A stretch of DNA of 64,000 nt from assembly GCF_030362855.1 (NCBI RefSeq), contig NZ_JAUCBP010000007.1, forward strand, positions 308,675-372,674. Direction: 5' to 3'. The position numbers and the translations under genes were made by a program. The notes under the pieces are model-generated. The model worked only from the letters and a program-made list of their open reading frames with translations. It had not been told where the DNA came from and did not search any database. This document shows positions 1 to 64,000 of this stretch, in pieces. Positions within the stretch are counted from its first letter, which is position 1. The number at the start of each line of letters is the position of its first letter. Source of the stretch: Alteromonas arenosi. GTDB taxonomy: Bacteria; Pseudomonadota; Gammaproteobacteria; Enterobacterales; Alteromonadaceae.

Positions 1-520
1 TGGTATCTTGCACGGCTTATCAATAGGTGGTGAAGCGTCAGTCAAAAGTTTGCCAAGTGCCGAGGTCTATTCAGGCCTGAATGAGTTTGATTTTCAAGCG
101 GTCGCCGATGCGTACGTCGCCATTGATCCGGCGTCACAACCTGCACCGGGGGCAAAGCCTGCCGAGTTTTACCGCTTATTGCGCAAATCCATGCTCGCTT
201 GGTCGCAGGGTAAACTCGATGAAGACCGATTGCCGGAGTCTTGGCAAGGGTTTCGCTCGCGGGTAATGGACGTTCTCGATGCTGCGATCGCTAGCCCGCA
301 TAAGCGCATTGTTATGGCCACTTCGGGTGGTGCTATTGCCATGATGGTCAGTCAAATTTTAGGCGCAGATGCCGCTACCATGGTCAATTTAAACCTTCAG
401 ATCCGCAATACCAGCGTGTCGCAACTATTCGCCAATGCCCACAGCGTGCATTTACATCATTTCAACGCGGTGCCGCACTTAGAGCACCCCGACAAACGTA
501 GCGCGATGAGCTACAGTTAA
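1..520 (+). CDS. Histidine phosphatase (phosphoglycerate-mutase superfamily) protein, 5'-truncated by the window edge.
   Basis: The open frame runs to the window start. The C-terminal region ([15 protein letters not shown]...HSVHLHHF) resembles the His-phosphatase fold. The true start lies upstream of position 1. Confidence 0.45.
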
Positions 521-542
521 GCAGATATCACAAGGACACCCA

Positions 543-1769
543 ATGAACTTTGATTATTCAGAAAAAACACAGGCGTTAATGGCTCAACTTGAGGCATTTA
601 TGCAAGAGCATGTATATCCGATTGAACAAGATTACATCCACGCAGTGGAAACCAACGCCAACCGTTGGCAAACACCTGCGATGATGGAAGAGCTTAAAGC
701 CAAAGCGAGAGCGGCTGGGCTTTGGAACTTGTTTTTACCTGAAGAATACAAACCTTATGGCGCGGGCTTAACTAATCTGGAATATGCGCCACTATGCGAG
801 ATTATGGGGCGCGTACCGTGGAGTGCGGAGATTTTTAACTGTAGCGCGCCAGATACTGGCAATATGGAAGTACTGGCGAAGTACGGCAATGATGCTCAGC
901 AAGAACAGTGGTTAAAGCCATTACTAAACGGTGAAATCCGTTCGGCTTTTGCTATGACTGAGCCAGCCGTTGCATCGTCTGATGCCACTAATATCGAAAC
1001 TGCAATTGTGCGCGAAGGCGATGAATACGTGATCAATGGTCGCAAGTGGTATACCTCAGGGGCCATGAACGAAAATTGTAAGATCATGGTCGTAATGGGA
1101 AAAACTGATCCATCCGCTGCACGCCATCAACAACAAAGCCAGATCCTAGTGCCAATGAATACACCGGGCGTAACCGTAGTTCGTCCAATGGCAGCTATGG
1201 GGCATTACGATGAGCCAGTGGGCCATGCCGAGGTACTGTTTGAAAATGTGCGTGTGCCAGCAAGCAATTTATTAGTGGGTGAGGGTAAAGGTTTTGAAAT
1301 TGCCCAAGGTCGCTTAGGGCCCGGCCGAATTCACCACTGTATGCGTCTTATCGGTGTTGCTCAGCGCGCGCTAGATGAAGCTTGCGTGCGCGTTGAAAAG
1401 CGTGTTGCCTTCGGTCAGCCATTGAGCAAACAGCAATCCGTAAGAGAAAGCATCGCACAAATGCATTGTGATATAGAACAGGCGCGATTGTTGACACTAA
1501 AAGCCGCAGATAAGATGGATAAATACGGCAATAAAGTCGCTCGTGACATCATTGCTGCAATAAAAATCGTGGCACCGAAAATGGCCTGTAAAGTCATCGA
1601 CGAGGCGATCCAAATGCACGGTGCCATGGGTACAAGCCAAGATACAACATTGGCCGCAGCCTATGCTTATGCGCGAACGGTGCGCTTAGCTGATGGCCCT
1701 GATCAAGTCCATATGATGCAGTTAGGCCGTAACTTAATCGCTGAAACTGCCGCGAAAATGGTGAAATAA
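543..1769 (+). CDS. Acyl-CoA dehydrogenase family protein (ACAD10/11-like).
   Basis: 408 aa with ACAD N, middle and C-terminal domain motifs (…[20 protein letters not shown]…; C-terminal [11 protein letters not shown]). There is an RBS-like GGACACC before the ATG. It is immediately followed by a phosphotransferase gene. Confidence 0.85.
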
Positions 1770-1772
1770 ACT

Positions 1773-2804
1773 ATGAGTCAATCATCTGAGTTGGTGCGGC
1801 TCGATGCGCTGAATCGCTATTTGCAGGAGCAGGGTGTCGATATTGGCCATGTGCAACGAGCAGATAAATTTAGCGGCGGGCAATCCAACCCGACGTTTAA
1901 AATTGCAACAGACAAAGGACAATACGTGCTGCGCCGTCAACCACCAGGGAAGTTGCTCAAGTCTGCCCACGCGGTTGACCGTGAGTTTCGGGTGATTGCC
2001 GCGTTACAAGACACCGATGTGCCTGTGCCTCAGGCAATACATCTGTGCACAGATACCGACGTATTGGGCGCCATGTTTTACATCATGGAATTCAAAGACG
2101 GTCGAATCTTTTGGCAAAGTGCATTACCCGAAATCACTGATGTAGTAGTTCGCACACAAATGTATGACGAAATGAATCGAGTACTGGCAAGTTTGCACAA
2201 CGTTGATGTGGAAGCTGCCGGGTTGGAAGACTACGGACGTCCCGGGAATTACTTTGAGCGTCAACTGCAACGCTGGACTAAACAATACAGAGCAGCCGAA
2301 ACCGAGCATATAGAAGATATTGAAGTATTAATGGATTGGCTGACCGTAAACCTACCAGAAGATGACGGACAGGTCTCTTTAGTTCACGGCGATTTCCGTC
2401 TTGACAATATGATGTTTGCCCCTGATGAACCAAGGGTTATTGCGGTATTAGATTGGGAGCTTTCGACTCTAGGGCACCCCTTTGCTGATTTAGCATATCA
2501 GTGCATGCAGCTGCGCTTACCCCATGATCTTGGCCATGCACCAGGGTTAGGTGGTTTGGATAGACAAGCGCTGGGCATTCCAAGTGAAGAAGAATACATC
2601 GCCAAGTATTGTGAGCGCCGCGGTATCGAACCTATCGATAATTGGCCGTTCTATTTGGCATTTAGCTTCTTCAGATTAGCGGCCATTGTACAAGGAGTGG
2701 TTAAGCGCGCCAAGATGGGGAACGCTTCGAATGCCAAGGCCGCAGCACTTGAATCGATGATGCGCCCTTTAGCTGCACACGCAGCAGCACTGATTAAAGA
2801 TTAA
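1773..2804 (+). CDS. Phosphotransferase (aminoglycoside-phosphotransferase/APH-like kinase) family protein.
   Basis: 343 aa with APH-type motifs (HGDFRLDNMMF, VLDWELSTLGHP). It is 4 bp downstream of the ACAD gene, mirroring the fused APH+ACAD architecture of ACAD10/11. Confidence 0.8.
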   Translation: MSQSSELVRLDALNRYLQEQGVDIGHVQRADKFSGGQSNPTFKIATDKGQYVLRRQPPGKLLKSAHAVDREFRVIAALQDTDVPVPQAIHLCTDTDVLGAMFYIMEFKDGRIFWQSALPEITDVVVRTQMYDEMNRVLASLHNVDVEAAGLEDYGRPGNYFERQLQRWTKQYRAAETEHIEDIEVLMDWLTVNLPEDDGQVSLVHGDFRLDNMMFAPDEPRVIAVLDWELSTLGHPFADLAYQCMQLRLPHDLGHAPGLGGLDRQALGIPSEEEYIAKYCERRGIEPIDNWPFYLAFSFFRLAAIVQGVVKRAKMGNASNAKAAALESMMRPLAAHAAALIKD

Positions 2805-2814
2805 GAGTAAAACT

Positions 2815-3792
2815 ATGAAAGCAATTGTATGTAATGAGTTTGGTCCCGTTGATGATTTGGAATACAAAGAGTTATCTGCGTTAGAGCCGGGTAAAGGTCA
2901 GGTCGTTGTTGATATTGCAGCAGCCGGGGTTAATTTCCCTGATGGTTTATTGGTGCAAGGGTTATATCAAATGAAACCTGAGCGACCTTTTATTCCTGGT
3001 AACGAAGTAGCAGGGACAATTTCCGCTATCGGTGAAGGTGTAGAGGGATGGCACGTAGGTCAACGGGTAATTGCACTTTGCATGTTAGGTGGCTATGCCG
3101 AACAAGTTGTGGTGCCGCAAACCCACATATTACCGTTACCTGAGCAAATTCCATTTGAAGAAGCAGCAGCATTGGTAACTGCCCACGCGACGGCACATCA
3201 CGCCTTAAAACAGCGCGCCAATATCCAACCGGGCGAGACGCTAGTAGTCACAGGTGCAGCTGGTGGTACAGGCTTGGCTGCGGTCCAGATTGGTAAGGAA
3301 TTGGGCGCTACAGTTATCGCTGTTTGTTCTACGGCTGAGAAGCTCGCAACCGCTAAAGAGAACGGTGCGGATATTCTGATTAACTACACCGAAGAAAACC
3401 TTAAAGATGCAATAAAACAAGCGACCAACGGCAAGGGCGCAGATGTTGTTTACGAGTGTGTGGGTGGTGATACCTTCCATGCCTGTAGTCGCAGTATGGC
3501 TTGGAACGGTAGATTGCTAGTCATTGGTTTCGCCGGTGGTGAAATCCCAGAATTTCCAGTCAACCTATCCTTAGTCAAAGGATACTCAGTAGTGGGAGTG
3601 TTCTGGGGCTCATTTACTCAGCACCAACCGAAAGACTTTGCCGCGAATATGCAAGAGTTATTGACTTGGTATGTACAGGGTAAAGTGAAAGTCGTGGTCG
3701 ATGAATGTTTGCCGCTGTCAAAGGCTAAACAAGCGCTTGAAAAAGTCATGGGCCGAGAAGTGCGCGGTAAAATGGTGCTTAAGCCTGATTAG
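2815..3792 (+). CDS. NADPH:quinone oxidoreductase / zeta-crystallin-like MDR oxidoreductase.
   Basis: 325 aa with an MDR fold and a GAAGGTG Rossmann motif (VTGAAGGTGLAAVQIGK). A hairpin plus T-run terminator follows at 3812–3838. Confidence 0.8.
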   Translation: MKAIVCNEFGPVDDLEYKELSALEPGKGQVVVDIAAAGVNFPDGLLVQGLYQMKPERPFIPGNEVAGTISAIGEGVEGWHVGQRVIALCMLGGYAEQVVVPQTHILPLPEQIPFEEAAALVTAHATAHHALKQRANIQPGETLVVTGAAGGTGLAAVQIGKELGATVIAVCSTAEKLATAKENGADILINYTEENLKDAIKQATNGKGADVVYECVGGDTFHACSRSMAWNGRLLVIGFAGGEIPEFPVNLSLVKGYSVVGVFWGSFTQHQPKDFAANMQELLTWYVQGKVKVVVDECLPLSKAKQALEKVMGREVRGKMVLKPD

Positions 3793-3811
3793 TATTTGGT
3801 ATTAGAAAGGC

Positions 3812-3838
3812 AAAAGGCTCCCAACAGGGAGCCTTTTT
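3812..3838 (+). terminator. Rho-independent terminator after the quinone oxidoreductase gene.
   Basis: aaaaggctccc-aaca-gggagccttttt: a GC-rich stem followed by a T-run. Confidence 0.6.
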
Positions 3839-3861
3839 AGTTGCGAGTAAACAACTCGCGT

Positions 3862-4402
3862 ACCATGTTGAAACATGGTGGTAGCCGAGGCTACCGAATT
3901 AGTTGCTTAGATGCGCTCAGCGACTACAGCGGCTACTGGATTGTCAGCAAGACCTTGCTCAGCGATCCACGCTTGTAGTGTTTTACCATCCTGCTCTGGC
4001 TCCGCTAAATCCTTTTTTGGCATTTTCTTAACCAGTAGAGTCCCGGCTTCTACAGCATTGTTAAGCAATGCAGTGCGAATAAGGCTGTTACCGCCACAGC
4101 TCACACCTGAGTAGTAATCTTGAAGCTTAAGGTTGTAGTCAGACTGAACCTTTTTCATTTTCTTACGCAATTGGCCTTTGTCGTCAGCTTTAACGATAGA
4201 GCAAATGTTTTGTAGGGCTTCGTTAACGTCTGCTTGCGCAGTACCTGTGAACATTAAAGAAGCAGCGGCGATAGCGATAGAAGTTTTAACTACTTTCAAC
4301 ATGGTTAATTCCTCGGTTAATAATTAGTTGATGCGTTTGAACGGTTTTAATTAAAGCCCAAGGCGAAAAAGAAAAAAATCTGTGGGTCGATACATAGGTA
4401 TT
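3862..4402. repeat. Copy A of a ~540 bp direct repeat that carries the 131-aa secreted-protein gene.
   Basis: Near-identical to 13388–13927, with about 15 substitutions and one indel. Identity begins at accatgttgaaacatggtggtagccgagg and ends at gatacataggtat. Confidence 0.9.
3907..4302 (-). CDS. Small secreted protein, copy A (131 aa, Sec signal peptide, two Cys; possibly a DUF3718-like family).
   Basis: The N-terminus MLKVVKTSIAIAAASLMFTGTAQA|D is a classic signal peptide. An identical protein is encoded at 13433–13828. An RBS-like aggaattaacc precedes the start. Confidence 0.7.
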   Translation of the reverse strand: MLKVVKTSIAIAAASLMFTGTAQADVNEALQNICSIVKADDKGQLRKKMKKVQSDYNLKLQDYYSGVSCGGNSLIRTALLNNAVEAGTLLVKKMPKKDLAEPEQDGKTLQAWIAEQGLADNPVAAVVAERI

Positions 4403-4486
4403 TTAAATAATACCTATTGAGAGGCGTTAGCTTAAGAAGAAAATAGGGTGCACCGAATTTCAGTGCACCGCAGTGTGCTTATCGGC

Positions 4487-5254
4487 TTACCAGGCTGACA
4501 CACCGCCATCAACGGCAATGGTTTGGCCGTTCATGTAGGTGTTGCCGGGTGATAGCATCATTAACATTACGTTGACCATTTCTTGTGGATCGCCCAAGCG
4601 TTTCATCGGGCTGCCCATTGCCATTCGCGCTCGGTCTTTTTCGGAGTTAAACCCATCAACATTAAGGATATTCGTTGGGCTAAAAAATGGACATATGGCG
4701 TTACAACGCACATTTAATCGACCATATTCAATTGCTGCGGTGCGTGTTAGGCCTGCAACTGCATGTTTAGCTGCTACGTAGGCACCGCCTTTGGGCGCAC
4801 CGCCAATACCCGCCATAGAACTTACATTGAGTATATGGCCTTTACCATTCGCCAGCATGGCTTGGATCTGATATTTCATACCATACATTACGCCTTTGAC
4901 ATTAATATCAATTTGACGATCCAGAATCGCTTCAGTGAGTTCATGTATGGCAGCCGGATCATGCGCCACACCGGCATTGTTAACGGCACTGTCTAATTTG
5001 CCAAAAGTGTCGACGGCCGTCTTAACCATGGTCGCGCACTCAGCTTCAGAAGACACGTCATTTTTCATAGATGTAACGCGCTGAGCGGGGACATTGAGTT
5101 GTTTAACCGTTTCAGCCAAGCCTGCCTCGTCAATATCGCCCAAGACTAAATTGGCGCCACGGCTGGCTAGTCCAATTGCAAGTAAACGACCGAAACCGCT
5201 CGCGGCGCCTGTGATTAACACGGTGTGATCAGTAAAATCGAGTAACGGATCCAT
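4487..5254 (-). CDS. Short-chain dehydrogenase/reductase (SDR) family oxidoreductase.
   Basis: 255 aa with TGAASGFGR (TGxxxGxG) and a YVAAKHAV (YxxxK) catalytic motif. Confidence 0.85.
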   Translation of the reverse strand: MDPLLDFTDHTVLITGAASGFGRLLAIGLASRGANLVLGDIDEAGLAETVKQLNVPAQRVTSMKNDVSSEAECATMVKTAVDTFGKLDSAVNNAGVAHDPAAIHELTEAILDRQIDINVKGVMYGMKYQIQAMLANGKGHILNVSSMAGIGGAPKGGAYVAAKHAVAGLTRTAAIEYGRLNVRCNAICPFFSPTNILNVDGFNSEKDRARMAMGSPMKRLGDPQEMVNVMLMMLSPGNTYMNGQTIAVDGGVSAW

Positions 5255-5269
5255 AGTTTTGCTACCTTG

Positions 5270-6184
5270 TTATTTAATCGGGTTTTGTGTGAGGAAATTT
5301 AAAATAATATTGGCAAATACTTCGCCTTGATCTTCTTGAACAAAGTGGCCACCTTGTTCAATGGTTGTATGCGCTTGGCCCTCACATCCCGGTATGAGTT
5401 TGCGCATAATTTTATCGCCTCCAGCCGTCACCGGGTCGGAATCACTAAAGGCGCATAAGAACGGTCTATTAAAACCTTGTAAGCCTTGCCACGCTTTGCG
5501 ATTGGCATCACTGGCAGGATCATCTGGACTTACCGGCACTAAGGTGGGGAATTGTCGTGCACCTGCTTTGTACGATTCATCGGGGTAGGGCGCATCGTAG
5601 GCTGCATAAATTTCAGGTGTTAGCGGGGTTACCGTAGCACCTTTTATAATTCCGGCCGCAGGAAATACGTCGACCTCTTGAGAAAAAGCCTTCCATTTAA
5701 AGAACGCTTCTCCAGGAGGGTGATCGCCGGTCGGTAACATGGTATTAGACGCAACAACACGGGCAAATCGCTCAGGTTGCTCACCGACTAAACGCAGGCC
5801 TAATAAGCCTCCCCAATCCTGACAAACTAAAGTGATATCAGTTAGTTGTAGCTGATCAAGCAATTGAGTAACCCAATCAAGATGGCGTTGATAGGTATAA
5901 TCAGATCGTTCAGTGGGTTTATCTGAGCGCCCAAAGCCAATTAGGTCAGGCACGATCACGCGATATCCCGCCGCAGTCAGTGGCGTAATCATTTTGCGAT
6001 ACAAATAGGCCCAGCTAGGTTCACCGTGTTGCATCCAGATTACTTCACCATCACGCGGGCCTTCATCGATGAAATGCATGCGTAATTGGCCGCCTTCAAA
6101 GTCGTCCACTTCGATGTAATGAGGCGTAAAATCGTACCCAGGTAAGTTACTAAAACGTTCGTCTGGAGTCCGCAGTGCTTGCAT
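5270..6184 (-). CDS. Haloalkane dehalogenase (HLD-I, DhlA-like alpha/beta hydrolase).
   Basis: 304 aa. The N-terminal region (RTPDERFSNLPGYDFTPHYIEVD…WMQHGEPSWAYLYRKMI…GFGRSDKP) closely resembles Xanthobacter DhlA. The nucleophile and halide-stabilising DW are present in VCQDWGG. The catalytic His is present in GGHFVQED. Confidence 0.8.
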   Translation of the reverse strand: MQALRTPDERFSNLPGYDFTPHYIEVDDFEGGQLRMHFIDEGPRDGEVIWMQHGEPSWAYLYRKMITPLTAAGYRVIVPDLIGFGRSDKPTERSDYTYQRHLDWVTQLLDQLQLTDITLVCQDWGGLLGLRLVGEQPERFARVVASNTMLPTGDHPPGEAFFKWKAFSQEVDVFPAAGIIKGATVTPLTPEIYAAYDAPYPDESYKAGARQFPTLVPVSPDDPASDANRKAWQGLQGFNRPFLCAFSDSDPVTAGGDKIMRKLIPGCEGQAHTTIEQGGHFVQEDQGEVFANIILNFLTQNPIK

Positions 6185-6420
6185 AGTTTGTTACTCACTT
6201 TTTGGCGTTCATACATTGCCATTAAACAAATAAGCTCAAGAGGGTCAATGAATTTAAATCAGACTAAAAGTACGGAAATATCCCTAGCCCGCATCGGTAA
6301 ACGAATTGTTAATAGTATTGATTTAATTTATTCAGAAATATAAAACCAATAAACTTCACTGATTGGTGGACAGGTCATACCATGCTCTTCAATTAATGCA
6401 TAAGTAGAAGAGTTTCGTTT

Positions 6421-8520
6421 ATGAGCCAATCAGCTGTTGCCTATTCCGTTCAACAATCAGTCGCGTCGTTAATAATGCACAATCCACCGGTTAATGCGCT
6501 GGGTAAAGCCGTTCGAGTGGGGCTTGTCGAGGGAATTGAAAAAGCCCTAGCCGATGATGCGGTAAAAGTAATTGTGATCACATCAGATATTGGATTCTTT
6601 AGCGGCGGTGCTGATATATCGGAATTTTCTACGGGCGATTTCGAGCCAAACTTATCTACTGTGGTATTACACGCCATTGAACAATCGACTAAGCCTGTTG
6701 TGGCGGTATTGCCGGGGCCAGCGTTTGGTGGTGGTCTAGAGTTGGCATTGGCGTGTCACTATCGCATCACGCACAAGGCTAACAAGGTTGGGTTACCAGA
6801 AGTCAATCTGGGCATTCTTCCAGGCGCCGGCGGTACACAGCGTCTTCCTCGTTTGGTTCCGGTACAACAAGCGTTAGACATGGTTGTGTCTGGTCGTCCG
6901 CAATCAGTTACTAAGCTGCCAAGTGTTTTTGCAGAAATTGTCGATTCAGTAGAGCAACTTCCCGCTGCAACCCAAACCTTCATCGAGAACTTGGATTTAA
7001 CCGCGGATATTCCACGTACATGCGACATCACCGTTGATTCAGCGAGCTTTGATCCTGCATTGTTTGAGCAATATGCCGAAGGTATTAAGAAACAAGCACG
7101 CGGTTTCTTTGCGCCATTTAACTGTATCAAAGCCGTACAAGCAGCTACTGAGCTACCATTCCCGGAAGGCCTACAACGTGAAGGTGAATTGTTCTTAGAA
7201 TGCATGCAAACATCACAAGCACGTGCTCAGCAACATTTCTTTTTTGCCGAACGTGCCGCCGGGCATGTGCAAGACTACGACAAATCAACGCCTGTCCGCG
7301 ACATCAAGAAAGTCGCTGTTATCGGTGCCGGTACCATGGGTGGCGGTATTGCAATGAACTTTGCTAATGCTGGCATTCCGGTAACTATGCTCGAACTTCA
7401 ACCGGAAGCCTTGGAGAAAGGCTTAAGTGTCATCCGAGGCAACTACGAGCGCACTGCCAAAAAAGGTAAGTTGACAGCAGAAGATGTTGAAAAGCGCATG
7501 TCATTACTGACGGGTACAACCAGCTATGCGGATTTGGCCGATGTTGATTTAGTTATCGAAGCCGTATTCGAGAAGATGGAAGTCAAGCAAGCGGTGTTTA
7601 AATCGCTCGACGAAGTTTGTAAACCCGGTGCAATTTTAGCGACAAATACTTCAACACTCGACATTAATGAAATTGCTGCGGCAACAAGTCGTCCGCAAGA
7701 CGTTATTGGCTTGCACTTCTTCTCACCTGCAAACGTGATGAAGCTGCTTGAAATTGTTAAAGCAGAGCACACAGCACCTGAAGTTATCAAGACTTGCATG
7801 CAAATGGCCAAAATCATTCGAAAAGTCGCCGTATTAGTGGGTGTGTGTTTCGGTTTTGTGGGTAACCGTATGATCGAAGCCTATGGGCGTGAAGCAAACC
7901 GATTGATGCTAGAAGGCGCAACACCAGAGCAGGTTGACAAAGTCATTTATAAGTTCGGTTTACCTATGGGGCCATTTACCATGGGTGATATGGCGGGCTT
8001 GGATATTGGCTATTTTGTGCGTCAGTCACGTAAAGCCTTTATCGAACACGATCCAAGTTATTGTGTGGTAGCCGATAAATTGGTTGAAGATGGTCGTGTG
8101 GGGCTGAAAGCAGGTAAGGGCGTTTATCTTTATGAGCCTGGCAATCGTCAACCCATTCCAGACGAGAGCGTGCTTGAAATAGCGAAGCAAGAAGCTGCGC
8201 GTCTTGGTATCGAACAACGCAAAATTAGCGACCAAGAAATCCTTGAGCGCTGCATCTATCCATTGATTAACGAAGGCGCTCTGATCCTCGAAGAGGGCAT
8301 TGCTGCCAAAGCCAGCGATATTGACGTTATCTACGTGTATGGCTATGGCTTCCCAGTGTATCGCGGTGGCCCAATGAAGTTCGCTGACGAGATTGGTTTA
8401 GATAAAGTTCTCACAGCAATGAATAAATATCGCGAGCAATTAGGCGACTACGGTGAAGCGTGGTTTAAGCCTGCCCCCTTGTTAGAAAAGCTCGCTCAGC
8501 AAGGTAAAACTTTTAACTAA
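6421..8520 (+). CDS. Fatty-acid oxidation complex alpha subunit (FadB/FadJ-like fused enoyl-CoA hydratase/3-hydroxyacyl-CoA dehydrogenase).
   Basis: 699 aa with an N-terminal crotonase fold ([11 protein letters not shown]…[11 protein letters not shown]) and a C-terminal 3-HAD domain with the NAD-binding motif [12 protein letters not shown]. Confidence 0.85.
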
Positions 8521-8560
8521 TACATTTCAAGGCTTGAATCGAGCCTTACTAGGAGGACAC

Positions 8561-9742
8561 ATGCGTCAGGCAGTTATCGTATCAACCGCACGAAGCCCAA
8601 TCGGGCGTGCGTATAAAGGCGCTTTAAACAACCTTGAAGCACCGTCACTAGGCGGGCATTCGATTGCCGCTGCAGTAAAGCGTGCAGGTCTTGAAGGGCA
8701 GGAAGTCGATGACGTGATTATGGGTTCAGCCTTAACCCAAGGTTCAGGCTCGATGAACATTGGTCGCTTAGCCGGATTAGCTGGCGGTTTGCCGGTTACG
8801 GTTTCCGGCATGACGCTTGATCGCCAATGTAGCTCTGGCATGTACGCCATTGCCACTGCTGCACAAAGCATTATGACAGGCAATACCGACATTATGGTTG
8901 CCGGTGGTTTGGATTCAATTTCATTGGTGCAAAACAAGCACATGAATACCTTCCGAATGACCGATCCTGCATTAATCGCGAAGCACAAAGATATCTATAT
9001 GCCGATGCTGCAAACCGCCGAAGTTGTAGCGAAGCGCTATAACGTGAGTCGCGACGCGCAAGATGAGTATGGTTATCAAAGCCAGATGCGCACCGCAGCA
9101 GCACAAGCGGCAGGCAAATTTAATGATGAAATTGTACCGATCACCGCTAACAAGGCGATTGTTGATAAAGAGACGGGCGATGTAAGTTTTGCCGAGGTGA
9201 CGCTTGCAAAAGATGAAGGCAATCGCGCCGAAACCACGCTTGAAGGTTTACAAGGGCTGAATGCGGTTATCGAAGGCGGCTGTATTACAGCAGGTAACGC
9301 CAGTCAGTTGTCAGACGGTTCAAGTGCGAGCGTTCTGATGAGCGATGTTGAAGCGGAGAAACGCGGTCTAGACCCGCTTGGCGCCTTTAAAGGTATTGCG
9401 GTTGCGGGTTGTGAGCCGGATGAAATGGGTATTGGTCCGGTCTTCGCAGTGCCTAAATTACTTAAGCAGCACGGGTTAACGATGGATGACATCGGTCTGT
9501 GGGAGCTGAATGAAGCCTTCGCGGTTCAGGTTTTATATTGCCGTGACAAGCTGGGTATTCCTGATGAGTTGCTCAACGTAAACGGCGGGGCAATCTCTAT
9601 TGGACACCCCTATGGCATGAGTGGTGCCAGAATGGTGGGGCATGCCTTAATTGAAGGAAAACGACGTGGTGCAAAATATGTAGTGTGTACCATGTGTATC
9701 GGTGGCGGCATGGGCGCCGCTGGTTTATTTGAAGTGTTATAA
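8561..9742 (+). CDS. Acetyl-CoA C-acyltransferase (thiolase, FadA-like).
   Basis: Thiolase active-site motifs are present ([28 protein letters not shown]). The start is placed at the ATG at 8561, preceded by AGGAGG at 8551–8556. The ORF-track start at 8534 lacks an RBS. Confidence 0.9.
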
Positions 9743-9757
9743 AACGGTTATACGACG

Positions 9758-11557
9758 ATGCAAAATTACAAAGCACCACAACGAGATACGTTGTTTACTT
9801 TATATGAATTATTGGGTTTTGAATCCCATTATGCAGATCTGGGCTTCGAAGAGGTCAGCAATGATCTTGTGACCGCTATTTTCTCTGAGGCGGCAAAATT
9901 TGCAGAAAATACTCTAGCACCAATCAATGCGGTTGGTGACGAGGAAGGTTGTGGCTTCGATAATGGCGTAGTGACTACACCTACAGGTTTCAAAGAAGCC
10001 TATCAGCAGTATGTAGAAGGCGGCTGGCCATCAATGGCGCACCCCGAAGAGTACGGCGGTCAAGCACTACCTTACTCACTGGCTACATCTATGGCGGAGT
10101 GGTTCTCAGGTGCTAACCACTCGTGGGCAATGTACCCAGGGTTGAGTCAAGGCTGTATGGAAACCTTGAAGGCGCACGGTACCGACAAGCAACGCGAGAT
10201 GTTCTTACACAAATTGGTTGAAGGTAGCTGGACCGGCACCATGTGTTTGACTGAACCACACTGTGGCTCTGATTTGGGTATGCTTAAGTGTAAAGCAGAA
10301 CCCAATGATGACGGCACGTACTCACTGACAGGCACTAAGATCTTTATCTCAGCGGGTGAACACGACATGTCTGAAAATATCGTGCATATCGTCTTAGCAC
10401 GTTTGCCAGACGCACCGGCAGGCACTAAAGGTATCTCATTGTTTATTGTGCCTAAGTATCACGTTGACGAGAACGGCGAGAAAGGTGAACGCAATACAGT
10501 TGTTTGCGGTTCGATTGAACACAAAATGGGTATCAAAGGCAGCGCAACATGTGTGATGAACTTTGATGGCGCTAAAGGTCACCTGATTGGTGAGCCTAAT
10601 CGCGGCCTCAATTGTATGTTTACCTTTATGAACATGGCGCGTATCGGCACGGGTATGGAAGGTTTATCAGCTATAGAAGCGGCATTCCAGGGGGCCTTGG
10701 CATACGCCAAAGATCGTTTGCAGTTCCGCTCATTAACCGGTCGTAAGAACGAATCAGGCCCAGCTGACCCAATCATCGTACATCCAGACGTGCGCCGCAT
10801 GTTGTTGACGCAAAAATCATTACGTGAGGGTTGTCGCGCACTGGCCATTTATTGCATGAAAATGGTTGATGTGACCTTGTACGAAAAAGATGCTGAGAAG
10901 CGTCAGATTGCTGATGCTAAGTTGGCCTTGCTAACGCCAATCGTTAAAGCATTCTTAACTGAAACCGCCCAAGAGTGCACCAGCTATGGTATGCAGGTGT
11001 ATGGAGGTCACGGCTACATTAAAGAGTGGGGCATGGAGCAACTTGCTCGTGATACACGTATTTGTACCATGTACGAAGGTACAACAGGTATCCAAGCGAT
11101 TGACCTATTGGCGCGTAAAGTGGTCGGTAGTCAAGGCAAGTTGCTACAGGTATTCACTCAAGAGATCCGCACCTATTGTGCGAGCTTACGCGACAAGCAG
11201 CAGTTTAATGCGTGGGCTAACGCGGTAGAAAGTCATGTCGACGAGTGGGAGCAGCTCACTAACGACATCATGAAATCTGCCGCTAATAATCCTGATGAAT
11301 TGGGTGCCGCGGCGGTAGACTACTTGATGTATTCTGGTTATGTATCAGTTTCGTATTTCTGGCTGCAAATGGCTGTCACAGCACAACAGAAGCTGGATGA
11401 AGGCAGCACAGAAGTTGACTTCTATCAGGCGAAGTTGCAATCAGCGCAGTTCTACTTTGATCGTATGCTTACTCGCACACGTTCATTGGTTTCAGCGATT
11501 CACTCAGGTGCTGACAACCTAATGAGTATGAGCGAAGAAGCTTTCTATCAAGGTTAA
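9758..11557 (+). CDS. Long (~600 aa) acyl-CoA dehydrogenase with a C-terminal extension domain.
   Basis: 599 aa with an ACAD core (…CLTEPHCGSDLG…YEGTTGIQAIDL…) plus a ~150 aa C-terminal domain, as in FadE-like long ACADs. Confidence 0.85.
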   Translation: MQNYKAPQRDTLFTLYELLGFESHYADLGFEEVSNDLVTAIFSEAAKFAENTLAPINAVGDEEGCGFDNGVVTTPTGFKEAYQQYVEGGWPSMAHPEEYGGQALPYSLATSMAEWFSGANHSWAMYPGLSQGCMETLKAHGTDKQREMFLHKLVEGSWTGTMCLTEPHCGSDLGMLKCKAEPNDDGTYSLTGTKIFISAGEHDMSENIVHIVLARLPDAPAGTKGISLFIVPKYHVDENGEKGERNTVVCGSIEHKMGIKGSATCVMNFDGAKGHLIGEPNRGLNCMFTFMNMARIGTGMEGLSAIEAAFQGALAYAKDRLQFRSLTGRKNESGPADPIIVHPDVRRMLLTQKSLREGCRALAIYCMKMVDVTLYEKDAEKRQIADAKLALLTPIVKAFLTETAQECTSYGMQVYGGHGYIKEWGMEQLARDTRICTMYEGTTGIQAIDLLARKVVGSQGKLLQVFTQEIRTYCASLRDKQQFNAWANAVESHVDEWEQLTNDIMKSAANNPDELGAAAVDYLMYSGYVSVSYFWLQMAVTAQQKLDEGSTEVDFYQAKLQSAQFYFDRMLTRTRSLVSAIHSGADNLMSMSEEAFYQG

Positions 11558-11564
11558 TTGGAAT

Positions 11565-12506
11565 ATGCCTGAACATAGCGATATTCAATCTTGTTATGTT
11601 CAGGCGAAAGGTCTGCGACTGCATTATTTAATGCGGTCGCCCATTTCTACAGAAACGCAAACTCCAACACTTATATTTCTGCACGGTTTTCCTGAGTATT
11701 CAGGCGTTTGGCATCATCAACTCGACTTCTTTGGTCAAATAGCACGCGCTATCGCACTAGATTTACCAGGTTATAACCGTAGTGAAGGTCCTGGTGCGTT
11801 AGCTGAATTTAGCGTACCGAATTTAGTAGAAATAGTAGCCGAATTTATTCGTCAGGTCAGTGATGGTCAGCCAGTGGTGTTGGTGGCGCATGATTGGGGG
11901 GGAGCGCTGGCATGGCCGTTGGCTGCTCGCTATCCTGAATTACTCAGTCATTTAATCATACTCAACGCTGCACATCCGAGTACTTTTACCCGCGAAATGA
12001 TGCAAAACCCAAAACAGCGTGCGATGAGTGATTACATTCATACGTTCTTATCAAGCGATGCTGAAAAAGCTCTGGCAGATGATGATTTCGCATTGCTCAA
12101 GCAACATTCGATAACGCATGTTAAGGGTGGCATCAGCCCCGAGTTAGAAACGGGTTATCGCGATTCTTGGCAATGCGACGGGGTCTTGACCCGTATGCTT
12201 AATTACTACCGCGCTATGCCACAGTTATTTCCGCGAGAGGGCAGCGACACGAGTAGCCTAGACAAGCAAAACGGCGGGCCAACCAAGCAGCTTGCTGATT
12301 TTAAAATCCCACAGATATATATTCGAGTTCCCACGCTTGTATTATGGGGCGAGCAAGATAGTGCGTTTGATATTAGCGTATTGGATGGATTATCAGAATA
12401 CATTGATGACTACACTGAGCAACGCTTTCCAGATGCAACACATTGGCTGCACCATGAAGAGCCAGAAGCTATCTCATCAGCAATTAGCCAGTTTTTGGCA
12501 CGCTGA
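11565..12506 (+). CDS. Alpha/beta-fold hydrolase (epoxide-hydrolase-like).
   Basis: 313 aa with HGFPE, an HDWGG nucleophile elbow, and a C-terminal His (ATHWLHHEEPE). Confidence 0.8.
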   Translation: MPEHSDIQSCYVQAKGLRLHYLMRSPISTETQTPTLIFLHGFPEYSGVWHHQLDFFGQIARAIALDLPGYNRSEGPGALAEFSVPNLVEIVAEFIRQVSDGQPVVLVAHDWGGALAWPLAARYPELLSHLIILNAAHPSTFTREMMQNPKQRAMSDYIHTFLSSDAEKALADDDFALLKQHSITHVKGGISPELETGYRDSWQCDGVLTRMLNYYRAMPQLFPREGSDTSSLDKQNGGPTKQLADFKIPQIYIRVPTLVLWGEQDSAFDISVLDGLSEYIDDYTEQRFPDATHWLHHEEPEAISSAISQFLAR

Positions 12507-12647
12507 TCTTCTATTTTTTTAAAACGATTAAGGTAAATACTTTACAGATCTGATCAGTTCTGTAAACTCTCGGCGTGCGAGGATTTGCAGATTTATCGCG
12601 ATGGATTGCAGTAAATAATAATAATGAATATACCCGGTGCGCAAAAA

Positions 12648-13325
12648 ATGAAAACCACAATAGTAGTATCGCTATTACTGTTTGCCAGTAGTAATCTATT
12701 TTTAACTCGAACGGTCCATGCGGCTTTAATCACTTTCGATAACACCACAGCGTCGACCACAAATCCTTATTTGCGGGCGACGAAAACCTATTTAGAAGAC
12801 GACTTTTTATTTACTTTTTTGGGTAAAGATACCAACTACCTGGACAGTAAATACGTTGGCTTCGATGGACTAACTGAATTCAATGGTGACGTTTTGCAAT
12901 TTGGTTGCTGTCGCTACTCAACGGTTACTATCACACATAAAGACAATCTGGCGTTTAACTTAAACAGTTTCTACAGTGGGACAACAAAGTCGAGCCCAAA
13001 TGACCAAGGCGACTTGTTTTTCAGAGCCACCTATAGCAACGGTAGCATTGTTGACAGTCAACGTTTTATTGCAAATCGGCGCATGCTACAAACGTTTGCA
13101 CAATTGCAAAATATTACATCGCTGATTATTAGTCGAAATTTATACGATGCGGTAATTGAAAACAGTTTTCCGGTTATCGATGATTTAGATTTGAGTCTCT
13201 ATACAGCACCGCGAATTGCAGCATTAAATTTTACGCCTCAACTCGCCATATCGAATGAACTAACCGAAGTGCCTGCGATGGCCATGATGTTAATCGGAGT
13301 TTTAGCGCTTCGACGGCGCAGGTAA
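12648..13325 (+). CDS. Secreted protein with a PEP-CTERM-like C-terminal sorting signal.
   Basis: The signal peptide is MKTTIVVSLLLFASSNLFLTRTVHA. The C-terminus is TEVPAMAMMLIGVLALRRRR, which reads as a PEP-like motif, a TM helix and an Arg cluster. The start is chosen at the second in-frame ATG at 12648; the track ORF begins at 12624. Confidence 0.45.
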   Translation: MKTTIVVSLLLFASSNLFLTRTVHAALITFDNTTASTTNPYLRATKTYLEDDFLFTFLGKDTNYLDSKYVGFDGLTEFNGDVLQFGCCRYSTVTITHKDNLAFNLNSFYSGTTKSSPNDQGDLFFRATYSNGSIVDSQRFIANRRMLQTFAQLQNITSLIISRNLYDAVIENSFPVIDDLDLSLYTAPRIAALNFTPQLAISNELTEVPAMAMMLIGVLALRRRR

Positions 13326-13340
13326 ACTAAGACCAAAAAG

Positions 13341-13364
13341 AAAGGCTCCCTTGCGGGAGCCCTT
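13341..13364 (+). terminator. Hairpin after the PEP-CTERM-like gene; a weak terminator.
   Basis: aaaggctccc-ttgc-gggagccctt, with a poor T-run. Confidence 0.35.
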
Positions 13365-13387
13365 CGAGGAAGCAGATCGCTCTGCCG

Positions 13388-13927
13388 ACCATGTTGAAAC
13401 ATGGTGGTAGCCGAGGCTACCGAATTAGTTGCTTAGATGCGCTCAGCGACTACAGCGGCTACTGGGTTGTCAGCAAGACCTTGCTCTGCAATCCACGCTT
13501 GCAGCGTTTTACCATCCTGCTCTGGCTCCGCTAAATCCTTTTTTGGCATTTTCTTAACCAGTAGAGTCCCGGCTTCTACAGCATTGTTAAGCAATGCAGT
13601 GCGAATCAGGCTGTTACCGCCACAGCTCACACCTGAATAGTAATCTTGAAGTTTAAGGTTGTAGTCAGACTGAACCTTTTTCATTTTCTTACGCAATTGG
13701 CCTTTATCGTCAGCTTTAACGATAGAGCAAATGTTTTGTAGCGCTTCGTTAACGTCTGCTTGCGCAGTACCTGTGAACATTAAAGAAGCAGCGGCGATAG
13801 CGATAGAAGTTTTAACTACTTTCAACATGGTTAATTCCTCGGTTAATAATTAGTTGATGTGTTTGAACGGTTTTAATTAAAGCCCAAGGTGAAAAAGAAA
13901 AAAATCTGTGGGTCGATACATAGGTAT
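13388..13927. repeat. Copy B of the ~540 bp direct repeat.
   Basis: Near-identical to 3862–4402. The two copies are 9.5 kb apart and in the same orientation. Confidence 0.9.
13433..13828 (-). CDS. Small secreted protein, copy B (131 aa, identical in protein sequence to copy A).
   Basis: The translation is identical to 3907–4302. The ~12 nucleotide differences inside the CDS are all synonymous third-position changes. Confidence 0.7.
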   Translation of the reverse strand: MLKVVKTSIAIAAASLMFTGTAQADVNEALQNICSIVKADDKGQLRKKMKKVQSDYNLKLQDYYSGVSCGGNSLIRTALLNNAVEAGTLLVKKMPKKDLAEPEQDGKTLQAWIAEQGLADNPVAAVVAERI

Positions 13928-13975
13928 ATGGTTTAATACTTATAAGAATTTGCTAACTGAATTGAGAAATGATTT

Positions 13976-14413
13976 ATGTTTGACATTAAAGTAGAGCGCT
14001 TAGTCAAAAAACCAATTGAAGAAGTCTTTGCAGCACTCGCGGATCATGGCAACTATGCAAAATTTCCTGGTGTGGATGAATCAGAATTAATTACACAAGG
14101 CGAGCATGAAGCGAACGGCAAGGGAGCGTTGCGGCGCATAAAAATCAAGCCCTTTACCCTCTATGAACGCATCGTGGCCTTTGAACGTCCTAATCGTTTG
14201 CAATATCAAATAGAACAATCGTCGCCGATCACTTTTGAACATGAAATCGGTGAAGTTCGCCTAACTGAGGCTGAAGAAGGTACGCGCGTTGTCTGGATTT
14301 CTCGCGGTCACTTAAAGGTACCGATATTAGGAAGCTTAATATTAGACCCAATGACGCAAAAGCAAGGCGCTGCTGGTTTTGCCAGCATACTTAAAGCGAT
14401 AGAACGTCAATAA
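13976..14413 (+). CDS. SRPBCC (polyketide-cyclase/Bet v1-like) family protein.
   Basis: 145 aa with a Bet v1-like pattern, recognised as SRPBCC-like by pattern. Confidence 0.55.
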   Translation: MFDIKVERLVKKPIEEVFAALADHGNYAKFPGVDESELITQGEHEANGKGALRRIKIKPFTLYERIVAFERPNRLQYQIEQSSPITFEHEIGEVRLTEAEEGTRVVWISRGHLKVPILGSLILDPMTQKQGAAGFASILKAIERQ

Positions 14414-14571
14414 TTCATTCACTTTGTTTGTTAAGCGCAGCGCTGTGTCGAAATTTACTTGGACAGTATCGCTTGGATATATAGAAAAGAAAAAGTTCTA
14501 GAGCACGTTTAATTATTGCGCCATAGATTGAGCATAGTTATGCTGTTGTTGAATACACACAGGAGAATAAG

Positions 14572-14751
14572 ATGAAAAAGGTACTTACAGTATTGGCGCT
14601 AGCATTATTTATCGGTGGATGTGCACCAGAAGTCGGCAGTAAGGAGTGGTGTGAAGATCTGGAAGCCAAACCCAAAGGTGATTGGACTGCAAATGAAGCC
14701 GGTGACTACACTAAACACTGCATCTTTGGCAGTGATGAAGACGAAGAGTAG
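14572..14751 (+). CDS. Tiny lipoprotein (59 aa), DUF3012-like; not in the ORF track because it is under 60 aa.
   Basis: Protein MKKVLTVLALALFIGGCAPEVGSKEWCEDLEAKPKGDWTANEAGDYTKHCIFGSDEDEE. It has a lipobox LFIGGC and the WCE and GDW motifs typical of DUF3012. A strong RBS aggagaataag precedes the ATG. Confidence 0.45.
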   Translation: MKKVLTVLALALFIGGCAPEVGSKEWCEDLEAKPKGDWTANEAGDYTKHCIFGSDEDEE

Positions 14752-14775
14752 GAGTCTGCTCAACGTCTCACGGTA

Positions 14776-14810
14776 AGCCTATGCACCGCTTAATGCGGTG
14801 CATAGGCTTT
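14776..14810. terminator. Bidirectional hairpin between the lipoprotein gene and the convergent LysR gene.
   Basis: agcctatgcaccgc-ttaat-gcggtgcataggcttt: a 14 bp perfect stem. Confidence 0.5.
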
Positions 14811-15692
14811 ACAGACCTCACTTATTTGTTCACGCATCCACAAATGTGCGTGGTCGTGATCAGCACTAACGTGCCAATACAAAAAATACTCCACAGGCTG
14901 AATGTCGAACGGTAATTCAAATATCGATAAATCGTAATGTTTGGCTAAATGATAAGGTAAACAAGCGATAAGGTCAGTTTTTACGATCGCACTTGGTACG
15001 GTTAAGAAATGTTGTCCTCGCATTATTACTTTGCGTTTTTTACCTAATTTATCCAACTCAATGTCTATGGGGCCGGCGCCGCTTTTTCGGTGTGAGACAT
15101 TAATATGACCAAGCCGCAGGAATGTCTCCAAATCTAAACCATTTTTAAGTGCTGGGTGGTTTTTCCGAGCAATAACAACAAATCTATCTGACGCAATCTT
15201 TTGTTTACATAGGTGTGGATCGGTGAAGCTAGAAGCATCGGCGAAGAAATCCAAGCTACCGTTAGCCATTGACGATACTACTTGACTGCGCGCAATTTCG
15301 TAGTTGGTGAGCGTGACATTGGGCGCCACATTTTGTAAGCGCACCATCAAACGCGGCATGATACTGACTTCGAGTAAATCGCGGCTGGCGAAGTTAAAGG
15401 CTTTCTCGGAAATCGCGGGATCAAAAGTATGGCTTTGTTGCACACTTTTGCGCAACAAGCCCAGAGCCTGACGAGCTGGAACTATAATATTCTGTGCAAC
15501 AGGTGTCGGGGTCATGCTATGCCCAGTGCGCACGAATAAAGGGTCGTTCAACATTTCACGCAATCTAGCTAATGAGTTACTCACTGCCGGTTGCGTGATG
15601 CATAATACGTCGGCTGCTTTGGTTAGACTGCCGGCTGTATAAATAGCATCAAACACCGCGAAAAGGTTTAAGTCTATTCGGTTCAGGTTCAT
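14790..15692 (-). CDS. LysR-family transcriptional regulator.
   Basis: 300 aa with an N-terminal HTH (MNLNRIDLNLFAVFDAIYTAGSLTKAADVLCITQPAVSNSLARLRE) and a LysR substrate-binding domain. It is divergent from the MaoC-like gene. Confidence 0.9.
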   Translation of the reverse strand: MNLNRIDLNLFAVFDAIYTAGSLTKAADVLCITQPAVSNSLARLREMLNDPLFVRTGHSMTPTPVAQNIIVPARQALGLLRKSVQQSHTFDPAISEKAFNFASRDLLEVSIMPRLMVRLQNVAPNVTLTNYEIARSQVVSSMANGSLDFFADASSFTDPHLCKQKIASDRFVVIARKNHPALKNGLDLETFLRLGHINVSHRKSGAGPIDIELDKLGKKRKVIMRGQHFLTVPSAIVKTDLIACLPYHLAKHYDLSIFELPFDIQPVEYFLYWHVSADHDHAHLWMREQISEVCKAYAPH

Positions 15693-15831
15693 ATTTAGCT
15701 TCTATTCGTATTTTGGTACAAAGGGAGTGTAGCGTCTTTTAATTATTAATCGCTATTATAGAATGTGATTTGAAATATTCAGTAAATTAATAGTATAAAA
15801 ATGTAACTTTATCGCATTTAAGGACAATTTT

Positions 15832-16293
15832 ATGAGTACTACGTTGATAGATTTAGCCATTGGAGACGCATTACCGGCGTCGGATTGGATACCTGTCACA
15901 CAGCAAGCAATTGACACCTTTGCCGATGCAACAGGCGATCATCAGTGGATTCATGTTGATCCAAAGCGGTGCGCAACTCACAGTCCGTTCAAAACCACTA
16001 TTGCGCACGGTTTTTTTTCAGCATCATTGATGCCAAAAGCATTTGAAGGTGTTGTTACCTCTCATCCAGATATCGCGTCAGTCCTCAATTATGGGATCAA
16101 TTCACTGCGCTTTCTTGAACCGGTTCGAGTCAATGACCAAGTGAGATACATTTTCAAAGTAGCATCGATTGAGCAAAAGCCAACCGGACGTTTGTATACC
16201 TTTGATTGTGCGGTAGAAATCAAAGATCGTGAGAAGCCTGCATTGGTAGGTCAGTTTTTGATGCTAGCGATCATCCATTCCGTTTCTGGATGA
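15832..16293 (+). CDS. MaoC-like (R)-specific enoyl-CoA hydratase/dehydratase (hotdog fold).
   Basis: 153 aa with a hotdog MaoC pattern (…DHQWIHVDPKRCATHSPFKTTIAHGFF…). Confidence 0.75.
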   Translation: MSTTLIDLAIGDALPASDWIPVTQQAIDTFADATGDHQWIHVDPKRCATHSPFKTTIAHGFFSASLMPKAFEGVVTSHPDIASVLNYGINSLRFLEPVRVNDQVRYIFKVASIEQKPTGRLYTFDCAVEIKDREKPALVGQFLMLAIIHSVSG

Positions 16294-16497
16294 GGATCTT
16301 TCCCCTAAGAACTCGCTGGTCAGACCATCCAAATAGCTAATATTTACATATAAGCAACATAAAATTTACATTTATTCGAGTTACGCCTACTATTTTCGAA
16401 GCGTACTCGAAAAGTGTATGCGTATAAAAATAACTGATATACCACTACAGACTAGCTGGGTTGTTTGCATGCAAACACCTAACATAGGGGACTCACA

Positions 16498-19179
16498 ATG
16501 AAGTTATCCACTCGCAAAACGGCGCTCGCTGCCTGCGTAGCTGCTCAGTTTGCGCTCGCTCCACAACTTGCCATGGGGCAAGAAGATGATTCTCAACAAG
16601 CCGAAGAACAAAGTTTTGAACTGATTATGGTCACAGGTAGTTTTGTGCGCCGCAGTGAAAACTTCGAATCTCCCTCGCCGTTGGCGGTCGTTGACAGTGT
16701 GTCGATTGATTCAATCGGCGCGAAAAATATTGCTGACATAACGCAAACGCTAACGATAAATACCGGTGCGCAAAACAATCCGGATGCCTTTACTCAAAAT
16801 GCAACTGCTGGTACATCCAACATCAACTTGCGTGGTCTTGGTGTTGCATCGACTTTGGTATTGCTTAATAACAAGCGCCAAGTAGTAAACGCACAGCAAA
16901 CTAACGATGGTTTAAATTTCGTCGACACCAGTTCTTTGGTGCCGATGATTGCAATTAACCGCATGGAAGTGATTAAAGATGGTGCATCAGCATTGTACGG
17001 CTCTGATGCGGTTGCTGGTGTGGTTAACTTTATCACCAAGAAAGATTATGAAGGCGCTAAGCTGACCTTTGATTACCAAGATGGTGCGCACGGCAACAAC
17101 AAAGAATACATCCTTCAAGGCTTATGGGGCGCAGTGGGTGATAACGGCAGTGTGATGGCAGCCATAAGCTATACCAATCGTTCACCTATGTTCTTATCTG
17201 ATCGTCGCTTGAGTCGTCCACAAGACGATACCAGTGCATTAGGTAACCCGGGCTCTTACTTCTTAGGTGCCGTGCCGTTTATTGACCCGACGGGTTGTGC
17301 TGAGTTTGGCGGTTTCCCGCAATTGCTTGCACCTCCAGGCACAGTACCTGGCTTAGATATTGGTTTCTGTGGCTTTGACTTCGGTAATACCTATTCGTAC
17401 GTACCAGACGAGTCACGCGTGACAGCGTATGTCAAAGCTGAGTATCAATTGACAGATGATATCAGTTGGTTGAACGAAATTAGTATTGCGCGCAATCGTG
17501 CAGAACGGGGGGGCTCACCCTCATTCCCAATTTTAACTTTACCGACGGTACCTGCCGATCACCCAAGTAACCCATTTGGTGCGCCAGTAGGGTTCTTTGG
17601 CCGTGCTGAGGGTAATGGTGTTCCGGGCGATCCAGCTGAGACAGAATCAGATACGTTCCGCTTCAATACCACGTTAACCGGTGAATTAGACAACGGTTTC
17701 TGGGAACTGAGTTACACCAATGGTACCAACGACTTCTTATTCCAAGTTGATGATGTCCTCAATACCGAGTTTAACCTTGCGTTAAATGGTTTAGGCGGTG
17801 CTGACTGTAACCCGCTTACTGGTACACCAGGAGTAGGTGCGTGTGAATACTTCAACCCATTTGCAACGTCATATACAGTGTTGCCAAATTCACAGTACGT
17901 TATTGATTCATTCACCGGTAAGCAAGTCATTGACTCAAAGTCAGATTTACAAGTTGTGGAAGGTTTTGCGTCGCTAGATGCGTTTGACATGGACGGCGGT
18001 ACAGCGGGTATTGCATTCGGTCTGCAGTGGCGCGAAGAACGCTTGTCGCAAGACTATGACGCACTTTCTAACCAAGATAGTTTTACGTTTGTCATTGGTA
18101 ACCCAGACTTTGACGGAAAGTTAGATGTTTGGGCAGCATTTGCCGAGATGGCGTTACCAGTTTCAGACGTATTAGATGTGCAGTTAGCCTTGCGCTATGA
18201 AGATTACGGCGGTGCCGTAGGTGACACCATTGATCCTAAGATTGCGTTCTCTTGGCGAGCAACGGATGACTTCTCATTGCGAGGTTCGTGGTCGTCGTCA
18301 TTCCGAGCGCCAACAGTATTCTTGCGCAATGGTGGTGCAACGTCACTTCAACAATTATCAGATCCATTATTCGGTACCGCATTTGCAGCGGTGAGAACAT
18401 CAGGTAACGAAGACTTGAAGCCTGAAGAATCTACCGCATATAACATTGGATTCTCATTTGAGCCAGTGGATGATTTGTCAGTGGAAGTCGATTTCTGGAA
18501 CTTCGACTTTGAAGACCTCATTATTCAAGAAAACGCCCAGGCGATTCTAACGGCTTCACCGCAGGATACCTCTCGAGTTATTCGCGCAGGTGATCCGCTA
18601 AATGGTCCCGTGTTGCAAGTACTCAACACGTACGTTAACGCGAGTGAGTTAAGCACGTCAGGTCTAGATTTGGTAACGAGTTACAAAATCGAAACAGACA
18701 TGGGTACCTTTACACCAAGCTTGAACGCGACCTATATCCTCGATTATGAGTTGAACGATCCACAAGCTGGTACGATTGATGGTGCTGGCCGCCGTAACTT
18801 CAATAACATCGGTACCTCGTCGCCTGAGTTGCGTGCTAACTTGGGAGTGAATTGGTCGCATGATATCCACAGTGCTAATGTGTTTGTGCGCTATATTAGT
18901 GCATACGATGATGACCAAAACTGTGCTGATGGCTCAGCGAACTCCGGTAGCTGTGCAAATGGCTTCTTTGAGATCGACAGTCATGTCACGGTTGATGCGC
19001 AGTACAATGTTAATTTAGGCGCTGTGTTTGAGACCGAAACTGACTACCTACTGACCATTGGTGGGATTAACTTATTTGATGAGGATCCACCTCAGGTATT
19101 CACCAACAGTGGTTTTGACTCAAAAGTTCATGACCCTCGCGGCCGTCAAATCTATGCGCGTATAGCGATTGAATTTTAA
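16498..19179 (+). CDS. TonB-dependent outer-membrane receptor.
   Basis: 893 aa with a signal peptide, a TonB-box-like ELIMVTGSFV, plug and barrel domains, and a C-terminal aromatic residue (…ARIAIEF). Confidence 0.9.
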   Translation: MKLSTRKTALAACVAAQFALAPQLAMGQEDDSQQAEEQSFELIMVTGSFVRRSENFESPSPLAVVDSVSIDSIGAKNIADITQTLTINTGAQNNPDAFTQNATAGTSNINLRGLGVASTLVLLNNKRQVVNAQQTNDGLNFVDTSSLVPMIAINRMEVIKDGASALYGSDAVAGVVNFITKKDYEGAKLTFDYQDGAHGNNKEYILQGLWGAVGDNGSVMAAISYTNRSPMFLSDRRLSRPQDDTSALGNPGSYFLGAVPFIDPTGCAEFGGFPQLLAPPGTVPGLDIGFCGFDFGNTYSYVPDESRVTAYVKAEYQLTDDISWLNEISIARNRAERGGSPSFPILTLPTVPADHPSNPFGAPVGFFGRAEGNGVPGDPAETESDTFRFNTTLTGELDNGFWELSYTNGTNDFLFQVDDVLNTEFNLALNGLGGADCNPLTGTPGVGACEYFNPFATSYTVLPNSQYVIDSFTGKQVIDSKSDLQVVEGFASLDAFDMDGGTAGIAFGLQWREERLSQDYDALSNQDSFTFVIGNPDFDGKLDVWAAFAEMALPVSDVLDVQLALRYEDYGGAVGDTIDPKIAFSWRATDDFSLRGSWSSSFRAPTVFLRNGGATSLQQLSDPLFGTAFAAVRTSGNEDLKPEESTAYNIGFSFEPVDDLSVEVDFWNFDFEDLIIQENAQAILTASPQDTSRVIRAGDPLNGPVLQVLNTYVNASELSTSGLDLVTSYKIETDMGTFTPSLNATYILDYELNDPQAGTIDGAGRRNFNNIGTSSPELRANLGVNWSHDIHSANVFVRYISAYDDDQNCADGSANSGSCANGFFEIDSHVTVDAQYNVNLGAVFETETDYLLTIGGINLFDEDPPQVFTNSGFDSKVHDPRGRQIYARIAIEF

Positions 19180-19207
19180 TCGTTAGCGTTAGCATAAGTT
19201 GACAAGT

Positions 19208-19237
19208 AATCGCCCGGTTTTACCGGGCGATTTTATT
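19208..19237 (+). terminator. Rho-independent terminator after the TonB-dependent receptor gene.
   Basis: aatcgcccgg-tttta-ccgggcgatt followed by ttatt. Confidence 0.6.
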
Positions 19238-19289
19238 ACTGGTGCCAGAAATCTGGTGTAATGCCCCCAAATAACAAAGGAGAGTAGGC

Positions 19290-19592
19290 ATGGCCGAAAA
19301 ATACACGACTGAACAAATTGAATCAGCCTTGGACGAATTGAATGCTAAGTTAGCTGACGCTGAGCAATGGGCGATCGTAAATGACAAGCTCACTAAAGAA
19401 TTTAAGTTTAAAAGTTTTATACGTGCTTTTGGTTGGATGTCTCAAATAGCCATCTGGGCTGAGAAACTCAACCATCATCCAGAATGGTTTAACGTTTACA
19501 ACCGTGTCAAGGTTGAATTAACCACACACGATGTTGATGGTATTAGCGATTTAGACTTTAAATTAGCAACCAAAATGGAATTGTTTAAATAA
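19290..19592 (+). CDS. phhB: Pterin-4a-carbinolamine dehydratase (PCD/DCoH).
   Basis: 100 aa with the conserved NHHPEW motif and a typical PCD length. The usual partner phhA is absent. Confidence 0.85.
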   Translation: MAEKYTTEQIESALDELNAKLADAEQWAIVNDKLTKEFKFKSFIRAFGWMSQIAIWAEKLNHHPEWFNVYNRVKVELTTHDVDGISDLDFKLATKMELFK

Positions 19593-19713
19593 CGCCTACC
19601 ACAAACGGAAAATTTGTCTATTTTTTCTAACTTTTGGCGTTAGTTAGCTATAGTTAAGAAGTCTTATTCAGTGCGGAAGTGAGACTTTTATTAAAACGTT
19701 CCGATTAGCATTA

Positions 19714-22704
19714 TTGATCGTGGCTGTGGCAGTTTTGGAGCTGGCACAGTCAGCTAGCGCCTCCAGTCAGGTTGAGTCCCAACTGATCGTTCCCACCCAC
19801 ATGCGGCACTTTTCAGTTGCAGAGGGGCTATCACAAGTCACAGTGTCTGACATACTGCAAGATCGACTTGGGTTTATGTGGTTCTCTACGCAAAATGGAC
19901 TTAACCGTTTTGACGGTTATGAGTTTGTACAGTACAGAAAAGATAAAACACAGGACGGGTTGGGCCCGATAGGTGAATTTGCCTATAAACTCGCGTTGGA
20001 CAACATCACTCACGACATTTGGGTGGCTACCTCGGGAGGGTTGTCGCGCTACCTGTATGAGTCAGACTCTTTTCGTCATTACACGCTAATTGGTACCGAT
20101 GGTCAGCAACGTTTTATTATCTCGACAATTACTGTTGACCGTCTTGGCGATATATGGGCCGGAAGCCGCTATGGGATGTTCAAATACAATCGCCAAGGTG
20201 ACCAATTTCTGCCGGTATCCATTGATATTAATGAGACTACTCGTGTAATTGACATTGTGCGTCTCACTGAGGCCACTCTGCTCGTTGCAACAACCAATGG
20301 GTTATGGCGAATTGACCTTGAAAACGGGCAGAATAGCCGTTTGCTGATTGAAAATGATGAAATCACAGATATTGAATGGCTCGGTGATTCTCGACTTTGG
20401 GTTTCTACAATTGAATCGGGCATTTTTGAAGTTAGCCTTGCTCAACAAGTGATGATAAAGGCGTTACCACTTGATACCCCTCGTTTATCCAATAGCGGTT
20501 TTACAGCGATTAATCAGCTTAAAAACGGTGATGTGTGGTTAAGCTCTTACGCCGGGCTAGCTATTGTTAGACCTGACGATTTAGCGAGCGTGCGGGTGTT
20601 GTCGTTTGATAACGATGCTGTGAGTGTGTTGAGTTCTGCTCATATGACAAGAACGTTTGAAGCTGAGTCTGGCTTAGTATGGCAAGGCTCTTGGATCAGT
20701 GGAGTCTCCGTCTTTGACCCTAGCAGCGTCAATATTAAAGAGTTAAACGCCGAACCATTCACTACCGTACGCGGATTAACGCTGGACGATAGTGATGCCA
20801 TTTGGTTTGGTACGCCAAATGGAGTGTGGCAACGAGACGTCTCGGGAAATCTTCAAGGCCCATGGTTACTCAATGATGAATCCCAAAGTGATGGCCAGTC
20901 CAATAGTAAAGTGATTCGGGCTATCGCATTCGATCAAGCACGACAAAAATTCTGGGTTGGCACAACAGGAGGCCTTTACAGCTTGTTACAGCCTGTCAGC
21001 CATTTAAGTCAAGAACCCGTGCTCAATGATGAAACTATCTTTCATTTAACAATGGATAGTAATAATGATTTATGGGTGGGTACCTTCAACGACGGTTTGT
21101 ATTACCTCGATGGCGACACACTAGTTACGAAAAACCACTGGCCGCTGGCGACCGTCACCCACATAAACACCGACGATAATCAATATACCTATGCGGGTTC
21201 GATAGAGGGGTTGGTTCGAATTGACGCTATAACCGGTGAGATGATCAATTTACATACATTGTCGGACAACCCAAAGGAAAACAGCCCGCGTGTTGTTACA
21301 TGGGTGTCTAGCGCGTCTGACGGGCATTACTGGCTAGGAAGTCAAGGTGCAGGCGTGTATAAAATGCAGGTCACGGGGCAACGTTATATATATACACAGT
21401 TAGTGCCTACAGAGCACCTGGCGAACCTTTCTATTGGTGGTGTGCAAGAAGATCGAAAGGGCAATCTTTGGGCTAGTACAACCGAAGGTATTGCTAAGAT
21501 CAATCGTAATTATACTGATGTGAGTTATTACAATGAGAAAAATGGCGCAAAGTCAGAAGGTTATTATATAAATCACAGTGTAATGAAGTCAGATGGTGAG
21601 ATATTGTTCGGTGGCCCTAAAGGCATATCTAGCTTTTACCCAGAGCATGTCAAACGTTCAGGGTGGAATCCCAATATTATCCTGACCAACTTATCAGTAT
21701 TAAACAATACAGTGCGACCGTCGCCAGCTAGTGATCAGCAAAGTAAGCTTACCGCGCCTATTCACATTGCCAATCAAATCGAACTGGGACCACAGGATTT
21801 GGTATTTAGCGTGAGTTTTAGCGCACTGGCGTTTAGTTCACCTGAAAACAACCTGTACTCCTATCGGCTAGAAGGTTTTGATGCAGATTGGATATCCACA
21901 TCAGCCAATAACCGAACGGCTACCTATACCAATCTTGACCCGGGTAGATACCGGTTAGTTGTAAAGGGGACTAACAGTGATGGTATATGGAGTAACAAGC
22001 AAGCAACGCTATTAGTTATAGTACATCCGCCATGGTACTGGACTGCATGGGCACAGTTACTTTGGGCATTCTTAGCCATTGGTTTAACTGTTGCAATTTA
22101 TCATTGGCGAACGAGCGCATTGAAACAACGCTCAAGAAACTTACAGCAGCTGGTAGAGGCTAGAACACGAGAGTTAGAAGCATCAAACAAAAAACTGCAA
22201 AGACTCTCTACTATCGATGAACTAACAGGTTTGCGCAATCGACGCGATTTTAGACAGAGAGCCCAAGTAGAGCTTGAACGCCACAAACGCACTAGTATTC
22301 CATTCTCGATCCTGATGCTCGACATTGACTATTTTAAACAAATCAATGATCAGCAAGGCCACGCCTGTGGCGATAAAGTACTGAGAGAGTGCGCCACGAA
22401 GATGCAATCAATTATTCGGGAGAGTGACCTGCTGGCACGCTGGGGGGGGGAAGAGTTCATAATACTAGCGGTAGATACCGAGCTAGATGATGCGGTAATA
22501 CTGGCAGAAAAGATCCGCAAAGAAATCCATCGACATACTATTTATTACAATGATCAAATCATTACCGTGAGCTTTACCATTGGGGTTGCTCAAATCGCGC
22601 CTGGACAATCACTAGATGAGTGCATCAATACTGCTGATAAAAGAATGTATGCTGGAAAAGTCAGAGGAAAAAACCAAACCCATTCTAGTACAAATGCTTA
22701 TTAA
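19714..22704 (+). CDS. Sensor diguanylate cyclase: periplasmic two-component-regulator beta-propeller repeats plus a Y_Y_Y domain, one TM helix and a C-terminal GGDEF domain.
   Basis: 996 aa. The TM segment is WAQLLWAFLAIGLTVAIY. GGDEF domain motifs RNRRDF and RWGGEEFIILAV show an intact GGEEF. The start is TTG at 19714; there is no upstream in-frame ATG. Confidence 0.85.
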   Translation: MIVAVAVLELAQSASASSQVESQLIVPTHMRHFSVAEGLSQVTVSDILQDRLGFMWFSTQNGLNRFDGYEFVQYRKDKTQDGLGPIGEFAYKLALDNITHDIWVATSGGLSRYLYESDSFRHYTLIGTDGQQRFIISTITVDRLGDIWAGSRYGMFKYNRQGDQFLPVSIDINETTRVIDIVRLTEATLLVATTNGLWRIDLENGQNSRLLIENDEITDIEWLGDSRLWVSTIESGIFEVSLAQQVMIKALPLDTPRLSNSGFTAINQLKNGDVWLSSYAGLAIVRPDDLASVRVLSFDNDAVSVLSSAHMTRTFEAESGLVWQGSWISGVSVFDPSSVNIKELNAEPFTTVRGLTLDDSDAIWFGTPNGVWQRDVSGNLQGPWLLNDESQSDGQSNSKVIRAIAFDQARQKFWVGTTGGLYSLLQPVSHLSQEPVLNDETIFHLTMDSNNDLWVGTFNDGLYYLDGDTLVTKNHWPLATVTHINTDDNQYTYAGSIEGLVRIDAITGEMINLHTLSDNPKENSPRVVTWVSSASDGHYWLGSQGAGVYKMQVTGQRYIYTQLVPTEHLANLSIGGVQEDRKGNLWASTTEGIAKINRNYTDVSYYNEKNGAKSEGYYINHSVMKSDGEILFGGPKGISSFYPEHVKRSGWNPNIILTNLSVLNNTVRPSPASDQQSKLTAPIHIANQIELGPQDLVFSVSFSALAFSSPENNLYSYRLEGFDADWISTSANNRTATYTNLDPGRYRLVVKGTNSDGIWSNKQATLLVIVHPPWYWTAWAQLLWAFLAIGLTVAIYHWRTSALKQRSRNLQQLVEARTRELEASNKKLQRLSTIDELTGLRNRRDFRQRAQVELERHKRTSIPFSILMLDIDYFKQINDQQGHACGDKVLRECATKMQSIIRESDLLARWGGEEFIILAVDTELDDAVILAEKIRKEIHRHTIYYNDQIITVSFTIGVAQIAPGQSLDECINTADKRMYAGKVRGKNQTHSSTNAY

Positions 22705-22758
22705 TAAGTCGTAACTGGTTGAATAGTGTGCAAACAGTAAAATAATCGCGAACTGTGC

Positions 22759-22786
22759 TTGCGTCGACTTAAACCATATGTATAAT
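22759..22786 (+). promoter_or_regulatory. Candidate sigma70 promoter for the tRNA-fMet gene.
   Basis: TTGCGT, a 16 bp spacer, then TATAAT (22781–22786). It lies about 45 nt upstream of the tRNA 5' end. Confidence 0.4.
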
Positions 22787-22832
22787 ACGCTCCACTTAGC
22801 GAGGCAGCATAAGCCAGCTAAACCGGAACAAG

Positions 22833-22909
<77 letters not shown>

Positions 22910-22914
22910 AACAT

Positions 22915-22941
22915 AAAGCCCTGATTTATCAGGGCTTTTTT
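22915..22941 (+). terminator. Rho-independent terminator after the tRNA-fMet gene.
   Basis: aagccctga-ttta-tcagggctt followed by tttttg. Confidence 0.7.
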
Positions 22942-23273
22942 GTGTCTGAAATACATCAAAAATTCCCTAATTTTTTGCTTTTGGGCACGCGGTGCCCAAA
23001 ACGTGCCCATTTTGTGCCCTAGTAATTATCCAAGCGGCTCAAAAGTAATCTAAGTATTTAGTATCGAAGTACATCTCGCAGTGTAGCTAGCACATTGCGT
23101 TGAAGTAGTCCCCGAAACTCCCATAAAAACTTTATCCAAAAAAACAGTTCTGCAAATAACTCTTAACGTTAAACAAAAAATATCTAGGTCGAATAATTGA
23201 ATATCTTGATTTTCAGACCTACTTTTATAAATAAAAATGAATATATTTACAAAAATACACCACTGAAGTGAGA

Positions 23274-24605
23274 ATGAGTATGCTAAGTTTATTCCGCCGT
23301 TCTGCAAAAGGAGACGCAAATGAGATTAACATCAGCCCGTCTCAATTCAATGCACTTAATCATGCAGATGACATTGTGACCAGCCTCAAAAAATCACAGG
23401 CCTATATCGAATTCACCCCAAATGGAAAAATCATTGATGCTAATGATAATTTTCTTTCTGCTATGGGTTATCAGTTAGACCAAATAATGGGGCAACATCA
23501 CCGTATATTTTGTGAGAAAAAATACTCAGGCTCTAAGGAGTATACGGAGTTTTGGCACCGATTAGCCAACGGCGACTCATTTACTGGGCGTTTTAAGCGT
23601 ATAAAAGGCAATGGCGAACCTATATGGATAGAAGCCAGTTATAACCCGATTAGGGATAAAAGCGGTAACCTGGTCAGTATCGTCAAATTTGCTACAGATG
23701 TTACTCAACAAGAGTTAGAGAGTAGTCATTCACAACAGATATTTAGGGCCTTAGATAATTCCAGCGCAGTGATTGAATTTGAACTAGATGGAACTATTGT
23801 TCGAGCAAATCAAAACTTTCTTGACGCGACAGGCTATCAGTTAAACGAGATCGTAGGCAAACATCACCGTATGTTTTGTCCTGCGTCTATATCTTCAAGC
23901 GCAGAGTATAAAGAATTTTGGCGGCGTCTTGCACAAGGAGAGCATGTAACCGGTCTATTTGAACGTGTAAACGCAGCAGGTCAACCCCTGTTCTTAGAAG
24001 CCAGCTACAACCCGATAACAGATATAGATGGTAAAACTGAAAAAGTGATTAAATTCGCACAGGACGTAACTCAGCGTATCCAGCGCGAAAAGGATGCGAC
24101 CGAAGCGGTTTATACGACATCCGTCGAGACTGAGCAAATCTCTCTGCAAGCTGACCAAGCACTTGAGGAAATGATCAGTATCATGCGCGATATGTCTTTG
24201 GACGTAAATACAGCGACAAAAGATGTGATTGCATTAAATGCCGCGAGCGAAAAAATTAACTCAATTGTTGATACGATATTAAGTATTGCCGAGCAAACAA
24301 ACCTGCTTGCATTGAATGCTGCCATTGAGGCGGCCCGCGCAGGCGAGCAAGGACGTGGTTTCGCTGTCGTTGCTGATGAAGTTAGAAACCTAGCAAAACG
24401 CACAAGTGACTCAATCGCTGAAATAACGCATGTGGTGGATAACAATCGTGAACTGAGCAATAAAGTCGCACAAAGCATTGAAGGTACAGAGGACAAGGCC
24501 GCTAAAGCCGAAGAACTTATTGATCGAGTCAGTTCGGTGATTGGTGAAGTATCCAAAGCGGTCCAGCACGTGGTTGAATCGGTAGAGCGAAAGGCGGAGA
24601 TTTAA
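23274..24605 (+). CDS. Soluble methyl-accepting chemotaxis protein with two tandem PAS domains.
   Basis: No TM segment is present. There are two PAS repeats (…[21 protein letters not shown]… / …[21 protein letters not shown]…). The MCP signalling domain motif is [31 protein letters not shown]. The start is ATG 23274; the track ORF starts at GTG 23268. Confidence 0.85.
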
Positions 24606-25174
24606 ATAATTTGTTGATTTAGCTTAGGTAAACGTCGTTATAAAAACCATAGCATCTCGTTTTGATGTATTGCAGATGTAGGACTTTTTAATAGTGCAAA
24701 GCTGGGTGTGGTTTTCGCGGCGTATACCGAAGTCAAACTTTCCTGCCTCACTTTTTAAAACAAATGCAGTAAAAGAACTGCAAACATTCTTAAGCTTAAC
24801 TCAACGCATAGCTAACACCTAACCCCGAATCAACGGCTTCTAACTTGGTAAAGCAATCAAATATACCCCTGTCGCTTCCGCAGTTGATGGTTTTATAACC
24901 ATCAGAAATAACTCGTAAAAATGAATGTTATTGATCTCATAAATTATCGGTATATGTCATACGTATTAGCCGATAGTCAAAATGTGGTGTATTTCTATAC
25001 TGGTCAGACAAGTTGTGGCGCAATTTGGATGGATTTTACTCATAACAAGAAAAATAAAGATTCAAACGACAGTTACCACCGAACGAGTTTTTAGGTTTAT
25101 TCGGTACAAAGCACGTCGTGATTATTAACAGTCATGATGATGCGGCGAATGATAATAAAATGGGAGAATGACCT

Positions 25175-26383
25175 GTGAAGATTGTTGTTTTAAAAGAGAG
25201 CGACGCTGCAGACTTAACCGACAACCCTACAAGTGCAGAGCGAAGATGTAGTGCTACACCAGCCACAGTGGCTAAGTATTCAGCCCTCGGTGCTGAGGTT
25301 TTGGTCGAAGCAAATGCTGGGGTGCTCGCTGGTTTCAGCGATACAGAGTACAACGAAGCAGGCGCATTAATAGTAGACGATCGCAATAAGCTATTGTCTC
25401 AAGCCGATATTTTGCTATATGTAAACCGTCCAAGTCAGGCCGATATCAATATCATGCAACCATCAGCGATTGTAATAGGCCATTTAGATCCATTCTTTGA
25501 GCAAGAGACTATCGAACAGCTGGTCGCAAAGGGCACAACTGCGTTGAGTGTAGAGATGATCCCGCGCTCCACGCGCTCGCAGAAAATGGATGCACTAAGT
25601 TCGCAAAGTAACCTAGCAGGCTACGTAATGGTTATGAATGCCGCGGCTGAATTAGACAGCATCTTACCGATGATGATGACACCCGCAGGAACGGTGAACC
25701 CGGCCAAAGTATTTATTATTGGTGCGGGAGTCGCTGGTCTACAAGCGATTGCCACGGCTAAACGTTTGGGGGCTCAAGTTACTGCGTTTGACACACGCCC
25801 CGTTGTCGAAGAGCAAGTAAAATCCCTAGGTGCCAAATTTCTCAATATTGATTTAGGTGATACTGGTCAATCTCAACAAGGCTATGCCAATGCACTGAGT
25901 GCGGAGCAGCAGGCGAAGCAAAAAGCAGGGCAGCACGCCGCAATAGCGGCTGCTGATATTGTAATTACTACAGCACAATTATTTGGCCGAAAGCCGCCAC
26001 AAATCGTATCTGCTGAGGATATTCGCGCCATGAAGCCCGGTAGTGTTGTCGTAGATATGGCGGCTGAAAGTGGTGGCAATGTCGAGGGCAGTGTGGCCGG
26101 TGAAACACGGATTATCAACGGGGTCAAAATTGTGGGCACAGGAAATTGGGTTAACCAAGTACCAAAAGATGCAACGAATTTGTACGCCAATAACTTGTAC
26201 AACTTAATCGAAGATTATTGGGATAAGGAGAGTAATACACTCAACCTCGATTTTACTGACGATATTCTTGACGCAAGCGTGGTTTGCCATGCGCGTGTTT
26301 TACGCAACGAGTTACTGCGGAAACAGTTTTCGAAAACTGATGAAAGTGCAGCGAGTACTGCAACACAAACTGAGGTGGCCTAA
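25175..26383 (+). CDS. pntAA: NAD(P) transhydrogenase alpha subunit, part 1 (dI, NAD(H)-binding).
   Basis: 402 aa with an alanine-dehydrogenase-like fold and a GAGVAGLQAIATAKRLGA Rossmann motif. The start is GTG, preceded by GGGAGA. Confidence 0.9.
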   Translation: MKIVVLKESDAADLTDNPTSAERRCSATPATVAKYSALGAEVLVEANAGVLAGFSDTEYNEAGALIVDDRNKLLSQADILLYVNRPSQADINIMQPSAIVIGHLDPFFEQETIEQLVAKGTTALSVEMIPRSTRSQKMDALSSQSNLAGYVMVMNAAAELDSILPMMMTPAGTVNPAKVFIIGAGVAGLQAIATAKRLGAQVTAFDTRPVVEEQVKSLGAKFLNIDLGDTGQSQQGYANALSAEQQAKQKAGQHAAIAAADIVITTAQLFGRKPPQIVSAEDIRAMKPGSVVVDMAAESGGNVEGSVAGETRIINGVKIVGTGNWVNQVPKDATNLYANNLYNLIEDYWDKESNTLNLDFTDDILDASVVCHARVLRNELLRKQFSKTDESAASTATQTEVA

Positions 26384-26385
26384 CT

Positions 26386-26673
26386 ATGGATTCTATCAAC
26401 CTAATCTTTATTTTAATTTTGGCTGGCTTTCTCGGTTTTGAGCTGATTAAAAAAGTACCAGCAACGCTTCACACGCCTTTGATGTCAGGCGCTAATGCCA
26501 TTTCGGGGGTAACGTTAATCGGTGCGTTAGCGGCATCTGGAAGTGATCAAAATGTCTTGACGACAATACTCGGTACTCTCGCGATCGTTTTTGCCACGAT
26601 GAATGTCGTGGGGGGCTATATGGTGACTGATCGCATGTTAGCCATGTTCAAATCTAAGACTAACAACAAGTAA
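26386..26673 (+). CDS. pntAB: NAD(P) transhydrogenase alpha subunit, part 2 (membrane dII fragment).
   Basis: 95 aa with 3 TM helices. It lies between pntAA and pntB, giving the split-alpha arrangement. Confidence 0.85.
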   Translation: MDSINLIFILILAGFLGFELIKKVPATLHTPLMSGANAISGVTLIGALAASGSDQNVLTTILGTLAIVFATMNVVGGYMVTDRMLAMFKSKTNNK

Positions 26674-26682
26674 GGGGGCACT

Positions 26683-28053
26683 ATGTCATCTGCATTAATG
26701 GTTAATGCCTCATATTTAGTTGCGGCAACCTGTTTTATCTTCGGCTTAAAGTTACTCAGCCATCCTTCGAGTGCTCGAAAGGGGAATTTGGTTTCAGCTG
26801 TCGGTATGCTCATAGCAGTATTGGTAACGCTGATCGACAAGCAAATTTTAAGTTATGAATGGATTGCTGCAGGCGTGATTTTTGGCAGTATTCCAGGCGT
26901 TTGGTTAGCCAAACGCGTCGAAATGACTGCGATGCCAGAGTTGGTTTCGATCTTTAACGGTTTTGGCGGTTTAGCCAGTTTGTTGTTAGGTGTTTCGTCG
27001 TTAACTCACTCCACTGGAACCATTACGCCGGTATTGAGTGTTCTAGCATACCTAGCTGTAATCATCGGTGGTGTAACCTTCACTGGCAGTATCATTGCCT
27101 GGTTGAAGCTGGGAGAGCATATGCCAACCCGGGCGATTATTTTCCCACTTCAACGCTGGTTGTATGGCGTTATTATTCTTGCGGTTGTCGTGTTGGCGCT
27201 GTTCGCTGCAATGAATCCCGGTTACTTACCGTATTTCTACGTAGCGATAGGCCTCGCGCTGTTGTTTGGCATTTTAGCAACCTTACCTATCGGTGGAGCT
27301 GATATGCCAGTGGTTATTTCGCTGCTAAATAGTTACTCAGGCGTAGCTGCAACACTGGCAGGCTTGGCGGTGAATAATAATATCTTAATTGTTGCTGGTT
27401 TATTAGTAGGCGCGAGCGGCCTAATCCTCACGCAAATTATGTGTAAAGCGATGAATCGATCACTGATGAATATTCTATTATCGGGATTTGCTAAACCTGC
27501 AGCGCGCGCCGCTAAAATCGAAGGAGAAGTACGCTCGATGACTGCACAAGATGCATATTATGTTCTGGAGGCAGCGAAAAGCGTCGTTGTGATCCCTGGT
27601 TACGGTATGGCTGTGGCACAAGCTCAGCATGCAGTTAAAGAGCTTCAAGCATTATTGGAAGACAACGATGCGACGGTGGCGTATGCCATTCACCCCGTTG
27701 CCGGTCGTATGCCGGGGCACATGAATGTATTGTTGGCAGAAGCTGACATTCCCTATGAGCAGCTGTATGAAATGGATGCGATTAATCCACGTATGGATAG
27801 TTTTGATGTTGCGATTATTATTGGTGCAAACGACGTAGTTAATCCCGCTGCGAAAGATGTCCAAGATAGCCCAATCTATGGCATGCCGATTATAGAGGCA
27901 CATCGCGCACGCAATGTATTTGTGATGAAACGTTCCGCGTCTGCTGGCTTTGCCGGTGTCGATAATCCGTTATTTTTCAAAGAAAATACGCGACTGATAT
28001 ACGGTGATGCAAAAGATACGCTTAACAATATCATTCGAGAGTTCGGCGATTAG
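26683..28053 (+). CDS. pntB: NAD(P) transhydrogenase beta subunit.
   Basis: 456 aa with an N-terminal polytopic membrane domain and a C-terminal dIII NADP(H)-binding domain (…GYGMAVAQAQH…GANDVVNPAA…). Confidence 0.9.
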   Translation: MSSALMVNASYLVAATCFIFGLKLLSHPSSARKGNLVSAVGMLIAVLVTLIDKQILSYEWIAAGVIFGSIPGVWLAKRVEMTAMPELVSIFNGFGGLASLLLGVSSLTHSTGTITPVLSVLAYLAVIIGGVTFTGSIIAWLKLGEHMPTRAIIFPLQRWLYGVIILAVVVLALFAAMNPGYLPYFYVAIGLALLFGILATLPIGGADMPVVISLLNSYSGVAATLAGLAVNNNILIVAGLLVGASGLILTQIMCKAMNRSLMNILLSGFAKPAARAAKIEGEVRSMTAQDAYYVLEAAKSVVVIPGYGMAVAQAQHAVKELQALLEDNDATVAYAIHPVAGRMPGHMNVLLAEADIPYEQLYEMDAINPRMDSFDVAIIIGANDVVNPAAKDVQDSPIYGMPIIEAHRARNVFVMKRSASAGFAGVDNPLFFKENTRLIYGDAKDTLNNIIREFGD

Positions 28054-28081
28054 TATTCTGACGTCTTTCTTACACACCAGG

Positions 28082-28108
28082 AACCTCTGTTAGAACAGAG
28101 GTTTTTTT
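28082..28108 (+). terminator. Rho-independent terminator after pntB.
   Basis: acctctg-ttagaa-cagaggt followed by ttttttg. Confidence 0.7.
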
Positions 28109-28348
28109 GTTTGTTTTAGTTTTTTTCCGACGCATTAATCCAGTGACACCCACTGTAAGACATCGTTTTCAGATGTGAAAAGAATTTTCAAGTGCCAAAA
28201 CATACCGTTCACGGGAGTGCTTTAGGTTTATTTCAACCAAAATTCAAGATACTTCCAGCTTCTTTATGATACTTCCAAGATTTTTAATTGAGTAATGTGC
28301 GCCACAACGCGACTGTTACAAGGTCAATTGAACAGGAGAAGCAATGCA

Positions 28349-28645
28349 ATGAAGCCACTTCCAATGGCCAACCAGTTAGGTCGATTAGGATTTGTCGTTT
28401 GTGTAACTGCGTTCACGTTAGGTTGCGTGAGTACACATGAGCGAAACTCATCTAAATATGCCAGCGATGGCACTGCAAATAATGATGACGGTGTGATTTG
28501 TAGAATGGAAAAGCGCACCGGCTCAAATATGATGACTCGCGTTTGTCGCACGGCTGAAGAGCGAGCTGTTTTAGAACAAGCTGGGCGTGAAGGTTTTGAG
28601 CGTTTACAAAGAACTGGTATCACCAGTAACGCTGATGGTCAGTAA
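28349..28645 (+). CDS. Small lipoprotein of unknown function (98 aa).
   Basis: Lipobox AFTLGC within MKPLPMANQLGRLGFVVCVTAFTLGCVST. AGGAGA lies 9 nt upstream of the ATG at 28349. The track ORF starts 54 nt earlier without an RBS. Confidence 0.5.
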   Translation: MKPLPMANQLGRLGFVVCVTAFTLGCVSTHERNSSKYASDGTANNDDGVICRMEKRTGSNMMTRVCRTAEERAVLEQAGREGFERLQRTGITSNADGQ

Positions 28646-28648
28646 ATC

Positions 28649-29131
28649 TTGGGAATAGGTGGGAAAATGAATATGAAAAAAGCGTTAGTGGTCACCGCAG
28701 GTGCGGTGCTTTCTTACTCATTGGTTTTTGAAGTAATCGCTAATCAAAAGCTACGGTTAAAAACCGATGTCATCGCTACAGTGATTGAATCTAGTGGGGC
28801 TGATGATGGCGCTTGGCAGCGCGCGTTTCCAGAGACACTGACAATGACCCGAGGGATGGAGCGTGCAGGCGTTAAAGGTTGTGGTATTTTTAATCTGCAG
28901 GTTGATGCGCAAGGCAATGTACAAGATGTAGATACAGATATTGTCGTTCCCAGTTTTGGTATTCGACGCCACGCTAGAGACTACCTAGAGTCTTGGCAGT
29001 GGGAGCCTACGGGCCAAAGCGGCACGGTTAAAGTTCGTTTAGATTTCTGTATTGGTGGCGCTACCAATGATGAAGTTCGCGAAATTTGTGAATATCAAGC
29101 GACGCTACCTTGCAGCAATAAGCGTTCATAG
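28649..29131 (+). CDS. Secreted protein of unknown function, possibly TonB-C-terminal-domain-like.
   Basis: A signal peptide (MKKALVVTAGAVLSYSLV) is followed by a ~90 aa region (FPETLTM…GIFNLQVDAQGNVQDVDTDIVVPS…WQWEP) that loosely resembles a TonB_C fold. The exact start is uncertain; the candidate Met codons are at 28649, 28667 and 28673. Confidence 0.35.
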   Translation: MGIGGKMNMKKALVVTAGAVLSYSLVFEVIANQKLRLKTDVIATVIESSGADDGAWQRAFPETLTMTRGMERAGVKGCGIFNLQVDAQGNVQDVDTDIVVPSFGIRRHARDYLESWQWEPTGQSGTVKVRLDFCIGGATNDEVREICEYQATLPCSNKRS

Positions 29132-29172
29132 TACATGCAGCTATCGGTTGCTAGTTGTGGGCTAGCAGCCGA

Positions 29173-30777
29173 TCAGCTGTTTTTTATTTGCTTAAACGTT
29201 AGCCCAAATTTTTGTAAATACATCCGCAGACGGTGTGAATCATTCTGTGTTTGCTTGCGCAATCGACTCTTGTCAAACAAAGCGCGGCTCGCTTCGGCGG
29301 CAGTAGTATATTGTTTACACGCTTGAATGACGCTTTGCAGCTGCATTTGATCAAAGTAATCTAATTCTTCAATAACCTCTTTGTCTAACCACTCTGTAAG
29401 GTCTACCTGCTTGTTTTCGATTTGCTGCTGCCAGCGATTTTGTAAGCGCTGAATTTCACGCTCCACTGTATTGCGTTCGATGCGTCCTGATGGGCTGAGG
29501 GTCGCCATCCGTGTAACACTTGCATTTAGATCTCTAAAATTTGCAGCCCACGTTGCACTTGGACTTTTGGCGAAGCTCAAGTACTGCTCTTTGGCAGCCA
29601 TACTAAAGCGTATATGGCGGTCTAACAGTCGAGCGCTCTGGTGCAGCTCAAATTCGAGATTAACTTCAAAGTCGTCCATTCGTTGTTTCAAAGAGGGGAG
29701 TCGCCACGACCAAATATCAATTCGAGCCAACAAATCCTCGCGAAAGCGACCCTGTTTAACTTCTTCTTGCAGATCTTTGTTGGTGCCGGCGATTAGCTGA
29801 AAGTCACTGTAAACTAAACTGTCAGCGCCTACGGGGTAAAACTCTTTAGATTCAATTGCATGCAGCAGCATGGCTTGCTCATCAAGGCCCAGCTCACCAA
29901 TCTCATCTAAAAACAAAACCCCTTTATCGGCTTGTTTTAAGTAACCACTGCGCGGATTAATTGCGCCGGTAAATGCACCCTTAACATGCCCAAAGAGTGC
30001 AGACATAGCCCCTTCACCTACCAGTGTTGCACAGTTTACCGGTACAAAGCTGGCGGTAACTTCTTTGCGTGTGGCTTTTAACTCGTATATCCGCCGCGCT
30101 AATTGTGATTTTCCTGCACCAGTAGGCCCTTGCAGCAAAATTGTATCTCGTGAACTTATAGCGACCTGTTCAATTTCCTCTATCATTTGGTTAAAAGCTA
30201 TGTCGCGAGTCTGAATTCCCGCCTTTAGGAATTCCGTTCCCGCTTGCGCCTGTTGTTGGAAGCGTTGCGATAGGGCATCGTACTTGGATAAATCTAAGTC
30301 AATTACCCGCAATATGCCTTTGGATTTTTCTTCGGGCGGCGCATTAAAGTCAGGGGAAACCTGAACCAGTCGAGCAGGGAATAATTGTGCTTCGCTGAGC
30401 AAAAACATACAGATTTGATTCACATGAGTGCCCGTAGTGATATTCAAATAGTAGTTTTCATTGTCTGTATCAAAGTTGTAATGCTGGCTAAACTCCAGTA
30501 GCCATGAATACACATCGGCAAAATCCCACGGATCACTCCACGCAGTTTCAACCAATGCAACTTGCGTGTGCGGCGATACTTGCTGTACATCTTCCATCAC
30601 CCGCTTAGCTAGGCGCAAATAATCAGGCTCATAGAGCATTTCCATGCGATCGACAGGAAATTCCGGGTGAGATACTAAGCTAATTGTCGGACGCCACGCG
30701 TGCCAGCGCTTATGGCCACGACCTTTGGCATCTTTAATAACACCAAGAATATTTATGACCACATTTCTCTTTGTCAT
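29173..30777 (-). CDS. rtcR: Sigma54-dependent transcriptional activator RtcR (CARF-like sensor + AAA+ + HTH).
   Basis: 534 aa. The N-terminal RtcR/CARF-like region (VVINILGVIKDAKGRGHKRWHAWRPT…) aligns with E. coli RtcR. The AAA+ domain carries the GAFTGA motif, and there is a C-terminal HTH. It is divergent from an rtcB operon. Confidence 0.9.
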   Translation of the reverse strand: MTKRNVVINILGVIKDAKGRGHKRWHAWRPTISLVSHPEFPVDRMEMLYEPDYLRLAKRVMEDVQQVSPHTQVALVETAWSDPWDFADVYSWLLEFSQHYNFDTDNENYYLNITTGTHVNQICMFLLSEAQLFPARLVQVSPDFNAPPEEKSKGILRVIDLDLSKYDALSQRFQQQAQAGTEFLKAGIQTRDIAFNQMIEEIEQVAISSRDTILLQGPTGAGKSQLARRIYELKATRKEVTASFVPVNCATLVGEGAMSALFGHVKGAFTGAINPRSGYLKQADKGVLFLDEIGELGLDEQAMLLHAIESKEFYPVGADSLVYSDFQLIAGTNKDLQEEVKQGRFREDLLARIDIWSWRLPSLKQRMDDFEVNLEFELHQSARLLDRHIRFSMAAKEQYLSFAKSPSATWAANFRDLNASVTRMATLSPSGRIERNTVEREIQRLQNRWQQQIENKQVDLTEWLDKEVIEELDYFDQMQLQSVIQACKQYTTAAEASRALFDKSRLRKQTQNDSHRLRMYLQKFGLTFKQIKNS

Positions 30778-30937
30778 GGCTCACTACTCAAGATATCAAT
30801 AAAAATACAAAGCTATCACAAATGATATAAATGTGGCTATTTTAAGTTGGTGTCACTTTTCTGTTTTTCAGCGATTAAAAATAAATAAGTAAATAAAAAC
30901 ATATAGATAGGGTTTTTATTTGATGTTTTTTCAAAAC

Positions 30938-30953
30938 TTGGCACTGCGCTTGA
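30938..30953 (+). promoter_or_regulatory. Candidate sigma54 (-24/-12) promoter facing the rtcB operon.
   Basis: tTGGCACtgcgcTTGAa compared with the consensus TGGCAC-N5-TTGCW. The -24 element and the spacing are perfect, but the -12 GC is replaced by GA. It sits between rtcR and the rtcB operon, about 140 nt upstream of the tRNA-like element. Confidence 0.35.
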
Positions 30954-31078
30954 AAACGATGTCGGCGTTAGTCGCTATTGATGTGTATGTTCTGCACACA
31001 GGTGCGTTAGGTGTTACCAATCGTATACCGCGAACTAACACCGACAGTTGTTCTGTCACCAGCCTTTCACGCTGGACG

Positions 31079-31152
31079 CTGTATGTAGCTCAGAGGTAGA
31101 GCTCGAAATTATGGATTTCGTGGACGTGGGTTCAATTCCCATCATACAACCA
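31079..31152 (+). ncRNA. tRNA-like structured RNA in the leader of the rtcB operon (Y-RNA/YrlA-like tRNA mimic, or a degenerate tRNA).
   Basis: A cloverleaf-compatible sequence. The acceptor strand CTGTATG pairs with CATACAA. D-arm TA-GCTC-AGAGGTA-GAGC. Anticodon-like stem CGAAA/TTTCG with loop TTATGGA. T-arm GTGGG-TTCAATT-CCCAT. It ends in CCA. It is not a canonical tRNA (see findings). Confidence 0.45.
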
Positions 31153-31177
31153 ATGTAAAAACTGGATAAGACTTAGC

Positions 31178-31210
31178 TTAAGTCAACAGGTTCGAACCCT
31201 GTTATGAACA
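31178..31210 (+). ncRNA. Second tRNA-like module: an isolated T-arm-like hairpin with a GGTTCGAAC loop.
   Basis: ACAGG-TTCGAAC-CCTGT (31186–31202) matches the tRNA T-arm consensus (GG-TTCGAAT-CC). It is preceded by hairpin GACTTA-gct-TAAGTC. No acceptor pairing was found. Confidence 0.3.
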
Positions 31211-31412
31211 AACTGTAAATTTGTTTAAACCCGACTGAGGGCCGTACTAACCGCTGTTAGTTACTCGCCTAGTCAACATTGATACACATTGCCAGTTGCA
31301 AGGATGCAACGTTAAACAACCGGCGCCGTGTATTGACCTTGATTAGCGCCAGTAATTTTCAGGTTTGCTACCCCCGAAGTCACATAATGTAAGAGGAATA
31401 TAGGAGGCTACG

Positions 31413-32588
31413 ATGGCCCAAATCAAACAAGGATTAGTGTTCACCACAGTAGTTGTGACACAAAACGAATTAGCGCTGATGTTTCGCGATGAGCAATTTG
31501 AAGCGGTGTTAGCGCCAGGTAAACATCGCTTTGTAAACGCCAGTAAAGCACTTACTTGGCAAGTGTTTGATACTAAAGGCTTGTACTTCACAGATGCCAA
31601 CGCCCAACGCTTGGTGCGTGAAAACGCTGAACTGCAAGAGCACATTCAGTTTTGGCAGCTAGCTAGCAATGAAGCAGGTTTGCTTTATGTTGATGGCCAA
31701 ATGCGCGGGATTGTAGCCCCTGGGGATAAGTTGTTCTTGTGGAAAGCAGCTGGCGAGTTGCGCCTAGAGCGGATCAACTTAGACGAGCAGCTTAGTGTTA
31801 ATACTGGCGTATTAACGGATATTAAAAACCGGGGTTTAAATGCAGCGACTAACTTAATTGCCAGTGCAGCAGTGGTGCGCAGAGTGCCTGTACTAGAAGC
31901 GCGGGTAATGGCGAATCATGTAGGGCTGTTGATGGTTGATGGCGCGTTACAAGAAGTATTGCAGCCTGGTGTTTACGGTTTCTGGCAGCTTAGCCAGCAT
32001 GTGGAAGTGAAAGTCTTCGATTTGCGTAAGCAAACCCTAGAAGTCGCAGGGCAAGAGATTCTGACAAAAGATCGCGTATCAATCAGAATCAATTTGACAG
32101 CTACTATCAAGGTCGAAGACGCAGTATTGGCAGCAGAGCAAGTGGATGACATTAACGCGTTCATCTACAAAAGCGTGCAGTTAGCGCTACGGGAAGCTGT
32201 TGGTACCAAAACGTTGGATGATCTTCTTGCTGACAAGTTGTACGTCAATGAGACGGTAAGTGCATTAGTGAGTGATGAGTTACATCAAGTGGGTGTGCGG
32301 TTGTGCCGGGTGGGGGTAAAAGACATCATTTTACCTGGCGAGATCAAAACGATTTTGAACAAAGTGGTCGAAGCGCAAAAAAGTGCCGAAGCTAACGTGA
32401 TCAAAAGACGTGAAGAAACCGCTGCAACCAGAAGCTTGCACAACACCGCGAAAATGATGGAAGGCAACACCACGTTGTTGCGCTTAAAAGAGTTAGAGGC
32501 GCTCGAGAAAGTCTCAGAGCGAGTAGGCAGCTTAAATGTTTACGGCGGATTGGAGCAATTATTGACCCAGACCGTCAAATTGAGCTGA
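31413..32588 (+). CDS. SPFH/band-7 (stomatin/flotillin-like) domain protein with an N-terminal triple ~60-aa repeat.
   Basis: 391 aa with AGGAGG 5 nt upstream. Three N-terminal repeats (LALMFRDEQFEAVLAPGKHRF / GLLYVDGQMRGIVAPGDKLFLW / GLLMVDGALQEVLQPGVYGFWQ) are followed by an SPFH core (…ILTKDRVSIRINLTATIKV…VKDIILPGEIKTILNKVVEAQKSAEANVIKRRE…). Confidence 0.75.
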   Translation: MAQIKQGLVFTTVVVTQNELALMFRDEQFEAVLAPGKHRFVNASKALTWQVFDTKGLYFTDANAQRLVRENAELQEHIQFWQLASNEAGLLYVDGQMRGIVAPGDKLFLWKAAGELRLERINLDEQLSVNTGVLTDIKNRGLNAATNLIASAAVVRRVPVLEARVMANHVGLLMVDGALQEVLQPGVYGFWQLSQHVEVKVFDLRKQTLEVAGQEILTKDRVSIRINLTATIKVEDAVLAAEQVDDINAFIYKSVQLALREAVGTKTLDDLLADKLYVNETVSALVSDELHQVGVRLCRVGVKDIILPGEIKTILNKVVEAQKSAEANVIKRREETAATRSLHNTAKMMEGNTTLLRLKELEALEKVSERVGSLNVYGGLEQLLTQTVKLS

Positions 32589-32655
32589 GTTACTTTTGCT
32601 GCCAAGGATGGCGGCAGTTTTACATTCAGGGAACATTAATACAGGAGGGAGGACA

Positions 32656-33435
32656 ATGACTGATGCAGTTAAGGCACGCATTGATGCCGAACTCAGCGCA
32701 ATCGAAAGCAAGTACAAGGTTCGCGTTTTAATGGCGGTTGAATCGGGTAGTCGGGCTTGGGGCTTTGCCTCAAAAGACTCCGATTATGATGTACGGTTTT
32801 TGTATATGCGCGAGCCTGAGTGGTATTTGTCGCCTTTCGTTGAATCCAAGCGAGACGTGATTGAATTGCCCATTGAGGATGAGCTAGACATCAATGGTTG
32901 GGATTTGCGCAAAGCTGTTAAGTTGATGGCAAAGTCAAACCCAGCATTATTGGAATGGTTTAGTAGTGACATCGTGTATCGGGAAGAAGAGGGCTTTCGA
33001 GCCACGTTTGCGCCATTATTGGCTGCGTATTATTCGCCCCGAGCGGGATTTTATCACTACTTACATATGGCCAAAGGTAACTTTCGGGAGTATCTCAAAA
33101 GTGACTTGGTCAAGACTAAAAAATACTTTTACGTGTTGCGTCCCATACTGTGTATGCGCTGGATAGAGTCGCATAGCAGTATTCCACCGCTGTTTTTCGA
33201 AACACTGGTGGACAAAACGGTCGAAGACACCGAGTTAACAAACGCTATCGCCGAGTTGCTAGTGCGCAAAAAGGCGGGTTTTGAGACTGATTACGATCGA
33301 CCGATACCGGTCATCAGTGCTTTTCTTAAAGCCGAACTGGCAAGACTCAGTGATTGTGCTGCGGCTATAGCCGTGAATCGCAAGTCTACCGATGACTTAG
33401 CTCGGTCCTTTGTACGTTATGTGGGAAACGCATAG
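32656..33435 (+). CDS. Minimal nucleotidyltransferase of the pol-beta superfamily, of the type found linked to RtcB.
   Basis: 259 aa. It has the NTase signature VESGSRAWGFASKDSDYDVRFLY (GS-x10-DxD). AGGAGGGAGG precedes the ATG at 32656. It lies directly upstream of rtcB, separated by a 27 nt gap. Confidence 0.7.
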   Translation: MTDAVKARIDAELSAIESKYKVRVLMAVESGSRAWGFASKDSDYDVRFLYMREPEWYLSPFVESKRDVIELPIEDELDINGWDLRKAVKLMAKSNPALLEWFSSDIVYREEEGFRATFAPLLAAYYSPRAGFYHYLHMAKGNFREYLKSDLVKTKKYFYVLRPILCMRWIESHSSIPPLFFETLVDKTVEDTELTNAIAELLVRKKAGFETDYDRPIPVISAFLKAELARLSDCAAAIAVNRKSTDDLARSFVRYVGNA

Positions 33436-33462
33436 CGCGTTGTAAAACAAAGAGGAATTACC

Positions 33463-34656
33463 ATGCCTGTGGTAACGCTGTTGCAAGCGAAAGAGCAACA
33501 AAAGCCGGTCAAAATATGGACCGATGAAGTGGAGCATGAAGCATTGGCGCAAATGCGGCGAGTGGCAAGCTTGCCATTCATTTATAAGCACGTTGCGGGA
33601 ATGCCGGATATCCACTTAGGGAAAGGTGCAACCGTAGGTTCGGTTATTGCGACTACTGATGCTGTGATCCCAGCTGCGGTTGGAGTTGATATCGGCTGCG
33701 GTATGAACGCAGTGCGCTTGTCCCTAAAGGCGAGCGATTTGCCTGACAACTTGGCGCGAGTTCGCGCGGCGATCGAAGATGTGGTGCCCTTAGGTGCTGG
33801 CGGATTTCATCGCAAAGAACAAATCCGCGGTGGCGATGCAATCGCGCGGAGCCTTGATGTTATTTTGGAAAAACATCCGGACATCAACAAACACGGTAAT
33901 GCGCGCAAGTATGCGCATCAGATGGGGACTCTGGGTTCAGGGAATCATTTCATTGAACTGTGTTTGGATGAAAATGATGATGTCTGGGTGATGTTGCATT
34001 CGGGCAGCCGTGGGATCGGTAACATGATTGGTCAGTACTTTATTCGTTTGGCCAAGCAAGACATGCGCGTGCATCAATTGAATGTGCCAGACAAGGAATT
34101 GTCGTATTTACGCGAAGGAACAGAACACTTTGACGACTATGTCGAAGCGGTAGATTGGGCGCAAGCATATGCCATGTATAACCGTGAGCATATGATGAAT
34201 GCAGTGCTAAGAGTCTTGGCTGACCATTTGAAGCGCTTTACGGTGACGAAAGAGGCTATTAACTGTCATCACAATTTTGTTGATCGCGAATGGCACGACG
34301 GCAACCACGTATGGGTTACTCGTAAAGGGGCAATTCGTGCGCGTGCAGGCGAGCTAGGTATTATTCCAGGCTCGATGGGCGCAAAGTCGTACATTGTTCG
34401 CGGTAAAGGTAATGCCGAGTCATTTTGCAGCTGTGCCCACGGTGCAGGGCGCAAGATGTCGCGTACCGCAGCAAAAAATCGTTTCAGAGTCAGTGATTTG
34501 GAGCGTCAAACGCAGGGTATTGAATGTCGTAAAGACAAAGGCGTGTTGGATGAAATTCCAGCGGCGTATAAGTCCATCGACAAAGTCATGTCACTGCAAA
34601 CTGATTTGGTGGACGTTGTTCATCAATTAAGACAAATCGTAAATGTAAAGGGTTGA
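33463..34656 (+). CDS. rtcB: RNA-splicing ligase RtcB (3'-phosphate/2',3'-cyclic phosphate to 5'-OH RNA ligase).
   Basis: 397 aa and collinear with E. coli RtcB (KIWTDEVEHEA…FIYKHVAGMPDIHLGKGATVGSVI…AAVGVDIGCGM…GSGNHFIEL…HSGSRGIGN…NCHHNF…AHGAGR). The metal-binding and GMP-His ligands are present. Confidence 0.95.
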   Translation: MPVVTLLQAKEQQKPVKIWTDEVEHEALAQMRRVASLPFIYKHVAGMPDIHLGKGATVGSVIATTDAVIPAAVGVDIGCGMNAVRLSLKASDLPDNLARVRAAIEDVVPLGAGGFHRKEQIRGGDAIARSLDVILEKHPDINKHGNARKYAHQMGTLGSGNHFIELCLDENDDVWVMLHSGSRGIGNMIGQYFIRLAKQDMRVHQLNVPDKELSYLREGTEHFDDYVEAVDWAQAYAMYNREHMMNAVLRVLADHLKRFTVTKEAINCHHNFVDREWHDGNHVWVTRKGAIRARAGELGIIPGSMGAKSYIVRGKGNAESFCSCAHGAGRKMSRTAAKNRFRVSDLERQTQGIECRKDKGVLDEIPAAYKSIDKVMSLQTDLVDVVHQLRQIVNVKG

Positions 34657-34768
34657 TTAGATTGAATAATCATCAATTAAACAGGAGCGTTACGACACTC
34701 ATCTAACACCTTATCTGGCGTTAGTTGAGTGTCAATTAACGCCAATATTGAAGTATAGGGTGAATGTG

Positions 34769-35959
34769 ATGAAACATTCCGAACGAGTTCGGCTGCGAGA
34801 GCAAGCTGAACGCCTCGATTTTGAGCGCAAAACTTTGCGTATCAGTTCGCGTGTAGTGAGACAATGCCAGGAAGACGTGATTGCGCAGAACTTGGCGCGC
34901 AAGCCGAAAGTTTTTCGCCATTCGAATACCTTGGTTTGTAAAGTTGCCGATAAAGCGCCAAAACTGGTTAAGGACCAGCATAGCTTGAATGCGGTTGAAC
35001 ACATGGCGCGTATTGCAACCTATCGCGATGTTGACTCATGGCAGCCACAGGGCAAAGGCTACCGCACCTTGTTGGTGTCACTGGCTGAACACTTGTTTGC
35101 TGCTTATCCAATGCCAGAGTTTATCTGGAGCGTGTTTTGGGCAACGGCTGATCGGCAGATGATGAAGCAGGTAGCTCGTATTGCTTATGGCACCAGTGTT
35201 TTTGCTTTGTGTGAATCAGGTTCACTACCTGTGCCGCTAACGCGTCGACAGTGCCATGCACTTATGCAGTTACCAGCTTCATTGAATTTTATCGAAGCCA
35301 TTCGTTATGTTCAGGTAATGAGCTGCGGTGGAAGCTACGCCTTGTTTCAAGCATGGAGCAAGTTGCGTCCCATTATGGTCATTCAAGAGCCAGCGATGGA
35401 GCAATTTTGGCAGCAAGTTTTACTCTGGTGCTGCAAACAAACGGAATTATCTGTTCAGGTGTTGCCTCAGCTCGTTGAATACTTGCGCGTTCGCAAGGGC
35501 GCTGATCGTCAGTTTGTGCTGCATAAACAAAGCTATAAAAATGTGCTTTATGCGATGTACGAATGGCAGCGACATGAGGCTATGCGCAAGAAAGCGAGTG
35601 GACAGAATTTGCCTGAATCTGGTTGGCTACCACTAGATTGGAAAGAGTCTATGAGCACCAAGCGCGGTCGCATTGTCACTCAGCAATGGCAGGTTGATGA
35701 GATCCTTTCAATCGAGCGTTTGCTCGCGGAGGGAATTGCCATGAACCATTGTGTTTATGGCTACCGCAATGCGATTAAGCGCGGCAATTGCTCGATTTGG
35801 TCGTTACGACATAATCAGCAGCGAGTAATTACAATCGAAGTTAACAATGCCTCTAGGCGAGTAGTGCAAGTGAAAGGTAAATACAATCGCGAGCCAAGCA
35901 ATGCTGAACGACAAGCTGTTGTGCACTGGGCGGTGAGCAACAATTTGCGTCTGAATTAA
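34769..35959 (+). CDS. Hypothetical protein (396 aa); the last gene of the rtcB operon.
   Basis: Same strand, 110 nt after rtcB. No family was recognised with confidence. The C-terminal region is NHCVYGYRNAIKRGNCSIWSLRHNQQRVITIEV…VVQVKGKYNREP. The start is ATG 34769; the track uses TTG 34748. Confidence 0.5.
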   Translation: MKHSERVRLREQAERLDFERKTLRISSRVVRQCQEDVIAQNLARKPKVFRHSNTLVCKVADKAPKLVKDQHSLNAVEHMARIATYRDVDSWQPQGKGYRTLLVSLAEHLFAAYPMPEFIWSVFWATADRQMMKQVARIAYGTSVFALCESGSLPVPLTRRQCHALMQLPASLNFIEAIRYVQVMSCGGSYALFQAWSKLRPIMVIQEPAMEQFWQQVLLWCCKQTELSVQVLPQLVEYLRVRKGADRQFVLHKQSYKNVLYAMYEWQRHEAMRKKASGQNLPESGWLPLDWKESMSTKRGRIVTQQWQVDEILSIERLLAEGIAMNHCVYGYRNAIKRGNCSIWSLRHNQQRVITIEVNNASRRVVQVKGKYNREPSNAERQAVVHWAVSNNLRLN

Positions 35960-35996
35960 GTGCATAGCGCAAAATAATCGACTAGACTAACCTTAT

Positions 35997-36035
35997 GCCG
36001 AACGCCACGTTGTCTTATGCAACGTGGCTTTCGGC
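35997..36035 (+). terminator. Long hairpin at the end of the rtcB operon; a possible terminator or RNA-processing site.
   Basis: GCCGAACGCCACGTTG-tcttatg-CAACGTGGCTTTCGGC forms a 16 bp stem with one mismatch. No T-run follows. Confidence 0.35.
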
Positions 36036-36059
36036 AACTCCAAAGGTTGAAGTTGTATA

Positions 36060-38654
36060 GTGCCATCGATAGAGAAGTTCGACTTGAGTTTAAAATCTTG
36101 TATTACCGCTTTTTTGTGGACGTTATTACTGTTAATAACTCAACCCACCTTGGCGGCTATGCCCAATACACAGTTTCATGACCAAAGCCATTTTCCGATT
36201 GCCCCAGCGTTCGATGTTTATATAGATGCAAACAATCAACTAGATATTCAAGCCGTTCGCGAGCTAGGTGATGACCAATGGCAACCAGAAACGCCAGCAT
36301 CTGCAAGCTTCGGTTTCACGCAAGCGGCGTATTGGACTCGTCTTGAATTGGTCAATCAAAGCAGTCAAACCCAAAATTATGTGGTTGAAATAGACTACAC
36401 CTTGCTCGACAGTGTGACCTTCTACCCGTTTAGAGCGGGGCTTGCACAACAATCGATTCAAACCGGCGATACGTTGCCCTTTTATCCGCGCGAGATAGAT
36501 CACCCCAGTCAGTTATTAGGTCTGCAATTGGCGCCACAAGAACGAGTTGAATTGTACGTTCGGGTCGTAACGGATGGCTCTATGTTGATCCCCATGCGTT
36601 TGTGGGAGGAGCGTGCCTTTTTCGAATCTGCTGCCGTCGCGCAAAAGGTCCATTTTTTATATTACGGTGCAATATTGGTGATTGTACTTATCAATATTGC
36701 CGTGTTTGTAACCTTACGCGAGCGTTTGTACTTGTATTACGCACTGGCTACAACAGGGTACTGGCTATTTTTCGCGACCAGTAGAGGTTATTTCCAACAG
36801 CTAATACTGCCGGATAGCCCAGATATTAGTAGTCGTATATTTCTGATTTCCATGCCTGCTTTAGCGCTTTTTTCGCTGTTGTTTGCACGTCAGTTTTTAA
36901 AAACTGCGCAGGTCACTCCTCGATTTGATTGGGCGTTGAAAGCCATGATTGGCTTCGAAATGTTCAATCTTACCCTGGCAATTTTTGGCGACTACAACAC
37001 GGTGGTCAAAGTGTCAGCCGTCGGAGCTGTGTTGCTATTTAGCGTTTTGTTTGTTGCTGGCCCCTTAGTGACACGAGTGCGGCGCACGGCTGGCTGGTAT
37101 TTCACTGTTGCATGGACGCCATTGACTATTGGGTTTTTCGCGACATCAGGTCGCACATCAGGATTCTTGCCCAATACGTTTTTTACCGAGTATGCCATGC
37201 AAATCGGTTCAGGATTAGAGGCGCTCATCTTAACCTTAGCATTAGCGGATAGGCTCTACACCGAACGAGAAAATAAAATTAAAGCACAGGAAGCGAGTAT
37301 TCAAACGGAGAAGGCACGTAGCGAGACCCAAATGCAATTGGCTGACGCGTTATCACGCGACCCTGTTACGGGGTGCTCTAATCGCAATCGCTTGGAGTTA
37401 TTGATAGGTAAAACGATAAAACAATCCCCGGACAAAAAGTTAATCGTGGCATTGGTTAAGGTATCTAATTTTGACGACATCGCTCGAACTCTTGGTTTGT
37501 CCCGTGCTGAAGCGATTCTGAAAAAGTTTGCCCGTAAATTGAGTGAGCATCATCGAGATATTAACGGGGTAGTGACGGCAACGCGTTTTTCGGGTGAGAC
37601 GGAATATATTTACCAAATTGCGCGCGACACATTTTGTTCAGTAATAGAGCAAGCCGCATTTGAAGAAAAACCAGAGAAATACTATCAGACTCTGGTGAAC
37701 TTGGTCGAGCCGATAGGTTTGGACGGTATGCACATTGATATTTCGCCAGTGTATGGCTGCTCTCTCTATCCACAGCACGATGATGTGCCGTCAAATTTGA
37801 TTAAAAAAGCCCTGATTGCGGCTAATCAATCGAATCTATCCGCAGGAACAATGACGCTTTATCACGATCGGATGGATATTTATGATGAGAACCAACTCAC
37901 CATCGTCGGTTTGTTGCGGGATGCATTGCGCAATTCGTCATTGAACTTACTCTATCAACCCAAGTTTGATATCGCCTCTGGCAAAGTTGTAGGTATTGAA
38001 GCATTAGCACGTTGGCATCATGCAGATTTGGGCGATATTTTCCCGGATAAATTTATTCCCTTGGCCAAAAGTTCTGGGTTGATCCATGAGTTAACATTAT
38101 GGGCCATCAGACAAGCGCTAACTGATTTGAACAGATTGAGTGAACTGGGTTTTGACGGCAGCATATCCATCAATATTTGTGCTCAAGATCTGCAATTTAA
38201 GCACTTTGGTCAAGAAGTTACCGAAATACTCAACAGCTTGGAAGTGGACGCTCAGCGGGTCTACTTAGAACTTACTGAATCCGATGCTATGGAAGACCCC
38301 AAAATTGGTATTGCGATGCTTAATCAACTAGCCAAAACTAAGGTTAAAATTTCTATCGATGATTTCGGGACCGGATACTCATCGCTGTCGTATCTTCACA
38401 AATTACCCGCCTCTGAAATAAAGCTTGATCGATCGTTGATACATGATGTTTCAACTGATACCAATACTGCGGTAATTGTCAGTACATCTGTCATGATGGC
38501 CCATGCGTTGGGCTATACGGTAGTTGCAGAAGGCGTGGAAGACCAATCCACTTTGGACAAACTAAAAGAGTTCGATTGTGACGTGTATCAAGGGTATTTC
38601 GGTGGTCGACCGCAGTCAGTTGAGCAATTGATTCAGAACTTTTTTCAAGCCTAA
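36060..38654 (+). CDS. 7TM-DISM receptor with a degenerate GGDEF-like region and a C-terminal EAL c-di-GMP phosphodiesterase domain.
   Basis: 864 aa with a signal peptide, a periplasmic 7TMR-DISMED2-like domain and seven TM helices. EAL motifs are present: EALARW, DDFGTGYSSLSYL and the E.E.D region. Confidence 0.8.
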   Translation: MPSIEKFDLSLKSCITAFLWTLLLLITQPTLAAMPNTQFHDQSHFPIAPAFDVYIDANNQLDIQAVRELGDDQWQPETPASASFGFTQAAYWTRLELVNQSSQTQNYVVEIDYTLLDSVTFYPFRAGLAQQSIQTGDTLPFYPREIDHPSQLLGLQLAPQERVELYVRVVTDGSMLIPMRLWEERAFFESAAVAQKVHFLYYGAILVIVLINIAVFVTLRERLYLYYALATTGYWLFFATSRGYFQQLILPDSPDISSRIFLISMPALALFSLLFARQFLKTAQVTPRFDWALKAMIGFEMFNLTLAIFGDYNTVVKVSAVGAVLLFSVLFVAGPLVTRVRRTAGWYFTVAWTPLTIGFFATSGRTSGFLPNTFFTEYAMQIGSGLEALILTLALADRLYTERENKIKAQEASIQTEKARSETQMQLADALSRDPVTGCSNRNRLELLIGKTIKQSPDKKLIVALVKVSNFDDIARTLGLSRAEAILKKFARKLSEHHRDINGVVTATRFSGETEYIYQIARDTFCSVIEQAAFEEKPEKYYQTLVNLVEPIGLDGMHIDISPVYGCSLYPQHDDVPSNLIKKALIAANQSNLSAGTMTLYHDRMDIYDENQLTIVGLLRDALRNSSLNLLYQPKFDIASGKVVGIEALARWHHADLGDIFPDKFIPLAKSSGLIHELTLWAIRQALTDLNRLSELGFDGSISINICAQDLQFKHFGQEVTEILNSLEVDAQRVYLELTESDAMEDPKIGIAMLNQLAKTKVKISIDDFGTGYSSLSYLHKLPASEIKLDRSLIHDVSTDTNTAVIVSTSVMMAHALGYTVVAEGVEDQSTLDKLKEFDCDVYQGYFGGRPQSVEQLIQNFFQA

Positions 38655-38766
38655 TGTTCAATAGTAGGAGCGCAGGTCTGTATTGATGCATTACTGAGAG
38701 TGAAGTTGGACAGTTTTTTGCAATAGATTCACGGTATGTGTTTTTTGCACAAATTAGAGGAAGCGT

Positions 38767-39402
38767 ATGAAAAAGTTACACAAATTAGGTACATGTGCAT
38801 TATTGGCGTCTGTGCTTGTTGTTGGATGTGAATCAACTGGAAACAACACCCAAAAAGGTGCAGCGATAGGCGCGGTAATCGGCGCTATTGCCGGCAAAGG
38901 CACCGGCGATCACGATAAAAGCCGGTATGTTTGGGGCGCCGCATTAGGCGCAATAGTCGGTGGTGCTATTGGTGCATACATGGATGAACAAGAAGAGGCG
39001 CTTCGCGAGGAGTTGGCCGATTCTGGTGTGGAAGTGTATCGAGAAGGCGACACCATTCGACTGGTAATGCCGGGAAATATTACCTTTGCAACCAATAGCT
39101 CGGAAATTCAGCCCAGCTTTAATGAAGTACTCAACGATGTAGCATTAGTTCTGAATAAGTATGACAAGACGAAGCTGCAAATTGCAGGGCATACGGATTC
39201 AAGCGGTGATGCACAATACAATCAGCAACTATCTATTATGCGAGCAAATAGCGTTGCGGCTTACTTGGTTAGCGCGAACATGAACGAAGCGCGCTTGCAA
39301 ACGGTAGGCTTTGGTGAAACTCAGCCCATTGCGAGCAATGAGACCGCCGACGGTCGAAGCCAAAATCGCCGCGTTGAATTACAAATTATTCCACTGACTT
39401 AA
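38767..39402 (+). CDS. OmpA-family lipoprotein (glycine-zipper + OmpA_C peptidoglycan-binding domain).
   Basis: Lipobox VVGC. A glycine zipper GAAIGAVIGAIAG is present. The OmpA_C motifs are …NITFATNSSEI…IAGHTDSSGD…YNQQLSIMRANSVAAYL…. Confidence 0.85.
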   Translation: MKKLHKLGTCALLASVLVVGCESTGNNTQKGAAIGAVIGAIAGKGTGDHDKSRYVWGAALGAIVGGAIGAYMDEQEEALREELADSGVEVYREGDTIRLVMPGNITFATNSSEIQPSFNEVLNDVALVLNKYDKTKLQIAGHTDSSGDAQYNQQLSIMRANSVAAYLVSANMNEARLQTVGFGETQPIASNETADGRSQNRRVELQIIPLT

Positions 39403-39534
39403 GTAATCCAATTAGTAAGTTTGCGTTTGCGGCAATCTATGATTGTCGCAACAAAACGACACAATTCCCTTATGTGTTATTCATTCGTCTTAGTGTAAGA
39501 TCAGGTTAAGTTTGCACAAGGATTAGGGAAATTT

Positions 39535-42500
39535 GTGAAGTTAACCACCCAGAGTCTTAATAACCCAACGGCTGTGATCATTATTACCCTCATGGTAATT
39601 GTTTTGGGTGTTATTTCCTTACTTCGTATCCCCGCGCAGCTATTGCCAAACATTGAGAAGCCGGTTATTACGGTGATCAGTTCGTGGCCGGGCGCTTCAC
39701 CCGCCGAAATCGAATCAGAACTAACTGTGCCGATTGAAGAAGTGCTCGTAGGCACACCAGGGATGACTGATATGTTGGCGTGGAGCATGTCAGATTTCGG
39801 TTTTATGCAGTTGGAGTTTGCACTTGAAACGGATATGACGCGGGCATTAATTGATGTGATAAGCCGTTTAAATCGATTGCGACCTTTACCGGCAAATGCT
39901 CAGCGACCACAGATAATGATGGGTGAGTGGGGTGACGCGAATGACACGTTGATTGACTACTTTATCCAAAATGACGCATCCGTCAGTGAGCAACAAAAGC
40001 AAGCCAATAGTAAGTTTATTCGCGATAATATTTTGCCTGAGTTGCAGGCGTTATACGGTGTATCGCGCATAGAGTTTGACGACGGTAGTTGGGGCGATGG
40101 TGAACAACTGCAAATTATCTTTGATATTTTCCGTGCTGCGGAACTCGGTATTGATATTGCCCGAGTACCTAGTTTAATCGGCCGGTCACAGGATATGTCG
40201 AGCGGCTTTGTCGATGTAGGTCGCAAACAATATACAGTCCGCTTTGAGGGCCGTTACGACGTCGATGAGCTTGCAGCATTGATTCTGGAAGAGCGCAATG
40301 GCGTGGAGATCAGACTTGCAGATATAGCCAAGATTGAAATCGGCCCCGGACGAGCCGGTGGATTTATCTATCAAAATGGCAATCCAGCGTTTCGTCTAGC
40401 CGTATCAAAAACCAATGACGCCAACGTGTTAAAAGCACTTGATGGCGTTAAACAAAAAATGGCTGAACTCAATGAGACCGTATTTGCCGAACGTGGTTTG
40501 AAGGCGCAGTACTCATTTGACCCTGGGCGCTACATCCAGCGCTCAATGGGCTTGTTGGGCAGTAATTTGGCGCTGGGAATGTTGTTTGCTGTTACCGTGT
40601 TATGGCTGTTCCTGCGCAAATGGCGAGCAACGCTGTTAATTGCTGTTGCCATACCGGTTTCCCTGTTAGCGACTTTCATCATATTGGGCCTAACTGGTCG
40701 CTCGCTCAACGTTATCTCACTGGCCGGTTTAGCCTTTGCCTCGGGAATGGTGCTGGACGCTGCGATTGTGGTGCTGGAAAACATTGTACGTCTTAGAGAG
40801 CGCGGAGAGGATATCGCTACAGCGAGCGATAAAGGAGCGACACAAGTGTGGGGAGCTTTGTTGGCATCAACAGCGACCACTGTTGCGATTTTTGTTCCCA
40901 TAATGTTCTTAGAGGATGCTGAGGGTCAAATGTTCGCTGATTTGGCACTGACCATTGCTATTGGCATCAGTGTTTCTTTGGTTGTTGCTGTTACCTTATT
41001 GCCAACAGGGGCCAGATATTTACTCAAGGGCAAACACTCTTCAGCCCTGACATCCGACCCCAAACGTTGGGAAGCTCTGGCCGATGGTCTTATGCGGTTG
41101 ACCAACTCTCAAGGTAAACGCTCATTTTGGATCGCAGGTCTGATCGTTATACCGATCACCTTAACCATTACCTTATGGCCAGATAGCAACTATTTACCAC
41201 CGGTTAAACGCGATACCGTCGACAGTTTTTTGTTCTTCCCGCCAGGCACTAACGTAGCGACTGCCGATCGTGAAATTGCCCAAGTTATTGCTAAGCGATT
41301 AGAGCCACATTTAAATGGTGAGAAGCAACCCGCGGTGCGCGACTATTTTTTCTGGTCGTTTCCCGGTGGCTCAGGTGGGTGGCTAGCTTTAAACGGCGAG
41401 GACGGCACTGATTTAAATCAGCTCCAACAGACGATTCAAATGGATATCATCAGCGGCATTCCTGATATGTTTGGTTTTTCAATGCGTCGCAGTTTGTTCG
41501 GCGGGTTTAGTGATTCCAACAGTGTGCGATTGGAGATGACCAGTACGGATCTCGATGCAGTAAAACAAGCTGCAATGGCTGGAATGGGCATAGTCATGCA
41601 ATCAATCCCCGGTGCCACAGCTAATCCAGAACCCGATCCCTTTTCGGACTCTACCGAATTGCGTTTTATTCCCAATGACAGTCGCTTGAAGGAAGTCGGT
41701 TGGGGCCGTGAAGATTTGGCCGTAGTCATTTCCCAGCTCGGTCAGGGCATGTGGATGGGTGAGTACTTTGATGGTGCCAAACGACTGGATATTTACTTAA
41801 AAACAGCGCGTTTTGAAACCCCAGAGCAATTGGCTGATCTACCCGTTATGACCCCGCGGGGCGGAATAGTACCATTGGCCGAGTTGGTTGAAATTGACAT
41901 CGTTTTAGCCCCAAGTGCAATTGCCCGTACTAATCGCAAACGTGGCTATACACTGAGCATAAACCCACCTGAAGGGATGTCTCTAGAGGGCCTTATTAAC
42001 GAATTAGAGGCTAAAGTTGAACCGGCATTGCGTGCACAATTACCTGCAGATGCGCAAATCAAATACAGTGGTAGTGCGGAAGATTTAGCGCGTGCTATTT
42101 CCACCTTGAGCGTGAATTTTGTCATGGCGTTTTTACTTTTATTGTTAATTATGGCGGGTTTGTTTAAGTCGCTCAAAGCGGCGGTACAGGTGTGTATTGC
42201 ACTACCTCTTGCCTGTGTGGGCGGCGTGTTAGCATTGCAATTATTGGATATATTTAATCCGCAACCGTTAGATTTACTCGGCATGATAGGATTTATTATT
42301 TTACTTGGATTGGTGGTCAACAATGCCATTCTACTAGTGTCGCAAACCCGCGATGGCTTGAAATCTGGATTGGCAGTAGAAGAGGCTGTGCGCAATGCAC
42401 TTAGCATTCGCTTGAGACCTATTTTTATGAGTACGTTAACCAGTCTGTTTGGCATGCTGCCACTTCTGTTATTCCCTGGGGACGGCAGTGATATTTATCG

Positions 42501-42606
42501 CGGCATGGCTGCAGCAATCGTCGGTGGAATGTCGGTATCAACCGTATTTACCTTGATTTTGTTGCCGTGTTTATTGCAATTTTCTTTTCAGCGTTCGAGG
42601 GCATAA
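39535..42606 (+). CDS. RND efflux transporter permease (AcrB/HAE1-like).
   Basis: 1023 aa with a 12-TM RND topology and two large periplasmic loops. The start is GTG. It is followed immediately by the adaptor gene. Confidence 0.9.
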   Translation: MKLTTQSLNNPTAVIIITLMVIVLGVISLLRIPAQLLPNIEKPVITVISSWPGASPAEIESELTVPIEEVLVGTPGMTDMLAWSMSDFGFMQLEFALETDMTRALIDVISRLNRLRPLPANAQRPQIMMGEWGDANDTLIDYFIQNDASVSEQQKQANSKFIRDNILPELQALYGVSRIEFDDGSWGDGEQLQIIFDIFRAAELGIDIARVPSLIGRSQDMSSGFVDVGRKQYTVRFEGRYDVDELAALILEERNGVEIRLADIAKIEIGPGRAGGFIYQNGNPAFRLAVSKTNDANVLKALDGVKQKMAELNETVFAERGLKAQYSFDPGRYIQRSMGLLGSNLALGMLFAVTVLWLFLRKWRATLLIAVAIPVSLLATFIILGLTGRSLNVISLAGLAFASGMVLDAAIVVLENIVRLRERGEDIATASDKGATQVWGALLASTATTVAIFVPIMFLEDAEGQMFADLALTIAIGISVSLVVAVTLLPTGARYLLKGKHSSALTSDPKRWEALADGLMRLTNSQGKRSFWIAGLIVIPITLTITLWPDSNYLPPVKRDTVDSFLFFPPGTNVATADREIAQVIAKRLEPHLNGEKQPAVRDYFFWSFPGGSGGWLALNGEDGTDLNQLQQTIQMDIISGIPDMFGFSMRRSLFGGFSDSNSVRLEMTSTDLDAVKQAAMAGMGIVMQSIPGATANPEPDPFSDSTELRFIPNDSRLKEVGWGREDLAVVISQLGQGMWMGEYFDGAKRLDIYLKTARFETPEQLADLPVMTPRGGIVPLAELVEIDIVLAPSAIARTNRKRGYTLSINPPEGMSLEGLINELEAKVEPALRAQLPADAQIKYSGSAEDLARAISTLSVNFVMAFLLLLLIMAGLFKSLKAAVQVCIALPLACVGGVLALQLLDIFNPQPLDLLGMIGFIILLGLVVNNAILLVSQTRDGLKSGLAVEEAVRNALSIRLRPIFMSTLTSLFGMLPLLLFPGDGSDIYRGMAAAIVGGMSVSTVFTLILLPCLLQFSFQRSRA

Positions 42607-43653
42607 TTGTTGAAACAGCTACTTACCATCGTGGGATTGAGCTTAATGCTCCTAGTATCTACCGACCTACTCGCGAGGCAAATGCCACCCGCGGATGTTG
42701 AAGTCTATGAGATTAATGTTCGAGCAATGGCACCAACTATCGCTTTGAAAGGCGAGGTGGCGTCGTTGCAAGACGCAGTGTTATCAGCCGAAGTTGAGGG
42801 GCTGCTTGAAGACATTTTATTAGTGGGAGCAGTTGTCAAAAAAGGTCAGGTTATTGCGCAGCTCAATCGCGACCGGATGAGTTGGCAGATGCAACGCGCC
42901 GAAGCTGAGCTTGCCAGTTTACGTGCAGATTTGGCGTTTCGTCGCTCTGAGGTCGAGCGCTTTACTGTGCTTGCCAGCCAAGACAATGCATCAAAAACGC
43001 AGCTACAACGGGAGTTAGCTAATACACAAATGCTTGAACAGCAAATTGTACTTGCTCAAGTTAATCTGAATGAGGCGCAGCGCTTGCTCGCTGATACTGC
43101 GATTAAAGCCCCATTTGACGGGGTGTTGGCTGCACGTCACGCACAAGTTGGCGAGCTTATTCGCGTTGGCGATCCGTTGGTTAGATTAGTTAATACAGAG
43201 ATCAAAGATATTGTTTTGCCAACACCAATCCAGTATCAAAGTTTTATTTCTGTAGGCACGCCGCTCTTGGTGGAGTACCGCGGAAAAACGTTAAACCTAC
43301 CTATACGCCATGTTGTCCCTATCGGTGATCCCAATTCGCGTATGATAGAAGTACGTATTGATGCCAATAAGACGCCTTTGCTAGTGGGTGACGCTGTAAC
43401 AGTATCGGTGCCTAAAGCGCATTCAAGTGATGAGCCCGCTGTACCGCGTGACGCGCTCATTATCAGAGGTGCTCAGACCTTCGTGTACCGGGTAAGCGCC
43501 GATCAGCAAGCAGAGCAAGTCTTGGTAAAGGTAAGATTTGCCGACGGTGACTGGATCGTAGTGGATGGGCCAATTAATGCGGGAGACCGTATTATTGTAC
43601 GGGGGGCCGAGCGGCTTCAGCCAAATGCAAAAGTGAATGTGAAGAATCCATAA
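42607..43653 (+). CDS. RND efflux periplasmic adaptor (membrane fusion protein, HlyD family).
   Basis: 348 aa with a signal/TM segment, a coiled-coil hairpin (…RAEAELASLRADLAFRRSEVERF…), and lipoyl and beta-barrel domains. The start is TTG 42607; an alternative ATG lies at 42646. Confidence 0.8.
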   Translation: MLKQLLTIVGLSLMLLVSTDLLARQMPPADVEVYEINVRAMAPTIALKGEVASLQDAVLSAEVEGLLEDILLVGAVVKKGQVIAQLNRDRMSWQMQRAEAELASLRADLAFRRSEVERFTVLASQDNASKTQLQRELANTQMLEQQIVLAQVNLNEAQRLLADTAIKAPFDGVLAARHAQVGELIRVGDPLVRLVNTEIKDIVLPTPIQYQSFISVGTPLLVEYRGKTLNLPIRHVVPIGDPNSRMIEVRIDANKTPLLVGDAVTVSVPKAHSSDEPAVPRDALIIRGAQTFVYRVSADQQAEQVLVKVRFADGDWIVVDGPINAGDRIIVRGAERLQPNAKVNVKNP

Positions 43654-43695
43654 GTTGTTGTAGTTATCCAATCAAATCAACAAGGGTGACTTGAG

Positions 43696-44220
43696 ATGAA
43701 AAAGAATTTAGTACTTACGACATGTTTAGCAGCAGGGCTTATATTTGGCGGTACAACTGTCAATGCATACGGTCAAACGGAAGCTGTTGAGCAAGACATC
43801 GAGGTAGTTTCAGTCAAAGGTCAGCGCTCTATTGAATATTACGTACGGGAATACGAGCGCGCTAAAGTGGCTATGTATGATGTATTTAATCGTATAAATA
43901 CCGAACGTCAATTTGCGATTGATTGCCGAATCGTGAAACCGATTGGTACTCAAATTGCGCAACGAGAATGTCTACCGCGGTTTTACCGTGACGAAACCGC
44001 CTATCAAACGCAATTAGTGTGGTTGGGCGTAAGCAACAATTTCGTCGTTGATGGTGATCAGATTAACTTTTTGACCAAGGAGAAACAGGCAGAGTTTTAC
44101 GCGCACATTGCTAAGTTGGCGGAAGATTCACCAGAGCTGCTGGCTCATTTGCAAAACATTTCGAGTAAACTCGAAGCGTTGATGGTCAGAAAGTACGGCG
44201 ATCCAGACGCAATTGAGTGA
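43696..44220 (+). CDS. Secreted hypothetical protein (174 aa).
   Basis: Signal peptide MKKNLVLTTCLAAGLIFGGTTVNA. No recognised family. Confidence 0.5.
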   Translation: MKKNLVLTTCLAAGLIFGGTTVNAYGQTEAVEQDIEVVSVKGQRSIEYYVREYERAKVAMYDVFNRINTERQFAIDCRIVKPIGTQIAQRECLPRFYRDETAYQTQLVWLGVSNNFVVDGDQINFLTKEKQAEFYAHIAKLAEDSPELLAHLQNISSKLEALMVRKYGDPDAIE

Positions 44221-44415
44221 AGTTTGAATCGTATGCAGCAAGCCTTATTAGGCTTGCAGGCGAAGGCTACAGAAGGTATACTACGCGGCAATTAGTGAGA
44301 CGGGCTCCCTCTTCGGAAAGTAACGTTTCACGCGAGGCACTTGTTGTGAAGTCAACATGCCGATTCATTTTTGGAAAACTGGTGAGTTCACAAGTGTTTC
44401 CAGCCAGTATATGAG

Positions 44416-44439
44416 CCCCGCATTAGTCCGGGGTTTTTT
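44416..44439 (+). terminator. Hairpin plus T-run between the secreted-protein gene and rimP. It may be a leader terminator/attenuator or the end of a small RNA.
   Basis: CCCCG-cattagtc-CGGGG followed by tttttt. Confidence 0.4.
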
Positions 44440-44524
44440 GTTGGTAAATTTCAGTATCGGCACGTTGGTTGTAAAGTGCACTTCAGTTGGGCTATAGGCC
44501 CTTTTTTCGTATTTGGAGGTTTGT

Positions 44525-44983
44525 TTGTCGCAACTTGAAAAACGGCTAACAACAATGTTAAACGCGCCAGTTGAAGCGCTTGGTTTTGAGCTCGTCGGCG
44601 TAGAATTTGTCCGTGCGGGTAAGCATTCGATTATGCGTGTGTACATCGACCACGAAAACGGTATCAACGTGGACGATTGTGCCGAGGTAAGTCACCAGGT
44701 AAGTGCGGTACTGGATGTAGAAGATCCAATCAGTACTGAATACAACTTAGAAGTATCATCTCCTGGAATGGACCGCCCGCTATTTAAAGAGCAACACTAT
44801 GCTGCCATTGTTGGTGAAGTAGTGAATGTTAGGTTGTCGATGCCAATGAATAATCGACGCAATTTTAAAGGAACACTTGTGGCCGTTGAAGACGGCGTTA
44901 TAAGTGTTGAAGTTGATGGTCAAACGTTCGACTTGGCGTTTGCGAATATAGAAAAAGGGAACCTAGTTCCAACGTTTGATTAA
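44525..44983 (+). CDS. rimP: Ribosome maturation factor RimP.
   Basis: Collinear with E. coli RimP (…[11 protein letters not shown]…[25 protein letters not shown]…[14 protein letters not shown]…). The start is TTG 44525, 5 nt after GGAGG. The track ORF starts at TTG 44513, which would place the RBS inside the ORF. Confidence 0.85.
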
Positions 44984-45020
44984 CAGCATCGAATCGCTGT
45001 AATTGTCAATGAGGCAAGAG

Positions 45021-46517
45021 ATGAGTAAAGAAATTTTGTTAGTGGCGGAAGCCGTATCGAATGAAAAAATGGTTCCTCGTGAGAAGATTTTCGAAGCGTT
45101 GGAATACGCATTAGCGAGCGCCACTAAAAAGAAAAATGAAGGCGAGATTGAAGTGCGCGTATCCATTGATCGCGACACTGGTGATTTTGATACCTTCCGT
45201 CGTTGGTTAGTAACGCCTGACGATCAGCCGCAAGAAAATCCGTATGCAGAAATGACCTTATCTGCAGCACAGATTGACGACCCGGAAGTTCAAGTAGGGG
45301 ATTACGTAGAAGAGCAGATTGAATCAATCGCGTTCGACCGTATTACTACGCAAACTGCCAAGCAAGTTATCGTACAAAAAGTCCGCGAGGCTGAACGTGC
45401 GCAAATGATTGCTGAATACGAAGATCGCGTGGGTGAGCTGGTTACGGGTACGGTTAAGAAAGTTAATCGCGACAATATTATTATTGACCTTGGCAACAAC
45501 GCTGAAGGCGTTATCTTCCGCGACGATATGTTGCCGCGTGAAACGTTCCGCCCTGGCGACCGCGTACGCGGATTACTTTACGTCATTCGCCCAGAAGCAC
45601 GTGGTGCACAATTGTTTATCAGTCGTACTCATCCTGACATGTTGGTTGAGCTATTCCGCTTAGAAGTACCGGAAATTGCTGAAGAAACGCTTGAAATTAA
45701 ATCTGCGGCGCGTGACCCAGGTTCACGGGCAAAAATTGCAGTAAAAACCAATGACAAACGCTTAGATCCGGTAGGAGCGTGTGTTGGTATGCGTGGTTCA
45801 CGTGTGCAAGCGGTTTCTGGCGAGCTCGGTGGTGAGCGCGTCGATATCGTGTTGTGGGATGAGAATCCAGCGCAATTCGTTATCAACGCCATGGCACCTG
45901 CTGAAGTGGCATCAATTGTTGTTGACGAAGATAACGGCAACATGGACGTAGCAGTAGAAGCTGACAACCTAGCACAAGCAATCGGTCGTAGCGGTCAAAA
46001 CGTTCGCCTTGCCAGTCAATTGACCGGTTGGGAACTCAACGTTATGACAGTTGAAGATCTCAACAACAAGCACGCTGAAGAAAATGCAAAAGTGTTGGAA
46101 GTCTTCACTGCAGGTCTTGATATTGATGAAGACTTTGCCACGGTGTTGGTTGACGAAGGTTTTACGACGTTAGAAGAAGTCGCATACGTACCAGTCGGTG
46201 AGTTACTAGCGATTGAAGGTCTTGACGAAGAGACGGTTGAAGAGTTGCGTAATCGCGCACGTGCAACCTTGACTACTCAAGCACTGGCTAACGAAGAGTC
46301 GTTAGAAGCAAGTGAGCCAAAAGAAGAACTTCTTAACCTTGAAGGTATGGAGCGCCACGTGGCGTTTGTATTGGCAAGCCGCGGCATCACTGATCTTGAG
46401 TCGTTAGCCGAGCAAGGTACAGATGAAATCAGCGATATTGAAGAACTAGACGAAGAAAAAGCCGGCCAGCTAATTATGGCTGCGCGTAACATCGTTTGGT
46501 TTAGTGAAGAAGAATAA
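45021..46517 (+). CDS. nusA: Transcription termination/antitermination factor NusA.
   Basis: About 75% identical by eye to E. coli NusA from [16 protein letters not shown] onward, with S1, KH and AR domains. The start is ATG 45021, matching E. coli MNKEIL. The track ORF adds 6 N-terminal residues. Confidence 0.95.
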
Positions 46518-46541
46518 GGTCAACGAGAGGAAATTCCAGTA

Positions 46542-49151
46542 ATGGCAGAAGTATCCATTGAAAAACTCGCCAGTGATATTGGCACAACGGTTGACCGTCT
46601 GTTAACTCAGTTCAAAGACGCCGGTATTACTAAAAGTGCGTCTGATAGCGTGACTGAAGACGAAAAGCGTCAGCTGTTAGACTTTTTAAGCAAGCAGCAT
46701 GGCGGCACTGGCTCTGAAGCGCCCAAGCGCATGACATTGCAGCGCAAAACTACCAGCACATTAAGTGTTGGTAAGTCCAAAGCGGTCAAGGTTGAAGTAC
46801 GCAAAAAGCGTACTTACGTCAAGCGTACCGAAGTTGAAGAGCAGCGTTTAGCTGAAGAGGAAGCGCGTCGCAAGGCTGAAGAAGCAGAGGCGCGTTTGAA
46901 AGCTGAAAAAGAGGCGGCTGAAGCAGCTAAGAAAGCGGCTGAAGAGAAGGCGCGCAAAGCGGAAGAAGCGCGTAAGGCACAAGAAGCTGAACGTGCAGCG
47001 CGCGCTGAAAAGGCAAAGAAAGAGGCGGAAGAACGCAAAGCAGCAGAATCGGCACTGACGCCTGAAGAAAAAGCTGAACAAGAAGCGGCACGCAAAGAAG
47101 AAGAGCGACTTAAGAAGCAGCAGGAAGAAGAAGCACAGCGCAAGCTTGAAGAAGACGCTAAACGCGCTGCTGATGAAGCACGCAAGCTAGCGGAAGAGAA
47201 CGAACGTCGCTGGAAGGAAGAGGAAGAACGTCGTAAGCGCGAGGAAGCTGAAGAAGTTCACTTGCACTCCAACCGTTATGCTCAAGAAGCGGAAGACGAA
47301 GAAGACATGCAAGTTGAGCGCTCTTCACGTCGCCGCAAAAAGTCGCGCAAGAATGCCGGTGAAGACTTAAAACACAGCTTTAATAAGCCAGCACAACCCG
47401 TTGAGCGTGTTGTTAAACTGGGTGAAACCATCACTGTAGGTGAGTTGGCGAGTCGTTTGGCAGTTAAAGCGAACGAAGTTATCAAGACCATGATGAAAAT
47501 GGGCGAGATGGCAACGATCAACCAAGTACTTGATCAAGACACTGCTGTACTTGTGATTGAAGAAATGGGTCACAAGTATGAGTTGGTGAATGACAACGCT
47601 TTAGAAGAAGAATTGATTGCAGATTCTAACTCGGGTGAGAAAACGACTCGTGCGCCGGTTGTAACCATTATGGGTCACGTTGACCACGGGAAAACGTCAC
47701 TGCTTGACCATATTCGTCGCGCTAAAGTAGCAGACGGCGAAGCGGGTGGTATTACCCAGCATATCGGTGCATACAGCGTAGAAACTGATAAAGGTCGAAT
47801 CGCATTCTTGGATACGCCTGGACACGCAGCATTTACAGCAATGCGTGCGCGTGGTGCTACCGCAACTGATATCGTTGTATTGGTTGTGGCGGCTGATGAC
47901 GGCGTTATGCCACAGACTAAAGAGGCGGTTCAGCACTCGCGTGCAGCGGGCGTACCATTGATTGTTGCGGTCAACAAAATGGATAAAGAGACAGCTGACC
48001 CCGATCGCGTAAAAACCGAGCTTTCACAATTAGAAGTTATTTCTGAAGAGTGGGGCGGTGAGCACCAGTTCGTCAATGTATCTGCCAAAACGGGTATGGG
48101 GATTGATGAATTACTCGATGCTATTACCTTGCAAGCAGAGCTACTTGATTTACAAGCGGTTAGCAAAGGCGCAGGTCGCGGTATCGTTATTGAGTCACGC
48201 TTGGATAAAGGTCGTGGTCCAGTTGCATCGGTATTGGTGCAGCAAGGTGAGTTGCGTACTGGTGACATTTTACTGTGTGGCGAAGAGTACGGTCGTGTGC
48301 GTGCGATGCGCGATGAGAACGGTAAAGAAGTTAAGGTTGCAGGTCCATCAACGCCAGTAGAAGTACTCGGCCTTTCAGGCGTACCTATTGCTGGTGAAGA
48401 CGCGTTAGTGGTACAAGACGAGCGTAAAGCGCGTGAAGTTGCCGCTAAACGTCACGCTAAACAGCGTGAGCTGAAACTAGCCAAGCAGCAAAAAGCGAAA
48501 CTGGAAAACATGTTCGCTAACATGGAAGCCGGTGATGTGAGCGAGTTGAACGTTGTACTTAAAGCTGACGTTCAAGGCTCTGTAGAAGCGATTTCTGAAT
48601 CACTTATCAAGCTGTCTACTAGCGAAGTTAAGGTTAACATCGTCGGTAGCGGTGTGGGTGGTATCACGGAAACTGACGCCAGCTTAGCTGCGGCTTCGAG
48701 TGCAATTATCGTAGGCTTTAACGTTCGTGCAGATGCTACAGCACGCCGCGTGATTGAAGCTGAAGAAATTGACTTGCGATACTACAGCGTAATCTACAAC
48801 TTGATTGACGAAGTTAAGCAAGCGATGAGCGGTATGCTTGCGCCAGAGTTTAAACAAGAAATCATGGGACTTGCCGAAGTGCGTGATGTGTTTAAATCAC
48901 CGAAACTGGGTGCCATTGCAGGTTGTATGGTTACCGAAGGTACGGTTAAACGCAGTAACCCAATCCGCGTATTGCGCGACAACGTCGTAATTTACGAAGG
49001 TGAACTTGAGTCATTGCGTCGCTTTAAAGACGACGTACAAGAAGTTCGCAACGGTATGGAGTGTGGTATCGGCGTGAAGAACTACAATGATGTAAAAGTC
49101 GGCGACCAGATTGAGGTCTTCGAGGTTGTTGAAGTTAAACGCGAAATCTAG
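46542..49151 (+). CDS. infB: Translation initiation factor IF-2.
   Basis: 869 aa with an N-terminal Glu/Ala/Lys-rich low-complexity region, G-domain motifs ([18 protein letters not shown]) and a C-terminal beta-barrel. Confidence 0.95.
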
Positions 49152-49229
49152 CATTTCAATTGCCAAATAAGCGTTGAACGGAGGCATAAGCCTCCGTTTT
49201 GCGCTCTGAGAAAGATTTAGGAGTACACC

Positions 49230-49637
49230 ATGGCACGCGAGTTTTCTCGAACTGACCGGGTAGGCCAACAAGTCCACAAAGAAGTGGCAAGTATTTTACA
49301 AAATGAAGTAAAGCATCGCATTCCCGAGCTGATTATGGTGACGGTTTCTGGGGTGGAAGTGTCGCGCGACCTTGCACATGCAAAGGTTTTTGTGACCTTT
49401 TACGACAACGACGAGAAGGTTGTTGAAGCAAACTTAAAGCTGCTACAGGAGCAAAAAGGTATGGTGCGTTCGTTACTGGCAAAGCGCCTGCGCATGCGCT
49501 CGGTACCGGCTATCCATTTCTTCCGTGATGCATCGCTAACCGAAGGGATCCGCATCTCAAATCTTGTTTCACAGACTATCGCTGATGATAAGCGCAGAGC
49601 CGGTGAAGAGCCAAGCGATACGGACGAACAAGACTAG
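49230..49637 (+). CDS. rbfA: Ribosome-binding factor A.
   Basis: 135 aa, RbfA-like from MAREFSRTDRV…. The position after infB is conserved. Confidence 0.95.
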   Translation: MAREFSRTDRVGQQVHKEVASILQNEVKHRIPELIMVTVSGVEVSRDLAHAKVFVTFYDNDEKVVEANLKLLQEQKGMVRSLLAKRLRMRSVPAIHFFRDASLTEGIRISNLVSQTIADDKRRAGEEPSDTDEQD

Positions 49638-50608
49638 TGGGGCGACGCAATAAGGGGCGTGCCATCCACGGCATGCTTATGTTGAATAAAGGCCTAGAGG
49701 TTTCCTCGAATGACGCCTTGCAACGCGTTAAGCGCTTATATAAAGCAGCAAAGGCAGGCCATACTGGTGCTTTAGACCCTCTCGCGACCGGCATGCTACC
49801 GATATGTTTAGGTGAGGCCACTAAGTTTTCCCAGTTTTTACTCGATGCCGATAAAACCTATGAAGTTGTTGCGACTTTTGGCGTTCGCACTACCACTTCA
49901 GATGCTGATGGTGAAGTTGTTGCAGAAGCTGACGTTGACCTAAGTGAAGAGCAGTTGAACCAGCTCATTGATGAGTTTAAAGGGCCCAGTAAACAAGTGC
50001 CTTCCATGTATTCGGCGTTAAAACACAACGGAAAACCTTTGTATTGGTATGCGCGACAAGGAATAACCGTTGAACGTCCTGCTCGTGATATCAACATTTT
50101 TGTATTGGAGTTATTGAGCTTTGACGGCACGAATGCCCATATGCGTGTGCATTGTTCTAAGGGTACCTACATCCGCACGCTAGTGGATGATATGGGCCAG
50201 GCGGCAGGTTGTGGTGCCTATGTCTCCAAGTTACATCGTGTAGCCGTTTCGCAATACAGCGCTGAACCCATGTATACATTAACTGAGCTTGAAGCCATGC
50301 AAAGTAGTGACGAGGGCGATTTTAGTGCGCTAGATCAGCTCCTTCTACCCATGGAGGCAGCAGCCATGGATTTACCGGCAATGGATGTTGACTTCGCACT
50401 AGGTGATAGGTTTTTACACGGTCAAAGCGTTCCGTGTTCGATTGCAGCTGAGCTCGGTCAGTTTGTGCGGATTTATCAACAATGTGAAGAAGGTGAAAAA
50501 CGCTTTATTGGCGTGGGTGAACACATTGAAAAAGCCCGCGATCAATCGCCGCAACTATTTGACCGTTACACTTTTGTACGCCCAAAGCGGTTAGTGGTGT
50601 TCAATTAA
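49637..50608 (+). CDS. truB: tRNA pseudouridine(55) synthase.
   Basis: Conserved TruB motifs are present (…AGHTGALDPLATGMLPICLGEATKF…). The GTG start overlaps the rbfA stop. Confidence 0.95.
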   Translation: MGRRNKGRAIHGMLMLNKGLEVSSNDALQRVKRLYKAAKAGHTGALDPLATGMLPICLGEATKFSQFLLDADKTYEVVATFGVRTTTSDADGEVVAEADVDLSEEQLNQLIDEFKGPSKQVPSMYSALKHNGKPLYWYARQGITVERPARDINIFVLELLSFDGTNAHMRVHCSKGTYIRTLVDDMGQAAGCGAYVSKLHRVAVSQYSAEPMYTLTELEAMQSSDEGDFSALDQLLLPMEAAAMDLPAMDVDFALGDRFLHGQSVPCSIAAELGQFVRIYQQCEEGEKRFIGVGEHIEKARDQSPQLFDRYTFVRPKRLVVFN

Positions 50609-50730
50609 ATCGTTATTTACTACCAACTTTACTTGCGTTAAGCGGCGGCATCGCTATAATACGCGCTCTTTTGGAATGGGCTGAATTAGTGATTGGTCAT
50701 TCCGGTATTTAAACTCATTAGGAGAATCCT

Positions 50731-50997
50731 ATGCTCACTAAAGAACAAACAGCAGAAATCATTGCTGAATATGCAACTAAAGAAGGCGACACTGGTTCAC
50801 CTGAAGTACAGGTTGCATTGTTAACGCACAACATCAACAAGCTTCAAGGTCACTTTGCGAGCAACAAAAAAGACCACCACTCACGTCGTGGTTTGTTACG
50901 CATGGTAAGTCAGCGTCGTAAAATGCTTGACTACCTTAAAGGCAAAAACGCTGAGCGTTACACTAGCCTAATCAAGCGTCTTGGCCTACGTCGTTAA
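50731..50997 (+). CDS. rpsO: 30S ribosomal protein S15.
   Basis: 88 aa and about 70% identical to E. coli S15 (…[24 protein letters not shown]…RLGLRR). Confidence 0.95.
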
Positions 50998-51012
50998 TCG
51001 ACTGCCAAGTCC

Positions 51013-51042
51013 AAAAAAAAGCGCCATATCGGCGCTTTTTTT
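51013..51042. terminator. Bidirectional rho-independent terminator after rpsO.
   Basis: aaaaaaaagcgcc-atat-cggcgctttttttt. It has an A-run on one side and a T-run on the other, so it serves both convergent genes. Confidence 0.8.
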
Positions 51043-51077
51043 GTGTCTTTAACTTTCTGCTATGAGCTTTAACTAGC

Positions 51078-51824
51078 CTAAGGACCTGTACTCGCTATTT
51101 TAGTCGCTAAATTACGCACTTCAGTTTCAACCTGGTTGAGGCGGGTAACAAGTGCTGCATTGCGCTGTTCTAGCAGAGTTAGCCTTTCCGTTGCCGCTTG
51201 CAGGTCGCGTTGTGTGCTACCAGCGCTAACCGATGCGCGTTCAAGTTGAACGTTTAACGACAACACTTCACTGGCTAAGCTATCGACCTGAACTAATAGG
51301 TTATCAAGTGTCTGCTTGTTGGTTGTACCTGTAGATGCATTCGTGCTTGTGGTGGAGCGCAATGCTGCGACTTGCTCATCAACTTTAGTTGTCAGATCGC
51401 CGAGTTCTTTTTGGTTGCGACGCCACGCCGATGCCCATAATTTATCCATTTGCTCCCACAACTCATCGGCGCGATTGGAAAGCTCGGATACTTTTACTTG
51501 CAGAGCAACGGTTGACTCTCCCAGATCTTCGCCGGTTGCCGACAAGCGATTCTCTAAATCAGCGATCCGCGCTTCTGCATTTTGCGCTGCACCAAGCTGC
51601 GTTTGTAACTGCATATACAAGTAACCCGCTGCACCACCAGCACCCAACGCTAAGATCAGTGCAAAAGTCGCTAAACCGTTACCCCCTGAGCTATTGCTGG
51701 AACCCGCAGGGGCAGCGCTTGCTGTTGTTTTTCCTCTTGCCGGCGGAGTTTTCTGTTGATGACCGCGTCTATCCTCTTCATCAAGTTTGATTTGTGGAAA
51801 GTCATCATTGTTATTTGCAGCCAT
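51078..51824 (-). CDS. Membrane-anchored coiled-coil protein of unknown function.
   Basis: 248 aa with a Gly/Ser-rich N-terminus, one TM helix (LATFALILALGAGGAAGYLYM) and a long heptad-repeat C-terminus (…LENRLSATGEDL…). Confidence 0.5.
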   Translation of the reverse strand: MAANNNDDFPQIKLDEEDRRGHQQKTPPARGKTTASAAPAGSSNSSGGNGLATFALILALGAGGAAGYLYMQLQTQLGAAQNAEARIADLENRLSATGEDLGESTVALQVKVSELSNRADELWEQMDKLWASAWRRNQKELGDLTTKVDEQVAALRSTTSTNASTGTTNKQTLDNLLVQVDSLASEVLSLNVQLERASVSAGSTQRDLQAATERLTLLEQRNAALVTRLNQVETEVRNLATKIASTGP

Positions 51825-51911
51825 AAAATTCCAAACTGAAGTTACTAAAATTCATAAATCTGCGCTCATGATACCGTTTTCGAGATCCATATACCATGTA
51901 CCGTATCGCCT

Positions 51912-53474
51912 TTATTCGTCGCTATTGCCAATCCATTCCACGCGATACAAGTCACGTCGCCTGTCGAGATAATTGCGTACCGAGCCTTCGTTTTGTAATT
52001 TGGTCAATTTGTCAAAATCCAAGTCTACAATTAAGGTCATTTCCGTATTGGGCGTCGTTTCTGAAACGATCGCATCGTGTGGGAATGCAAAATCTGACGG
52101 TGAGAAAACCGCCGTTTGCCCGTACTGAATATCGACGTTGTCAACTTTAGGTAGATTACCCACACTACCAGCAATTGCGACATAGCATTCGTTTTCGATC
52201 GCACGGGCCTGAGCGCAGCGACGCACACGCAAGTAACCATTTTTAGTGTCTGTCCAAAACGGCACAAAAAGCACCTGCATTTCTTGCTCTGAGAGAATAC
52301 GCGCTAGCTCGGGGAACTCTACGTCGTAGCAGATAAGAATGCCAATTTTGCCGAAATCTGTTTCAAAGGCGGTCAGCTGATTGCCGCCTTTCATGATCCA
52401 GTCTTCTTTTTCATGCGGCGTTGGGTGTAATTTAGGTTGTTTTTCTACTTGGCCATCGCGATGACAGAGGTAGCTAATGTTGTATAACTCGTCATCCTCG
52501 ATTACCGGCATAGAGCCAGCAATGATATTGATGTTATAGGACACCGCAAGATGTGACATCGCGGTCAGAATTTCTTCGGTATAAGTAGCCAAATGCCAAA
52601 TCGCATCGATTGATGTGTCCGATGGGCTCAATCCCATCAGCGGCGCATTAAAAAACTCTGGGAACAGGGCTACATCACATTTGTAATCGCTCAATGCATC
52701 GACAAAGTATTCAACTTGTTGCAATAGTTCATCGACGTTTTCAAAGTACCGCATTTGCCATTGTACGCAACCTATTCGGGCGGTGCTTTTCACGCCACCA
52801 ATTAAGTTGGGTTTTTCTGCGTCGTAATAAATATTGTGCCACTGTAAAAGCGTGGCATAACCCAACGAAGCCTTGTCTTCGGGTAAATAGGCTTTTAACA
52901 CCTGTTTGACTTCAAAACCGTTAGAGATTTGAAAGGTTAGGGTAGGATCGTAAATATCTTTTGATTTTACCCGCTCGATGTATTCATACGGACTCATGTC
53001 TTGTGCGTGTTTTGAGTAGTTGGGGATCCGCCCACCAGCAATGATCGACTTTAAATTAAGGTTGCGACACAGCTCTTTGCGCGCCTCGTATAAACGCTGA
53101 CCTAAGCGCATGCCCCGATACTCTGGGGAAACAAAAATATCGACGCCATACAACACATCACCATTGGGATCGTGGGTGGTTAAATAGGCGTCGCCAGTGA
53201 CTTCATTGTAGGTGTGCTTGTCGCCAAATTGGTCGTAATCAACAATCACCGAAAACGCGGCCGCAACGACTTTACCTTTGTCTTCGATACAAATCTGTCC
53301 ATCGGGAAACGTTGATATCTGGGCTTTGTATTCTTTCGGTGTCCATGCACCTCCCGCTTGTGCATATACGACATCCATGAGCTCCTTGATATCGGCAAAA
53401 TCCTTCATGGTTAAATGTCGCAACTCTAGTATGTGTTCCGGAGATTCCTCCGCCGTTGTAATGTTATCAGTCAC
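51912..53474 (-). CDS. Bifunctional GNAT acetyltransferase / carbon-nitrogen hydrolase (nitrilase-superfamily) protein.
   Basis: 520 aa with an N-terminal GNAT fold (…YGVDIFVSPEYRGMRLGQRLYE…) and a C-terminal CN-hydrolase fold (…FPEFFNAP…, …IGILICYDVEFPE…) containing the catalytic Glu-Lys-Cys triad context. Confidence 0.8.
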   Translation of the reverse strand: MTDNITTAEESPEHILELRHLTMKDFADIKELMDVVYAQAGGAWTPKEYKAQISTFPDGQICIEDKGKVVAAAFSVIVDYDQFGDKHTYNEVTGDAYLTTHDPNGDVLYGVDIFVSPEYRGMRLGQRLYEARKELCRNLNLKSIIAGGRIPNYSKHAQDMSPYEYIERVKSKDIYDPTLTFQISNGFEVKQVLKAYLPEDKASLGYATLLQWHNIYYDAEKPNLIGGVKSTARIGCVQWQMRYFENVDELLQQVEYFVDALSDYKCDVALFPEFFNAPLMGLSPSDTSIDAIWHLATYTEEILTAMSHLAVSYNINIIAGSMPVIEDDELYNISYLCHRDGQVEKQPKLHPTPHEKEDWIMKGGNQLTAFETDFGKIGILICYDVEFPELARILSEQEMQVLFVPFWTDTKNGYLRVRRCAQARAIENECYVAIAGSVGNLPKVDNVDIQYGQTAVFSPSDFAFPHDAIVSETTPNTEMTLIVDLDFDKLTKLQNEGSVRNYLDRRRDLYRVEWIGNSDE

Positions 53475-53525
53475 GCAATAATCCTATTTGGTTACTTCAA
53501 TGGAGAATGACAATTTAGCCAAACA

Positions 53526-56252
53526 CTATGACTTTGCTAGATTACGCAGTACGTAATGCAGGATGCCACCGTGTTGATAGTATTGCCATTCACTGGCAGT
53601 GTCGATGCGAATTTTTGTGGTGAACTCGATGGTGTTTCCATCTTCTTGTTCGGCAATAACCTCAAGTGCAGTTTGACCTTCAGTCAGCTCGCCAAAGGTA
53701 AAGGATTCGCGGCCAGACAAGCCTAATGAATCAGCACTTTCTCCCTTTTCAAACTGCAGTGGAAGCACGCCAAAACCGACTAAATTCGAGCGGTGGATCC
53801 GTTCGTAACTTTCCGCAATGACCACTTCAATACCGAGTAACTTAGTGCCTTTAGCCGCCCAGTCACGACTTGAGCCTGTGCCGTATTCTTTTCCGGCTAA
53901 AACCACCAGTGGTGTCTTGTCCTGTTGGTATTGCATCGCAGCCGCATAGATGCTTTGCGTTGTGTTCTCGGGGAAATAGCACGTAAAGCCACCTTCGGTG
54001 TCGGGCGCTAATTGGTTGCGCAGACGGGTATTACCAAAGGTGCCACGCATCATCACTTCGTGATTGCCACGCCGTGAGCCGAGGCTATTAAAATCTGCTG
54101 GTGATACACCTTCTTCCTGCAGATATTCGCCGACCGGACTATTTGACTGGATCGCACCTGCCGGAGAGATGTGATCGGTGGTAATAGAATCGCCAACTTT
54201 GACGATACAGCGGGCTTTTTCAATGCGCGGCAAATCTGACACTGCTGCTTGCATATTGTCGAAGAACGGCGGGTTTTTCACGTATGTTGATGCCGGCCAA
54301 CTGTAGGTTTTACCCTCTGGTACCGGCAGGGAACGCCATTGTTCAGTGCCTTCAAACACTTCCGCATAACGACTTTGATACATGTTTGCGTCAAGGTTTT
54401 CGGCAACGATTTGATTAATTTCAGCACGGGTTGGCCAAATGTCGCTGAGCATTACTGGGTTACCATTGTTATCTTGCCCAAGTGGCTCCGATGTTAAGTC
54501 GAGTGTCATGGTGCCAGCTAGCGCATAGGCGACTACCAATGGAGGAGAGGCAAGATAATTAGCGCGCACGTCCTGGTGAATACGACCTTCAAAATTTCTG
54601 TTACCAGAAAGGACAGACGTCACGGTGAGGCTACCGCGCTGTATCGCCTCGCTGATTGGCGCGGGCAATGGACCAGAGTTACCAATACAGGTAGTGCAAC
54701 CAAATCCAACCACATCGAAGCCGAGAGCTTCTAAATCATCTAATACACCGGCTGACTCCAAGTAGGCTGGTACCACTTGTGAGCCGGGGGCCAAGGATGT
54801 TTTGACCCACGGTTTCGGGCGCAAGCCTTTCTCACGCGCTTTTTTAGCGACTAAACCGGCGGCAATCATCACGTCTGGATTTGACGTATTGGTGCATGAA
54901 GTAATTGCAGCGATTACCACATCACCGTGCTTGAGGTGGTGCTTCTGACCATCGAGCTCAAACACCTCCATTCCTGAAGACGGTTGTTTACCGATTGCCG
55001 ATGCTCCGCCTTCATCAGCGAAACGCGCAAGGGTCTCATTATTCAAATCGAAACCTTGCAACTGCATATGCTCAATGAAATTAGATTTTGCTTCTGTTAA
55101 TGCAATTTTGTCTTGGGGCCGTTTAGGACCAGCAATACTCGGAATAACTGTGCTGAGGTCGAGCGTCAATGTATCGGTATAATCAGCGTGGGGCTGACCG
55201 TCATTACGCCATAAGCCTTGGTGTTTCGCATAGGCTTCAACTACGTCAATGTGCGACTGTTCACGACCGCTGAGTCGCAAGTACTTTAAGGTTTCATCGT
55301 CGATTGGGAAGATGCCACAAGTAGCCCCGTACTCTGGCGCCATATTAGCAATCGTTGCACGGTCGGCAAGCGGCAGGTTTGACAAACCATCGCCAAAAAA
55401 CTCGACAAATTTACCGACCACACCTTTCTCTCGCAGCATTTGCGTAACGGTTAACACCAGATCAGTAGCGGTAGCTCCTTCGGGTAATGCGCCTTCAAAC
55501 TTAAAGCCGATAACTTCAGGGAGTAGCATACTGATCGGTTGGCCAAGCATAGCTGCCTCGGCTTCAATCCCGCCAACACCCCAACCTAGGATCCCCAGAC
55601 CATTGATCATCGTTGTGTGAGAGTCGGTGCCGACCAATGTATCGGGATAAAGCATTGTTTCTCCCGATTGTTCATTTTGCATCACCACTTGGCCCAAGTA
55701 TTCAAGATTGACTTGGTGCACAATGCCCGTTCCTGGCGGGACAACACGGAAATTCGAAAAGGCTTTTTGGCCCCAACGTAAGAATTGGTAGCGCTCTTGA
55801 TTACGCTCAAATTCTTTCGTTGTATTTTGTTCTAAAGCCTTGTCGGTACCGAAAAAATCGACCATAACCGAGTGGTCAATGACAAGGTCAACAGGCACCT
55901 GAGGGTTGATCTTGTCAGCCTCGCCCTCTAAGCCAATGATTGCATCACGCATGGCTGCCAAGTCGACAATGGCAGGCACACCGGTAAAGTCTTGCAATAC
56001 CACGCGTGCAGGTGCAAATGCGACTTGTTCACTTGGCGTTGCATTGGGCTCCCAATTGATAACGGCTTCAATGTCAGTTTTGGTAACGTGAAGGTCATCT
56101 TCTTTGCGTAGCAAGTTTTCGAGTAATATTTTTATACTGAAGGGCAAGCGCGCAATTTTATCCTGCGCAGGAAGTGCGCTTAGTTCATAAATCGTATACG
56201 CTTCACCCGCAATATCAATTTGCTTGGCTGCATCAAAGCTGTTTAGGCTCAT
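53526..56252 (-). CDS. acnA: Aconitate hydratase A.
   Basis: Fe-S aconitase motifs are present (…[13 protein letters not shown]…, [26 protein letters not shown]) plus the swivel domain. The start is placed at MSLNSF (56252); the track ORF begins 20 codons earlier. Confidence 0.9.
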
Positions 56253-56385
56253 TGTTGTTCCTTTTACGCTGATCACTGAATTTTGTACGCAGCGAGCAAA
56301 TATTTTGCTCACCGACGATAAAACTATTGTTTAATAAGGTTAAATTGTAGTCTAGACCAATGGTTTCACAACGCTGAGGGAGATT

Positions 56386-57660
56386 ATGAGTGAAACAGTT
56401 TTGCACCAACGGATTGCTCAGGCGTTACAGCAGAGTCGTGGTCAATTAACCGGTGTACTCCTGAGGCTTGTTGGGCCGTCGAATTTAGACTTGGCTCAAG
56501 ATATTGTGCAAGACACGTTCATTCAAGCGCTCGAGCGATGGCCACTTGATGGGATACCCCAACAACCGACCGCTTGGCTTACGACCGTAGCAAAGCGTAA
56601 AACACTTGATGCGTTGCGAGCGCAAGATGTCAGACTCAAGTATGCAGAGCGTTTAGCCGAGCCCCTAACCAGTGAGTGGACGGTTTCCAGTACGGTTGAA
56701 AAGGCGTTTGACGCAGCGGTTATCACCGATGATGAATTGCGTTTGTTGTTTTGGTTAAGTAGTGCTGATATGCCACAACACAATCGCTTACCTCTAGTAT
56801 TAAAAACGCTGTGTGGAATGGACGCCAAGGCCGTCAGTCGCGCGTTACTGTTACCACTTGAAACCGTTAAAAAACGTCTAGTTAGAGCGAAACAAGCGAT
56901 ACAGTCCGCAGACTTTTCCATCCCCGAGGAAACACACTTACCTAATGCATTACATCACGTACATTTAGCGCTGTATTTAATGTTTAACGAAACGGTAAAC
57001 CAAGCTGGACCAGATTTGGCGACCCGCGAGCTAATAGCCACAACGGTAAGAGGCTATTTACGAATTATCCTAGACCACAAGGAAATTGCCTCTTCCGGTA
57101 GTTATGCGCTAATGGCGATTATCCAGTTTCACATGGCTCGTTGGCCAGCACGGTTCGACGAACATGGTGAGATGGTAGCGATTGATGAGCAAAACCGTGC
57201 GATTTGGCATACGGGTCTGTTTATTGACGCTGCGAAGCTGTTAGAGCAGGCGCTTGATATGCCACAGACAGAAGCAAGTCAGCGCTTTCTATTGGAAGCA
57301 TTGATCACCTATGAGCACAGTCGCGCTAGCTCATTTACGCACACACAGTGGTCATTGATAGTGGATTATTATCATAAATGGTACTTACTTGAGCCAACCC
57401 CGCCTGTTGCCATTAATTTAGCGGTTGCACAGGCTCAACATGGCGATATCAACGCTGCACTAGCGACTCTTGAGAATGTTGATAGCCGCTACTCGCCGGC
57501 GATTGCTGCGCGGGTTTTAGCGACTCAAGCGTTCGTGTCAGCGTTATCAAAAGATTCTATAAAGGCAAAGCTGTACCGTAACAAATGTGCTGCCGCCGGT
57601 TTACCCACAAAAGCATTGGCAGGTTTGGATAGGCAAATCAAAAAATTACTCAGCGACTAA
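56386..57660 (+). CDS. ECF sigma factor with a long C-terminal extension (ECF56-like, DUF6596/TPR-like).
   Basis: 424 aa. The N-terminal sigma2/sigma4 regions are …DIVQDTFIQALERW… and …TLCGMDAKAVSRALLLPLETVKKRLVRAKQAI…. A ~250 aa helical extension follows. A YciI-like gene lies convergent downstream. Confidence 0.75.
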   Translation: MSETVLHQRIAQALQQSRGQLTGVLLRLVGPSNLDLAQDIVQDTFIQALERWPLDGIPQQPTAWLTTVAKRKTLDALRAQDVRLKYAERLAEPLTSEWTVSSTVEKAFDAAVITDDELRLLFWLSSADMPQHNRLPLVLKTLCGMDAKAVSRALLLPLETVKKRLVRAKQAIQSADFSIPEETHLPNALHHVHLALYLMFNETVNQAGPDLATRELIATTVRGYLRIILDHKEIASSGSYALMAIIQFHMARWPARFDEHGEMVAIDEQNRAIWHTGLFIDAAKLLEQALDMPQTEASQRFLLEALITYEHSRASSFTHTQWSLIVDYYHKWYLLEPTPPVAINLAVAQAQHGDINAALATLENVDSRYSPAIAARVLATQAFVSALSKDSIKAKLYRNKCAAAGLPTKALAGLDRQIKKLLSD

Positions 57661-57690
57661 CCTGCGAAAGCTCGTTAGTCGCCGCGAGAT

Positions 57691-58050
57691 TTAGTGTTCG
57701 CTTTCCAATTGCATGATTTCGCGAACTTCTACTTTGATTTTTGGATAGTTAAAGATTGGGCAGCGCTGGGCAATCTCTACTGCTTCATCAATACTGCTGG
57801 CAGCGATAATCGAATAGCCACTAACTAATTCATTAAACTCTGCCGCTGCGATATCGGTTACCACGTGGTCACCGTTGATGCGCTTGCCGGCATAGTGTAG
57901 GGGGTTTCCACCTGACACCAGCTGGCCTTTCTCTGCTAGCGCGTTCATCCAGTCTTCCCATTTTTGCATGACATTTTGAAAGTCTTCACCGCTCATATTG
58001 TCATGTGCATCGGGATCGCCACCTTGATAGATCAACATGTATTCTTGCAT
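57691..58050 (-). CDS. YCII-related (DGPF) domain protein.
   Basis: 119 aa, MQEYMLIYQGGDP…VSGGNPL…; a YciI-like fold that commonly partners ECF56-type sigma factors. Confidence 0.7.
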   Translation of the reverse strand: MQEYMLIYQGGDPDAHDNMSGEDFQNVMQKWEDWMNALAEKGQLVSGGNPLHYAGKRINGDHVVTDIAAAEFNELVSGYSIIAASSIDEAVEIAQRCPIFNYPKIKVEVREIMQLESEH

Positions 58051-58138
58051 TGTTATTTCCTCTTTTAAGTGTTTTGCATTTGCTATGCATAACTATGACG
58101 GTTGAAGGATCCCATCGAGGACACTTGTTAGAAAAAAA

Positions 58139-58567
58139 TTACAAATACAGCATTTCTTTTCGCGTCGGAGCAAGCGCATTGAGCACTTGGTTCTGCAAAG
58201 TATGCGGAACATCTGCGCGGTTCATCGCGTTAATTAATAAGTCTACAGTGCGGTTGAAGTCAGCTTCAGTGATATTCATCCCAGCGTGCACTTGTTCCAT
58301 GGTATCGCCCGTGTACTCACAGGGCCCACCTGTTCGCTGGCAAATTTGCTCACTCAATTTGGTGACGAAACGATCAATATTTGCCCCTTCAAAATAGGCA
58401 AGGATAACGGGATCTCGTTCGATTTCTATGACGAAATTTTCAACAATTTCATTAACTTTTGAATGACCGCCCAATTGTTCGAATACGGTAGTTTGATTCA
58501 ATGCACAGCCGCTCATTAATGCGACCAGTAGAATAAATGACAGAATTCGCATAGCCAGTCTCACCAT
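58139..58567 (-). CDS. Group-1 truncated haemoglobin (trHbN-like) carrying a lipoprotein signal.
   Basis: trHb motifs are present: FEQLGG, …GGPCEYTGDTMEQVHAGMNIT… with the proximal His. The lipobox is LVALMSGC. The likely start is the second Met (58552), which avoids overlap with the upstream gene. Confidence 0.7.
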   Translation of the reverse strand: MVRLAMRILSFILLVALMSGCALNQTTVFEQLGGHSKVNEIVENFVIEIERDPVILAYFEGANIDRFVTKLSEQICQRTGGPCEYTGDTMEQVHAGMNITEADFNRTVDLLINAMNRADVPHTLQNQVLNALAPTRKEMLYL

Positions 58568-59415
58568 AGTTGACCGTTGATGGATAAATACAACCCGTTT
58601 TGATCTTCTGCACCGGCGATGCTGCCGAGTTCAGCCCAGGCTAGCGTAAGAGCGAAGTGTTTGTTGGGTATGTAAGTAACAAAAAAGTCGACCCAATCAT
58701 CTTCGCCCAAACCTAAATTATCAGGCTTCTGCCGATACTCCATGCCGACTGCAACGTGGCGAGAGAGTAACACGCCAGCAGACGCCTCTAGCATGACCTC
58801 ATAATCATCGTTACGCGCACCACCAAAGCCCAAAAGGCCGAGTTCATTTGCTCGAGTAGCACGTGCGGTTACATTCCAAACCGCGTTGTAGCCGCCGATC
58901 GCGCCCAAATGCACCTTGGTAGCAGCAAGGTAAAAATCAGTGCCGCTCGATACAGAGTCGGCGCCTAATAATTGCGCGATGGTTTTGTCTTCCAAGCGCT
59001 TGTGTTGAAGGCCGGCACTGATTTGTGGCCAATCGGAATAAACCACATCACCATAGAGACGATATTTGACGCCAAAAACGTTTTGCTTGATATCACCGCC
59101 TAAGGTTTTTAAATCAAACCGGTGATGGGCGGCACTGATTTCAATGCGGTCATAAAACGAGGCAGATACACCCAATACGTTGAGCCGGTAGTCGTCAATA
59201 TCTACTTGAGTTGACACTGCGCTGATGGAGATCTCATCTCTTGAGTCGTACCCGCTTAATGTTGCCCAGGGAACGATACCACCACCGCCGGTGCCCTCAA
59301 TTTGCACTAGACCCGCAGTACCTATCAGTTTGCCTTCACCGGCGTGCGCTGATGAAAATGTTACGCTCATACAAAGCACAATACTCGTTATGCGCAGCAG
59401 GTTTAATCTGACCAT
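58561..59415 (-). CDS. Outer-membrane beta-barrel protein, DUF3034-like.
   Basis: 284 aa with a signal peptide (…SAHA|GEG), alternating-hydrophobic beta-strands and a C-terminal …INGQLW aromatic terminus. Confidence 0.5.
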   Translation of the reverse strand: MVRLNLLRITSIVLCMSVTFSSAHAGEGKLIGTAGLVQIEGTGGGGIVPWATLSGYDSRDEISISAVSTQVDIDDYRLNVLGVSASFYDRIEISAAHHRFDLKTLGGDIKQNVFGVKYRLYGDVVYSDWPQISAGLQHKRLEDKTIAQLLGADSVSSGTDFYLAATKVHLGAIGGYNAVWNVTARATRANELGLLGFGGARNDDYEVMLEASAGVLLSRHVAVGMEYRQKPDNLGLGEDDWVDFFVTYIPNKHFALTLAWAELGSIAGAEDQNGLYLSINGQLW

Positions 59416-61724
59416 GGCAAATCCTTATATTTTTGGATCCAAACAATTATCTCATTTAATGGCGCAGGACGACTAATAAAGTAGCCTTGGGCATATTCGC
59501 ATTTCCAGTGGTTTAACAAGGCTAATGATGCTTTGTCTTCGACACCTTCGGCGATAACTTGCAAACCAAAACTGTGTGCCAAACCAATAATTGTTTGAAC
59601 AATCTGTTGGTCACTTTCATTGTTCGCAAGTTTAAGCACAAAACTTTTATCAATCTTGAGATCGGTGACAGGCAAGTTTTTAAGGTACGCCATCGACGAA
59701 TAACCCGTGCCAAAATCATCAATCGCGAGTGAGTAACCCGCTTCGCGATAGCGCGAAAGCTGCTGAATGGCCAATTGATGGTCAGCGACGAGATCACTTT
59801 CGGTAATCTCAAACGCGAGATTTTCGTTGGTAAGTCCTGCTTGCATTGATTTATCGATGATCATCGGCAACAAATCGTCATTTAAGATATCTGATGCGGC
59901 CAAGTTGATTGCAACACATACATTAACGCCTTGTTGCTTCATTGCTTGGACATCAGAAATTGCTCGGTTGATGACCCAATGGGTAACATCCTTAATCAGT
60001 CCTGATTGTTCGGCTACAGCGATAAATTCATCCGGCGGTACAAATCCCAAAGAAACGCTATTCCACCGTAAAAGTGCTTCTACGTGGGTTATGCTCAAGC
60101 TACTCATATGCAATTTGGGTTGATAAACTAAGGATAACTCGCTCCCGGTGACCAACGCTTCTTTCAACGCGGTAATTATCGTAATACGGCGGGTATACTG
60201 AGCTTCAAAGTCGGCGCAATAGCGAACCATGAGACTGGATTCGGTGCGTGCTTGGTCAAGCGTTATGGTGAGGTGCTTGAGTAATGTTGTTGTATCTGCA
60301 CTGTCTGTTGGGCAAAGCACTTCGCCAATAGCCACCCGTAATTGTATTACCACACCTTCTACTTCTATGGGCTGGTGTAATTCTCGCTGAATTTCGTGTA
60401 ATCGACGTTGAGATTGGATCTGTTCGGGGAGCCATAAAAACTCGCCACCGTTCAGTCGCGCAGCTTGACCACCAAGTGCTTGTAAGCGAGTCGCTATGAC
60501 TTGCAAACAACTGTCGCCATTGTGATGACCAAAGACATCGTTAATGCCCCTAAACCCAAGAATATTGACGCCGATCACCTGAAACTCTGCGCCACTATCA
60601 AATTGTTGGTTAATGACATCATTGATCGCGTAGCGATTGAGCAGACCGGTCAGAATGTCGTGACTGGCTTGAAATTTGATCTGCGCTTCACGTTCTTTAA
60701 TATTGCTTTGCATCGACATGAAAGAGCCGGTTAGGTCTGCAATCTCGGTCGTTCTAGAACGAATATCTATGGCTTGTTCATAATCACCAGCAGCGATTTT
60801 TTGACTGATCATTGAGAGTCGCAAAAGCGGGCGAGAGAGCCGTTTGGCCACGGCAGCACCGAAAAGTAACGATAAGGCAAGACAGGTTGCAGCAATAAGT
60901 GTGATGGTGATTTGTAGGTCATTAAATTCATTAAACAGTCGTTCAATGTTGTCGGAGAGTCCAATCGTAACTTGGTAATCTTCATCCGAAAGTAAGCTAA
61001 ACTCTTGCGATACAAAATGATTGTTATTTAGGGTTACCAGCGACAACCACGACAGTGACTCTATGTCAGAACTAGTGCTTGTCACGGTTTGCAGATCGTT
61101 CAGCGTTGTGCGTCTAAACAGCAGATCATCGCCTTGTTTCACGCTCATAGTGGTTTCTAGTAACGTGATAGCTTTAAGACGTTCCAGAAATGCCATATCA
61201 AGTTCAAATCCAATCATAGCTATTGCAATAGGGCGGGGGGCATCTACCGTCAGTAGTAGAATTTGATACAGGCGTTGATTGATCAGTACAACGGATGTTG
61301 CTCCACCAACTTGTAACGTTTCCGCAATGAGTTCGCTCGACACCAAGGTGGTTTGTTGTTCGATATCATCAAGTGTCGCCTGAGTGACCATGCCATCGAG
61401 GCTTAATAACGCCATCAAATCAGCTTCAACCCGCGCACCGTGATTAAGCAGGACACTTTCTATAGTATTGGCATCGCCACTGGCTACTGCTTGCTTAAAG
61501 CCAAAATCATCGGTTAAAACACTCGCCGAATTGAATAATTGCTCTTCGCGATTCCCCATGATTTCGACAACAACGGATTGCGCAACTTCAAGGGTGTCAC
61601 TCAGTTGCCGTTTGGCATGTTCAATTGTGGATGACCACACGCTAAACAAGATAGCTGTTGTGCACAACAGGACTAACCCCGCTGAGAGTCTAAAGATGTG
61701 TTTATTCAGTGTGTAGGAAGCCAA
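59403..61724 (-). CDS. Membrane sensor with a periplasmic domain, a degenerate GGDEF domain and an EAL domain.
   Basis: 773 aa with an N-terminal TM helix, a ~270 aa periplasmic region and a second TM helix. The GGDEF region has RLNGGEF in place of GGDEF. The EAL domain is intact (EALLRW, DDFGTGYSSMAYL). Confidence 0.85.
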   Translation of the reverse strand: MASYTLNKHIFRLSAGLVLLCTTAILFSVWSSTIEHAKRQLSDTLEVAQSVVVEIMGNREEQLFNSASVLTDDFGFKQAVASGDANTIESVLLNHGARVEADLMALLSLDGMVTQATLDDIEQQTTLVSSELIAETLQVGGATSVVLINQRLYQILLLTVDAPRPIAIAMIGFELDMAFLERLKAITLLETTMSVKQGDDLLFRRTTLNDLQTVTSTSSDIESLSWLSLVTLNNNHFVSQEFSLLSDEDYQVTIGLSDNIERLFNEFNDLQITITLIAATCLALSLLFGAAVAKRLSRPLLRLSMISQKIAAGDYEQAIDIRSRTTEIADLTGSFMSMQSNIKEREAQIKFQASHDILTGLLNRYAINDVINQQFDSGAEFQVIGVNILGFRGINDVFGHHNGDSCLQVIATRLQALGGQAARLNGGEFLWLPEQIQSQRRLHEIQRELHQPIEVEGVVIQLRVAIGEVLCPTDSADTTTLLKHLTITLDQARTESSLMVRYCADFEAQYTRRITIITALKEALVTGSELSLVYQPKLHMSSLSITHVEALLRWNSVSLGFVPPDEFIAVAEQSGLIKDVTHWVINRAISDVQAMKQQGVNVCVAINLAASDILNDDLLPMIIDKSMQAGLTNENLAFEITESDLVADHQLAIQQLSRYREAGYSLAIDDFGTGYSSMAYLKNLPVTDLKIDKSFVLKLANNESDQQIVQTIIGLAHSFGLQVIAEGVEDKASLALLNHWKCEYAQGYFISRPAPLNEIIVWIQKYKDLPWSD

Positions 61725-61732
61725 TCTAGTTG

Positions 61733-62413
61733 TTATCCTTTGCCGAAGGTTCGGGAGCCAAAGGTACGTTTTTGTTCCTTGGATTGTGCTTCAATGAGTG
61801 TGACTTGAAGTTGCTGAAGCGCAGTGTCTTGCTGAACAGCGAAAGTTTCTTTAGCGAGATTGTCGATGGACATCTGAGCATGCCAGACAGTAACAGAGTC
61901 AGGTAGTGGTTGTGCAAATCTAGCGATACCGTCAACGTTGGTGACAGCCATCGTTTCGCCGTCAGACACGTATACATAGGCAACCATAGTATCGTGAATA
62001 TTACAGCCTAATACACCAATACCTGCTTGTTCGAATTGTATCGGCGCAACATCACTACCTGAATACAGTTTAATTTCAAACACCTTGATTGGAGAAAAGC
62101 TATAAACGTGATGGCGAATATTATCGCTATTGGGAAAGCGTACTTTATCACCTTGTTGGATAGCCACCACAGTAGGTACAAAGCGCTTATCAATTTGGTC
62201 AACAACCGCGATTTTGTCGGTTGCAGGCACCACTGCATAAGCGCGATGAGCAACTACGGCGTTAGGCACGGGCTGTCCGTGCTGATCGATTACCTTAATC
62301 TCATATTCAGCGAGTGACGCAAACGACGCGCAAAGCATTAATAGTGTGCTAGCAAAAGCATATTTCATTCGAATCAGCATGTTACCTCTATTAGTATTAA
62401 AAATAGCAAACAT
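61733..62413 (-). CDS. Secreted hypothetical protein; the first gene of the GGDEF-EAL sensor operon.
   Basis: Signal peptide MKYAFASTLLMLCASFASLA (the start is likely at 62368). The mature region is beta-rich. It lies 8 bp upstream of the sensor gene on the same strand. Confidence 0.5.
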   Translation of the reverse strand: MFAIFNTNRGNMLIRMKYAFASTLLMLCASFASLAEYEIKVIDQHGQPVPNAVVAHRAYAVVPATDKIAVVDQIDKRFVPTVVAIQQGDKVRFPNSDNIRHHVYSFSPIKVFEIKLYSGSDVAPIQFEQAGIGVLGCNIHDTMVAYVYVSDGETMAVTNVDGIARFAQPLPDSVTVWHAQMSIDNLAKETFAVQQDTALQQLQVTLIEAQSKEQKRTFGSRTFGKG

Positions 62414-62427
62414 TTTGCAGAATAAAT

Positions 62428-62448
62428 ACTGTTTACTGTTTACTGTTT
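62428..62448. repeat. Triple tandem heptamer (ACTGTTT)x3 in the promoter region of the 61733–62413/sensor operon.
   Basis: tACTGTTTACTGTTTACTGTTTag, immediately upstream of the minus-strand operon start. Confidence 0.8.
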
Positions 62449-62856
62449 AGGACGGGGATGCGGGGCATTTAGTCATAGATCGTAATCATTGCCCATATTC
62501 AGAATTCAAAACTTAGCCTAATCTAATAGCACGTTAGCCATAGACATTTTGTGCCTAACTCAGTTCGTCCTTTATCGACCGTTCGACGAATTATTTTCGC
62601 GCCAATTAAAAGCTGCATGATAGCGCTATGTATATGCTCCGATAGCTGTACGTTGTGAGTAATGTAAATCGCAATTGCACAGCGAGTTTGACCAAGTTTC
62701 TTGTCGTGGCTTTTTCTAATTTTTTCGGCGCTTCACTGTTTAATGCGATTAGTTTAAGAACTTCTGAAAAATTAGCGACTTAACTATTGGCAATTAAGGC
62801 ATTCCATTGCGATACTATGCAAAGACGCGAATATAATCGGTTAAGTGAGAATTAGC

Positions 62857-64000
62857 ATGGACAAACAAGTCAGCTCTCGAGCCACCAACGCCAAGGCTCT
62901 GCGCATCAATCTTGACGAAAAAAAGTACGGCACAATTGTCGAAATCGGTGCAGGTCAAGAGGTCGCTCGACAATTCTTTCTGGCCGGTGCAGCAGCCGGT
63001 ACCATCGCCAAAACGATGTCAGCCTATGACATGAAGTTCTCTGATGCGATATACGGGGTTCAAGAAGATCGCCGCTACGTTAGCCGCGCACGCGTTAAAG
63101 CGATGATGGAACAAGAGTACGACCTAGTGTTAGAACGCATCGCCGATGTACGTCCGCGCTCTTCGCGGTTCTTCGCCTACGCGGCTACCGTCGCGGCGAA
63201 AAGCTTCAAAGGCAATAATGAGTGTCATGCGTGGTGTGGTATCCGTATTCAAATGTACCCGGGCGCAGAGCCGTCAGATATTATCGTGCACGTGCGAATG
63301 TTTGACGATAACGCTGAAGCGCAACAACAGGCGCTAGGTGTTCTAGGGGTTAACCTTATCTACGCCGCTTATTACTACTTTGAAGATCCGCGTAAAATTA
63401 TCGATTCATTGACCGACAACATGAAGCCCAACCGGATTGAGATTGACTCGGTGGAGTTTCATGGTCCGTACTTTGAAGAGATTGATAATCGTGCCAAGAA
63501 TATTCACTTGATTCGCAGCTGGAAAACCCGCGCGATTATGTTCCGCCCGGATGGCAGTGTCGCGGTACCTGCGGAAATGCTATACAAGAAAAATGTTATT
63601 ACCATTCGCGGCTCATTCCGACCCGTAACCAAGCTCAATGAAGATATGATAGAGCAGGGCAAGAAGGCGTTTTTCGCTCAGAAAGGTGTAGATGAGTCAA
63701 ATACCGTCGCGATCGCCGAGATATCGCTCAACGATGCTTACGGTAATGATGCCAACTTCCCAGAAGCCGATTTAATTGAGCGTGTGCAACTGTTAAACAA
63801 GCTCGGCTATAACGTGATGGTCTCGGATTACACCCGCTACTTTTCATTGCGTGCTTATTTCCGCCAATACACCAAGATGCACATCGGTATAGTGGTTGGC
63901 ATGATCAATGTGAAGCAAATTTTTGATGAGAACTTCTACCGCGGTGTTGAAGGTGGAATTTTAGAAGGTTTTGGTAAGTTATTCCCCGATAACACTAAGT
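62857..64000 (+). CDS. Conserved hypothetical protein, 3'-truncated by the window end.
   Basis: The open frame runs from ATG 62857 to the window edge (381+ codons) with no stop. N-terminus MDKQVSSRATNAKALRINLDEKKYGTIVEIGAGQEVARQFF…. No family was confidently recognised. Confidence 0.5.
   Translation, partial: MDKQVSSRATNAKALRINLDEKKYGTIVEIGAGQEVARQFFLAGAAAGTIAKTMSAYDMKFSDAIYGVQEDRRYVSRARVKAMMEQEYDLVLERIADVRPRSSRFFAYAATVAAKSFKGNNECHAWCGIRIQMYPGAEPSDIIVHVRMFDDNAEAQQQALGVLGVNLIYAAYYYFEDPRKIIDSLTDNMKPNRIEIDSVEFHGPYFEEIDNRAKNIHLIRSWKTRAIMFRPDGSVAVPAEMLYKKNVITIRGSFRPVTKLNEDMIEQGKKAFFAQKGVDESNTVAIAEISLNDAYGNDANFPEADLIERVQLLNKLGYNVMVSDYTRYFSLRAYFRQYTKMHIGIVVGMINVKQIFDENFYRGVEGGILEGFGKLFPDNTK

Follow-up and report, generated by a model that had tools for sequence, protein, structure and literature searches.

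A tRNA-like element of the predicted band 7-associated class in the leader of a slipin-rlaP-rtcB operon

What kind of RNA is the tRNA-shaped sequence that precedes an RNA repair operon, and does it decode? In the 64-kb stretch of Alteromonas arenosi DNA analysed here (the window), a full tRNA-like element is encoded on the + strand at 31079-31152, between rtcR and the genes for a slipin, RlaP and RtcB. We conclude that this element very probably belongs to the b7a-tRNA (band 7-associated tRNA) class and is a non-decoding tRNA mimic, and we infer that it would work as an RNA partner for the repair proteins slipin, RtcB and RlaP. For this best overall explanation, in which class identity and mechanism are taken together, we estimate a probability of roughly 60%.

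The locus is ordered as a divergent rtcR gene, a sigma54-like motif, the leader, and the genes for the slipin (Band_7), RlaP, RtcB and a PcfJ-like protein. The rtcR gene (29173-30777, - strand) encodes a sigma54-dependent activator with a CARF-type RtcR N-domain (Pfam RtcR, 4.3e-71, plus Sigma54_activat), and its product reached 744 bits with the NCBIfam model RNA_repair_RtcR at a cut-off of 650. On the + strand follow a slipin/Band-7 (SPFH) protein of 391 aa (31413-32588; Pfam Band_7, 1e-31), the RlaP nucleotidyltransferase (PF10127; 32596-33435; Pfam RlaP, 9.6e-86), the RtcB RNA ligase (33463-34656; Pfam RtcB, 4.5e-128) and the PcfJ-like protein (34748-35959; Pfam PcfJ, 4.4e-15). The gene for the latter is restricted to the closest relatives of the window (L001-L003 by tblastn; PcfJ was also called in L095, L096 and L098). 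Previous work established that tRNA fragments with a cyclic phosphate activate RtcR and that RlaP extends damaged RNA 3' ends by 1-2 nucleotides, restoring repaired tRNA. A literature search on RtcB and SPFH proteins returned a 2026 paper noting a slipin gene in the Pseudomonas rtc locus.

By direct reading, a sigma54-like -24/-12 motif (TGGCAC-TGCGC-TTGA) lies at 30939-30953 on the + strand and may serve as the promoter; its -12 element reads TTGA/TTGT, compared with TTGC in the consensus. The pattern TGGCA-N6-YTG occurs upstream of the first T-arm in about 46 related loci as well as in the window, usually 109-220 nt away, and three more matches to the strict regular expression lie downstream or far off. 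The tRNA-like element comes after the motif, and 262 nt separate it from the slipin gene downstream. Gene order and motif support the placement given in an earlier note on this DNA, which had assigned the elements to the leader of an RtcR/sigma54-controlled rtcB operon. The Band-7/slipin gene, the first after the leader and the defining neighbour of the element, was absent from that note.

The cloverleaf, complete over 31079-31151, was recovered by ARAGORN, the Rfam tRNA family, the covariance model R1 and covariation across 60 homologues. It consists of a D-arm (TA-GCTC-AGAGGTA-GAGC), an anticodon arm (CGAAA-TTATGGA-TTTCG, with the 'anticodon' AUG), a T-arm (GTGGG-TTCAATT-CCCAT) and an acceptor stem (CTGTATG/CATACAA) in which C1:A72 is unpaired. 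A CCA at 31150-31152 comes one nucleotide early, starting at position 73, and is therefore out of register. The earlier note had described a cloverleaf with these arms, the C1:A72 mismatch and a CCA register off by one; every sequence detail holds, the last two both by direct reading and in the RF00005 alignment, where 1:72 is the sole non-standard pair. ARAGORN labels the sequence tRNA-His(atg). With Rfam RF00005, whose gathering score is 29, the sequence reached 58.0 bits (E = 6.5e-10 over the whole 64 kb); R1, a family-specific model, gave 73.9 bits, compared with 33.9 bits for the genuine initiator tRNA-Met of the window under the same model. These scores are far above chance. The element carries U8, A14, G18G19, T54-C56, A58 and G53:C61, and it aligns end to end with the tRNA model and with R1: the arms follow the normal tRNA order, the acceptor is open and a CCA is encoded.

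Conservation across related loci underlines this picture. At least one R1 match was found just upstream of the slipin gene in 76/80 related slipin-anchored loci, all picked by similarity to one slipin subfamily, and the loci that carry elements hold one to three of them, with tandem copies of complete cloverleaves being common. Four of four further loci outside the R1 training set scored 67-76 bits. In an alignment of 60 homologues (A2), which were first chosen by ARAGORN, a detector favouring cloverleaves, 92.8% of cells are paired, whereas shuffles reach 71% and slid partners 35-45%. The covariation score of 0.583 (against 0.187) was reached by 0/500 shuffles. Invariant or nearly so are U8, A14, G18, the T-loop and G53:C61, and the 15:48 Levitt pair appears as G:C in 30, A:T in 18 and T:A in 4 of the 60 sequences. 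Covariance-model scoring and compensatory changes, both named in the earlier note as checks on the cloverleaf, bear it out: the Rfam tRNA score stands above background, and the stems covary across orthologous loci. Position 1:72 is unpaired in 26/60 homologues, NCCA follows the acceptor strand in 31/138 T-arm contexts (a rough estimate of the chance expectation is ~2), and the acceptor 5' strand has a GC content of 31%, compared with 66% in ordinary tRNAs of the same loci.

The RNA tracks the slipin gene, not rtcB. In L064-L080, rtcB directly follows rtcR, but the tRNA-like element keeps its place right before the slipin gene. Beyond these genomes, viral contigs yielded a single slipin relative, whose sequence ends 157 nt upstream of the gene and contains no tRNA-like match in that stretch. 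A metagenome scan for window-type leaders with the pattern T-loop...CCGAY...GGC...TRACCNCT gave no useful match; 14 pattern matches were rejected, all being ordinary tRNAs or GC-rich coding DNA.

Could the element nevertheless decode, say as a spare tRNA-His induced by stress (or as a tRNA-Met in the clade with CAT loops) that replaces damaged tRNAs? Its score is well above the Rfam tRNA threshold, its tertiary nucleotides are those of a tRNA, it has U33 and a purine at position 37, and G-1 and C73 could pair as in tRNA-His. Moreover, 9/13 called loci of L066-L080, from Cellvibrionaceae and Pseudomonadales, retain the loop CTCATAA (CAT) although their stems have changed. However, a 7-nt loop with an anticodon kept among orthologues is not what we observe. 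The closest relative, with a slipin 93% identical, reads TTG instead of ATG by a single base change, and the nine closest loci read ATG, TTG, AGG, AAG, a 6-nt loop, GAA, AGG, GTT and GTT, that is, seven distinct three-base 'anticodons' and one 6-nt loop. In total, 80 ARAGORN calls contain 36 different 'anticodons', and three of the calls read as 'stop'; the loop measures 6 or 8 nt in 14/80, and some anticodon arms are readable with loops down to 5 nt. Between close orthologues the anticodon loop changed at 16.8% of positions, compared with ~2% in the acceptor, D and T parts. Further points against decoding are A34, which is abnormal for a His anticodon, and the acceptor, which lacks a paired 1:72 over 7 bp and an N73-CCA in register and is AT-rich across the family. 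Because the anticodon loop is unconserved, the acceptor AT-rich and 1:72 often unpaired, we regard the element as a mimic of the tRNA body, and decoding as very improbable. The same conclusion had been drawn in the earlier note and is supported by the drifting loop, the unpaired 1:72 and the out-of-register CCA. Since tRNA finders label such elements with odd or changing anticodons (His-ATG, 'stop', 'SeC'), annotation should exclude them from counts of decoding tRNAs and suppressors.

Downstream of the cloverleaf, a second T-arm (ACAGG-TTCGAAC-CCTGT) is located at 31186-31202. It is part of a reduced tRNA-like 'elbow' module of the same leader RNA (31162-31202, + strand), which further comprises TGGATAA (31162-31169) and a small hairpin (GACTTA-GCT-TAAGTC, 31170-31184), and which is marked by a T-arm-only R1 match and by compensatory changes in both hairpins of related leaders. 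With filters off, R1 matched the T-arm part only, at 10.3 bits and model positions 49-65, and the R1 search revealed no acceptor or D-arm partner; an acceptor stem for the second T-arm, looked for by eye as well, was rejected. In this respect the earlier description of a textbook T-arm lacking a matching acceptor was correct, and conservation can be added to it: the arm is kept in position in 8/9 closest loci, with the compensatory stem variants ACAGG/CCTGT, GTGGG/CCCAC, GCGGG/CCCGT and GTAGG/CCTAC. The 'GG + small hairpin + T-arm' module recurs in ~20 loci of several lineages. Four Aliiglaciecola loci have no full cloverleaf and keep the reduced module alone, so at least one lineage can do without the full tRNA shape.

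A lone T-arm is also what att-site remnants frequently leave behind, and the PcfJ-like gene downstream hints at mobile DNA, so that the sequences might be functionless remnants, left by the decay of a tRNA gene or by an integration that duplicated a tRNA 3' part. Against this, several gammaproteobacterial orders retain the position and, with compensatory changes, the structure; the two T-arms do not repeat one another, and no integrase was detected among the flanking ORFs scanned. The covariation data strongly disfavour a remnant, and we consider it extremely unlikely.

The rest of the leader is structured as well. Upstream of the cloverleaf, RNAalifold on 8 leaders predicts a 5' domain of four hairpins (30969-31075, + strand: H1 30969-31009, H2 31010-31029, H3 31042-31058, H4 31059-31075), of which H1 and H2 are nearly invariant in sequence and H3 and H4 keep their pairing by compensatory changes. 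On the 3' side, an AU-rich hairpin (AACAAA-CTGTAAA-TTTGTT, 31207-31225, + strand) is weakly suggested by its retention in the window, L001, L095, L096 and L002, with GTTTAT/ATAAAC at this site in L004. It is followed by a long irregular hairpin of ~150 nt, the 'rod' (31233-31381, + strand), which ends ~20 nt before the Shine-Dalgarno sequence; RNAalifold on 6 leaders gives it 58 pairs, 27 of them with compensatory changes, and a covariation term of -9.98 kcal/mol. As judged from the aligned sequences, the tRNA-like element is one module of a larger conserved leader RNA. Scans of the leader detected no + strand terminator, sigma70-like site or plausible ORF, and on these grounds we rejected a leader peptide as well as a separate gene with promoter and terminator signals of its own. 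The sequence TGGCAAGCNGGATGCT, present in many other leaders, was rejected as a second sigma54 promoter: its 'TGG' lies in a covarying stem and reads CAG in L013.

To which known class does the element belong? The b7a-tRNA was predicted by Burroughs & Aravind (Nucleic Acids Res 2016) and, in a later preprint (bioRxiv 10.1101/312249), is described as encoded beside a Band-7 domain protein and RtcB, as proposed to replace Ro/YrlA as the RNA cofactor of RNA repair, and as a prediction without validation in 2018. Measured against this secondary description, the element shows all three context features, and nothing was found in it that contradicts membership. It adjoins a Band-7/SPFH gene (262 nt away in the window, with the same neighbour in 76/80 related and 4/4 new loci), and it is flanked by the RNA repair genes rtcR, RlaP and RtcB. 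Our literature search found no later paper on the b7a-tRNA as a stable cellular RNA, and Rfam has no family for it. The window element is therefore a clean, typical example of a known predicted kind, not a new class; the loop drift, the tandem and reduced modules, the 5' domain and the 3' rod may or may not be contained in the original description.

How might such an RNA act? An RtcR/sigma54-dependent promoter would drive transcription of the slipin-rlaP-rtcB operon, with the element inside its ~450-nt leader; given the promoter motif and the neighbouring rtcR, the element would be made only when RtcR senses RNA damage. Covariation and conservation show that it folds into an L-shaped tRNA body with an acceptor/T helix, a D/T elbow and a Levitt pair. 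Its anticodon loop is free to drift, so that the element would not decode. The encoded NCCA ends and the tRNA shape suggest that it is probably excised from the leader by tRNA-processing enzymes (RNase P, 3' trimming or CCA repair). Because of the strict adjacency to the slipin gene, the excised RNA may be the partner of the adjacent soluble SPFH/slipin oligomer and could offer a tRNA-shaped platform to RtcB and RlaP, which recognise tRNAs, in analogy to the platform proposed for Ro60-YrlA in rsr-type operons. The hypothesis of a slipin cofactor is attributed to Burroughs & Aravind in the same preprint (bioRxiv 10.1101/312249). We put this mechanism forward tentatively, as a proposal read from genomes.

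The slipin itself has no predicted membrane helix (hydropathy maximum 1.2), and its AlphaFold model (pLDDT 82) contains three N-terminal beta repeats and matches stomatin, HflK and the major vault protein in Foldseek. No RNA-binding domain is recognisable in the model, and one at the N-terminus was rejected, as that region consists only of repeats of the SPFH beta unit. This feature of the model counts against the cofactor reading.

The position beside the slipin gene would be explained just as well if the element acted on that gene in cis. A purely cis-acting element, with no trans product, would offer an entry site for RNase P or another tRNA enzyme and thereby process, stabilise or control translation of the slipin-rlaP-rtcB mRNA. 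The element is always found in the 5' leader or right before the slipin gene, and no terminator separates the two, which agrees with such a role, as does the embedding in a larger conserved leader whose 5' domain is complemented by a 150-nt rod ending just before the SD. Nevertheless, NCCA ends, a full elbow, Levitt-pair covariation and tandem cloverleaves exceed the needs of a processing site, and the same class is reported, in bioRxiv 10.1101/312249, to swap with YrlA/Ro, which act in trans. We therefore rate a purely cis-acting element as quite unlikely.

Another explanation is based on tRNA-targeting nucleases. Here, the induced tRNA-shaped RNAs would draw anticodon nucleases or other tRNA-binding toxins away from real tRNAs, or be cleaved to 2',3'-cyclic-phosphate fragments that keep RtcR active. 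RtcR does respond to cyclic-phosphate tRNA fragments, competitive inhibition was proposed for the YrlA tRNA-like domain by Hughes et al., one to three modules per leader would raise the dose, and the anticodon loop, as the fastest-changing part, could reflect an arms race. However, its rate of change among close orthologues does not exceed that of the variable and D loops (p = 0.29), which drift explains as well as selection, and neither the 6- and 8-nt loops in 14/80 calls nor the loops down to 5 nt that some anticodon arms allow can mimic a real anticodon loop. In addition, the Aliiglaciecola module has no anticodon arm, and a free decoy would not need the strict linkage to the slipin gene. 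A decoy or sensor thus appears unlikely; the ideas raised in the earlier note (decoy, ligand source for RtcR, substrate of the nucleotidyltransferase) are candidate roles that nothing here refutes.

Returning to the element as a b7a-tRNA and candidate slipin partner, its conservation implies that function resides in the tRNA body (acceptor/T helix and elbow) and not in the anticodon, and its genetic linkage is to the slipin gene, not to rtcB. RtcB/RtcR operons are widespread, and while their Ro-YrlA branch has been studied, the Band-7/tRNA-like counterpart is known from prediction. If true, a slipin-RNA partnership would link SPFH cages to RNA repair and provide a bacterial handle on the recurring tRNA mimicry in Ro/Y RNA systems.

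Comparison with known systems places the element between several tRNA-like RNAs. The mascRNA from MALAT1 is likewise a non-decoding cloverleaf in a longer transcript, with release by tRNA-processing enzymes to be expected in both cases. However, RNAs of the mascRNA type are eukaryotic and define the 3' end of an upstream lncRNA, whereas the window element precedes protein-coding genes and its processing is predicted.

Closer at hand is YrlA, which also occurs in RtcR-controlled rtcB operons, shows conserved tertiary nucleotides and Levitt-pair covariation in a tRNA-like D/T elbow, and lacks a functional anticodon. YrlA is a circularly permuted tRNA, with the T arm followed by a closed acceptor-like hairpin and then the D arm (Chen et al. 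2014; 6CU1); its tRNA-like domain is enclosed by a long 5'/3' stem whose GNCGAAN0-1G motif, close to the 5' end, is the proposed binding site of Rsr, and its genes lie within 4 kb of rsr on the same strand. The window element, in contrast, has the normal arm order and an open acceptor with encoded CCA, where YrlA has no free CCA, and is not enclosed in such a stem. It lies beside a slipin gene instead of rsr; no TROVE domain was found in the 10 ORFs scanned between 26.7 and 39.4 kb, confirming the earlier note in that no Ro orthologue is present there. A regular-expression search of the leader (30955-31412) gave no GNCGAAN0-1G, R1 matched no D-arm downstream of either T-arm, and Rfam at E <= 10 returned tRNA only for the leader (no Y RNA, tmRNA, T-box or other family), as it did at the gathering threshold for 10 related loci. 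The label 'YrlA-like Y RNA' used in the earlier note is therefore not borne out. A YrlA-type Y RNA working with a Ro60/Rsr encoded elsewhere in the genome would share the operon type and the D/T core with its Levitt-pair covariation, and the reduced module, with its closed hairpin, loosely recalls the YrlA order of T-arm, then hairpin. The D/T core, however, is common to real tRNAs and does not discriminate, and with permutation, motif, downstream D-arm, Y-RNA match and nearby TROVE gene all missing, we think this reading hardly likely.

A further comparison leads to the vault particle, which is composed of the major vault protein, the TROVE protein TEP1 and vault RNA. Vault RNA is not known to be tRNA-shaped. 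The TM-scores of the slipin model are low (0.37) with 12-15% identity, sequence profiles detect the SPFH part only, and a cage and RNA binding of the window slipin are purely hypothetical, drawn from a predicted model. In architecture, nonetheless, the slipin model (beta repeats, SPFH domain and a long helix, with no membrane helix) aligns with the major vault protein over ~460 columns, and both systems would link an SPFH-type assembly to a small structured RNA. On this basis one can imagine, as an unlikely extension, that the whole ~450-nt leader is one modular ncRNA, built from the ultra-conserved 5' domain, the tRNA-body mimic, the minimal 'elbow' module and the 150-nt rod. It might assemble with a soluble, vault-like SPFH cage of membrane-less slipin with three beta repeats into a damage-induced RNP compartment holding broken tRNAs together with RtcB and RlaP. 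If true, the tRNA-shaped parts would be the handles gripped by tRNA enzymes, and the whole would represent a bacterial counterpart of the vault/Ro RNP family.

The window holds an RNA-repair neighbourhood in which rtcR lies on the minus strand (29173–30777; Pfam RtcR and Sigma54_activat, NCBIfam RtcR at 744 bits), followed by a sigma54-like motif, TGGCAC-N5-TTGA (30939–30953), and, after a leader of ~460 nt between this motif and the slipin gene, by genes for a Band_7/slipin protein (31413–32588), RlaP (32596–33435), RtcB (33463–34656) and a PcfJ-like protein (34748–35959). Using an alignment of the window slipin and 19 homologues, we retrieved 80 related genomic loci (L001–L080) from Alteromonadales, Vibrionales, Oceanospirillales, Cellvibrionales and others, the closest being an Alteromonas MAG with 93% slipin protein identity. 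The PcfJ-like gene 3' of rtcB is restricted to the window, L001–L003 and three further loci of its clade (L095, L096, L098), and is absent at the other loci. ARAGORN called one to three plus-strand 'tRNAs' 140–520 nt 5' of the slipin gene in 59/80 loci, and a family covariance model (R1), built from an alignment of 60 distinct elements, gave at least one match upstream of this gene in 76/80. Another four loci from the window's clade, obtained afterwards by exact-protein look-ups and lying outside the model, all carry the element (67–76 bits). In the Pseudoalteromonas luteoviolacea group (L050, L053–L063, L072), whose slipins of ~540 aa have ~150 extra residues, a single tRNA-like module was missed by ARAGORN and found by the covariance model. 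L001–L063 share the order rtcR, element(s), slipin, (RlaP), RtcB. In L064–L080 rtcB directly follows rtcR, and the element is nevertheless found immediately upstream of the slipin gene; the tRNA-like RNA thus tracks the slipin gene and not rtcB. Altogether, the comparison of loci showed a tight genetic linkage of the predicted element to the slipin gene in RtcR/RtcB neighbourhoods, a Band-7 connection that the earlier note had missed. Besides that, the upstream 4.5 kb of several Cellvibrionaceae and Spongiibacteraceae MAGs (L071, L073, L076, L078, L079) contains 6–19 ordinary-looking tRNA genes of many isotypes just 5' of the element and slipin gene, with an rtcB gene (68% identity) inside the array in L078 and L079, which suggests a tRNA-array plus repair island.

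The full element (31079–31151) is called as tRNA-His with anticodon atg by ARAGORN and reaches 58.0 bits with the Rfam tRNA model (gathering score 29; E = 6.5e-10 for the whole window). It reads as a 5' acceptor strand CTGTATG, TA, a D-arm GCTC-AGAGGTA-GAGC, T, an anticodon-like stem CGAAA/TTTCG around TTATGGA, TGGAC, a T-arm GTGGG-TTCAATT-CCCAT, and a 3' acceptor strand CATACAA followed by CC. Position 1:72 (C/A) is the sole non-standard pair flagged by the Rfam model, and the CCA comes one base early, with no spacer after the 3' acceptor strand of seven bases, which sets the window, L001 and a few further loci apart. The sequence itself, ARAGORN and the Rfam model bear out every sequence detail recorded for this element in the earlier note. 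With R1, it scores 73.9 bits versus 33.9 bits for the window's true initiator tRNA-Met. The latter (22833–22909; C1:A72, CAT anticodon, 64 bits) is a genuine initiator-type tRNA and, like a ribosomal protein S15 leader at 50673–50784 (51.9 bits), is ordinary and unrelated to the finding.

A decoding tRNA would be in line with these calls, but is an unlikely reading of the anticodon loop. Among 80 ARAGORN calls there are 36 different 'anticodons', including 'stop' (TTA) in three cases and 'SeC' in one, and 14/80 loops have 6 or 8 nt. The nine closest leaders carry ATG, TTG, AGG, AAG, a 6-nt loop, GAA, AGG, GTT and GTT; in the 93%-identical relative, a single substitution with respect to the window converts 'His' to 'Gln'. 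Across 17 close orthologous pairs, 16.8% of anticodon loop and 20% of variable loop positions differ, versus ~2% in the acceptor, D-stem, T-stem and T-loop. The anticodon loop thus stands apart from the rest (Fisher p = 2e-5) but is not faster than other loops (p = 0.29), so that drift suffices to account for its changes. Judged from these comparisons, the anticodon loop is unconstrained, unlike the stems and the tRNA core, and the element is a predicted tRNA-body mimic rather than a decoder, as expected from the proposal of a non-canonical tRNA mimic in an RNA-repair operon. As a separate observation, eight loci (L066, L069, L070, L071, L075, L076, L078, L079) keep a CTCATAA (CAT) loop despite compensatory stem changes. 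Retention of this loop in a distant clade (L066–L080) points to an origin in an elongator gene of the tRNA-Met/Ile type, and perhaps to some remaining recognition by an enzyme that reads the anticodon.

For the tRNA body, we used a 60-sequence alignment whose members had been pre-selected by a cloverleaf detector, a caveat on all its pairing statistics: standard pairs fill 92.8% of cloverleaf cells, versus 71% in column shuffles and 35–45% with a slid partner strand, and the covariation score of 0.583 versus 0.187 was reached by 0/500 shuffles. The compensatory changes across orthologous loci that had been proposed as a check occur in 17/21 cloverleaf pairs. There is no variation at U8, C11, U12, G18, C61, the G53:C61 pair or the T-loop UUC.A; 77–98% of sequences retain A14, G19 and A21, and the 15:48 Levitt pair covaries (G:C 30/60, A:U 18/60, U:A 4/60). 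The conserved core together with this Levitt pair argues for a real L-shaped fold; overall, the alignments showed a conserved, putatively L-shaped tRNA body with a freely drifting anticodon loop. The acceptor 5' strands have 31% GC versus 66% in ordinary tRNAs of the same loci, and 1:72 is unpaired in 26/60 elements. NCCA follows the acceptor strand in 31/138 T-arm contexts, where our rough estimate of chance is ~2, an excess suggesting that the 3' end is of importance. Neighbouring modules in other genomes are complete cloverleaves, two to three of them head to tail (L010, L015, L016, L020, L023, L030, L032, L034, L035); since in some the 5' acceptor strand overlaps the previous 3' end by 2–4 nt, not all could be released intact.

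The second T-arm without a matching acceptor, also described in the earlier note, is present at 31186–31202 (ACAGG-TTCGAAC-CCTGT): only its T-arm positions match the family model (10.3 bits), and neither an acceptor nor a D-arm was found for it with this model, all filters being off. Alignments of whole leaders, in whose selection pairing had played no part, show the hairpin in 8/9 of the closest loci, with stems ACAGG/CCTGT, GTGGG/CCCAC, GCGGG/CCCGT, GCGGG/CCCGC and GTAGG/CCTAC. On its 5' side stand (A/T)GG(A/T)AA and a small covarying hairpin (GACTTA/TAAGTC, AGAC/GTCT, GGCC/GGCC, GGC/GCC), which has a GNRA-type loop in 10/18 lineages. This combination of GG, small hairpin and T-arm recurs at ~20 loci of distant lineages, either 5' or 3' of the full element. 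In the Aliiglaciecola loci L005, L006, L007 and L049 (~4680–4800), the full cloverleaf has been lost; what remains, at an unchanged distance from the promoter motif, is the reduced module with its GNRA hairpin, followed by a conserved block. A functionless remnant is an unlikely reading of elements retained with covarying stems; we infer that GG, small hairpin and T-arm form a reduced tRNA 'elbow' module. Among the nine closest leaders, the sole disrupted module is that of L098 (~2215–2260), where a ~20-nt insertion inside the T-loop seemingly splits the T-arm.

The sigma54-like motif lies 5' of the first T-arm, usually 109–220 nt away, at ~46 related loci as well as in the window, and this recurrence places the tRNA-like elements presumably under RtcR/sigma54 control. 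Scans of the plus strand of the leader gave no terminator-like site, no sigma70-like site and no plausible ORF, and its single-strand fold is more stable than those of 100/100 shuffles (z = -4.2); the elements are therefore probably part of the operon's 5' leader. This position would also suit a purely cis-acting role in processing or regulation, which next to the conserved tRNA core and the NCCA excess we regard as a possible but rather unlikely alternative. The comparison further showed that the element is embedded in a larger conserved leader of predicted structure. Its 5' part comprises four hairpins, the first two of which (30969–31029, just 3' of the sigma54-like motif) hardly vary in sequence (e.g. 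GCACACAGGTGCGTTAGGTNTTACCAATCGTATACCG) among genomes with slipins only 71–78% identical, and far exceed the region 5' of the promoter in conservation; the other two covary. The constraint on 30969–31029 may act at either the RNA or the DNA level (e.g. a regulator site). A 3' rod of ~150 nt (31233–31381), ending ~20 nt before the slipin Shine-Dalgarno, has 58 predicted pairs, 27 of them with compensatory changes, and a covariation term of -9.98 kcal/mol (six sequences); it may serve as a site of processing or as a platform for proteins. In the corresponding place, ~40 other loci (within L010–L072, e.g. L031, L050, L052) have a hairpin, ~100 nt 5' of the slipin start and ~80 nt 3' of the last T-arm, whose ~7 bp stem covaries and whose loop, CAAGCNGGAYGCUCC, is conserved. 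It resembles a sigma54 promoter at first sight, but its 'TGG' is part of the stem. The 5' hairpins, the rod and this hairpin are absent from Rfam.

Slipin has no predicted membrane helix, and its AlphaFold model (pLDDT 82) consists of three N-terminal beta repeats, an SPFH domain and a long helix. The repeats, with the motif (V/A)GLL..DG.....L.PG...FW, are three copies of the first SPFH beta unit. Sequence profiles detect the SPFH part only, and no RNA-binding domain is evident from the model, Foldseek or the profiles. Foldseek matches the model to stomatin, HflK/C and prohibitin and, over ~460 columns with a low TM-score, to major vault protein, a likeness of predicted structure. A 2025 preprint reports that RlaP extends damaged RNA 3' ends by one or two nucleotides and that restoring over-damaged tRNA requires it; in Salmonella, tRNA fragments bearing cyclic phosphate ends activate RtcR. 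One possible explanation is that a tRNA-like RNA would be synthesized in an RtcR/sigma54-dependent manner, excised by tRNA-processing enzymes, and serve as RNA partner of a slipin assembly, as a tRNA-shaped platform for RtcB and RlaP. A decoy or sensor for tRNA-targeting nucleases would likewise present a tRNA body; beside the linkage to the slipin gene, we consider it conceivable but unlikely. Of all these parts, those that most merit further study are the modular leader, with its reduced elbow module, 5' domain and 3' rod, and the slipin, which resembles major vault protein and is predicted to lack a membrane helix.

The earlier label of a YrlA-like Y RNA, the Ro60/Rsr partner, does not hold. 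YrlA is circularly permuted, has no free CCA, carries a GNCGAAN0-1G motif and adjoins rsr, whereas the window element is unpermuted with a free CCA, and has neither the motif in its leader nor an rsr gene among the ten flanking ORFs scanned; at E <= 10, the Y-RNA covariance models suggested for comparison gave no match in the leader, nor did any Rfam family besides tRNA. An Ro-dependent Y RNA is accordingly unlikely in spite of the tRNA-like fold, while the suggestion that the mimic works without Ro agrees with the lack of rsr at the locus. [quoted passage not shown] 2018 (bioRxiv 10.1101/312249) credits to Burroughs & Aravind 2016 and describes as experimentally unvalidated as of 2018 and as occasionally swapping partners with YrlA, adding that tRNA-like molecules may have a part in RNA ligation; we found no later work on it in the literature searched. 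Every context feature in the class description of the citing paper recurs in the window, and on this basis the element is a further member, as a predicted RNA, of the class predicted in 2016.
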